Assembly (NCBI RefSeq): GCF_008065095.1
Contig: NZ_CP042911.1
Coordinates: 2,010,001 to 2,042,000, forward strand
DNA from: Gemmata obscuriglobus
GTDB taxonomy: Bacteria; Planctomycetota; Planctomycetia; Gemmatales; Gemmataceae
Direction of reading: 5' to 3'
DNA: 32,000 bases
In this document: positions 1 to 32,000 of the stretch, one piece after another
How positions within the stretch are numbered: the first letter of the stretch is position 1
Layout: every line of letters starts with the position of its first letter
The notes under the pieces: generated by a model
What the model was told of the DNA's origin: nothing
The model's input: only the letters and a program-made list of their open reading frames with translations
Database searches by the model: none
Program-made: the position numbers and the translations under genes

Positions 1-58
1 CACAAGTCCCAAGTCGAAGAGCTGCCCACTGCGGAAGCTCTTCGACTTGGGACTTGTG
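1..58 (-). terminator. Perfect 22-bp inverted repeat (hairpin) just downstream of the 85..1707 minus-strand CDS. It may continue beyond the window edge.
   Basis: 1-22 (cacaagtcccaagtcgaagagc) is the exact reverse complement of 37-58, with a 14-nt loop. It starts 27 nt past the stop codon at 85-87. No T-tract is visible because the window ends. Confidence 0.55.
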
Positions 59-84
59 ACTTTTCTGACCTGAGACCTGCAAAC

Positions 85-1707
85 TTAGAAATCGTCGCCG
101 AGGACTTCGCCGCCCGCCGGTGAGAGCAACGCGCCGAGCGTCTTGTCACTGATGCCGTCCGCGATGAACCGCACCGAGCCGTCCCAGAGCAGCGCCTGGA
201 ACCCGCCCTTAAACTGACCGCCGAACTTCTTCTTCAAGTCTTTGGGAAGCTCCTTTCCAGGGAGCATGACATCGTCGGGCTTCGTCCAGACGACGGGATC
301 GGCCGCCTCAACCACTGCCAGCGTGTTGGACGTACCGTCGGTGATAAAAACCAGAGTGGTCGCCAGCGGGGGCATCGCCTTCGGCCCGATCACCATTTGC
401 AGGTTCGTGTAGCCCGGCTTACCCGGCTTCTGGACCGGAGCATAGATGTTGGGCATCTTCTCGATCAGCTTCTTGTTGTTCTCGGAGTCCCACGGCTCGT
501 CGAGCTTGAACTGCTTGTACAGCGCGTCCTGCTCGAGGTACGGCAGGAGGGCGACCCGCCAGCTCAGCAGCGGTTTGTCGGTCGCTTTCGTGAGCCTGGT
601 GCCATTCGCCCCGGTGCCGTGAATCGGAATCCACGCGTTGCTGTCGTGGAAGTTGTGCAGCGCGAGGCCGATCATTTTTAGGTTGTTCGACACCTTCATC
701 CGCGCGGCGGCCTCGCGCACTTTCTTGGCCCCTTCCACCACCATTGTGCCGAAGTCAAAGTCGGCCTTGTAGTCGGCGACCAGTGTGACGTCCGAGCCGC
801 TCACCTCCAGCTTCGCGCCCGCGAGGGCGCGGTCGGCCTCCTTCACCGCTGCGAGCAGCGGGCCGAGGTCCTCAGTGCCCTGACGCTTCAGGAACTTCGC
901 GATCTCGTCGGTTGCGACTTTGATGAACTCCTGACCCTTGTCCTTCGCTTTGCCCGCAGCATCGGCGTCGGCGAACGCCGCGCGCCCGGCAAGGACGAGC
1001 GTTTTGTCTTTCAGGTTCCCGGTCACGGTTACGGCCCGTGCGGCGAGCAGCGGGCCAACATCGCCCATCTCGCGGCCGTTCTTTAGTTCGTTAGGCAATT
1101 TGTCGAGCTGGACGTGGGCGAACAGCGTGTGCCCCGCGGCGGCCTTTGACAGGTCCGGGGTGAGCGGCCAGCCGGCGCGGTCCTTCGCGTACCCGTCGAG
1201 GTACTTTTTCCGCAAGCTTCGGGTCAGCACCACGAGCGTTTTGTCGTCCGGGAAGTGCGCGTCCGCCGTGGGTGAAACGATGTAGCACCCGTCCGCGTCC
1301 GGCTCCGTGCCCTGTTTGATTCCGAACGCCCCGTTCTTGGGGATCGCAGTGTTGGCCTTCACGATCAGGACGAGTTGCGGCCCGTCGCGCTCTGTCACGT
1401 CGGTCACGCAGACCGTCACGGCGTCGACATCGGACGGCTTGAAACCGGTCTGACTGGCGAACCCCTTCTCGACCTCGTTCCACTCGGCTGCGCCACCGGC
1501 CTTCGTGAACGCTTGCCTGATTTCTGCGAACAGGGCGCCGTCGCGGATCTGCTTTATGTCAACGTGCGCGAAAGCGACGTAATCGGATTTCACCGCCGTA
1601 GGCGGGGCGGACGGGTCGGGTGCGGCTTCCTTCTTGCGACACGCCGGCACAACGGTCAGCCCGAAGAGCAAGAGGCCGAACGGCACCAGGAACGACCGGC
1701 GGAACAT
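85..1707 (-). CDS. Lipoprotein with a C-terminal DUF1559 (H-X9-DG type) domain and no prepilin-type leader
   Basis: 540-aa ORF. N-terminal signal plus lipobox (LTVVPAC). The C-terminal third carries typical DUF1559 strings: [46 protein letters not shown], and [16 protein letters not shown] near the C-terminus. Confidence 0.85.
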   Translation of the reverse strand: [540 protein letters not shown]

Positions 1708-1746
1708 GACGCTCCTCCGTTTGGGGAAGGGATCACGAGGCGAAAC

Positions 1747-1986
1747 TCACCGCTTCAATCGCTCACGCACGGACTCCAGCACCGACTGCTCGTCGGGGAA
1801 CGTTCCGGTTTGGAGCTTCGAGTAGATTAACTCGCCGTTAACCGTGACCTCGAAGCACCCGCCGCCGGCGGGTACGAGCGTCAGCCCCTTCACTTTTTGT
1901 TTCAGACTCGTGAGCAGTGTGGCCGCCAGACTGACGGCTTTGGGCTCGTACCCTCAGAGCGAGCAGTACTTCAGTTCGATGTTCAT
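1747..1986 (-). CDS. SelW/SelT/SelH (Rdx) family selenoprotein, 79 codons, with in-frame TGA (Sec) at 1954-1956
   Basis: Manual translation from ATG 1986 gives MNIELKYCSL[TGA]GYEPKAVSLAATLLTSLKQKVKGLTLVPAGGGCFEVTVNGELIYSKLQTGTFPDEQSVLESVRERLKR, with stop TGA at 1747-1749. It has a CxxU motif and the GGxFEVxxNGxLIxSK...GxFP signature of the Rdx fold. GAGGAG lies about 9 nt upstream of the ATG. Confidence 0.85.
1912..1947 (-). promoter_or_regulatory. Candidate bacterial SECIS stem-loop downstream of the in-frame UGA
   Basis: On the mRNA strand: GAGC-CCAAA-GCCGUC-AGUCU-GGCGGC-CACACU-GCUC. That is a 6-bp upper stem (one G-U) with a 5-nt loop containing GU, closed by a 4-bp lower stem. It begins 6 nt after UGA, and the apical loop is about 21 nt from UGA. 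Confidence 0.4.
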
Positions 1987-2044
1987 TAACGTGTTCTCCT
2001 CGTTCGCGCCGTGCGAACGGGAGAATTGTAGGCACATTAACGGC

Positions 2045-2072
2045 GAACGCCCCGACTTGCGCCGGGGCGTTC
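2045..2072 (-). terminator. GC-rich 10-bp hairpin between the anti-sigma stop and the SelW-like start (possible attenuator or terminator)
   Basis: gaacgccccg (2045-2054) pairs perfectly with cggggcgttc (2063-2072), with an 8-nt loop. No clear U-tract follows on the minus strand. Confidence 0.3.
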
Positions 2073-2094
2073 GTTATTGACCAGAGGGAGGAAC

Positions 2095-2844
2095 TCAGGC
2101 GCCAGCCACACCCCCGCCGCGGTTAGCAAGGAGAAATGACTCGAGCCCGCTCGGCCCGCCGGTGTGGACGAACAGATACGTGACGTTTCCGCGGGACCCT
2201 TGTTTCACGAGTACTTGGGCCCGAGCGTGTGAACTGCTCACCTCGGGCACGTTCTTGAGGTTGAAGCCGCTGTCGTGTGGGAAGACGTAAACCACCGCGA
2301 ACCCGCCGTCCGTGCGGCTGCGGAACACGAGCACCGGCACGTCGCGCCCTTGAACCGTCTCGTGACCGCGGTAGGTGAGCAGGTCGTAATCGAACGGCAG
2401 CGGGAGCCGGTCTGGCAACCTCTGCGCCGCCAGCCACCGTTCGGTGCTCTCTTGCTTGTTCGCGGAAAGCTCGCCGTTGCGCTCGACCAGATGCGACACG
2501 TCGAGGGCGGGCCGCGTGTTCGAGATGACCCCCGCACCGATACCGATCAGGAGCAGCGCCGCAGTGGCCATCGCGGCGTACTGGTACACCTTCCGACGAA
2601 GTACCTCGCCCCGCTTGCTCGCGGCGTGCGCGACGAGCTTGCCCCGCAGGCCCGCGGGGACCGGGACGTTCACCATCGCGCGCCCCACCGCGCGGTCGAA
2701 TGAGGCGATCGCGCGGGCGTCCGCGGCGCACGCCGGGCAGGTCGCCAGGTGTTGGTCGAGCGGCGCCGTAACGTCCGCGCCGAGTTCGTCGGCCACTTGG
2801 CGCCGCATGCGGAGGTAAAATTGTGCGTCGCGGCAGTCCATCAC
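2095..2844 (-). CDS. Anti-sigma factor (zf-HC2 type), single-pass membrane protein
   Basis: The N-terminus has the zf-HC2 pattern (CRDAQFYL...HLATCPACAA). One TM helix (AAMATAALLLIGIGAGVI). The start (GTGATG) overlaps the stop of the upstream ECF sigma gene. Confidence 0.8.
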   Translation of the reverse strand: MMDCRDAQFYLRMRRQVADELGADVTAPLDQHLATCPACAADARAIASFDRAVGRAMVNVPVPAGLRGKLVAHAASKRGEVLRRKVYQYAAMATAALLLIGIGAGVISNTRPALDVSHLVERNGELSANKQESTERWLAAQRLPDRLPLPFDYDLLTYRGHETVQGRDVPVLVFRSRTDGGFAVVYVFPHDSGFNLKNVPEVSSSHARAQVLVKQGSRGNVTYLFVHTGGPSGLESFLLANRGGGVAGA

Positions 2845-3386
2845 GTCACCTTCTTCGGGCCGTCTCCTGAGAGGGCCGGTTGTTCCTGGTCGGCGCCGTC
2901 GGGCGGTGCCAGTCGCGACCGGAGGTACGCCTTCCCGCGGGCCAACCGCGACATCACCGTTCCGATCGGCAGTTCCATCTGATCGGCGATGTCGCGGTAG
3001 CTGAAGTCTTCAAAATAAAACAGAATGATCGGCGTTCGGAACGTTTCGTCCAGGTCGTTCAGCGCCTGCTGCAGTTTCGCCGGATCGATCTCGGGCATCT
3101 CGTCGGCCGAGCGCCCCGGCAGATCGCCGACCGCATCGAGCGGGACGACCCGGTGCCGCTTCTGGTCACGGACTTTGTGCAGGTACAGGTTCCGCAAAAT
3201 TCGGAACAGCCAGGCCCTGGCGCGATCGAGTTCGCGTAGCTGCGGCAACCGGGCGAGTGCCTTACCGAACGTCTCTTGCGTGAGGTCTTCGGCGTCCGAA
3301 GACGACCCGCTGAGCCGGTAGGCGTACCGGTAGAGTGCCTCGTAGTGGGCGTCGATCAACTGGTGCAACTCACCGTTCGACCCCAT
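2841..3386 (-). CDS. ECF-family RNA polymerase sigma-70 factor
   Basis: 181 aa. Sigma region 2 (YEALYRYAYRLSGSSSDAEDLTQETF) and region 4 HTH (FSYRDIADQMELPIGTVMSRLARGKAYLR). GAGGAG sits upstream of the ATG. Confidence 0.9.
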   Translation of the reverse strand: MGSNGELHQLIDAHYEALYRYAYRLSGSSSDAEDLTQETFGKALARLPQLRELDRARAWLFRILRNLYLHKVRDQKRHRVVPLDAVGDLPGRSADEMPEIDPAKLQQALNDLDETFRTPIILFYFEDFSYRDIADQMELPIGTVMSRLARGKAYLRSRLAPPDGADQEQPALSGDGPKKVT

Positions 3387-3836
3387 ACGCGATCCTCACT
3401 CCTCTACGAACCCACTTCCCGGCGTTTATTCCCAGCGGCAGAGAAGAAGTTCCTGTTCTCGTCCGGTGACTTCGCGTCCAGAACGAATTACGCGCGTTTG
3501 TTGTATTTCGTTGCGGGGCAACGAGACTCAAGAAGAACAGAGACGCCGCTCGAAACGGGAAAAATTGGGTCGACCGATTTTTTTTGGGAATAACCTTGGC
3601 GGGTTCGTATCTATGTGGGCGTGGGTGCTGCGACGCACCCGCAACTTGTAACATTCGATCCCTCGGAAATCATGAGCCTATCAGGGTTTGTGATGAATTC
3701 GTTGGGATCGAGTGAGCTACCGGTTGCGAAGGGGCGTCGGGTATCCAACAAAACAGAAGCCCGCGTTCCGGGATGCCCGGGGCGTGTCGAGCCTCTCTGT
3801 TGTTCCCACCAGTGTCACCGTTTTTGGAGAATCCCC

Positions 3837-3941
3837 ATGAAGAAGATCATCGCGATCCTGGTCGTTGCCCTGAGCGTCACCGCGGTTGTTGGCTGCGGCG
3901 GCACCAGCGCCACCACCGGCGCCCCGAGCACCAAGAAGTAA
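3837..3941 (+). CDS. Mini-lipoprotein (34 aa)
   Basis: MKKIIAILVVALSVTAVVGCGGTSATTGAPSTKK has a signal helix plus a VVGC lipobox. GGAGA lies 7 nt upstream of the ATG. Two short GC hairpins follow; the first is at 3948-3963. Confidence 0.55.
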   Translation: MKKIIAILVVALSVTAVVGCGGTSATTGAPSTKK

Positions 3942-4077
3942 GTCGCTGCCCGCTTATGCGGGCCGAACTTCTGAGAGGGTCGGCCGGATTCGTCCGGCTG
4001 GCTCTCTTGCCATTTCACGCCGGCTCGCGACACTTCCTCCGAACGCACACGCTTTCAATTTATCCCGAGGGCTTCTC

Positions 4078-4200
4078 GTGAGTCGCACCCTTGCCTACGT
4101 TTTGGTTTTTGTTTTGACCGTTAGTGCGATCGGGTGTGGTGGGGGGCGTGAGCGCGGCAAAAACAGTGACTTCGATCGGCCACAGCCGCAGAAAAAGTGA
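4078..4200 (+). CDS. Mini-lipoprotein (40 aa, GTG start), paralog-like to 3837..3941
   Basis: (V/M)SRTLAYVLVFVLTVSAIGCGGGRERGKNSDFDRPQPQKK has a signal helix plus an AIGC lipobox. GAGGG lies 6 nt upstream of the GTG. It shares the GCGG junction and the KK C-terminus with the neighbouring gene. Confidence 0.45.
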   Translation: MSRTLAYVLVFVLTVSAIGCGGGRERGKNSDFDRPQPQKK

Positions 4201-4245
4201 GCGCAGGTAAGCCGATGTACCGGTTCGCGGACCGGCACGCTCGCG

Positions 4246-5664
4246 TTACGCCAAGATCTCTTCCACCACGTTGCCTTTTACGTCGGTCAGCCGCTCGTCC
4301 TTGCCGTTGTGGAAGAACGTCAACTTCGTGTGGTCAAAGCCGAGCAGGTGCAGAATAGTGGCGTGCAGGTCGTGGACGTGGGCGCGGCCCTCAATGCCGT
4401 TGAGTCCGAACTCGTCCGTTTTGCCGTGCGTGAAGCCGCCTTTTACGCCGCCGCCGGCCATGAGCATGGAGAAGCCGTAAGGGTTGTGGTCGCGCCCGCT
4501 CACTCCCTCCGTCATCGGGGTGCGGCCGAACTCGCCGCCCCAGATCACTAGTGTGTCGTCGAGTAACCCGCGCTGCTTCAGGTCGCGGATCAGTGCCGCG
4601 CTCGGTTGGTCGGCGCGGAGGCACATCTTCGTGTGGTTGCCCTCGATATCCGCGTGGGCGTCCCACTGGCTCCCGGCCCCGCAATAGATTTGCACGAACC
4701 GCACGCCGCGCTCCACCAGACGCCGGGCCAGTAGGCACCGGTGGCCGAACTCTGCCGTCTCCTTGCGGTTGAGCCCGTACATCTCTTTCGTCTTGTCGCT
4801 CTCCTGGGTCAAGTCGACGGCCTCCGGGGCGCTGGCCTGCATCCGGAACGCCAGTTCGTAGGCCGCCTGGCGCGCGGCGAGTTCCGTATCCCCCGCCCGC
4901 TCACGCCGGTGGATCGCGTTGAGTTCGCTGATGAGGCCGAGCTTGTCCGTCTGACGGGCGGTGCTGACATCGGCCGGGGGAGCGAGGTTCAGAATCGGGT
5001 GCGCCCCGCTGCTGAAGTGGGTGCCCTGGTAGGTCGCGGGCATGTAGCCCGTTCCCCAGACGCGGGCGCCGCCGAACACCTGCCCGCTGCCCTCGGTGAA
5101 CACCACGAACCCCGGCAGGTTGCGGTTCACGCTCCCCAACCCGTACAGCGCCCAGGCGCCGAGGCTCGGCCGCCCCGCGAGGATGCTGCCGGTGTTCATC
5201 TGGCACACGCTGCCGACGTGGTTCAGCCCGTCGGCCCAGCACGCGCGGAGCAGGGTGAAGTCGTCGGCGCATTTCGCCATGTGCGGGAGCCAGTCGCTGA
5301 AGTCCATCCCGCTCTGACCGTGCTTTTTAAACCTCCGCTTGCTGGCGAGCAGGTTGTTGCCGCCGGTGCCCATTGGGGTGAGCACCTTGCCGAAACTCGC
5401 GGGCAGCGGCTTGCCGTGCTGCCGGGTGAGTTCGGGCTTGGGGTCGAGCAGATCGACGTGCGACGGGCCGCCTTCCATGAACAGGAAGATGACCCGCTTC
5501 GCCTTCGGCTCGAAGTGCGGCTTCTTCGGCCCCAGCGGGTCGGCAATTTTTGACCCGTCCGAAGCATCGCTCTCTGCAGAGAGCGCGGCCAGTGCCAGCG
5601 CACCGAACCCGCTTCCGGCAGAACGCAGGAAGTCGCGGCGCGAAGAGAACAGGGGAACGTGCAT
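4246..5664 (-). CDS. DUF1501 domain protein (sulfatase-like fold) with Tat signal
   Basis: 472 aa. Twin-arginine leader SRRDFLRSAGSGFGALALA. Typical DUF1501 strings: FLFMEGGPSHVDLLDPKP, IWGGEFGRTP, HNPYGFSMLMAGGGVKGG. Confidence 0.9.
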   Translation of the reverse strand: MHVPLFSSRRDFLRSAGSGFGALALAALSAESDASDGSKIADPLGPKKPHFEPKAKRVIFLFMEGGPSHVDLLDPKPELTRQHGKPLPASFGKVLTPMGTGGNNLLASKRRFKKHGQSGMDFSDWLPHMAKCADDFTLLRACWADGLNHVGSVCQMNTGSILAGRPSLGAWALYGLGSVNRNLPGFVVFTEGSGQVFGGARVWGTGYMPATYQGTHFSSGAHPILNLAPPADVSTARQTDKLGLISELNAIHRRERAGDTELAARQAAYELAFRMQASAPEAVDLTQESDKTKEMYGLNRKETAEFGHRCLLARRLVERGVRFVQIYCGAGSQWDAHADIEGNHTKMCLRADQPSAALIRDLKQRGLLDDTLVIWGGEFGRTPMTEGVSGRDHNPYGFSMLMAGGGVKGGFTHGKTDEFGLNGIEGRAHVHDLHATILHLLGFDHTKLTFFHNGKDERLTDVKGNVVEEILA

Positions 5665-6023
5665 GGAACTTCTCGGGGGCAGCAGCCGGGAAGGCTTCCC
5701 CCGTTTTACCCTCTGTAACCGGGCGTTGCATCAAGAGTTTTTGCGTTTTTGATGGGATAGCGTTGGCAGTTGTTGGTGAATCTGCGTAACGGCGTGAAAA
5801 AACGGTGATGAATCGGGGTGGGCGGCGCGGTAAACTCTGCTCCGAGATTCCGGGTACGGTCTGATGCCCTCCCGCGGACGCCTCCCGCTCACTCCCACCA
5901 AAACGCTGCCAGCTTTGGTGTGACTCCTGCCGTCACAGAGTCCGCGAACGGCCGGGCACCGGTCGTTTGTTCCGTTTATCACAGACGCGCCCGTTCGCAC
6001 ATCGGGCAAGGAGCGGTTAGAGG

Positions 6024-6815
6024 ATGTCGGAACTGTCCGAACCCACGGAAAACGCGTTCGGTTCGTCACCGCCCCCGAGCGCGCTGGAGTCGCCGTCCCT
6101 CTTCAGCCCCGGGGCGACGGAAGAGGCGGCCACGGCTTACGAAGTCAAGTTCCTGCTGACCGAGGCCGAGGCGGCGGAAGTCGCCGCCCGCGTTCACGGC
6201 CGGCTCGCGCTCGATCCGTACGCGGACCCCGCGATGGGGAACGCGTACCTCACGACGAGCGTTTACACCGACACGCCGAACTTCGACGTGTTCTACCGCA
6301 CCGACGGGTACGACCGCGACAAGTTCCGCGTCCGCCGGTACGGTGCCGTCGGCCCGGTTTTCGTCGAGCGCAAGACCAAGAACGGCGACAAGGTGCGCAA
6401 GCACCGCGCCCGCATCAATCCGGACGACGTGAGCGAACTCGTGGCGAGCGAGCTCAACGGCGAGTGGGCGGGCGAGTGGTTCCACAGCCAACTCCTGCAA
6501 CTGCAACTGAAGCCGGTGTGCCGCATCGCCTACGAGCGCGTCGCGTACCTGGGCACCGCCGACGGCGGCACCGTCCGCCTCACCTTCGACCGCAACGTGC
6601 GCGGGGTGCTTCTGTCCGAGTGGAAGCTGGAGCCCGTTGGCGCCGTGGCCCCGCTGCTAGACCGTGTGGTGTGCGAGTTCAAGTTCCGCAACACGATGCC
6701 GGCGCTGTTCAAAGGGATCGTCGCGGACCTCAAACTGACCCCGACGCCGGTGTCGAAGTACCGGACGTTCGTGCGCGCCACGGGACTGGCCCCGGTGAGG
6801 TCGGAGAATGGCTAA
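6024..6815 (+). CDS. VTC (polyphosphate polymerase/CYTH-like) domain protein
   Basis: 263 aa. YEVKFLL...TSVYTDTPNFDVFYR...RVRRYG...VFVERKTKNGDKVRKHR resembles the VTC domain beta-tunnel pattern. Confidence 0.7.
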   Translation: MSELSEPTENAFGSSPPPSALESPSLFSPGATEEAATAYEVKFLLTEAEAAEVAARVHGRLALDPYADPAMGNAYLTTSVYTDTPNFDVFYRTDGYDRDKFRVRRYGAVGPVFVERKTKNGDKVRKHRARINPDDVSELVASELNGEWAGEWFHSQLLQLQLKPVCRIAYERVAYLGTADGGTVRLTFDRNVRGVLLSEWKLEPVGAVAPLLDRVVCEFKFRNTMPALFKGIVADLKLTPTPVSKYRTFVRATGLAPVRSENG

Positions 6816-7512
6816 GCAGGGGCCGGAGGTTCCGTTCGAGGCAACGACCGAGTTGCCGGCGCTCACGGCCGAAGACATCGCGCTGCGACTCGTGTTCGCG
6901 GCCGGGTTCGGGATCGCGGCCGGGGCGGCGTACTACATCACGCAGCGAAAGGGGCGGGCGGAGTCGGCGTCGTTCGTGGCGACGATGGTGCTGCTGGCGA
7001 TCTTGCTCGGGATGGTGAGCATGGTGATCGGCACCAACATCGCCCGGGCGTTCGCGCTGGTGGGAGCGCTGTCCATCGTGCGGTTCCGCACGGTGGTCGA
7101 GGACACGCGCGACACCGCGTTCGTGATCTTCGCCGTGGTGGTGGGCATGGCGGCCGGGTCCGGGGCGTACCTGGTGGCCGCAATCGGCATCCCGATCGTG
7201 GGTTTGGTGGCGTGGCTTCTTGCGTACTGGGGTCGGAGCGGCGGGGCGCCTCCCCGCGCGACGCAGCAACCGCCGACGACCGTGGTGGTTCGCGTCGGGA
7301 TCGGGGTCGATCCCGATATGGCGCTCGCCGCGGTGTTTGCCAAACACACCAACGCGGCGGAACTGGTCGCGGCCGGAGTCGTGCGGCAGGGGACGGCACT
7401 GGACCTGACGTACTCGCTCCGGTTGCGAACCGGTGTGCCCCCGCTAACGCTCATCAGCGAGTTGAACCGCACGGAGGGGGTTCAAGGGGTGGACTGGAAG
7501 GCCGAAAAGTGA
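6808..7512 (+). CDS. DUF4956 domain membrane protein
   Basis: 234 aa with multiple TM helices. ARAFALVGALSIVRFRTVVEDTRDTAFVIFAVVVGMAAG is the typical DUF4956 core. It overlaps the preceding VTC gene by 8 nt. Confidence 0.75.
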   Translation: MAKQGPEVPFEATTELPALTAEDIALRLVFAAGFGIAAGAAYYITQRKGRAESASFVATMVLLAILLGMVSMVIGTNIARAFALVGALSIVRFRTVVEDTRDTAFVIFAVVVGMAAGSGAYLVAAIGIPIVGLVAWLLAYWGRSGGAPPRATQQPPTTVVVRVGIGVDPDMALAAVFAKHTNAAELVAAGVVRQGTALDLTYSLRLRTGVPPLTLISELNRTEGVQGVDWKAEK

Positions 7513-7524
7513 CCCGGTCGGTGC

Positions 7525-8277
7525 TCACACCTTTCCAAGCACGAGGTCCACGACCCAACAGCCGCGGACGTGTGTCGCTCCCGCGTCGCGGCAGTGGGTC
7601 AGGATGTGCGCGTTATCGCAGCCTGCGTCCTGGAGCGCGTCCGCGAGTATCGGCATCGGGCCAAAATCGCCGGACTCATACACCAGGTTCGAGATGGCGG
7701 TGACCGTACTCGTGAGCCAAGACGGCTGAAAGAAGGGAACGCCGGCTTTTGTCAATTCGGTATCCCCGGACCGTCGTAAGGGGGCCGAGGCAATCATGTT
7801 GACAAATCCCGTCGCTTTGGCGAGCCAGCTCGAAATGGTCGATGCCGGTTTCGGGGCGACCGGCGGAAACGGCCGCCCAACGAGACAGTGGAGCGCGCCT
7901 ACACACCATTGCCGTGTTGCAGAATTCAAACCAGAACCGTCGATTATGTTGATGACCCGGTGAGCCACTTCGTCCGCATCGGCTACCCCAAGCAACAACG
8001 GGAGCGCGGCCAACTCGTCGTCGTAGTCGGGGTTTTGCCTGCTCCGAGCGAGGAGGTCCGCGACGGACTTGCCGACCGTGCTCAATTCAAGGGCGCCGTC
8101 GGCCGCGGCTTCGGCCGCCTGGATCGTTTCTGCTCCGCCGGGTAGCGACATGAGCCACTGATTCTTCCGGCAGCACGCGCAGACGAACAGGCGCAACTTG
8201 CGCGATGAGATCTTGCCTTGCACCCCACGCAACATTTCGCGCGGTTCGGTACACAGGAGCCACTCCGCTTCGGTCAT
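7525..8277 (-). CDS. Hypothetical Cys-rich protein of a Gemmata/myxobacterial paralogous family (C-terminal HVRGCWVVDLVLGK motif)
   Basis: Start chosen at MTEAEWLLCTEPREML (ATG 8277), which forms an ATGA overlap with the ABC ATPase stop. The 57 upstream codons of the long ORF lie inside that gene. C-terminus: ILADALQDAGCDNAHILTHCRDAGATHVRGCWVVDLVLGKV. Confidence 0.7.
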   Translation of the reverse strand: MTEAEWLLCTEPREMLRGVQGKISSRKLRLFVCACCRKNQWLMSLPGGAETIQAAEAAADGALELSTVGKSVADLLARSRQNPDYDDELAALPLLLGVADADEVAHRVINIIDGSGLNSATRQWCVGALHCLVGRPFPPVAPKPASTISSWLAKATGFVNMIASAPLRRSGDTELTKAGVPFFQPSWLTSTVTAISNLVYESGDFGPMPILADALQDAGCDNAHILTHCRDAGATHVRGCWVVDLVLGKV

Positions 8278-9077
8278 GGCGCGTCCCTTAGTTCGGTCAG
8301 CCGGTCCCGGGCCTCGCCCTGAATGAACTGCCGCACACGTGCGTCGTCCGCTTGGGCCAGGCCCGTTGGCGGGCCGTCGTAGAGGATTTGCTTCTCGTCT
8401 GAGCGGAGCCGCGAGCGCGGGTACAGCATTACCACGCGGCTCGCGCACTTCTCGACCGTCCGTAACTCGTGCGTGACGATCACGGACGTGACCGGGCGTC
8501 TGCTCCGGGTTTGCAGGATCAGCTCGTTGATGACGTCCGTCATGATCGGATCGAGCCCGGTGGTGGGTTCGTCGTAGAGCATCACGTCGGGGTCGAGCGC
8601 GAGCGCCCGCGCGAGCCCCACTCGCTTCCGCATCCCACCAGACAGCTCCGCGGGCATCTTGGGTTCGACGCTCGCCGGCAGGCCGACCTCCAGCACACGC
8701 TCGCGCACACGCGTGCTAACGTCCGCTTCCGCGAATCCGCCTTTCGCACGCAGCCCGAACGCCACATTGTCAAACACGTTTAGGCTGTCGAACAGGGCCG
8801 CCTGTTGAAACAGAAACCCTATCCGTAGGCGGAGTTGCGTCAGATCGCGTTCCGAGAGTTTGTGGAGCGGCTTGCCCTCAAACAGGATCTCGCCTTCGGT
8901 CGGTTGGAGCAAGCCGACGATGAGCTTCAGCAGCACGGTTTTGCCGCACCCGCTTTCGCCGATCACGCAAAGCGTGTCCTGGGGCATGATGTCCAGGTCC
9001 ACGCCCTGAAGCACCGTTTGTGCCCCGAACCGAACGGTCACGTTACGCAACCGAACCACCGGCTCTGCGTCACTCAT
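8274..9077 (-). CDS. ABC transporter ATP-binding protein (MlaF/Ttg2A-like)
   Basis: Walker A GESGCGKT, signature LSGGMRKRV, Walker B MLYDEPTTGLD. No permease or substrate-binding gene is adjacent. Confidence 0.9.
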   Translation of the reverse strand: MSDAEPVVRLRNVTVRFGAQTVLQGVDLDIMPQDTLCVIGESGCGKTVLLKLIVGLLQPTEGEILFEGKPLHKLSERDLTQLRLRIGFLFQQAALFDSLNVFDNVAFGLRAKGGFAEADVSTRVRERVLEVGLPASVEPKMPAELSGGMRKRVGLARALALDPDVMLYDEPTTGLDPIMTDVINELILQTRSRRPVTSVIVTHELRTVEKCASRVVMLYPRSRLRSDEKQILYDGPPTGLAQADDARVRQFIQGEARDRLTELRDAP

Positions 9078-9964
9078 TGCCGGCCCCCGAAGTACGCCCG
9101 GTCTCGCGCCTCGTACCCGGTGTAACCGAGAAGGTCATACAGTTCAGAACGCGTTTGCATTTTGGGAAGGCTGCCGGTTTGTGTGCCACTTTGCATCAAG
9201 TCGCGGAGGGTGTCCTCGGCGGCCTTCATTGCCACGCGGAACGCGGTGAGCGGGAACAGCACCAGCCGGTATCCCATTTCGCCGAAGGTTTTAACGTCCA
9301 GGTACGGCGATTTGCCGAACTCGGTCATGTTCGCCAGCAGCACGGCCCCAGGTAGCGCTTTCGCGAACCGCTCGAACTCGTCGCGGGACTCCATCGCCTC
9401 CGGGAAGATCGCATCGGCGCCCGCGTCCAAATACCGCTTCGCGCGATCGAGCGCGTCATCGAAGCCGTTCACCGCCTTGGCGTCGGTTCGCGCCATGATG
9501 ACGAAGTCCTTATCCCGCTTTGCCGCGACCGCCGCCCGGATCTTGGCGGCCATCACTTCGGCGCTCACAACCGATTTCCCGGAGAGGTGACCGCACCGTT
9601 TGGGCATCTCTTGATCTTCAAGGTGAATCCCCGCGGCCCCCGCCGCCTCAAACATGCGGACGGTTCGCTCAACGTTAAGTGATTCGCCGAAGCCCGTGTC
9701 CGCGTCACAGAGCAGGGGGAGGGTGGTGGCTTGCGCAGTGAGCTGGGCGGCTTGGGTGAACTCGGTGAGCGTAAGTAACCCGATGTCCGGGACGCCACTA
9801 CCTGCGGAAAGAGCCCCCCCGGAGAGGTAGACGGCCGAAAATCCAAGTCGCTCTGCCATTTTCGCAACGAGCGGATTGAACACACCAGGGAGGGTGAGAG
9901 GGCCGCTCATCCACGCCGCCCGCAATCTCGCCCCTGGCGAGAGGGAATTCGTGTCGAAAGACAT
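9074..9964 (-). CDS. Isocitrate lyase/PEP mutase superfamily enzyme (methylisocitrate lyase-like)
   Basis: DADTGFG and EDQEMPKRCGHLSGKSVV (KRCGH active-site loop). Start taken at MSFDTNSLSPG (ATG 9964), because the 37 upstream codons look non-coding. ATGA overlap with the ABC gene at 9074-9077. Confidence 0.8.
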   Translation of the reverse strand: MSFDTNSLSPGARLRAAWMSGPLTLPGVFNPLVAKMAERLGFSAVYLSGGALSAGSGVPDIGLLTLTEFTQAAQLTAQATTLPLLCDADTGFGESLNVERTVRMFEAAGAAGIHLEDQEMPKRCGHLSGKSVVSAEVMAAKIRAAVAAKRDKDFVIMARTDAKAVNGFDDALDRAKRYLDAGADAIFPEAMESRDEFERFAKALPGAVLLANMTEFGKSPYLDVKTFGEMGYRLVLFPLTAFRVAMKAAEDTLRDLMQSGTQTGSLPKMQTRSELYDLLGYTGYEARDRAYFGGRQ

Positions 9965-10128
9965 TGGGTTTCTCACGTGGCGAACAAGTGAAATCCGCAT
10001 TATCGCAGTGCGTCTGCGAACACGAAGGAAGAAATTTCGGAAAGCTGAGATTCGTCGGAAGTCCTTTGAGGGCAATGTGTCCAGATCGATGTGTTAGCCG
10101 GTGAGCGGGGCGGAGATTTACCGCACCC

Positions 10129-10156
10129 TTGACACTTCGAGGTCCCACTTTAGAAT
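10129..10156 (+). promoter_or_regulatory. Near-consensus sigma-70 promoter upstream of tRNA-Ile
   Basis: TTGACA (10129-10134), 16-nt spacer, TAGAAT (10151-10156). It lies about 170 nt upstream of tRNA-Ile. Confidence 0.55.
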
Positions 10157-10324
10157 CTCCCAAGTGCAATCCCACCCCATGAGGTGTGCGTTGATTACCC
10201 GATTAATGGAAAAGATGATTCCGCCGTTGTGCGGATAGCTCTCCCAACAACTCGGGTGTTGAGGGGGCCAAACCAAATCGGTTTGGCTTTCGTGTTTCAT
10301 GGGGTTGTTATTGGGTGCGATAAC

Positions 10325-10398
10325 GCGCGTGTAGCTCAGTTGGTACGAGCACGTCGCTGATAACGACGGGGTCCCTGGTTCAAATCCAGGCACGCGCA
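10325..10398 (+). tRNA. tRNA-Ile (anticodon GAT)
   Basis: Cloverleaf folded by hand: acceptor GCGCGTG/CACGCGC, D arm GCTC..GAGC, anticodon stem CGTCG/CGACG with loop CTGATAA, T arm CCTGG-TTCAAAT-CCAGG. 74 nt. CCA is not fully encoded. Confidence 0.93.
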
Positions 10399-10418
10399 CC
10401 TGTTTTTAAGTATATGGC

Positions 10419-10491
10419 GGGGGTGTAGCTCAGTTGGTAGAGCGCCTGCTTTGCAAGCAGGATGTCAGGGGTTCGAGTCCCCTCTCCTCCA
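10419..10491 (+). tRNA. tRNA-Ala (anticodon TGC)
   Basis: GGGGGTG acceptor with the G3:U70 pair, anticodon stem CCTGC/GCAGG with loop TTTGCAA, T arm AGGGG-TTCGAGT-CCCCT. 73 nt. There is one U-U mismatch at 6:67 in the acceptor stem. Confidence 0.9.
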
Positions 10492-10603
10492 CACCACTGA
10501 TGGTAGCCTGATCTGATGCCTGGGAAGTGGTGACAGGTGTCTTAAGCCGCAACGACCCGCAAGCGATTTGCGAAAAAGTGAAGAAGAAAAATTGCGGGTC
10601 AGG

Positions 10604-10631
10604 TTGACGAGCGAATGGTCGCCGCTAGTAT
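10604..10631 (+). promoter_or_regulatory. Second near-consensus sigma-70 promoter, between tRNA-Ala and the 23S rRNA, with an A-rich upstream tract
   Basis: TTGACG (10604-10609), 16-nt spacer, TAGTAT (10626-10631). It is preceded by gaaaaagtgaagaagaaaaatt, which looks like an UP element. Spacing and -10 form match the promoter at 10129. Confidence 0.5.
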
Positions 10632-10809
10632 TGAGGATGTCGCAACGTTATGTTTGATAGGACGTTGCGACAAATTGATGTGATGGTGGTCGAAAGTTGG
10701 ACTTGCATCATTCGACAGGGTGAGTAAGTCGTTTGGGTTGCTGTCCTACTTCAAATGAAGTGGTTAAGTAGCCCAATATTCGCGGACAGTTAAGCTGCCC
10801 GTTAGTAGC

Positions 10810-10821
10810 GGTCTTTGACAA
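10810..10821 (+). promoter_or_regulatory. boxA-like antitermination element in the 23S leader
   Basis: GGTCTTTGACAA matches the rrn boxA core GCTCTTTAACAA (recalled from memory) at 10 of 12 positions. Confidence 0.45.
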
Positions 10822-11076
10822 CGTGGTGAAGCAAGTTAAGTTGCATCTTCGTCGGTGCCGCTTGCGGGTCGTCTGGGTGCGGCGTCGCTCCTTCGGGTGC
10901 GGGGTCGGGTCCGGCGGGTTGCGGGTGGTGGCGATCAGTGACAAGACGAGACACGAGCCTTAGAAGTGGTTGAGATAATCTCCGTGCGTGGCACATATCG
11001 GTGCCGCCGCGGAACTAGTGGTGATGCTCGACTGACGGTACCCGCTTGCCGGCGGGTGCGGTGGCCTGGGCAGTGC

Positions 11077-13826
<2,750 letters not shown>

Positions 13827-13924
13827 GCACTCCCCACTCCACCGCCCGTGTCTTGATACACATGCGACTTGACGCTTCACCACGTTGTACTGATACACCG
13901 TCGGGGTAACCCGACACGAACCAT

Positions 13925-14031
13925 GCCGGTGACCATACCCAAACGGAAACACCCGTTCCCATTCCGAACACGGCCGTGAAACGTTTGAGGCCGATGGTAG
14001 TGCGTCCAGCGCGAGAGTAGGTATCGCCGGC
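13925..14031 (+). rRNA. rrf: 5S ribosomal RNA (short, about 107 nt)
   Basis: GCCGGTGACCATACCC...CCCGTTCCCATTCCGAACACGGCCGTGAAAC...GGTAGTGCG...GAGAGTAGGTATCGCCGGC. The terminal helix GCCGGTGA/TCGCCGGC closes the molecule. Confidence 0.9.
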
Positions 14032-14041
14032 TAATTACAAT

Positions 14042-14085
14042 GAAGCCCCACACGGTTAAAACTGTGTGGGGCTTCTTCGTTTTTC
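14042..14085 (+). terminator. Rho-independent terminator of the rRNA unit
   Basis: gaagccccacac (14042-14053) pairs perfectly with gtgtggggcttc (14064-14075), giving a 12-bp stem. A T-rich tail ttcgttttt follows. Confidence 0.85.
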
Positions 14086-14352
14086 CGCCTTGATCTATCG
14101 ACCACTGCGGGAACCGTCCGTGCCCATCGCTCGGGCAAATGCTAGGAAGTCCATCGTTCAGCCGATATCAGCGAAATCGCTACGCACATGTGCCGTGATT
14201 GCAACCCCTCTCGCTGCTCTTAGCTCGGGATACTCTTGAGCCGCAAATGCAAGTGGTCGCCGTGACTTGAGGCAGTGCGGCCACGGCTCACGGGAACCGA
14301 ACTCTGTACTGAATTGTTGCGAGCACAATTCTGGTGTTCCGGGGGGGGAACG

Positions 14353-15147
14353 CTACTCGCCTTCGAGGTCGGTGTCTTTCAAGTCTGTTAGGAACATGTG
14401 ACCCGGCTTGTGTGTGATTGCGAACGGCGGTTTCGCCTGCATCAGGGCGGCTTGCGGCGTTACACCACAGGCCCAGAACACCGGCACTTCATTGTTCCGT
14501 ATTTCGACGCCGTCGCCAAAATCGGGTTTCGTTATGTCACGGATGCCGATGGCGGTGGGATCGCCGAAATGGACCGGAGCGCCGTGAGCTCGTGGGAAGC
14601 GACTGCAAATCTGAGTCGCTTTCACCTCCTGTGCGGGTGTGAGCGGACGCATCGAGACCACCATCGGGCCGCTGAAGCGTCCCGCAGGCTTGCACGGGAC
14701 GTTCGTCCGGTACATCGGCACGTTCACGTTCTGTTCGATGTGCCGCACCGGTACCCCGGCGGCCATGAGCGCGGTCTCGAAGGTGAAGGAACAGCCGATT
14801 ACGAACGATACGAGATCGTCCCGCCAATAGCGAGTGATGTCAGTAGGTTCCGCAACTAGTTCGCCGTGTTCCCAGACCCGGTACGCTGGAAGGTCGGTAC
14901 GCAGGTCGCTCCCCGGGGCGGTGAGTTTCGCCTCGGAATCGCCCGCTTCGGTCACATCAAGGAGCGGGCACGGCTTCGGGTTTCGCTGGCAGAACAGCAA
15001 GAAGTCGAAAGCCCAGTCGCGCGGCAGGATCACCAAGTTTGCGTGGACGTAACCGAGTGCGAGGCCCGGGGTCGGCCCGGTGTGGCGGCCGGCGCGGCAC
15101 GCGGCACGCACATCACTGCCGGTTGCGTGGATCAGATCGTTCAACAT
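14353..15147 (-). CDS. DUF1445 putative hydro-lyase (D-glutamate cyclase-like)
   Basis: Start taken at MLNDLIH (ATG 15147), a TGATG overlap with the upstream gene. [41 protein letters not shown] is the family hallmark. Confidence 0.88.
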
Positions 15148-16079
15148 CAGGACTCCAGGATCTCGCGAATCCGGGCGAGCGGCTTCACGTACTTGTCCCA
15201 CGTTAACCCGTCGACGGTGGCGGTCTGCTGGCCCGTCACCCCATCCACGAGCGGCCCCTCTCGCACCATGATTTCGAGAATCTTGCGTTCGCAGTTCGGG
15301 TCGAAGAGGTCACCGTGCGGCGTCACCCCGCGCAGAACGTAAACGCCCGCGGCGAAGGCATAAGCGCCCCAGTTGCTGACCCCGCATACGATCAGGTGAT
15401 CCGTCGGAACGCGGCAGTGAATCAGGTCGCCATTCGGGATGTTCTTGACGATCGTGTCGTGCGGGATCTTCCCCATCCCGATCTCGTTGCCGCCGTCGCC
15501 GATACCGATGGTTTCGACGAGCCGCTGCTCGGCGTTGCGCAAGAAACCCTCATCGACCGGCTTCGTGAACCCGGTGATGTCGCGGCCGCGCATTGAGTAG
15601 TAGCGTCCGTTGCTCGCCCGGCCGACGTGTTCGATTGCGAGGTAGTGTGTGGCCGACTGACCGGGCCACGCTTCGTCGAGTTGGACAACGTAACTCGGTT
15701 GATCGGATTCGTCCCGGTACTCGATGTACGCGGGCTTCAGCGTGGTTCCCTGTGCAATTGCGGCGTGCATCGCGCTCACGCATGCCTTTTGGCCGGTCAA
15801 CCCGACTCGGTAGCCGAGCGGTACCAACGCGCGGAACAGGAACGCGGCGCCGAGCGGGCCGTCGGTCTCGAACGCCGGCGGGGTGGCTGTCGGGATGTAA
15901 AAGCCGGTGGTTACATCGAGCGCGGCATTAGGGGTTCCCACGAAGCTCCGGCACGCGGCCTCGAAGTCGCCCTTCGTGGCGGTAAACAGGTTGTCATTCG
16001 GATCACGTCCCAGACCGCGGTTGCCGGGGTCGGTTTGGACGGCGGCCAGAATTGCGGTCAGCTTCTCGTCGGTGGTCAT
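15147..16079 (-). CDS. DUF4392 domain protein
   Basis: 310 aa. [24 protein letters not shown] and [15 protein letters not shown]...[14 protein letters not shown] are typical DUF4392 motifs. ATGA overlap with the upstream RluA gene at 16076-16079. Confidence 0.8.
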
Positions 16080-16801
16080 GTGTGGGTGTTCAGGAGATGA
16101 GCGAACCGGCCGCGCCAGATCTTCGGCACCTCCGACTTCACCGTTACGGGGTTCTTGGACGTCGGGTGCAGGAACGTGAGGCTCCGCGCGTGCAGCGCGA
16201 TCCCGTTTCCGAACGGCAGCTTGCTGCCGTACTTGTGATCGCCATAAATCGAGGCGCCGCGCGACGCGAGCTGCACCCGCAGTTGGTGCTTGCGGCCGGT
16301 GTGCGGCCGCAGTTCCAACCAGATCAGACCGTTGTGGCGCCCGCGCACCTGGAACAGCAGGCGCGCGAACTGCGCGCCGGGCGTTTCGGGCGCTACGGTT
16401 TCCACCCGGGCGTTGTCATCATCCTTCTGGAGCCAGTCTTCGAGTGAGCCGTTATCGGCGGTGACCCAGGGGCCGGGCGCTTGCGCCTCGATCACCGCCC
16501 AGTACACCTTTTCGACGCCCCCCTCGCGGAACTGTTCGCTGAGTCGCGCCGCGGCCTTGCTCGTGCGCGCGAATACCAGCGATCCACTCACCGGCTTATC
16601 AAGTCGGTGGACGACCCCGAGGAACACGTTCCCCGGCTTGTCGTACTTCTCTTTCAGGTACGCCTTAACCAGTCGATCGACGGTCTCGTCCTTACCGTCG
16701 AAGTGCGTGGTGGGCCACCCCGCCGGCTTGTTCAGCGCGAGGCAGTGGTTGTCTTCGTGCAAGATGTCCAGGCTGTCTGCGAACGACATAGGTGACATCA
16801 T
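16076..16801 (-). CDS. RluA-family pseudouridine synthase
   Basis: LALNKPAGWPT and the catalytic motif VHRLDKPVSGSLVFARTSKAAARL. Start chosen at ATG 16801 (ATGATG), which overlaps the amidase stop at 16798-16800. The longer ORF to 16927 lies inside the amidase gene. Confidence 0.85.
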   Translation of the reverse strand: MMSPMSFADSLDILHEDNHCLALNKPAGWPTTHFDGKDETVDRLVKAYLKEKYDKPGNVFLGVVHRLDKPVSGSLVFARTSKAAARLSEQFREGGVEKVYWAVIEAQAPGPWVTADNGSLEDWLQKDDDNARVETVAPETPGAQFARLLFQVRGRHNGLIWLELRPHTGRKHQLRVQLASRGASIYGDHKYGSKLPFGNGIALHARSLTFLHPTSKNPVTVKSEVPKIWRGRFAHLLNTHT

Positions 16802-18204
16802 AGCGGGAGCGGACGACGCTCGAAAGCGATCTCCGCTTCCCAGCGGGCGGCGACGCCGAAGAGTTGCGCCTCGCCGAGTCGCGGTCCGATCAGTTGTACG
16901 GCGAGCGGCAACCCTTCTGGCGACCAAGCGAACGGGAGCGAAACCGTGGGAAGCCCGACGTAACTCCAGGGCGAGTTAAAGACCGGGTTGCCGGTCGTTT
17001 CGCTCGTTGGCGCGGCCCCGGTTGTGGCGGGGGTGAGCAGAGCGTCGTAGTGATCGAATAAGGCGTCGCAGAGCCGCGACAGCCGCTCCTGATGGGCTTT
17101 GCAGTTCGCATACTCTGGGGCCGAGATGTTCAGCCCTTCGCGCAGGAGGGCCGTCACATTCGGCGGGTAGTCATCCGGATACCGGGCTAAGCGTGGGGCG
17201 TGGTAAGCCGCTGCTTCCACAGCCATGACGGTGTTGTGTCGGCGCGTCACCTCTCCGAATTCCGCGGGCAACGGGGCGTTGCGCGCATCCAACACGTTGA
17301 TCGGAATGGTGCCGTTGGTTGTTGTCGCCAGCCCCCCGACCCCCTCTAACCTTCGAGTGAGCGAGACGATTTGCTCGTGCAGGGCAGGGGCCCGTTCGTG
17401 GAAAATCCCACCGAGCACGGCGATTCGTTGCGGATCGGGCGACGTGAGCGGCGCGTAAGTGAGGTCCGGAACGCGCTCACCGGCGCTGGCCGGATCGCGT
17501 GGGTCGCGACCGGCAATGGCCTCGAAGATCCAAGCCAGTCCGTTCACGCAGTTCGCCATCACCCCGATGTGGTCGAGGCTCGGTGCCAGCGGCAGGACGC
17601 CGTCAACGCTCACCCGGCCGTGTGTCGGCTTCAGGCTGTATACCCCGCAGTAGCTCGCGGGGCGGGTGATTGAGCCGCCCGTCTGGGTTGCGAGTGCACC
17701 GAGGCACATCCCGCACGCGACCGCGGCGGCCGATCCGCTCGAACTGCCGCCCGGAGTGCGGTCGAGGTTCCAGGGGTTGCGCGTGACCGGCGGGTCGAAG
17801 CTGGCATAGGCGGTTGTGACCGTTTTGCCGAGGATGACGGCGCCCGCCTGACGCAGTCGTTCGACGCAGGTGGCGTCGCGACGGGCGTAGCTCTGCGCCC
17901 AGCGCTTCGAGCCGCACCCGGTGGGCATGTCGAACACGTCGATGATGTCTTTGATGCCGACGGGGATGCCGTGCAGCGGCCCGCGGTAGTTGTTCTGTTT
18001 CAGTTCCGCGGTGAGACGGGCGGCTTGCTCGCGCGCCCCGTCGCGGTCGATGTGAACCCAGGCGCGGACGCGGTCCTCGTACCGGTCGATGCGGGCGAGG
18101 CACTGCTCGAGGAGGTCCGCGGGCGTGAGTTCCCCGGTGCGGATGAACCCGGCGGCGTCTGTGATCGTCAGTGGTTCGGGCATTGAATGGGTTCTCGTTG
18201 GCAT
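16798..18204 (-). CDS. Amidase-signature family enzyme (GatA-like amidase)
   Basis: GGSSSGSAAAVACGMCLGALATQTGGSITRPASYCG is the amidase signature. The catalytic K region is GIPVGIKD. An alternative, more likely start is ATG 18183 (MPEPLTITDAAGF), because 18184-18204 lies inside the REP repeat. Confidence 0.9.
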   Translation of the reverse strand: MPTRTHSMPEPLTITDAAGFIRTGELTPADLLEQCLARIDRYEDRVRAWVHIDRDGAREQAARLTAELKQNNYRGPLHGIPVGIKDIIDVFDMPTGCGSKRWAQSYARRDATCVERLRQAGAVILGKTVTTAYASFDPPVTRNPWNLDRTPGGSSSGSAAAVACGMCLGALATQTGGSITRPASYCGVYSLKPTHGRVSVDGVLPLAPSLDHIGVMANCVNGLAWIFEAIAGRDPRDPASAGERVPDLTYAPLTSPDPQRIAVLGGIFHERAPALHEQIVSLTRRLEGVGGLATTTNGTIPINVLDARNAPLPAEFGEVTRRHNTVMAVEAAAYHAPRLARYPDDYPPNVTALLREGLNISAPEYANCKAHQERLSRLCDALFDHYDALLTPATTGAAPTSETTGNPVFNSPWSYVGLPTVSLPFAWSPEGLPLAVQLIGPRLGEAQLFGVAARWEAEIAFERRPLPL

Positions 18205-18335
18205 GACGCACAGGGCTCCCGCCCTGTGCTACGTCCGCCGGCCCCTCCGGGGCGGAAAGACAACCGTACGCGGCGCACATTTATGCGCCTTTAGCACTCG
18301 GAGGGGCGCTGGGCGAAGTGGGAGCCCTGTGCGCC
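18203..18335. repeat. Left REP doublet (full copy plus degenerate inverted half-copy)
   Basis: Contains hairpin cacagggc-tccc-gccctgtg and hairpin gcccc-tcc-ggggc. The inner end ...gggagccctgtgcgcc is an inverted copy of the first hairpin arm. Confidence 0.75.
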
Positions 18336-18383
18336 AACTGCGTGTACAATGGGGCGGTCGTTCGTCCCTCCGGGGGCTCGTCC

Positions 18384-18830
18384 GTGCCGCAAACTTACAC
18401 GCGGTTGCTGTACCATGTTGTATTCAGCACCAAGAGCCGCGAATCATGGCTCGAACCCGCGTGGCGTCCCGAACTGTACGAGCTTATCGGTGGGGGAGTG
18501 CGGAACCGAAAGGGCGAAATGCTCGCCATCGGCGGTGTGTCGGATCACGTTCACCTACTGCTTCGGTCGCCCGCGACACGATCGCTGTCCGACGTGGTAC
18601 GCGATGTGAAAGCGAACTCGTCCGGGTGGTTACACGACCGCGGGGTTTTTCCGTTCGACTGGCAGGACGGGTACGGCGCGTTCACGCTGGGACCGTCCGC
18701 GATTCGCGGCGTAAGCACATACATTGAGAACCAGGAGGCGCACCACGCCCGGGCCTCGTTCGCCGACGAGATGCGGGCGATGCTGCTTGCCAGTGACGCT
18801 ACGGAAGACGAGTTGCGCGATTGGGGCTAA
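18384..18830 (+). CDS. IS200/IS605-family Y1 (HUH) transposase-like protein, REP-associated tyrosine transposase (RAYT) type
   Basis: (V)PQTYTRLLYHVVFSTKSRE..., HUH motif DHVHLLL, Tyr motif YIENQEAHH. The ORF track starts at 18318, but the GTG at 18384 matches the usual family N-terminus (MPQSYxxLLYHxVFSTK). Confidence 0.85.
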   Translation: MPQTYTRLLYHVVFSTKSRESWLEPAWRPELYELIGGGVRNRKGEMLAIGGVSDHVHLLLRSPATRSLSDVVRDVKANSSGWLHDRGVFPFDWQDGYGAFTLGPSAIRGVSTYIENQEAHHARASFADEMRAMLLASDATEDELRDWG

Positions 18831-18852
18831 CGTCTTCCGCTGCCGCGTTTCT

Positions 18853-18980
18853 GGCGCCCTGTGCTACGCCCGGCGACTCCTCCGGGGTGTTAAAGGCACG
18901 CAAGCGGCGCCGCGTACGGTTGTTTTTCCGCCCCGGAGGGGCCGGCGGATGTAGCACAGGGCGGGAGCCCTGTGCGTCAT
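18853..18980. repeat. Right REP doublet (self-complementary REPIN-like palindrome)
   Basis: cgccctgtgctac (about 18855-18867) pairs with gtagcacagggcg (about 18950-18962). The outer arm is an inverted copy of 18203-18276. Confidence 0.75.
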
Positions 18981-18993
18981 GAGGTGTGAGTCG

Positions 18994-20007
18994 ATGCAGA
19001 AGGTGAAGGTCGCGGTTCTGGGCGGGTCCGGGTACACCGCGGTGGAACTCATCAAGTTGCTGCTGCGGCACCCGGGCGCGGAGATCGCCGCGGTCACCTC
19101 GCGACAGGCCGAACACGTTGCGGACCTGCACCCGTCCCTGCTCGGCCGTCTCGACCTCCAGTGCGAGCCGTTCGATCCCGACGCGCTGAAGGCGAAGGGC
19201 GTGCAGGTGGCGTTCGGGTGCCTGCCGCACGGCACCAGCATGGAGAGCATCCCGCCGCTGCTGGACCGTGGCATCCGGGTGATCGACCTGAGCGCCGACT
19301 ACCGCCTGCGTGACGCGACCGTTTACCAGGAGTGGTACAAGGAGACTCACCACGACGCCGAGAACCTCGCGCACGCCGTCTACGGTCTGCCGGAGGTGTA
19401 CGGCGACACACTCGCGGGCGCGCGGCTCATTGCCAACCCCGGCTGCTACCCCCAGACCGCGATCCTGGGGCTCGCGCCTCTCGTGGCGAACAAGCTGATC
19501 GAGCTGTCCGGGATCGTGATCGACAGCAAGAGCGGCGTCAGCGGCGCCGGGCGCACGCCGAAGCTCACCACACACTTCCCGGAGTGTAACGAGAGCGTCT
19601 CGGCGTACTCGGTCGGCACCCACCGGCACACGCCGGAGATCGAGCAGGCCCTTGGCGACATCGCGGGTGCCGCGGTGTCGGTGATCTTCACCCCACACCT
19701 GATGCCGATGGACCGCGGCATCTTCAGCACCATTTACGCAACCCCCACGAAGCCGGTGAGCGAGGCCGAGCTAACGGCACTGTACCGCGGCTACTTCGCG
19801 GGCAAGCCGTTCGTGCGGGTGCGCACCGCGCCGCCCGCGACGAAGGACACGACCGGTACGAACTTCCTCGACGTGTGCGTGAAGGTGGTGCGGGGTAAAG
19901 TGCTGGTGCTCGCGGCCGAGGACAACCTGATCCGCGGCGCGAGCGGGGTGGCGGTCCAGAACTTCAACCGCGTGTTCGGGTTCCCGGAGACGACAGGGCT
20001 TCTGTAA
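18994..20007 (+). CDS. argC: N-acetyl-gamma-glutamyl-phosphate reductase
   Basis: MQKVKVAVLGGSGYTAVELIKLLLRHP (NAD-binding GxGxxG), the active-site Cys in ANPGCYPQTAILGLAPL, and GVSGAG. The ORF track start at 18979 lies inside the REP repeat, so ATG 18994 is preferred. Confidence 0.93.
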   Translation: MQKVKVAVLGGSGYTAVELIKLLLRHPGAEIAAVTSRQAEHVADLHPSLLGRLDLQCEPFDPDALKAKGVQVAFGCLPHGTSMESIPPLLDRGIRVIDLSADYRLRDATVYQEWYKETHHDAENLAHAVYGLPEVYGDTLAGARLIANPGCYPQTAILGLAPLVANKLIELSGIVIDSKSGVSGAGRTPKLTTHFPECNESVSAYSVGTHRHTPEIEQALGDIAGAAVSVIFTPHLMPMDRGIFSTIYATPTKPVSEAELTALYRGYFAGKPFVRVRTAPPATKDTTGTNFLDVCVKVVRGKVLVLAAEDNLIRGASGVAVQNFNRVFGFPETTGLL

Positions 20008-20804
20008 TGGACCTGCTGGCGCAACACGAGGCGTTCCTGCGGGCGATCTACGATACGCCCGACGATGACACCCCGCGCCTCGTGTACGCGGATTTCCTCC
20101 AAGAGAACGGCGAAGAGGAGCGGGCGCAGTTCGTTCGCGTGCAGTGCGAACTGGCGGCCAAGAAGGGACAGCCCGAACACTTCGATCGGTTGTGGGAACT
20201 GGTCGAACAAGAGCGAACCTTGGCCGGTCGCTTACACCCCGAGCTACGGTATCTGGAGTCTCACGAACGGGAGCAATTTTGTCTCCAATTCGTTAGGGGG
20301 TTCCGGCCGGCGGGTGGCACCATTGTCGTCTCGGCGCCGCTCCTCGCGCACGCGACCGAGGAGCGGTGGCGGATCGTGCGGAGCGAGCCGGAGGCGTTCG
20401 GCGCGCGGACCCTGGCCGTCGGGGGCGGGCTCGTGCGCCCGGAGCACATCGACACGCTGTTCGCTCTGCCCGCGGCCCAGCGCATCACCGAATGGGGGCT
20501 CGGCGGGCACGTGCGCGAGGAGCGGTCGCACAGCGGCGCCGGCGCGTTCGACCTGATCGACATGGTTCAGCAGCCGGTCATCACGACCGCCGGCGTCGAG
20601 GCGCTGGCGCGGCACAAGGGCGCGCGGCGCATAACCGAACTCGACCTCCGCAACAACAACCTCGACAACGACGCGGCGCGGGCGCTCGTCCGGGCGCCGT
20701 ACCTCGACAACCTGAAGCGCCTTCAGTTGCTCGAAGGGAACCGGTTCCGGGGGGCGGTGTGGCAGCAGGTGATCGCGCGGTTCGGCGAGGACGCGGTGGG
20801 GTAG
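20007..20804 (+). CDS. TIGR02996 'repeat-companion' domain protein with C-terminal leucine-rich repeats
   Basis: The N-terminus HEAFLRAIYDTPDDDTPRLVYADFLQENGEEERAQFVRVQCEL is the TIGR02996 signature. The C-terminus has ELDLRNNNLDNDAARALVRAPYLDNLKRLQLLEGN. The start overlaps the argC stop (TAATG). Confidence 0.85.
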   Translation: MDLLAQHEAFLRAIYDTPDDDTPRLVYADFLQENGEEERAQFVRVQCELAAKKGQPEHFDRLWELVEQERTLAGRLHPELRYLESHEREQFCLQFVRGFRPAGGTIVVSAPLLAHATEERWRIVRSEPEAFGARTLAVGGGLVRPEHIDTLFALPAAQRITEWGLGGHVREERSHSGAGAFDLIDMVQQPVITTAGVEALARHKGARRITELDLRNNNLDNDAARALVRAPYLDNLKRLQLLEGNRFRGAVWQQVIARFGEDAVG

Positions 20805-20829
20805 CGCCGCCGGTACGAAAGGGGTTCCG

Positions 20830-21504
20830 ATGAAGTGGCTCGTACTCGCGCTTTCGGTCGCGGTCGCTCCGCTCGCGGTGTCGGCCGCCGAGCCGAAACT
20901 GTCCGCGAAGGTGGAGAAGGTGGCGCCGCCGGACGCACTTGCGGAACCGGTCCGCAAGCTCCTCGACGAGCAGGCGCTGGTCGTCCGGGACGGCGACACC
21001 GAACTCATGACCGTGTGGTTCCGCACCGAGATCCCGGCGAAGGCTACCGAGGAGCAGATCAAGAACGGACTCACCTACCGAGAGATTTCCGAGGGGACGC
21101 TCGTCGGAGCGGTCCGGTTCCCGGAGAAGTTCACCGACTTCCGCAAGCAGGAGATCGCGGCCGGCGTGTACACGCTGCGGTTCGCCGTGCAACCCGACAT
21201 CGGCGACCACACGGGCACCAGCCCGCACCCCGAATTCTGCCTCATGAGTCAGGCGAAGGAGGACGGGCGTGCGGACGCGGTCGAGCCGAAAAAGCTGATC
21301 GAGATGAGCAGCCTGGTGAACGAGGGGAAGCACCCCGCGGTGCTGCTGATGTGGCCGAACAACGGGAAGGACGCCGCCCGCGTGCAGGTGGTCAGCAAGG
21401 GGAACGGCGTGTACGCCGCGACCGTCCAGCGGGCACTGGTTGCGGACGGGAAGAAGGCACAGCTCGGGTTCGCCGTGACTGTTGCCGGTGTGCGGAACGA
21501 GTAA
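20830..21504 (+). CDS. Secreted hypothetical protein
   Basis: 224 aa with a cleavable signal peptide (MKWLVLALSVAVAPLAVSAAEP). Coding-like composition. No family recognised. Confidence 0.7.
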   Translation: MKWLVLALSVAVAPLAVSAAEPKLSAKVEKVAPPDALAEPVRKLLDEQALVVRDGDTELMTVWFRTEIPAKATEEQIKNGLTYREISEGTLVGAVRFPEKFTDFRKQEIAAGVYTLRFAVQPDIGDHTGTSPHPEFCLMSQAKEDGRADAVEPKKLIEMSSLVNEGKHPAVLLMWPNNGKDAARVQVVSKGNGVYAATVQRALVADGKKAQLGFAVTVAGVRNE

Positions 21505-21508
21505 AGTC

Positions 21509-21724
21509 AGGTTGGCCACAAAAACGCACAACCGAAGACAGAAGAGAGATTGGCCACAAAAAAGCACAAAGGGCACAAAAAAAGACAGAAGAGAGATTGG
21601 CCGCAAAAGCACAAAAAGAACAAAATAAGACAGAAGATAAAAGCAACGTGGCGCGTTTGAACACTTCTCTTCTGTCTTGGTATTCCGTCTTCTTTTGTGC
21701 CCTTTGTGCTTTTTTGTGGCCAAC
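21509..21724. repeat. Composite T-free repeat array: three direct units plus one inverted unit (GGCCACAAAAAGCACAAAGGGCACAAAA family)
   Basis: Direct units start at 21512, 21550 and 21597 (ttggcc[a/g]caaaa...gacagaaga). The inverted unit at 21665-21724 is the reverse complement of ggttggccacaaaaaagcacaaagggcacaaaagaagac...gacagaagagaa. The array fills the gap between convergent genes. Confidence 0.85.
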
Positions 21725-21745
21725 CTGCCTCTATAACTAATTGTC

Positions 21746-23971
21746 TCACTCTTTCTTGAGTGAGGCGGGCTTCCAGTTCAGCCCGATGGCCACGCCGCGT
21801 TCCTGCTTCGCCTGGATCGCCCATGGCGAGCCCTTGTACTTCGTCACGATCTCGCCGAACAGGGCTTGCGCCTCTTCGGCAATCTTCTTCACCTCTTTAC
21901 CGCTCCGGAGCGTGTCGGCCGCCACCAGCGTGTACCCGTCCTGGCCCAGCTTCGGGTCGAGCGCCGGTACCGATTCGGTTACCAGGTTCCCGAGGAGTTT
22001 GTTGTACTCGTTCATGTACGCGAGCCGGGCCTTCAGCACGGCCAGCGCGAAGTCGTAGTGGGCCTGCCACCGCTTGCTCGGCTCTTCTTTGCGGGCGTCG
22101 GTCAGCCCCTCCAGCTTGATCAGCTCCAGTTCCAGTTCGGCGATGCTGACGGCCCAGAACTCTTGCTCCTTCTTCACGGCGGCCTTGAGGTTGTCGTTGA
22201 TCGACCCGGTGATGGTGTCGCGGATGCGCGTCGCGCCGGCGCCCGGCGCCCACATCTGCCGCAACTTGCCGAACACCTCCAGCACCGCCACCCGGAGGGG
22301 GTACTTCTCCTTGTCCGCCATCACGTCGGCGATCTTCACGTCCTCGGCGTAGTCCTTCATCACGTCGGCGGGGAACGGGAAGTCGGCCAGCCCGATCTCG
22401 CTTAGGCCCGGGCGCAGCGGCGGCAGGGCGAGTTCGCGTTCCACCGATTTGACCTCGGCCGGTGAAGCCCCTTTCGGCGCCTGGGGCAGGTCGAAGCGGG
22501 CGGCGACCTTCTCGGCCGGGTCGGGTGGGGCCAGCGTCGCCGGGGCGGCCCCGGTGAGCGTCACCGTTTGCTTGCCGCCGCTGCCGGACTTCTCGGCGAT
22601 GTCGCAGATCTCGTTGGTTCGCTTGGCGACGGCCGGGTGCCAGTCGTCGATCGGGAGCGGGTCCGCCGGAGTCGGGGGCGTTTTGGCGAGGCGGGCGTTG
22701 GCGACGAACCGGGCGGCTTCGAGGAACGCGCTGCCGCTGTACATCGGCCCCGCGAAGCCGTCGGGCCGCAACTGGGTCAGTTCCAGCGCGTTCTCGCCGG
22801 CCTTGCAGGTGGTCACGACCTGAACGCCGGCCGGCGGGGTGGTGAGCGCCTTGAACAGGCCCGCGCTCATGGGCTCGGACCCGGGCCGCACCTTGCCCTT
22901 CTCGGGGTTCAGCCGGCACACGTCCCACACCACCACCTTTTGCGCCGCCTTGCACTTCTTTAGCTCGTCGTAAAAGTGGTCCAGTGGGATCACGGTCTTC
23001 TGCCAGTCGTCGCCGTCGAGTTCGGCCTCGATCGGGGCGAGGTACGCCTTACCGTCCTTCTCGATCGCGTGCCCGCCGAAGTAGATGAAGACGCGGTCCT
23101 GGGCGCGGGAGGTCTTGAAGAACTCCTGGTAGGTGCCCTGGACCACGTTTTTCATTGGGAGCCGCTCGTTTTTGCCGGTCGCCGTGTCGGACAGCACGAA
23201 CGTCTGGTCGTTGTCCTTGTCGCGGGGCACGCGCCAGTTGAACGCCATGTTGTTGGCGACCCCGGCCGGGCGGTCTGTGGCCCCGCCCGCGACCCCGGCG
23301 GTGAGCGGGTTCAGGTACATGTATTTGGTGACGGAGATGAACAGCATCCGCCGCGGCAAGGTGGCGTTGGCCCCCTTCGAGGGGCCGGAGCCGCCGGGCG
23401 CTGTGCCGGGGGATTGTCCCGTGCCCGGGGGCGGATCGGAGGCGTCTTTCCCGGGCTCTTTGTTCTTATTGTTGATGGCGAGTAGGTCGCCGATCGCTTG
23501 TTCGCCGTAGAGGATGCCCGCGCCGACGAGCCCTGCGGCCAGCACAAAAAACAGCGCGACCCCAATGAGGGCGCCCGAGCCGCGGTTGCGCCTCCTGGCC
23601 CGGACCGCAACGCCGCCCTCGGCGGGGTCCAGATCGAACGCGTGATCCGACGCGGACGGCCGGGCGGTTTTCGGCTTCGCCCGGCGCGCCGGGCGGTCCG
23701 GGTCCACTGGCGTGTTGGGCACGGGTTGGGCCACCAGAACGGGTGGTGGGTAGCCCAGCGGAAGCGGGTAAGCTGCCGCCGAGAGGCCGTTCGTCTCGTA
23801 GGCCGGGACGGGGACCGGCTGTGGGAGCACGCCGGGTGTGAGTGGGACTTTGGTCGTCGCCCGGATCAGTGCTCCGCACTTCTTGCACTTCACCGTCTGG
23901 CCGATCCACCGAGCCGGGATGTTCAGTGCGTTCTGGCACTTCGGGCAGGTGGCTCGCACGGCCGATTCCAT
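21746..23971 (-). CDS. Zinc-ribbon / proline-rich linker / TM helix / caspase-like (peptidase C14-like) domain protein
   Basis: 741 aa. N-terminal CPKCQN...VKCKKCGA zinc ribbon. TM helix ALIGVALFFVLAAGLVGAGILY. Then RRMLFISVTKYMYLNPL...DRVFIYFGGHAIEKDGKAYLAPIEA...KVVVWDVCRLNPEKG resembles the His/Cys dyad blocks of bacterial caspase homologs. The roughly 330-aa C-terminal region is unassigned. Confidence 0.75.
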   Translation of the reverse strand: MESAVRATCPKCQNALNIPARWIGQTVKCKKCGALIRATTKVPLTPGVLPQPVPVPAYETNGLSAAAYPLPLGYPPPVLVAQPVPNTPVDPDRPARRAKPKTARPSASDHAFDLDPAEGGVAVRARRRNRGSGALIGVALFFVLAAGLVGAGILYGEQAIGDLLAINNKNKEPGKDASDPPPGTGQSPGTAPGGSGPSKGANATLPRRMLFISVTKYMYLNPLTAGVAGGATDRPAGVANNMAFNWRVPRDKDNDQTFVLSDTATGKNERLPMKNVVQGTYQEFFKTSRAQDRVFIYFGGHAIEKDGKAYLAPIEAELDGDDWQKTVIPLDHFYDELKKCKAAQKVVVWDVCRLNPEKGKVRPGSEPMSAGLFKALTTPPAGVQVVTTCKAGENALELTQLRPDGFAGPMYSGSAFLEAARFVANARLAKTPPTPADPLPIDDWHPAVAKRTNEICDIAEKSGSGGKQTVTLTGAAPATLAPPDPAEKVAARFDLPQAPKGASPAEVKSVERELALPPLRPGLSEIGLADFPFPADVMKDYAEDVKIADVMADKEKYPLRVAVLEVFGKLRQMWAPGAGATRIRDTITGSINDNLKAAVKKEQEFWAVSIAELELELIKLEGLTDARKEEPSKRWQAHYDFALAVLKARLAYMNEYNKLLGNLVTESVPALDPKLGQDGYTLVAADTLRSGKEVKKIAEEAQALFGEIVTKYKGSPWAIQAKQERGVAIGLNWKPASLKKE

Positions 23972-24281
23972 CGTGTCCCCTCCGGCGGCGGCCGCTCGCG
24001 CCAGCGGCAGTCGTGCCTTTTATCTAGAGGATACTTTACCAGATCCGGTTCCGTAAAGTCGTTCGCCGCGCGGGCCGGTCGTGTCCCGTTCGCGCCCCGA
24101 AATAAAACCCGCGCCGCGGGACAAACGGATCGGTGCTTGCCGGACGGCGGCCCACCCGACATTCTGACTGAGTAGGGGTGAACGTTGTAACATCCCGGAT
24201 GCGAATACCGTTGCTTCGCCTTGCCGAGTTCCGCGGCGGTGGCCGCTGTTCCGGCGCCCGCCCGTCACGCGAGGGTTTCTG

Positions 24282-25298
24282 ATGCAGATCGTGCTGATCG
24301 AAGGCGACGGGATCGGGCCGGAGGTGACCCAGGCGGCGTGCCGGGTGGTCGCCGCGGCCGGGGTCAAGATCGACTGGGTGAAGGCGCCGGCGGGCATCCC
24401 GGCCGCGGAGCAGTTCGGCGAGCCGCTGCCGGAAGAGACGCTGGAGATGATCCGGCGCTACCGGGTGGCGCTGAAGGGGCCGTGCACCACCCCCATCGGG
24501 AAGGGCTACCGCTCGATCAACGTCCGCCTGCGCCAGGGGCTGGAACTGTTCGCCAGCGTGCGCGCGGTCAACACGCTCCCCGGCATCAACACACCATACG
24601 AGAAGGTGGACCTCATCGTCGTTCGCGAGAACACCGAGGGGCTCTACGCCGGGATGGAGCACGAGGTGGTGCCCGGGGTGGTGGAGAGCGTGCGGCTCGT
24701 GACCCGGGCGGCCGCGGAGCGGATCGTGCAGTTCGCGTTCGAACTGGCGCGGCACCGCGGCCGGCGGATGGTGACGTTCTGCCACAAGGCCGACGTGATG
24801 CGGCTGTCGGACGGGCTGTTCCTCGAGGTGGCGCGAACGGTGGCCGAGGACTACCCGTTCATCCAGTTCGAGGAGAAGCCGATCGACAACGTTTGCCTGG
24901 AACTGGCGATGGACCCGTCGGGGTTCGACGTGCTCGTCATGGAGAACCTGTTCGGCGACGTGATTTCGGACCTCGCGGCGGGGTTGATCGGCGGTCCCGG
25001 GCCGGGGGGCGGGCTGGGGCTCGTTCCGGGCGCGAACTTCGGCAATCGGTTCGCGGTGTTCGAGGCCGTTCACGGCAGCGCGCCGGACATCGCGGGGAAG
25101 GGGATCGCGAACCCGATCGCGTGCATCCGCAGCGCGGCTCTGCTGCTGGAGCACGTGGGGCACCGCGCCGCCGGGGAGCGGATCGAGCACGCGGTGGTCA
25201 AGACGCTCCAGGTGGGCGAGGGACTGACCCGCGACCTGGGCGGCACCGGCACCACCGCGACCATCACCGAGCAGATCATCAAGAATTTGGGGGCGTAG
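24282..25298 (+). CDS. Isocitrate/isopropylmalate dehydrogenase family enzyme, NAD-dependent isocitrate dehydrogenase-like
   Basis: 338 aa. IVLIEGDGIGPEV, ALKGPCTTPIGKGYRSINVRLRQGLELFASVR, VVRENTEGLYAG, NLFGDVISDLAAGL, AVFEAVHGSAPDIAGKGIANP. Confidence 0.9.
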   Translation: MQIVLIEGDGIGPEVTQAACRVVAAAGVKIDWVKAPAGIPAAEQFGEPLPEETLEMIRRYRVALKGPCTTPIGKGYRSINVRLRQGLELFASVRAVNTLPGINTPYEKVDLIVVRENTEGLYAGMEHEVVPGVVESVRLVTRAAAERIVQFAFELARHRGRRMVTFCHKADVMRLSDGLFLEVARTVAEDYPFIQFEEKPIDNVCLELAMDPSGFDVLVMENLFGDVISDLAAGLIGGPGPGGGLGLVPGANFGNRFAVFEAVHGSAPDIAGKGIANPIACIRSAALLLEHVGHRAAGERIEHAVVKTLQVGEGLTRDLGGTGTTATITEQIIKNLGA

Positions 25299-25373
25299 CG
25301 AAGGCACCGGCCTGCGGTTGCGGTGTTGAATCGCTCGCGAAGAACACGGGAGGGTACCAATCGGCCCGGTGCT

Positions 25374-25686
25374 TCAGTCGTGAGCGGTGAGCTGACTGAG
25401 GTTCCGTCGCCCGCGAACGATGTGAAGGACTTCAATTCCGGTCGCGGTCGGGAGATAGAGTACCACGAACTTGAGGGTAGGAACTGACGGTGGTGGCGCG
25501 GAGCTGTCTGAGGTGCGGGTTCCGGACCCGCATCCGCGCTCCCGAGAGCGGCAGCGCTTCGAGCCGCTCGAGCGTGCGCTGAACGGCGTCTTGCAGGTCG
25601 TCGGCAGCCCGCGGGTTCGCGGTCCGAATGTCGGTAAGCAGGTCGAGCAATTCCAGGCGTGCTTGTGGGCGAAAATCGATGCTCAT
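25374..25686 (-). pseudogene. parE: ParE/RelE-family toxin gene interrupted by a +1 frameshift
   Basis: Frame A (25686-25432) gives MSIDFRPQARLELLDLLTDIRTANPRAADDLQDAVQRTLERLEALPLSGARMRVRNPHLRQLRATTVSSYPQ... and then nonsense. The canonical ParE C-terminus LKFVVLYLPTATGIEVLHIVRGRRNLSQLTAHD* reads in the next frame, down to TGA 25374-25376. The switch lies near the tacCCTc run at about 25470. Confidence 0.7.
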
Positions 25687-25967
25687 GGCTGCTCGGGCTT
25701 ACTTGCCGCCCGGGCGATCGACGCCTGCCGCAGTTCGTTCCAGAACTCCGGCGTCGCCCGTACTGGTGGGCCACTGGTGAGAGACGCGAGCAATTTCGTC
25801 TCCAGTTCGGCCGGGCTCGCGAACCCGAGGGCCTCGGGCGTCATGTCTTCTTGTGCCTCCGGACGCTGGACGAGCCAGCAGACGTACTCCGAAACGGTGG
25901 CGAAACCCGCAGAGCGGGTTTTACGCTCCAACTCGTCCTTCAACTCGTCTGGCAGTGTGATTGTCAT
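25683..25967 (-). CDS. parD: Ribbon-helix-helix antitoxin (ParD/CopG-like)
   Basis: The 94 aa begin MTITLPDELKDELERKTRSAGFATVSEYVCWLV (RHH pattern). GAGGGGAG lies upstream of ATG 25967. ATGA overlap with the toxin start at 25683-25686. The rest of the 220-aa track ORF upstream looks non-coding. Confidence 0.75.
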   Translation of the reverse strand: MTITLPDELKDELERKTRSAGFATVSEYVCWLVQRPEAQEDMTPEALGFASPAELETKLLASLTSGPPVRATPEFWNELRQASIARAASKPEQP

Positions 25968-26116
25968 TTGTGCTCCCCTCACGTCACGATACCCGTTTTG
26001 TGGGCACGCGGTCAATCGGCGTGCTTCTGAGCAGGCGGCCGTGGTTGCGCTGCGCTTTTTACAAGCTGCGACTGCAAGCGAGCGGGCGAGCGAGTACCAC
26101 TTGACGAGGCTCACGG

Positions 26117-26204
26117 CAGATTTTGACAGGATCGACACGATGAACAGGATTTCAAAACGACCGACCTTACGTCCGGTAAATCCTGTCGATCCTGTCAAAA
26201 TCTG
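26117..26204. repeat. Imperfect inverted repeat (GACAGGATCGACAGGATTT family) in a divergent intergenic region
   Basis: cagattttgacaggatcgaca (26117-26137) is the exact reverse complement of tgtcgatcctgtcaaaatctg (26184-26204). caggattt (26145-26152) also pairs with aaatcctg (26178-26185). The right arm contains the tandem 9-mers tcctgtcga/tcctgtcaa. Confidence 0.8.
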
Positions 26205-26362
26205 TCTTTGTGAATACGAGACCCACATGGGCCGAAGCGGGGCGACGGACGCCCGTCGCCCCGCCACCAGTTCCAAGGCTCGGCGGGGCTTCTCAAATCC
26301 CGCAGAGCGACCTACGAACAAGACGGTAGATCGTGGGCGCCACACAGTGAAGTGAGGGGGCG

Positions 26363-26842
26363 ATGCTGCCCGTTGTGAACTGTAACCGCTGTGGTCAGTC
26401 TGTGGCTGTCGGCTCCGACACCCGGTACGTCACCTGTGCCCACTGCCGCACGCCGCTGGTGGTGATCCGGACCGACTCGTCGGCGTTTACCGACGTTGCC
26501 GCCCGCCAAAAAGAGCTGGAGCGCGTCGACAGCGAGTGGGAGGAGGAGAAACGGCGCGAGCACAGCTCCAGGGACAAGAACGGCAACTGGCGCACGCCGG
26601 ACGAGTTTCTTGAACCCGCCATCGGGTCTGGGATTTTGGTCGTATTCACGTTTTTTGCGTTATTCGTGATGATGTTGAGGGATCGGAGGTACGAGGGCCT
26701 TCCGGTGCTCGTACTCCTCGTGGTACCGTTCGGCCTGATGATTGCCGATGCGGTCAGAAAGGCACGGCGATACTGGCGAGCCGAAAGCCGTTATCGCGCG
26801 CGGCGGACGGCGATCGAACACCGCCCGCCTGACGTCTGGTGA
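26363..26842 (+). CDS. Membrane protein with N-terminal zinc ribbon
   Basis: 159 aa. CNRCGQ...CAHCRT (CxxC-x17-CxxC). Two TM helices (GILVVFTFFALFVMML, VLVLLVVPFGLMIADAV). GAGGGGG lies upstream of the ATG. Confidence 0.7.
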   Translation: MLPVVNCNRCGQSVAVGSDTRYVTCAHCRTPLVVIRTDSSAFTDVAARQKELERVDSEWEEEKRREHSSRDKNGNWRTPDEFLEPAIGSGILVVFTFFALFVMMLRDRRYEGLPVLVLLVVPFGLMIADAVRKARRYWRAESRYRARRTAIEHRPPDVW

Positions 26843-26858
26843 CCGGGTGAGCTGAACG

Positions 26859-28688
26859 TCACTTGCTGTCGCGCTGGGGTTGGAGCCGGAGCGGCGCCTT
26901 TCTCTCGTACAGCTTTAACCGCTCATGCACGGTGAGGTCGTGTGCTTTCGCGTACCCCGTGTCGAGCTGCACCATCTTTTGGGTTCGGATCGCGTACTCG
27001 AACTCGCCGGCTTCGGCGCAGGCCGCGGCGTACGCTTCCAGGGCCAACCCGCTCCGCCAGTGGGTCGCCTCGCAGGCCGCTTTGGCGTCTTCCAGCGCTT
27101 TCGTCGCGTCGCGCAGTGCGGCGTCCCCGGCCGCGGCCCGGAGCAGCCCCCGATTCGCCAGAGCGGTTGCGTGCTTCGGGTCGAGGCGGAGCGCTTCGTC
27201 GAAGTCCCCCAGCGCGGCGCCCCAAGCCCCCATTACGAACCGCACGGCGCCGCGGTCGTTAAAGGCCCACACGAACGTGGGGTCGAGTCGGATCGATTCC
27301 GTCAGGTCCTTGATCGCCCGGTCGTAGTCGCGCATCGCGAGGTGGACGCTTCCCCGGGCGTAAAAGATGCGGGCGTTGTTCGGATCGAGCCGGGCGGCCG
27401 CGTCGTAGTCCGTTAAGGCCTTATCGAACTCCCCCTGCGCGTGCCAGCGGGCTCCGCGCTCGAAGAGGAGCGCCGCACCGTTCGGAGCGGTCGGTGACTG
27501 AAACCGGTACGGCTTTCCGGCCTCATACAGCGCGAGCCGCGCTCTGGCCACGGCCCCTGCGGGGCCGTCGTAGCCCGGGTGCTTGAGAGCCTTATTTTGC
27601 CACTTCACGGCGTCGGGGAAGTCGCCGGATTCGGCGGCCGCGGCCGCCCGCGCCTCGATCGCGGCCGGGTTCTTCCAGCCCGACAGCTCGCCGGCCCGGT
27701 CCGCGTCCTTGATCGCTTGAGCCGGGTCACGATGTTTGGCTTCAGGGCAACTCGCGAGAACCCATGCGCGGTTCAGGAACGCGAAGCGGTGGTTCGGATC
27801 GAGGAGAATGACCTCCGTCAGGTCCCGGAGCGCGGCGTCCCAGTTCGAGCGGGCCAAGTGAACGGAACTCCGGTGGACGCGCGCGTCCGGGTTTCGGGGG
27901 GCCGACCGTACCGCCTGGTCGGCGTCCTTGAGCGCTTCATCGAGTTCGGACCGTAACATTCGGCACGTACTTCGGAACAGGAGGTATTCCGCCTTCTCGG
28001 GTGCGAGGCGAACGGCTTCGTCTAAATCTGTCAGCGTCGCGGCCCACCGTCCCTGGCGAAAGAGCAGGGCCGCCCGGTTGAAGAAAGCCAGCGACTGCTT
28101 CGGGTCGAGGCGGAGCGCTTCGTTGTAATCGGCGAGCGCCTTATCGAACTGCCCGGCTGTCGCGTGTGCCGTGCCGCGACCGACGAGTGCGTTCGTGTGC
28201 TTGGGGTCGAGGCGGAGCGCTTCGTTGTAATCGGCGAGCGCTTTGTCGAACTGTTTCACGTGTTCAAATGCCAGTGCGCGGTTGTAAAACGCCGGGGCGA
28301 AGTCCGGGGTCATTTCGATGAAATCGGTGAGATCCGCGATCGCTTTTTCGGGCCAGCCCAGGTGAGCGTAAGCCAGGCCGCGGTAGTACCGGGTGGTCGC
28401 GTTGTTCGGGTCGCGCTTGAGGGCTTCTGTCAGGTCGCTCAGCGCCGCCGCGTCGTTGCCGTTCGCCTGGTGGGCGGTTCCGCGTGCGCTGTATGCGGCG
28501 GCGCTGTCCGGATCGAGTTTGATGGCCCTGGTGTAATCCCGGATCGCGTCCTCGTATTTCCCGTTCGCGAAGGACTCGGCGCCCCGCTCCAGTAACTCGT
28601 GAACCGTGTCCGGTTCGGGGCCGGCGGTCGCGGGGGCCGCGACCGCGAAGAGCCAAACGGCAATCGCGATTCGGATACGCATGGGCAT
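26859..28688 (-). CDS. Secreted tetratricopeptide (TPR) repeat protein
   Basis: Start taken at MPMRIRIAIAVWLFAVAAPATAG (ATG 28688 or 28682; GAAGGA precedes it). More than 12 TPR-like units, e.g. AIRDYTRAIKLDPDSAAAYSARG and ALADYNEALRLDPKHTNALVGRG (the second is repeated almost verbatim). The 97 upstream codons of the track ORF are Arg/Pro-rich and probably not translated. Confidence 0.85.
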   Translation of the reverse strand: MPMRIRIAIAVWLFAVAAPATAGPEPDTVHELLERGAESFANGKYEDAIRDYTRAIKLDPDSAAAYSARGTAHQANGNDAAALSDLTEALKRDPNNATTRYYRGLAYAHLGWPEKAIADLTDFIEMTPDFAPAFYNRALAFEHVKQFDKALADYNEALRLDPKHTNALVGRGTAHATAGQFDKALADYNEALRLDPKQSLAFFNRAALLFRQGRWAATLTDLDEAVRLAPEKAEYLLFRSTCRMLRSELDEALKDADQAVRSAPRNPDARVHRSSVHLARSNWDAALRDLTEVILLDPNHRFAFLNRAWVLASCPEAKHRDPAQAIKDADRAGELSGWKNPAAIEARAAAAAESGDFPDAVKWQNKALKHPGYDGPAGAVARARLALYEAGKPYRFQSPTAPNGAALLFERGARWHAQGEFDKALTDYDAAARLDPNNARIFYARGSVHLAMRDYDRAIKDLTESIRLDPTFVWAFNDRGAVRFVMGAWGAALGDFDEALRLDPKHATALANRGLLRAAAGDAALRDATKALEDAKAACEATHWRSGLALEAYAAACAEAGEFEYAIRTQKMVQLDTGYAKAHDLTVHERLKLYERKAPLRLQPQRDSK

Positions 28689-28846
28689 TCCTTCGAATGT
28701 GGCGTGGGGTAGTTTAACCGCAACTCGCCTGATCTGCCAGCGGCCGTTCTCACGGACCCTTCGGTTGCTTCTTTCCGGCGGCGTATCAAACTGGACCGCG
28801 GCGGGGAGTAACGGGTGGGGCCGTTTTGTGACCAAGCGAGGACCAA

Positions 28847-30949
28847 GTGAACACCGTTCTTCAACTCCTCGACGCCGTGGCAGGGGCCGGCGCACGGACC
28901 GACGGCCAACTTCTGGATTCGTTCGCCCGCCGGCGCGACCAGGGGGCGTTCGCGGAACTCGTTCACCGGCACGGGGCAATGGTGCTGGGCGTGTGCCGGC
29001 GGGTGCTGGGAAACGCCGCCGACGCGGACGACGCGTTCCAGGCGGTGTTCCTGGTACTCGCCCGCAAGGCGGCTGCCGTGCGGGACCGCGAGCGGCTCGG
29101 GCCGTGGCTCCACGGGGTCGCGTTCAATGCCGCACGCCGGCTCAAGCGGTCGAACCTGCGGCGGACCGCCCGCGAGCGCGGCCGCGCGGGGCAACTCGAA
29201 CAGACTGCCGGGGCCGCCGACGAGCGCGCCGAGTTGCACGCGGCACTCGACGAGGAACTCGCGCGACTCCCGGACCGGTACCGCTCGGTGCTGGTGCTGT
29301 GCGATCTGGAAGGCCGCACGCGGAAAGAGGCCGCGCACGCCCTCGGGTGCCCGGAGGGGACCGTCGGCGGGCGCCTGGCCCGTGCCCGGGAACTGCTCGC
29401 GGCCCGGCTCGGCGCCCGCGGCGTGTGCCCGGCCCTCGGGGCGCTCGCCGGGGCGCTGGTGCCGGCCGGGGCGGGGGCCGTCGCCCCGGCGCTGGTTGCC
29501 GCACTGGTTCGCGCGGTGGGCGTCGACGAACTGGCGCGCGACGCGGCCCGCGGGCCGATCTCCTCGCACGTGTCCGAACTGGCCGAAGGGGTGGTGAGCA
29601 GCATGTTCGCGATCAAGCTTCAGAAAGTGACGGCCGCGGTGCTGTGCTGCGGCCTGGCGCTCGCGTGCGCGGCCGGCGGCGTCCGCCTCGCGAACGCCCA
29701 GCCGGAGCCGGAATTCACGCCCGTGCCGCTGCTGACGAAAGACCCCGCGCTGAAGAGATCGCGGCAGGAACTCGAAGAGCGAGCGAGAGAGTTGCAAGAC
29801 ACCCGGAAACGACAACAAGCACTCGAGGAGGTCGTTCCCGGTGTACCACGCCGCGCGGCCATTATACCTCTTCGGAAACTCGATTCCGGTGAAGTCGCCC
29901 CGATGCTCGCTAAATTTTTCGACCCGCGGCGCGTGACCATCGCGGCGCTGCCCGGCGACAAGTCGTTACTCGTCTACGCCGACGAGAAGACGCATGCGAA
30001 GATCCGGGAGTTACTCCTTCAGATGGGGGAGCCCGCGCCCCGGAACGTAACCGCGTTTCGGCTCAACAAGACGGCCGACCTAGCCGGCACCGTTAAAACG
30101 CTCGCTGCCGCGTTCGGCCCGGATCGTGCTGTTCTCGTCCCGGTTCCGGTTGAGCAGGTGCTCCTCGTTTACGCGAGCGAACCCGACACACAGACCGTGC
30201 AGAAACTCCTCGCGAATGTGCTGCTCCCTGAATCTGGCAGGTTGGACAATGTGTTCATGAAAACAGTAAGGCTGAAGAACATTCTTGCCGAGGACGCGTC
30301 GGCGGAGGTGCGGGCGCAGTTCGGCAGGAGCGTTTCGGCGGTCGCGCTGCCGTCGAGCCGGCAACTGATGCTGTACGGGCCGGTAGACGTGGTCGAAGCC
30401 GCGCTCAAGGTTGTCACCGCGCTGGACGAGGGCGGGACGGCGAAGACGTTCGAAATGCAATTTCAGAAGGCCGCGTGGCCGGATGTGCTCGACTGGTACG
30501 CGAAGGTGTCTGGGCGAGTTATGAGCACGACCGTGAAGCCAACGGGGACGTTTACGTTTGCCGCTCCCAAACCGGGACAGCGGTACACACTCGCAGATGT
30601 CACAGACATCATTAACGAAGCTCTGATGCAGCAGAAGCTCCTGCTCGTCCCCTGGCACACGACGTTCTTCATCCTCAAGCCGTCCGACGAGAAACTCGAT
30701 TCGTTGATCGTGCCGTTGATCTCGCTGGAAGATTTGCCGCGGTTCGGGCGGACGGAACTGGTTCAGGTCATCGTTCCGGTTCCGAAGGGTGCGGCGGAGG
30801 AGTTGGTCCCAGCGGTCAAGAAGAGGCTTGGGCCGTTCGGGTCGGTTACAACTCTCCATCGGGCGGATGCGCTGGTGGTTCAGGATGTTGCGGAGAACGT
30901 CCGCGAGGTGTGCAAAATCTTCGGCGTGCCGACCGACCCGAAGCGGTAA
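28847..30949 (+). CDS. ECF sigma factor fused via a linker and one TM helix to a roughly 420-aa extracytoplasmic region built from secretin-N-like repeats
   Basis: 700 aa, GTG start. Sigma-2 (FAELVHRHGAMVLGVCRRVLGNAADADDAFQAVFLVLARK) and sigma-4 (LPDRYRSVLVLCDLEGRTRKEAAHALGCPEGTVGGRLARARELL). TM helix VTAAVLCCGLALACAAGGVRL at aa 261-281. Repeat units of about 58 aa at aa 338-395, 400-458, 469-527 and 638-692 share the pattern xxhxLKxxxAxxhxxxh...(10-15)...LLVYAxxxxxxxhxxLL. Confidence 0.85.
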   Translation: MNTVLQLLDAVAGAGARTDGQLLDSFARRRDQGAFAELVHRHGAMVLGVCRRVLGNAADADDAFQAVFLVLARKAAAVRDRERLGPWLHGVAFNAARRLKRSNLRRTARERGRAGQLEQTAGAADERAELHAALDEELARLPDRYRSVLVLCDLEGRTRKEAAHALGCPEGTVGGRLARARELLAARLGARGVCPALGALAGALVPAGAGAVAPALVAALVRAVGVDELARDAARGPISSHVSELAEGVVSSMFAIKLQKVTAAVLCCGLALACAAGGVRLANAQPEPEFTPVPLLTKDPALKRSRQELEERARELQDTRKRQQALEEVVPGVPRRAAIIPLRKLDSGEVAPMLAKFFDPRRVTIAALPGDKSLLVYADEKTHAKIRELLLQMGEPAPRNVTAFRLNKTADLAGTVKTLAAAFGPDRAVLVPVPVEQVLLVYASEPDTQTVQKLLANVLLPESGRLDNVFMKTVRLKNILAEDASAEVRAQFGRSVSAVALPSSRQLMLYGPVDVVEAALKVVTALDEGGTAKTFEMQFQKAAWPDVLDWYAKVSGRVMSTTVKPTGTFTFAAPKPGQRYTLADVTDIINEALMQQKLLLVPWHTTFFILKPSDEKLDSLIVPLISLEDLPRFGRTELVQVIVPVPKGAAEELVPAVKKRLGPFGSVTTLHRADALVVQDVAENVREVCKIFGVPTDPKR

Positions 30950-30980
30950 TTGCCGCCCGCCGTTCGTAAGCTGACTCCCG

Positions 30981-31787
30981 TTGCCGCCGCCCGGGAGTCG
31001 CATCGTGGACCTCACGTACTCCGATTATCTGCACGTCGAACCGCTCCTCTCCCTCCAGCACCCGCGGTCCGAGCCGGAGGAGCACGACGAACTGCTCTTC
31101 ATCGTCGTCCACCAAGCCTACGAGCTGTGGTTCAAGCTCCTGCTGCACGAACTCGACAAGGTCAAAGGCGACTTCGTCGCGGGGCGCACGTACCCCGCGA
31201 TCAGCACCTTCAAGCGGCTCCGCACCGTGCTGAAGGTGGCCGTCGAGCAGGTGGACATCGTCGAGACGCTCACGCCGATGTCGTTCAACAGCTTCCGCGA
31301 CCGGCTCGATAAGGCGTCGGGATTCCAGTCGGGCCAGTTCCGCGAGATGGAGTTCCTGCTCGGGTACAAGCGCGCCGACATGCTGAAGTACCAGCCGGAG
31401 GGCACGCCGGCGCACGCGCGCTTACAGGCCCGCCTCCGCGAGCCGTCGATCGTCGACGCGTTTTACACCTTCCTCGGGCACCACGGCGTTGCGGTTCCCG
31501 GGCACCTCACGGCCCGCGACCTCACCCAGCCGACGCAACCCGACCCGGAAATTGAAGAGGGGCTGTTCCGGCTCTACAAGAGCCAGCCCGATCTGGAGAT
31601 CCTGTTCGAGCTGATGACCGACTTCGACGAGGGGCTGCAGGAGTGGCGGTACCGGCACATCAAGCTGGTGGAGCGGACCATCGGGAGCAAACGCGGCACC
31701 GGCGGGTCGTTGGGCGTGGAGTTCTTGAAACGATCGTTGTTCCACCCGGTGTTCCCGGACCTGTGGGCGATCCGGCACCGGCTGTGA
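30981..31787 (+). CDS. kynA: Tryptophan 2,3-dioxygenase
   Basis: DLTYSDYLHVEPLLSLQHPRSEPEEHDELLFIVVHQAYELWFKLLLHELD and WRYRHIKLVERTIGSKRGTGGS are hallmark TDO blocks. The start is uncertain: TTG 30981 in the track, or in-frame GTG 31005. Confidence 0.9.
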   Translation: MPPPGSRIVDLTYSDYLHVEPLLSLQHPRSEPEEHDELLFIVVHQAYELWFKLLLHELDKVKGDFVAGRTYPAISTFKRLRTVLKVAVEQVDIVETLTPMSFNSFRDRLDKASGFQSGQFREMEFLLGYKRADMLKYQPEGTPAHARLQARLREPSIVDAFYTFLGHHGVAVPGHLTARDLTQPTQPDPEIEEGLFRLYKSQPDLEILFELMTDFDEGLQEWRYRHIKLVERTIGSKRGTGGSLGVEFLKRSLFHPVFPDLWAIRHRL

Positions 31788-31995
31788 AGAAGAGAAGAGG
31801 GTTCACCGCAGAGGGCACGAGAGGGCGCAGAGAGAGCCAAGAGAGTTAAACGGCTGTGAAGAAGAGAAGAGGGTTCACCGCAAAGGGCACGAGAGGGCGC
31901 AGAGAGAGCCAAGAGAGTTAAACTGTTCTCACCCTTTTGGGTTTCATCTCTGCGCCCTCATGCGCCCTCTGCGGTGAACCCTCTTCTCTTCTTCT
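31779..31995. repeat. Two 72-nt tandem direct repeats plus one inverted partial copy (GGTTCACCGCAGAGGGCACGAGAGGGCGCAGAGA family)
   Basis: 31779-31850 and 31851-31922 differ at one base. 31948-31995 is the reverse complement of gaagaagagaagagggttcaccgcagagggc[ac/gc][g/a][ag/tg]agggcgcagaga. The first unit includes the last two sense codons and the TGA of kynA. Confidence 0.88.
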
Positions 31996-32000
31996 GGTTC

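Follow-up and report, generated by a model that had tools for sequence, protein, structure and literature searches.

The minus strand from position 1986 to position 1747 of the Gemmata obscuriglobus window (the whole 32,000-nt stretch of DNA that was analysed) very probably, at roughly 93%, encodes a 79-residue SelW-like (Rdx-fold) selenoprotein whose in-frame UGA is decoded in a SECIS-dependent manner, and as such is a real and ordinary small SelW-like selenoprotein gene of this organism. SelW-like proteins are a long-known and abundant bacterial selenoprotein family (since 2004-2005), of which the Gemmata gene is a mis-annotated member. In sequence, the window is identical to G. obscuriglobus CP025958.1. 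The features of the locus are collected in Table 1.

Table 1. Features of the SelW-like locus and its upstream region, in window coordinates
Feature	Position	Strand	Basis and remarks
SelW-like (Rdx family) selenoprotein coding sequence	1747..1986	minus	79 codons plus terminal TGA 1749-1747; translation, HMMs, 81/81 collinear orthologs
Start codon ATG	1984..1986	minus	Start exactly 10 codons 5' of the UGA in 81/81 (ATG 74, GTG 7)
CxxU redox motif	1954..1965	minus	Cys8 (TGC 1965-1963), Ser, Leu, Sec11 (UGA 1956-1954)
Shine-Dalgarno-like GAGGAG	1996..2001	minus	9 nt 5' of the ATG; the leader fold predicts it to be base-paired in a hairpin
Putative bacterial SECIS, upper stem-loop GCCGUCA-GUC-UGGCGGC	1922..1938	minus	7 bp; loop GUC 1931-1929
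Two-tier element	1912..1947	minus	Adds lower stem GAGC 1947-1944 / GCUC 1915-1912; weakly conserved, present in Gemmata
Structured intergenic leader	1987..2100	minus	MFE -56.3 kcal/mol, z = -6.4
Membrane anti-sigma factor	2095..2844	minus	ZAS motif H-x3-C-x2-C (HLATCPAC); translation; directly upstream
ECF-type sigma-70 family factor	2841..3386	minus	Pfam Sigma70_r2 and Sigma70_r4_2; 4-nt overlap with the anti-sigma gene

The read-through product is a complete Rdx-family domain

Translation of this strand yields MNIELKYCSL*GYEPKAV...RERLKR*, with an internal stop at TGA 1956-1954, and this is exactly the 79-codon read-through product that a preliminary description of the DNA had proposed. The same description had reported that the six-frame track holds no open reading frame here, which is incorrect, as a 48-aa ORF (GTG 1893..1747) exists in the same frame. 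With Cys replacing Sec, the product scored 73.4 bits against the Pfam Rdx model PF10262 (cutoff 22.6, E = 1.7e-20), with residues 2-75 aligning onto model positions 1-74 of 74, and 73.9 bits against TIGR02174 (CXXU_selWTH, cutoff 34.2) in a match that spans the model end to end. Both scores lie above the curated cutoffs, and the proposed SelW/Rdx membership is thereby borne out. Against the NCBIfam equivalog NF041051 (SelTWH_Campy) the product reached 73.5 bits, under the cutoff of 88; it falls outside this narrow Campylobacter-type equivalog and belongs only to the broader Rdx/SelW-SelT-SelH family. Pfam searches of the overlapping ORFs at 1844-2080, 1375-1830 and 1634-1825 on the plus strand, and at 1838-2035 on the minus strand, gave no signal.

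Homology over essentially the full domain (E 5e-11 to 1e-3) extends to mammalian selenoprotein W (2NPB), to MIEN1/C17orf37 (2LJK) and to bacterial Cys-type Rdx proteins. Specifically, the CxxC of the solved Rdx proteins (2LJK, 3DEX, 2FA8, 2P0G, 2OBK, 2OKA, 2OJL and 2NPB) aligns onto C8..U11, and the segment YC8-S-L-U11 matches YCEPC, YCTQC and similar motifs in 2LJK, 3DEX and 2FA8, such that the UGA occupies the place of the second Cys of YCxxC. The CxxU motif is therefore at the N-terminal position usual for the family, as had been claimed, and the signature GG-FE...NG-L..SK...G-FP, also part of the earlier claim, is common to the Rdx homologues in the PDB. From homology to these eight structures the product is predicted to adopt a thioredoxin-like beta-alpha-beta-beta-beta-alpha fold. 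The bacterial PDB entries (3DEX, 2FA8, 2P0G, 2OBK, 2OKA and 2OJL) differ from the Gemmata protein in being Cys forms of ~105 aa with extra termini. Sequence identity to the solved relatives is modest.

Codon 11 is TGA in every ortholog compared

Relatives of the gene are encoded in 286 genomes, counted as one per species, and the best 80 of these together with the window gave an ortholog set of 81 sequences. In this set codon 11 is TGA in 81/81; the Cys codons TGC and TGT and the stop codons TAA and TAG never occur, and the protein sequence before and after this codon is conserved. This indicates that the UGA is a conserved feature of the orthologs and not a lineage-specific nonsense mutation. 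The first 10 codons vary synonymously (TAC/TAT, TGC/TGT, GAA/GAG), which indicates that the N-terminal segment evolves as coding sequence, and residues 12-19 (GYEPKAVS), on the other side of the UGA, are strongly conserved as protein. The CxxU motif is retained by 80 of the 81 orthologs, the remaining one (L062) having TGA at both positions. The Rdx match, together with conservation of the frame, its TGA and the hairpin described below in 81/81 sequences, goes beyond chance. The GAGGAG that was said to lie about 9 nt upstream of the ATG was also found, at 2001-1996, 9 nt before ATG 1986-1984.

A hairpin 3' of the UGA is constrained at the RNA level

The preliminary description had placed a two-tier stem-loop at 1912-1947, and the Gemmata sequence does fold in this manner (MFE -14.0 kcal/mol, z = -2.0). 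The upper stem alone reaches -9.3 kcal/mol (z = -3.5), with 0/200 shuffles folding as well, and the conserved 5-bp core taken by itself is weak (-2.6 kcal/mol). Wider folds around the UGA were unexceptional relative to shuffles, with z = -0.48 for 61 nt and +0.28 for 111 nt. Single-sequence thermodynamics in windows of 61 and 111 nt was thus indecisive, and for this reason comparative analysis was used.

RNAalifold analysis of the 105-nt alignment predicted a single hairpin, corresponding to a core at 1936-1924 that is conserved family-wide as CGUCA-GUY-UGRCG and in which the loop G and U are invariant. Pairing of this core is kept in 403 of 405 cells over the 81 sequences, and the pairs show compensatory changes from CG to UA (4), from CG to GC (1) and from GC to CG (1), including a double flip of the core in one relative (L024). 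In slid-register controls, pairing falls from 80.6% to 27-51%. The lower stem was rejected as a conserved feature, as only 69.8% of its cells are paired in the 81 sequences and its outer pair is G-G in most of them; the two-tier claim therefore stands as a description of the Gemmata fold but not of the family.

Constraint is also evident in codon usage. Synonymous entropy at codons 17-21 is 0.43, 0, 0, 0.92 and 0.13 bits, respectively, and is completely separated from that of the other 18 well-conserved 4- or 6-fold codons, all of which are at or above 1.08 bits. Within the hairpin codons Val is invariably encoded by GUC and Ser by AGU, in contrast to UCG/UCC for Ser elsewhere. Because the hairpin is located inside a coding region, some of its conservation is at the level of the protein.

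The published bacterial SECIS model specifies a loop of 3-9 nt, a stem of 4-16 bp, a G in the first two loop positions, a UGA-to-loop spacing of 16-37 nt and an MFE of -7.5 kcal/mol or lower (PMC13188914 Fig. 2A). The Gemmata hairpin lies within every one of these bounds, with a 3-nt loop (GUC), 7 bp of which 5 are conserved, a spacing of 22 nt (about 21 nt had been estimated, with GU in the loop) and an MFE of -9.3 or -14.0 kcal/mol for the upper stem or the two-tier element. The energy bound is reached by 80 of the 81 orthologs. Agreement with the model, together with covariation and suppressed synonymous variation, confirms the earlier expectation that the hairpin resembles a bacterial SECIS. 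Two helix registers of the hairpin occur among the 81 sequences. An A is found at +33 in 33/81 orthologs, and in 25 of these the stem continues past a single bulged base.

A search of 1700-2100 with Rfam models gave no SECIS match, either at gathering score or at E values up to 10. To our knowledge there is no general Rfam model for short bacterial SECIS hairpins, and this null result therefore carries little weight. Weak matches to sX6, BSnc120 and H19_2 were dismissed as far under their gathering scores.

Public gene calls shorten the gene

The GenBank entry for this gene is a 60-aa fragment that starts 3' of the UGA, and gene calls by GenBank, JGI and others are 47-69 aa long for all 120 homologs listed. 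The selenocysteine codon resembles a stop codon, and annotation shortens the gene for this reason. The expectation that gene callers would miss the gene or mark it as a pseudogene was thus right about mis-annotation but not about its form, as the gene is called and is shortened to ~60 aa.

These short calls are also what would be expected if TGA 1956-1954 were a real stop, with a functional protein of ~60 aa starting at CTG (Leu20) or GTG (Val32) and the 10 upstream codons being non-coding or a decayed remnant. Codon 20 is indeed YTG, a possible TTG start in 53/81 orthologs, which is likewise congruent with a short protein. We nevertheless regard a real stop as very unlikely. The upstream codons, their start and their frame are conserved in 81/81 with the synonymous pattern noted above, and a remnant would not retain TGA specifically in all of these sequences. 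The short form would also lack strand beta-1 and the whole CxxC/U motif, which comprise residues 2-11 in the Rdx models and PDB homologues. Finally, conservation of YUG at codon 20 is explained by the role of U28-G29 in the hairpin, indicating that the annotated 'start' is in fact part of the SECIS hairpin.

As a consequence, >100 relatives stand in the databases as 47-69-aa fragments without the catalytic CxxU motif, and Planctomycetota selenoproteome counts are therefore too low. The error is systematic and easily fixed.

Selenocysteine machinery and linkage to selD

All of selA, selB, selC and selD have been given for G. obscuriglobus (PMC4807772 Table S8), while the tRNAscan table of the same paper (Table S3) has 0 tRNA-Sec for this organism despite the selC gene id in Table S8. 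Within the window, no sel genes were present among the ten ORFs scanned (85-10075), and the tRNAs are tRNA-Ile and tRNA-Ala only. When a Gemmataceae SelD was used as query, a G. obscuriglobus SelD was not named among the best 120 of 8000 SelD matches, and around the selD of Fimbriiglobus ruber neither a SelW-like gene nor any further sel gene was present.

A selD gene directly follows the SelW-like gene, on the same strand and at a median gap of 81 nt, in 25 of 78 relatives. This adjoining selD (TIGR00476, 367.5 bits) carries an in-frame TGA of its own in 25/25 cases, together with a GU-loop hairpin that shows covariation. Two further clusters of downstream ORFs, judged by position only, appeared to be artefacts of alternative frames in the GC-rich selD region and were set aside.

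Stem-loops 3' of stop codons can generally stimulate read-through, and it is conceivable on this ground that the full-length protein is made with the UGA decoded outside of the Sec pathway, through hairpin-promoted near-cognate read-through by Trp, Cys or Arg. Several observations make this very improbable. The UGA falls at the catalytic Cys/Sec site, and bacterial members of the family are established CxxU selenoproteins. If Cys were acceptable at this site, TGC or TGT should appear among the 81 lineages, and neither was ever seen. The hairpin, with its invariant loop G-U, suits a SelB-type SECIS model, and a Sec-type selD adjoins the gene in relatives; sel genes have also been reported for G. 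obscuriglobus (PMC4807772).

Proposed decoding of the UGA as selenocysteine

In the model that we favor, in which the UGA specifies selenocysteine, translation would begin at ATG 1986 and reach the UGA at codon 11 (1956-1954), where the hairpin located 15-33 nt downstream would act as a bacterial SECIS inside the coding sequence. This element would present the G-U of its 3-nt apical loop and recruit SelB-GTP with Sec-tRNA(Sec), such that selenocysteine would be inserted in place of termination. Translation would then run on to the ordinary TGA at 1749-1747, which is not followed by such a hairpin. In the product, Cys8-x-x-Sec11 would sit where the first helix of a thioredoxin-like fold begins, and the protein most likely cycles between selenol/thiol and selenenylsulfide states as a small thiol-dependent oxidoreductase. 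The frame, the family membership, the conservation of the codon, the constraint and covariation in the RNA and the adjacency to selD (Sec) in relatives are observed; SelB binding, Sec insertion, the redox chemistry and its substrate are what we infer.

Comparison with known selenoproteins and SECIS elements

The paradigm of a SelB-binding hairpin is the SECIS of E. coli fdhF. Both hairpins follow the UGA directly, inside the open reading frame, and have a small apical loop with G-U on a G/C-rich stem. The fdhF loop region, GCA-GGUC-UGC, compares with CA-GUC-UG in Gemmata, where the loop is thus 3 nt and not 4. The loop G-U is at +25/+26 counted from the U of the UGA, one codon further than in fdhF. 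The bulged A at +33 in orthologs recalls the bulged U of fdhF. There is no sequence homology between the two and no Rfam match, and SelB binding is putative for the Gemmata hairpin. Eukaryotic SelW relies on a SECIS in the 3'-UTR and on SBP2/eEFSec.

CxxU selenoproteins of the SelW-like family are known from bacteria and have few Cys homologs, the Sec and Cys forms numbering 48 versus 7 in the Sargasso Sea and 427 versus 56 in the GOS data (PMC1088965, PMC1794560, PMC2398784). The Gemmata gene shares with them the domain (PF10262, formerly PF05169; TIGR02174), a length of ~75-80 aa, the N-terminal CxxU and a SECIS that follows immediately after the UGA in the coding sequence. Dominance of Sec over Cys is also common to both, at 81 versus 0 in the present set. 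The present clade differs from the surveyed proteins in being planctomycete (Gemmatales, Pirellulales and Isosphaerales), in having shortened public annotations and in its linkage to selD (Sec) and to ECF sigma/ZAS anti-sigma genes. We did not find this planctomycete clade described in the searchable literature, and the linkage is not mentioned in the comparative-genomics literature examined. The finding leaves knowledge of selenocysteine decoding unchanged. With 81 sequences, 0 Cys forms, frozen wobble positions and two helix registers, the clade provides clean natural data on a bacterial SECIS that lies within a coding region.

The upstream leader and the sigma/anti-sigma genes

The intergenic leader contains a 13-bp hairpin (2073-2044) followed by a second hairpin (2039-1987) in which the Shine-Dalgarno sequence is paired. 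Such a leader, together with the YUG codon inside the downstream hairpin, would fit a regulatory upstream ORF or leader peptide of 10 codons, with termination coupled to re-initiation at YUG and the hairpin as a translational regulator, but this explanation is almost certainly wrong given that the two parts never differ in frame and jointly form one complete Rdx domain, that residues 12-19 are conserved as protein, unlike a spacer, and that the codon is CUG, a poor start, in 27/81 orthologs.

Among 80 loci, the anti-sigma gene keeps its syntenic place upstream of the SelW-like gene in 16, and the Gemmata protein (2095..2844) matches anti-sigma models weakly and under their cutoffs. Synteny of the sigma factor gene extends to 14 of the 80 loci, at 65-99% identity. 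Counted as a pair, the two genes directly precede the SelW-like gene in 16 of the 80 loci and in the window. At least three loci (L020, L024 and L028) combine both upstream genes with a downstream selD. Judged from gene order only, we tentatively raise a reading that we consider rather unlikely, namely that the Gemmatales SelW-like selenoprotein is part of a selenium-handling module and not a free-standing antioxidant. Such a module would derive from an ancestral cluster of ECF sigma, ZAS anti-sigma, SelW-like (Sec) and selD (Sec) genes; its CxxU protein might deliver or reduce selenium for selenophosphate synthetase, and the zinc-binding anti-sigma factor might sense the signal, be it thiol, redox or selenium, to which the whole module responds. 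If true, bacterial SelW-like proteins would thereby gain their first functional assignment. The linkage to a Sec-containing selD and to ECF sigma/ZAS anti-sigma genes offers a testable lead on SelW-like function.

In a promoter and terminator scan of 1500-3600 no signal exceeded that expected from shuffles, and promoter-like sites were absent altogether. A -10-like hexamer, TACAAT, lies in the leader at 2030-2025; it was detected only through comparison of relatives, in which a TAnAAT hexamer and similar leader hairpins recur.

An Rdx domain interrupted by one in-frame UGA

Translation of the minus strand from position 1986 to 1747 yields MNIELKYCSL*GYEPKAVSLAATLLTSLKQKVKGLTLVPAGGGCFEVTVNGELIYSKLQTGTFPDEQSVLESVRERLKR*, in agreement with the read-through product that the preliminary description had proposed from this ATG, and the GAGGAG that it had placed about 9 nt ahead of the start is indeed present. 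Its statement that no ORF occurs here is slightly overstated, since a 48-aa mechanical ORF starting at GTG 1893 lies in the same frame. ORFs overlapping the gene on both strands gave no family signal.

Family models were queried with the product carrying Cys in place of the internal stop. Both models that the preliminary description had named as a check score above their cutoffs and align end to end, specifically Pfam Rdx PF10262 (E = 1.7e-20, 73.4 bits versus 22.6, residues 2-75 on model positions 1-74 of 74) and NCBIfam TIGR02174 CXXU_selWTH (73.9 bits versus 34.2). The narrow Campylobacter equivalog NF041051 is not reached (73.5 versus 88). Eight solved Rdx-fold proteins, MIEN1 (2LJK), 3DEX, 2FA8, 2P0G, 2OBK, 2OKA, 2OJL and mouse SelW (2NPB), also match by sequence (E 5e-11 to 1e-3), and in these alignments the YCxxC motifs fall on YC8-S-L-[UGA11]. 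This indicates that the UGA is the second redox-active position, as the proposed CxxU motif implied.

Features of the SelW-like gene and its surroundings (window positions, except for the loci of relatives in the last two rows)
Feature	Position	Strand	Basis or remark
ECF sigma factor	2841-3386	-	directly upstream with anti-sigma
Membrane anti-sigma factor, zinc-binding ZAS motif HLATCPAC	2095-2844	-	directly upstream of SelW-like gene
Leader hairpin, perfect 13 bp, no U-tract	2073-2044	-	leader fold
TACAAT, -10-like hexamer	2030-2025	-	recurs as TAnAAT in relatives
GAGGAG	2001-1996	-	sequence read; 9 nt before ATG
Internal stop TGA	1956-1954	-	translation
Lower stem	1947-1944 with 1915-1912	-	folding
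Upper stem GCCGUCA/UGGCGGC	1938-1922	-	folding
Loop GUC	1931-1929	-	folding
Terminal stop TGA	1749-1747	-	translation
Syntenic sigma / anti-sigma			L002-L004, L010-L012, L016, L020, L024, L028, L029, L032, L035, L044, L074, L077
Adjacent selD	~1740-2900 in most		L013, L014, L017, L020, L021, L024, L028, L036, L038-L040, L046-L049, L052, L053, L058-L060, L062, L066, L070, L073, L076

Conservation of the UGA codon

When one genome per species was scanned, 286 genomes proved to encode a relative. The best 80 loci from these were analysed; they come mainly from Gemmataceae, Frigoriglobus, Fimbriiglobus, Singulisphaera and Pirellulales, and a few are from apparently mislabelled bins. The tblastn alignment begins at residue 1 in all 80 loci. 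Codon 11 is TGA in 81/81 sequences (the 80 loci plus the window), with TGC, TGT, TAA and TAG in none of them, which answers in favor of TGA the question of Cys or TGA that the preliminary description had raised for orthologs. Every sequence has a start codon precisely 10 codons 5' of the UGA (ATG in 74, GTG in 7), and the upstream codons show coding-like synonymous variation (TAC 61 / TAT 19, TGC 64 / TGT 16, GAA 46 / GAG 24). This pattern excludes a pseudogene or sequencing error, and it is hard to reconcile with the 10 upstream codons being a non-coding leader. The gene encodes one continuous conserved Rdx domain that is broken only by a conserved UGA.

In one Planctomycetota MAG (Centralia_MAG_388; L062:1501-1536) the motif Cys codon is also TGA (TAC TGA GCC ATG TGA). 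This is a possible UxxU motif, and the second TGA, seen in this single MAG, could reflect a mistake in assembly or sequencing.

A conserved hairpin downstream of the UGA

The two-tier stem-loop of the preliminary description folds as described there (MFE -14.0 kcal/mol, z = -2.0), and the upper hairpin alone reaches -9.3 kcal/mol (z = -3.5, 0/200 shuffles as good); stability is unexceptional in wider folding windows around the site. The bSECIS model specifies a loop of 3-9 nt, an upper stem of 4-16 bp, a G within the first two loop positions, a spacing of 16-37 nt and an MFE <= -7.5 kcal/mol (PMC13188914 Fig. 2A). The window element fits this model in every respect (3 nt loop, 7 bp, G-U, 22 nt, -9.3 kcal/mol), and 80/81 orthologs fold within its energy limit. 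No match to the hairpin was found in Rfam.

Synonymous-codon entropy across A17-V18-S19-L20-T/A21 is 0.43, 0, 0, 0.92 and 0.13 bits, versus 1.08-2.17 bits at the remaining 18 well-conserved 4- or 6-fold codons of the gene, a complete separation (one-sided rank probability 1/C(23,5) ~3e-5). Specifically, Val18 is GUC in 78/78, Leu20 is always YUG and Ser19 is AGU in 76/76, while conserved Ser codons elsewhere are UCG or UCC. RNAalifold on the 105-column alignment returned one structure only, in which +20..+24 (counted from the U of UGA as 0) pairs with +32..+28 around the loop G25-U26-Y27. Over the 81 sequences the pairs are C20-G32 (CG 75, UA 4, GC 1, UG 1), G21-C31 (GC 78, CG 1, unpaired 2), U22-R30 (UA 55, UG 26), C23-G29 (CG 81) and A24-U28 (AU 76, GU 5), with two adjacent pairs flipped together in locus L024 at the cost of two amino acid changes. 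When the 3' partners are shifted by 1-3 columns, pairing falls to 27-51%, compared with 80.6% in register. The two pairs that lengthen the core to 7 bp in Gemmata are lineage-specific. Nevertheless, 66/81 sequences add at least 2 bp to the core in one of two registers, either directly adjoining it where +33 is G or beyond a bulged A33. Of the two tiers proposed as a bacterial SECIS, the upper core and its GU loop are conserved, but the lower stem is just 69.8% paired. An RNA hairpin 3' of the UGA is under selection, and it fits the SelB-type SECIS model.

Selenocysteine decoding and neighboring selD

There is no tRNA-Sec within the window and no sel gene among the ten ORFs scanned in its first 10 kb. 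For G. obscuriglobus, one paper lists all of selA, selB, selC and selD in its Table S8 (PMC4807772). The tables of that paper are internally inconsistent, with a tRNAscan tRNA-Sec count of 0 in Table S3 and a selC gene id in Table S8. In 25 of the 78 loci with enough flank, selD is the next same-strand gene, directly downstream at 3-317 nt (median 81 nt). This selD scores 367.5 bits versus 125 with TIGR00476 and has an in-frame TGA at the catalytic position (...DYASCAG-U-AGKL...) in 25/25. It also carries its own hairpin, GC[G/U]CAG-GUN-CUG[C/A]GC at +30..+44, which shows G-C to U-A covariation and shares a GU-initiated triloop with the SelW-like hairpin. This independent evidence from relatives clearly points to the clade decoding UGA as Sec. 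Neither of two comparative-genomics papers examined mentions a selW-selD linkage, and our literature search found no report of it.

By analogy with established bacterial Sec insertion, SelB-GTP with Sec-tRNA(Sec) would bind the G-U loop as the ribosome nears and Sec would be delivered at UGA-11, while the terminal UGA, which has no such hairpin, would terminate normally. The Cys8-x-x-Sec11 pair would form a reversible selenenylsulfide, giving a small thiol-dependent oxidoreductase. SelW-like CxxU proteins rank among the most abundant prokaryotic selenoproteins and have few Cys homologs (PMC1088965, PMC1794560, PMC2398784), and our literature search found no report of a Gemmata or planctomycete member. 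The results support the interpretation in the preliminary description, with the gene being a new, mis-annotated SelW-like member.

In two Pirellulales MAGs (L050:2209-3231 and L064:684-1883) a convergent pyridine-nucleotide-disulfide oxidoreductase / SelD-like fusion adjoins the SelW-like gene in place of same-strand selD (TIGR04369-like at 287.6 bits, below cutoff; TIGR00476 at 265 bits).

Truncation in public annotation

Of the database proteins listed, the closest is P0001, deposited as 'SelT/SelW/SelH family protein [Gemmata obscuriglobus]' with a length of 60 aa and a start at the CTG codon of Leu20. Over 381 aligned bases, its locus on CP025958.1 matches the window exactly, and the neighbors are the same (ECF sigma, anti-sigma and DUF1501 upstream, DUF1559 downstream). 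Among the matches listed (at least 120, P0001-P0120), every homolog is 47-69 aa long; the 21 that were aligned all begin at or near YUG codon 20, a codon within the SECIS stem. Thus, contrary to the expectation that gene callers would miss it, the gene is called but systematically truncated. This artefact of annotation recurs in gene calls from NCBI, JGI, ENA and Logan, and it strips the catalytic motif from the deposited SelW-like proteins.

Genomic context

The upstream anti-sigma and ECF sigma genes are syntenic in 16/80 and 14/80 loci, respectively. Sigma, anti-sigma, SelW-like gene and selD occur together in L020, L024 and L028; L044 was rejected as a further four-gene locus because the flagged match was to the SelW-like gene. 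The adjacency to an ECF sigma / ZAS anti-sigma pair hints at redox-responsive control. The 114-nt leader (1987-2100, minus strand) is highly structured (MFE -56.3 kcal/mol, z = -6.4), with a second hairpin in whose stem the GAGGAG Shine-Dalgarno sequence is paired. These leader features suggest that the gene may have its own promoter and is possibly under translational control.

Elsewhere in the window, tRNA-Ile(GAT), tRNA-Ala(TGC), 23S and 5S rRNA genes follow one another at 10325-14032 (plus strand), with a PEP-mutase-family gene (9074-10075) on the opposite strand just upstream. The whole window yielded no 16S rRNA gene, and this row is an unlinked rRNA operon that retains its spacer tRNAs.

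Follow-up and report, generated by a model that had tools for sequence, protein, structure and literature searches.

Planctomycetes have dozens of genes for ECF sigma factors that bear large C-terminal extensions. Jogler et al. (2012) reportedly described planctomycetal ECF sigma factors whose long C-terminal extensions consist mostly of WD40 repeats. Proteins of this design, now placed in ECF57 (ex-ECF01-Gob), form a very large and already described class (PMC8999054, PMC7826278, PMC7671368), and ECF57 members are characterised by a conserved cysteine in each of sigma2 and sigma4 (PMC8999054). Secretin domains are not mentioned in this planctomycetal ECF literature (PMC7826278, PMC8999054, PMC7671368). 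Our literature search likewise found no description of a fusion between a sigma factor and Secretin_N domains. The general design of the protein analyzed here is known in planctomycetes; a secretin-type sensor on an ECF sigma factor appears to be new.

In FecR/PupR-type anti-sigma factors the periplasmic C-terminal part includes an STN-like subdomain, through which they contact a TonB-dependent transducer at its signalling domain. The concept they share with the Gemmata protein is a secretin/TonB N-terminal-type fold used as the periplasmic docking domain of a sigma-regulating membrane protein. They differ in being separate anti-sigma proteins of a different family, and neither the Pfam STN nor the FecR model matches the Gemmata protein. 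IutY of Pseudomonas putida (ECF243), a FecI-FecR type sigma/anti-sigma fusion freed by Prc and RseP (PMC8999054), resembles the Gemmata protein in that a single TM helix joins a sigma in the cytoplasm to a periplasmic sensing portion of the same polypeptide, and it is the only tested precedent for activation of a fused sigma via regulated proteolysis. However, IutY has a FecR anti-sigma domain and signals via a TonB-dependent receptor, whereas the Gemmata protein has no detectable anti-sigma domain, belongs to a different sigma group and carries secretin-type outer domains. Actinobacterial ECF48/52/53 proteins such as SCO4117 combine a sigma with a zinc-finger anti-sigma domain, TM helices and an outer carbohydrate-binding domain (PMC8999054). 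They too unite a sigma with a membrane span and a sensor outside the cytoplasm within a single polypeptide, with proteolytic activation predicted, but they have a recognisable ZAS domain and other outer domains and belong to another phylum.

The gene studied here lies in a window of 32,000 nucleotides of Gemmata obscuriglobus DNA, to which all coordinates refer. It is an uninterrupted reading frame at 28847..30949 on the plus strand (as are all features below unless stated otherwise), which starts with GTG and encodes a single-chain membrane-tethered ECF sigma factor of 700 aa plus the stop codon. The GTG start is supported by a Shine-Dalgarno sequence read from the DNA, GAGGA at 28838..28842 and 5 nt before the start codon, and by (M/V)NTV N-terminal residues shared by all orthologues, which also keep GCGAGG at the Shine-Dalgarno position. 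The chain runs from sigma2 and sigma4 through a conserved linker and one TM helix to three N1-type domains and one N0-N1 pair. An initial annotation made from the DNA letters had read an ECF sigma, a single TM helix, Secretin_N-type repeats and an N0-type module into this one chain, and all of these structural claims survived our analysis.

That annotation required sigma and extension to lie in one frame. The product is 100% identical to the G. obscuriglobus protein P0001, and the identical protein is recorded for three G. obscuriglobus contigs, one from a draft and two longer than 1 Mb, indicating that neither a frameshift nor an assembly error produced the fusion. The DNA is 68% G+C and contains overlapping chance ORFs of 428-459 aa in other frames, so that a chance ORF, or a sigma joined to a periplasmic protein by sequencing error, might be suspected. 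The identical records, the same unbroken architecture in more than 50 homologues from several genera, and selection on every segment of the ORF refute an artefact of either kind, which we regard as practically impossible.

The N-terminal part is a complete ECF sigma factor, as annotated. Sigma region 2 (aa 38-104, 28958..29158) matched Pfam PF04542 (Sigma70_r2, E = 1e-10) with pLDDT about 90, and sigma region 4 (aa 132-184, 29240..29398) matched PF08281 (Sigma70_r4_2, E = 1.2e-13). The TIGR02937 sigma70-ECF model scored 72.9 bits against a cutoff of 42.9. Sigma regions 1 and 3 had no match in the protein among the Pfam and NCBIfam profiles; regions 2 and 4 present with 1 and 3 absent is the composition of an ECF (group 4) sigma-70 factor. 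Foldseek returned SigW, CnrH, AlgU and sigmaE, the best sigma matches being ECF sigmas.

Judged by the literature description rather than by a group-specific profile or phylogeny, the sequence of the sigma core appears to match ECF57. Like ECF57 members, the protein is planctomycetal, has many paralogues, carries a C-terminal extension (510 aa), has no adjacent anti-sigma gene and contains the sigma2 and sigma4 cysteines, Cys50 and Cys152; many paralogues per genome are typical of the group. Scanning genome contigs with sigma-core patterns yielded at least 432 related loci, mostly paralogues with other extensions, with G. obscuriglobus not among the matches listed. In close homologues the same sigma-linker-TM core is joined to WD40, LRR, HEAT or PDZ domains. 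What sets the present protein apart from ECF57, where extensions are mostly WD40, is its array of secretin N1 and N0-N1 domains.

Among 85 homologues, C50 is nearly invariant and C152 invariant. This conservation would fit a protein whose activity is set mainly in the cytoplasm, Cys50 and Cys152 locking sigma2 and sigma4 through a disulphide or a metal while the extension plays a secondary part; such a lock has been proposed for ECF57 in PMC8999054, which credits the disulphide idea to PMC7826278. As the main control it is very unlikely in our judgement, since it leaves the TM helix, the conserved extracytoplasmic motif and the conserved outer domains described below unexplained. A cysteine lock can coexist with the model that we prefer, release of the sigma by proteolysis in response to an outer sensor, as a second layer.

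Between sigma4 and the membrane lies a cytoplasmic linker of some 70 aa (aa 190-258, 29414..29620). The annotation was right that it is rich in Ala and Gly, but the linker is no low-complexity spacer: across the 85 homologues it is a conserved family feature, ending in the family-wide juxtamembrane motif G236-x-I-S-x-R-V-A-x-L-T-E247-G-V249-x-x-x-M253-F. The motif is retained in homologues with unrelated outer domains (E247 in 81/85, V249 in 83/85, M253 in 84/85). AlphaFold2 confidence is low over aa 200-238 and falls below 50 at aa 203-238. A profile of aa 183-262 built from 27 homologues found no anti-sigma protein in the PDB, its best PDB match being an unrelated enzyme at E = 0.046, and it matched no Pfam family. 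A sigma/anti-sigma fusion of the IutY or ECF48/52/53 type was rejected on these grounds, there being no recognisable anti-sigma domain between sigma4 and the TM helix; the linker may hold a divergent anti-sigma domain below detection.

The single TM helix that had been annotated at aa 261-281 (29627..29689) is borne out by a 19-residue Kyte-Doolittle peak of 2.13 at aa 261-279, which falls inside a continuous AlphaFold2 helix at aa 240-282. Its predicted N-in/C-out orientation fits the hydropathy peak, the AlphaFold2 helix, Lys257 and Lys260 on the cytoplasmic flank, and two kinds of homologue of the outer part. Stand-alone versions (P0121, P0124 and P0129) have N-termini that by eye resemble signal peptides, and kinase fusions are ordered kinase, one TM helix, module. 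A second hydrophobic stretch at aa 193-230 (Kyte-Doolittle 1.6-2.0) was considered as another TM helix and rejected: in most homologues Glu/Gln-Arg falls in the middle of this stretch, which makes membrane spanning unlikely, and AlphaFold2 confidence there is low.

Just outside the membrane is the conserved sequence A282-N-A284-Q-P286-E-P288 (29690..29710), a candidate signal-peptidase-type (AxA) site-1 cleavage site. Its residues are kept whatever the outer domain, with A282 present in 48, A284 in 67, P286 in 51 and P288 in 64 of the 85 homologues. A charged helix in the AlphaFold2 model follows (aa 300-328, 29744..29830). It is a fast-evolving, lineage-specific insertion, missing or gapped in eight of ten aligned homologues, the more distant ones.

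The rest of the protein consists of secretin-type domains. For the whole protein Pfam Secretin_N (PF03958) scored 76 bits against a cutoff of 28.2. When units were tested singly, unit 1 (aa 334-394, 29846..30028; 36.8 bits, pLDDT >90) and unit 3 (aa 467-531, 30245..30439; 32 bits) were above the cutoff, unit 4 (aa 636-693, 30752..30925; 18.9 bits) was below it, and unit 2 (aa 398-456, 30038..30214; pLDDT about 90) had no Pfam Secretin_N match, being recognised only within the whole C-terminal part. AlphaFold2 gave all four the same beta-alpha-beta-beta-alpha fold at pLDDT about 90 or above. The annotation of the repeats as Secretin_N-type held. BLASTP self-comparison of aa 326-700 detected no internal repeats; the units are only 20-28% identical to each other, too divergent for BLASTP, and their detection needed profiles and structure.

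A different module, aa 533-612 (30443..30682), separates units 3 and 4 and had been annotated as an N0/STN-type domain. The N0 half of that label held: the module matches positions 31-150 of the TIGR02517 GspD model, and together with unit 4, which forms the N1 half, it aligned end to end with the N0-N1 domains of XcpQ/GspD (XcpQ residues 19-169, E = 8e-6, module profile against PDB sequences). The STN half did not, as Pfam STN (PF07660) gave no match at E up to 10 with either the whole protein or aa 531-618 alone. The N0 identity is instead based on the match to the GspD family model and on the profile alignment with PDB sequences. Searching the PDB sequences with the C-terminal part by single-sequence phmmer returned nothing meaningful. 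AlphaFold2 modelled the full protein at pLDDT 82 and its C-terminal part at 90, and every one of the 43 best PDB matches of the C-terminal model in Foldseek was a secretin chain, N0-N1(-N2) crystal structures among them. The matches include 8co1 (5e-8), XcpQ N012, GspD 3ezj, the GspC-GspD complex 3oss, and N0N1 of InvG, EscC and MxiD. Pfam, the NCBIfam GspD model, the PDB profile search, AlphaFold2 and Foldseek concur on the secretin domains.

Despite its N0- and N1-type domains the protein is not a secretin channel. Only 7 residues follow the N1 domain, and even at E up to 10 nothing matched the Secretin pore domain (PF00263), which the giant secretins described below do carry. Compared with the GspD/XcpQ secretins (PDB 5mp2, 4e9j, 3ezj, and 3oss with GspC), it shares fold and sequence homology over the 160-aa N0-N1 pair. 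It differs from them in domain order, N1-N1-N1-N0-N1 here as opposed to N0-N1-N2-N3 followed by a pore domain, in lacking PF00263, and in that its array is anchored in the inner membrane and fused to a sigma factor.

The joining of sigma and secretin-N domains is not unique to this protein. More than 50 homologue clusters share the architecture, in Gemmata, Frigoriglobus and metagenome bins including one labelled Isosphaera. Most homologues have two N0-N1 modules and the repeat number varies; the G. obscuriglobus copy is a shortened one, which has lost one N0-N1 module in frame. Since G. obscuriglobus tolerates this loss, module number is not critical.

The N0-N1 module also occurs beyond sigma factors. 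Among the best 150 of 4307 matches to it were 25 sigma fusions, 2 kinase fusions and 16 giant secretins. On Ser/Thr kinases the module is placed outside the membrane, and it is further found in stand-alone proteins with signal-peptide-like N-termini. Because sigma fusions, kinases, giant secretins and signal-peptide-like proteins share it, the module is probably a reusable sensor domain. The giant secretins of related planctomycetes are about 2000 aa long; one of them, P0239, has a PF00263 pore domain (E = 1.4e-47) and an N-terminal foot 44% identical to the N0-N1 module of our protein. In Tuwongella the giant secretin is the last gene of a GspE-F-G-J-K operon. By this sequence similarity the N0-N1 pair is a close paralogue of the periplasmic foot of the giant GspD in related Gemmataceae. 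Our literature search found no description of giant Gemmataceae secretins.

The same comparisons bear on whether the extension does anything at all. An origin in which a duplicated minimal sigma captured a neighbouring coding sequence has been proposed for planctomycetal C-terminal extensions (PMC7671368), and applied to this gene it would mean that a periplasmic secretin-N gene was captured by accident, leaving an outer part with no sensory role. Stand-alone arrays with signal-peptide-like N-termini exist, the repeat number is variable and one module was lost in G. obscuriglobus, all as such an accident would allow. Against it, the architecture has been kept across genera at 41-50% identity, and the outer domains fold confidently in AlphaFold2 and have dN/dS of 0.32-0.35 with dS unsaturated, values from which purifying selection on them is deduced. 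The same module has in addition been placed independently on kinases with the same topology. Gene capture may explain the origin of the extension, not its maintenance, and a functionless outer part is highly improbable to us.

We therefore favor, at somewhat better than even chances, a one-component, single-pass transmembrane ECF sigma factor of an ECF57-like class with a secretin-type sensor and proteolytic release. The chain would insert so that the sigma faces the cytoplasm and the secretin-type array the periplasm, and the sigma would be inactive while tethered, even with no detectable anti-sigma domain. The array would sense by binding proteins; going by GspD N0-N1, its partner could be a T2S component (for example a GspC-like protein), the secretin's own N-rings, or cargo. 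A signal would lead to a cut just outside the membrane at AxA-QPxP, followed by an intramembrane cut by a site-2 protease, and the freed sigma would transcribe from the GTATCAAA-N12-GGGGAGTAAC element of its own gene (see below) and from other promoters. Release by proteolysis is inferred by analogy with the tested fusion IutY. That the AxA-QPxP and juxtamembrane motifs are conserved regardless of outer domain suggests that processing is common to the family. Several points count against the model: not all homologues have the AxA motif, A282 being kept in only 48/85; the linker is modelled at low confidence and shows no anti-sigma domain; and in the loci examined no protease, secretin or type II secretion gene was found near the gene or its orthologues.

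Alternatively, the sigma might never be released, either acting while tethered, as ToxR and CadC do, or staying sequestered as a localised pool, with the array serving only to position or oligomerise it at an envelope complex. We found no anti-sigma domain in the protein and no protease gene near the gene or its orthologues in the loci examined, and secretin N-domains are ring-building, docking modules, all of which suits such a protein. A sigma must nonetheless bind the RNA polymerase core and open a promoter, and we know of no membrane-tethered sigma able to do both. Conservation of the AxA-QPxP and juxtamembrane motifs whatever the outer domain also argues against permanent tethering. Tuwongella ECF sigmas have been recovered from detergent-soluble membrane fractions (PMC8567305), as tethering would have it, but IutY, the sole tested sigma fusion, is freed by proteolysis (PMC8999054). 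We consider a sigma that is never released distinctly unlikely.

Under the preferred model of sensing and release, the subfamily is unusual in that a relative of its sensor can be recognised whose function is known, namely the T2S secretin's periplasmic foot. The T2S secretin foot binds cargo. In other bacteria it also binds the inner-membrane platform (GspC-GspD complex, PDB 3oss). This relative makes the sensing question testable, through binding of T2S by the array and release of the sigma at the AxA site. The presence of the module on kinases and in stand-alone signal-peptide-like proteins suggests a wider, undescribed signalling input domain, and the 44% identity to the foot of giant T2S secretins gives the idea of docking to a secretin a concrete basis. 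Taken further, the N0-N1 array could be a dedicated Gemmatales signalling input that docks to the giant T2S secretin or an inner-membrane partner, sigmas and Ser/Thr kinases reading the assembly or cargo state of the secretion machine into transcription and stand-alone signal-peptide-like arrays acting as competitors or co-sensors. We offer this extension as a speculation that is unlikely. If the link to secretion is true, a single protein would directly couple a secretion machine to transcription.

The neighbouring genes were compared with orthologous loci obtained by exact-protein look-ups. No anti-sigma gene is adjacent, as had been annotated: the neighbours are a divergent TPR protein of 607 aa (26859..28682, minus strand; Pfam TPR_1, E = 3e-63) and, downstream, tryptophan 2,3-dioxygenase. 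Neither secretin nor type II secretion genes were found near the gene or its orthologues in the loci examined. By eye the N-terminus of the TPR protein is hydrophobic and signal-peptide-like. The TPR neighbour is 68% identical in Gemmata sp. JC717 and 45% identical in Frigoriglobus, and was not found at the G. massiliana locus. A scan for sigma-70 consensus promoters returned no site, and two terminator-like sites were not above chance.

Upstream of the gene, the block CCTTCGGTTGCTTCTTT (28758..28774) is kept before the orthologues in Gemmata sp. JC717, G. massiliana and Frigoriglobus, and is retained in G. massiliana although the upstream gene there differs. A promoter-like bipartite element, GTATCAAA-N12-GGGGAGTAAC-GGGTG (28783..28817), lies 30 nt upstream of the start codon. 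The GTATCAAA-N12-GGGGAGTAAC element occurs once in the window and once each, at constant position, in L001 and L080-L083, where zero matches are expected by chance. These loci represent four organisms, L080 being from G. obscuriglobus itself and the pair L001 and L083 covering a single G. massiliana locus in two assemblies. Further copies of the composite element were absent from the window and all loci examined, including the divergent TPR gene, so that it was found only before this gene and its orthologues. On this sequence pattern it is a candidate promoter. It is unlike classical ECF promoters (GGAAC ... CGTC), and a different factor could bind it. The core of the element, CGGGnA.TA, is strand-specific, lying upstream of ~46/99 family paralogues compared with 6 on the opposite strand.

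The gene under study is a single open frame of 700 codons (28847..30949, + strand) with a GTG start, preceded at 5 nt by a GAGGA Shine-Dalgarno sequence; alignment showed that the start residues (M/V)NTV are common to all orthologues. The product is 100% identical to a G. obscuriglobus protein annotated as 'ECF RNA polymerase sigma factor SigW', and the identical 700-aa protein is recorded on three contigs, one a draft and two exceeding 1 Mb. Thus, no frameshift or stop splits the sigma domain from its extension, in agreement with the single chain read in the initial annotation. The window DNA is 62–68% G+C and long chance ORFs are present in other frames. Homology and the selection data described below identify 28847..30949 as the gene.

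Pfam placed Sigma70_r2 at aa 38–104 and Sigma70_r4_2 at aa 132–184, and the NCBIfam sigma70-ECF superfamily model scored 72.9 bits (cutoff 42.9), confirming the complete ECF sigma (regions 2 and 4) read originally from the sequence. No equivalog-level NCBIfam model reached its cutoff against the 700-aa protein. Planctomycetal ECF sigma factors with C-terminal extensions are an already known class. In the ECF57 group these extensions are mostly WD40 and two conserved cysteines possibly link sigma2 and sigma4 (PMC8999054), with 5.3 copies per planctomycetal genome (PMC7826278); additionally, duplicated planctomycetal ECFs have gained unrelated C-terminal extensions (PMC7671368). Cys152 is the same in all 85 aligned homologues of the present protein, and Cys50 in nearly all of them. 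WD40, LRR, HEAT, PDZ and other domains are fused to close homologues of its core, and our genome scan confirmed at least 432 related loci, the majority of them from Gemmataceae and Isosphaeraceae. Because the cysteines, the planctomycetal paralogues and the varied extensions fit the published class, we placed the core in the ECF57-type class, a match by class description. A less probable rival to the membrane-release model considered below is that a switch formed by the cysteines is the main control of such a sigma factor; the two explanations are compatible.

The outer part contains four Secretin_N-like units (units 1–4; aa 334–394, 398–456, 467–531 and 636–693). The whole protein scored 76 bits with Pfam Secretin_N (cutoff 28.2); tested singly, units 1 and 3 were above cutoff, unit 4 reached 18.9 bits and unit 2 gave no match. 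Pairwise identity among the four units is only 20–28%, which explains why BLASTP self-comparison returned no internal repeats. In the AlphaFold2 model (mean pLDDT 90 over aa 331–700) all four share a beta-alpha-beta-beta-alpha fold. When the model of aa 331–700 was searched against the PDB with Foldseek, the top 43 matches were secretin chains without exception, including XcpQ and GspD N0-N1(-N2) crystal structures, the GspC-GspD complex, InvG, EscC and MxiD N0N1. The Pfam score, common fold and structural matches together bear out the earlier reading of the repeats as secretin_N-type domains. The dissimilar module at aa 533–612 had been likened to an N0-type domain. A 166-aa module profile, built from aa 533–700 plus 19 homologous modules, aligned end to end with XcpQ residues 19–169 (N0 plus N1; E = 8e-6), and the GspD model TIGR02517 matched aa 567–691. 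Based on these alignments, aa 533–612 is indeed an N0 domain, forming an N0-N1 pair with unit 4. Pfam detected no Secretin pore domain in the 700-aa protein, which is therefore not a secretin.

An exhaustive search of 1.84 billion representatives with the N0-N1 profile matched 4307 proteins at E ≤ 1e-3 and 863 at E ≤ 1e-30. The best 150 matches comprised 25 sigma fusions, 16 giant secretins of 1956–2304 aa with one N-terminal module, two Ser/Thr kinase fusions and 107 proteins that were neither (stand-alone arrays or fragments); by eye, the stand-alone arrays have signal-peptide-like N-termini. In the giant secretin P0239 the module occupies residues 65–227, and Pfam finds nine Secretin_N stretches and a Secretin domain (E = 1.4e-47). 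The N0-N1 pair in the window is 44% identical to the P0239 module over 160 aa. The giant secretin of Tuwongella immobilis (2118 aa; locus L084, 10001–16357) lies in a type II secretion gene row whose named genes are GspE, GspF, GspG, GspJ and GspK, with one short gene after the giant secretin. The module's nearest functional relative is the foot of type II secretion secretins, whose N-terminal part touches GspC in solved systems (PDB 3oss, GspC-GspD complex). Giant secretins including P0239, P0250 and P0259 combine one N0-N1 foot with a C-terminal Secretin domain; P0239 is the one scanned with Pfam.

In the kinase fusions the order is kinase, one TM helix, then modules. An outer module coupled to two unlike cytoplasmic outputs typically marks a sensory input domain, and since the N0-N1 module is borne on both sigma and kinase it is probably one. 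The two kinases, P0206 (1319 aa) and P0254 (1552 aa), carry their N0-N1 modules after one TM helix, P0254 with WD40 repeats as well, and both begin with an H-x3-C-x2-C zinc-finger-like motif of a type met in anti-sigma domains.

Gemmata spp. and Frigoriglobus tundricola contribute to the more than 50 protein clusters that join sigma domains to Secretin_N, as do metagenome bins, of which one is labelled Isosphaera sp. and another Planctomycetia. A typical cluster is ~900 aa with two N0-N1 modules, and some have fewer Secretin_N units. Our literature search found no description of a sigma-Secretin_N fusion or of the giant Gemmataceae secretins; secretin domains go unmentioned in the papers found on these sigma factors, although Secretin_N may stand uncommented in the Pfam heat map of PMC7671368. 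Aligned with its closest relatives P0002 and P0003 (84–88% identical; alignment A1), the G. obscuriglobus protein shows one clean, frame-preserving gap of ~200 aa (window 30443–30925), exactly one repeat period. Because the junction fuses the N0 of module 1 with the N1 of module 2, the gap looks like the product of unequal recombination between two tandem N0-N1 modules. In a comparison with Gemmata sp. JC717, the sigma core has a dN/dS of 0.15, the three Secretin_N units together 0.32 and the N0-N1 pair 0.35. These values, at unsaturated dS, indicate that the outer part is kept by selection; that it is a captured extension without function is a less likely rival reading. In the same comparison (locus L081), the upstream region and first 284 codons (window 28640–29700) are nearly identical (dS 0.065), with 2 differences in 230 nt of the 5' upstream stretch, while dS is 0.23–0.31 beyond codon 284 and reaches 1.4 in the charged helix. 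Such a pattern points to a 5' half of the gene that recently underwent recombination or gene conversion, or that is constrained at the DNA level.

The single TM helix claimed near aa 261–281 is supported, as the Kyte-Doolittle maximum (2.13, aa 261–279) falls inside an AlphaFold2 helix at aa 240–282. We rejected aa 193–230 as a second TM helix: it is less hydrophobic, Ala/Gly/Pro-rich and of low model confidence, and most homologues have Glu/Gln-Arg within it. Neither PDB sequences nor Pfam yielded an anti-sigma domain when searched with a linker profile (aa 183–262, 27 homologues). Two motifs flanking the helix are kept across the 85 homologues whatever the outer domain. The cytoplasmic juxtamembrane motif is G236-x-I-S-x-R-V-A-x-L-T-E-G-V-x-x-x-M-F (E247 in 81/85, V249 in 83/85, M253 in 84/85), and immediately outside the helix lies A282-x-A284-Q-P286-x-P288 (A284 in 67/85, P288 in 64/85). 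The latter is a candidate site-1 cleavage site, because A282-x-A284 is shaped like a signal-peptidase (AxA) site. From this architecture we infer a chain that would be inserted N-in/C-out, with the sigma inactive while tethered; the secretin-type array would bind a partner, and the chain would be cut at the AxA site and then in the membrane. Less probably, the sigma stays tethered and is never released; for the proteolytic part of the release model IutY provides a tested precedent (PMC8999054).

Upstream of the gene, GTATCAAA-N12-GGGRAGTAAY-NGGTG is kept at a constant distance from the start in four organisms, G. obscuriglobus (window, L080), JC717 (L081), Frigoriglobus (L082) and G. massiliana (L001 and L083, one locus in two assemblies). 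The window and each of the five loci contain a single copy of this composite, with zero expected by chance, and no likeness to a classical ECF or sigma-70 promoter was seen. Its core, CGGGnA.TA, is strand-specific, preceding ~46/99 family paralogues versus 6 on the reverse strand, mostly 50–70 nt before the start. The element is a putative target of the sigma itself, and transcription of the sigma would then be autoregulated. Across L001–L079 (~99 paralogues), about half of the genes have CGGGnA.TA 40–80 nt before the start, in many cases with GGT(A/G) after it, and at promoter-like spacing in front of it stands one of a few alternative boxes (GTATCAA, GACGCGCC, GAAAAAA). This arrangement may reflect a promoter layout common to the family, in which the −35 box differs from paralogue to paralogue.

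None of the adjacent genes encodes a secretin, a type II secretion component, a protease or an anti-sigma factor, consistent with the initial annotation as regards the anti-sigma gene. The divergent TPR gene noted there is present (window 26859–28682, − strand), encodes a protein with a signal-peptide-like N-terminus and has counterparts beside the orthologous sigma genes of Gemmata sp. JC717 (68% identity) and of Frigoriglobus (45%). A downstream tryptophan dioxygenase is likewise kept in both; neither gene is present at the G. massiliana locus. The TPR protein differs in length among relatives (607, 550 and 400 aa), and a TPR block seems to have been duplicated internally in G. obscuriglobus, since the Frigoriglobus protein aligns to two separate parts of it.

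Elsewhere in the window, a conventional 181-aa ECF sigma (2841–3386, − strand) precedes a 249-aa protein that carries H-x3-C-x2-C at its N-terminus, contains one hydrophobic helix and matches DUF3379 weakly; together (2095–3386) they look like a classical sigma/anti-sigma pair. The low G+C and lack of ORFs at 10325–14032 are explained by genes for tRNA-Ile, tRNA-Ala, 23S rRNA (11077–13828) and 5S rRNA (13925–14032), all on the + strand. No 16S rRNA lies upstream of the 23S rRNA in the window, which would fit an rRNA operon with an unlinked 16S gene. Two further proteins have no Pfam match: a 741-aa protein (21746–23971, − strand) with an N-terminal zinc-ribbon-like CPKC...CKKC and a hydrophobic stretch, and a 159-aa protein (26363–26842, + strand) with a C-x2-C...C-x2-C motif and hydrophobic stretches.
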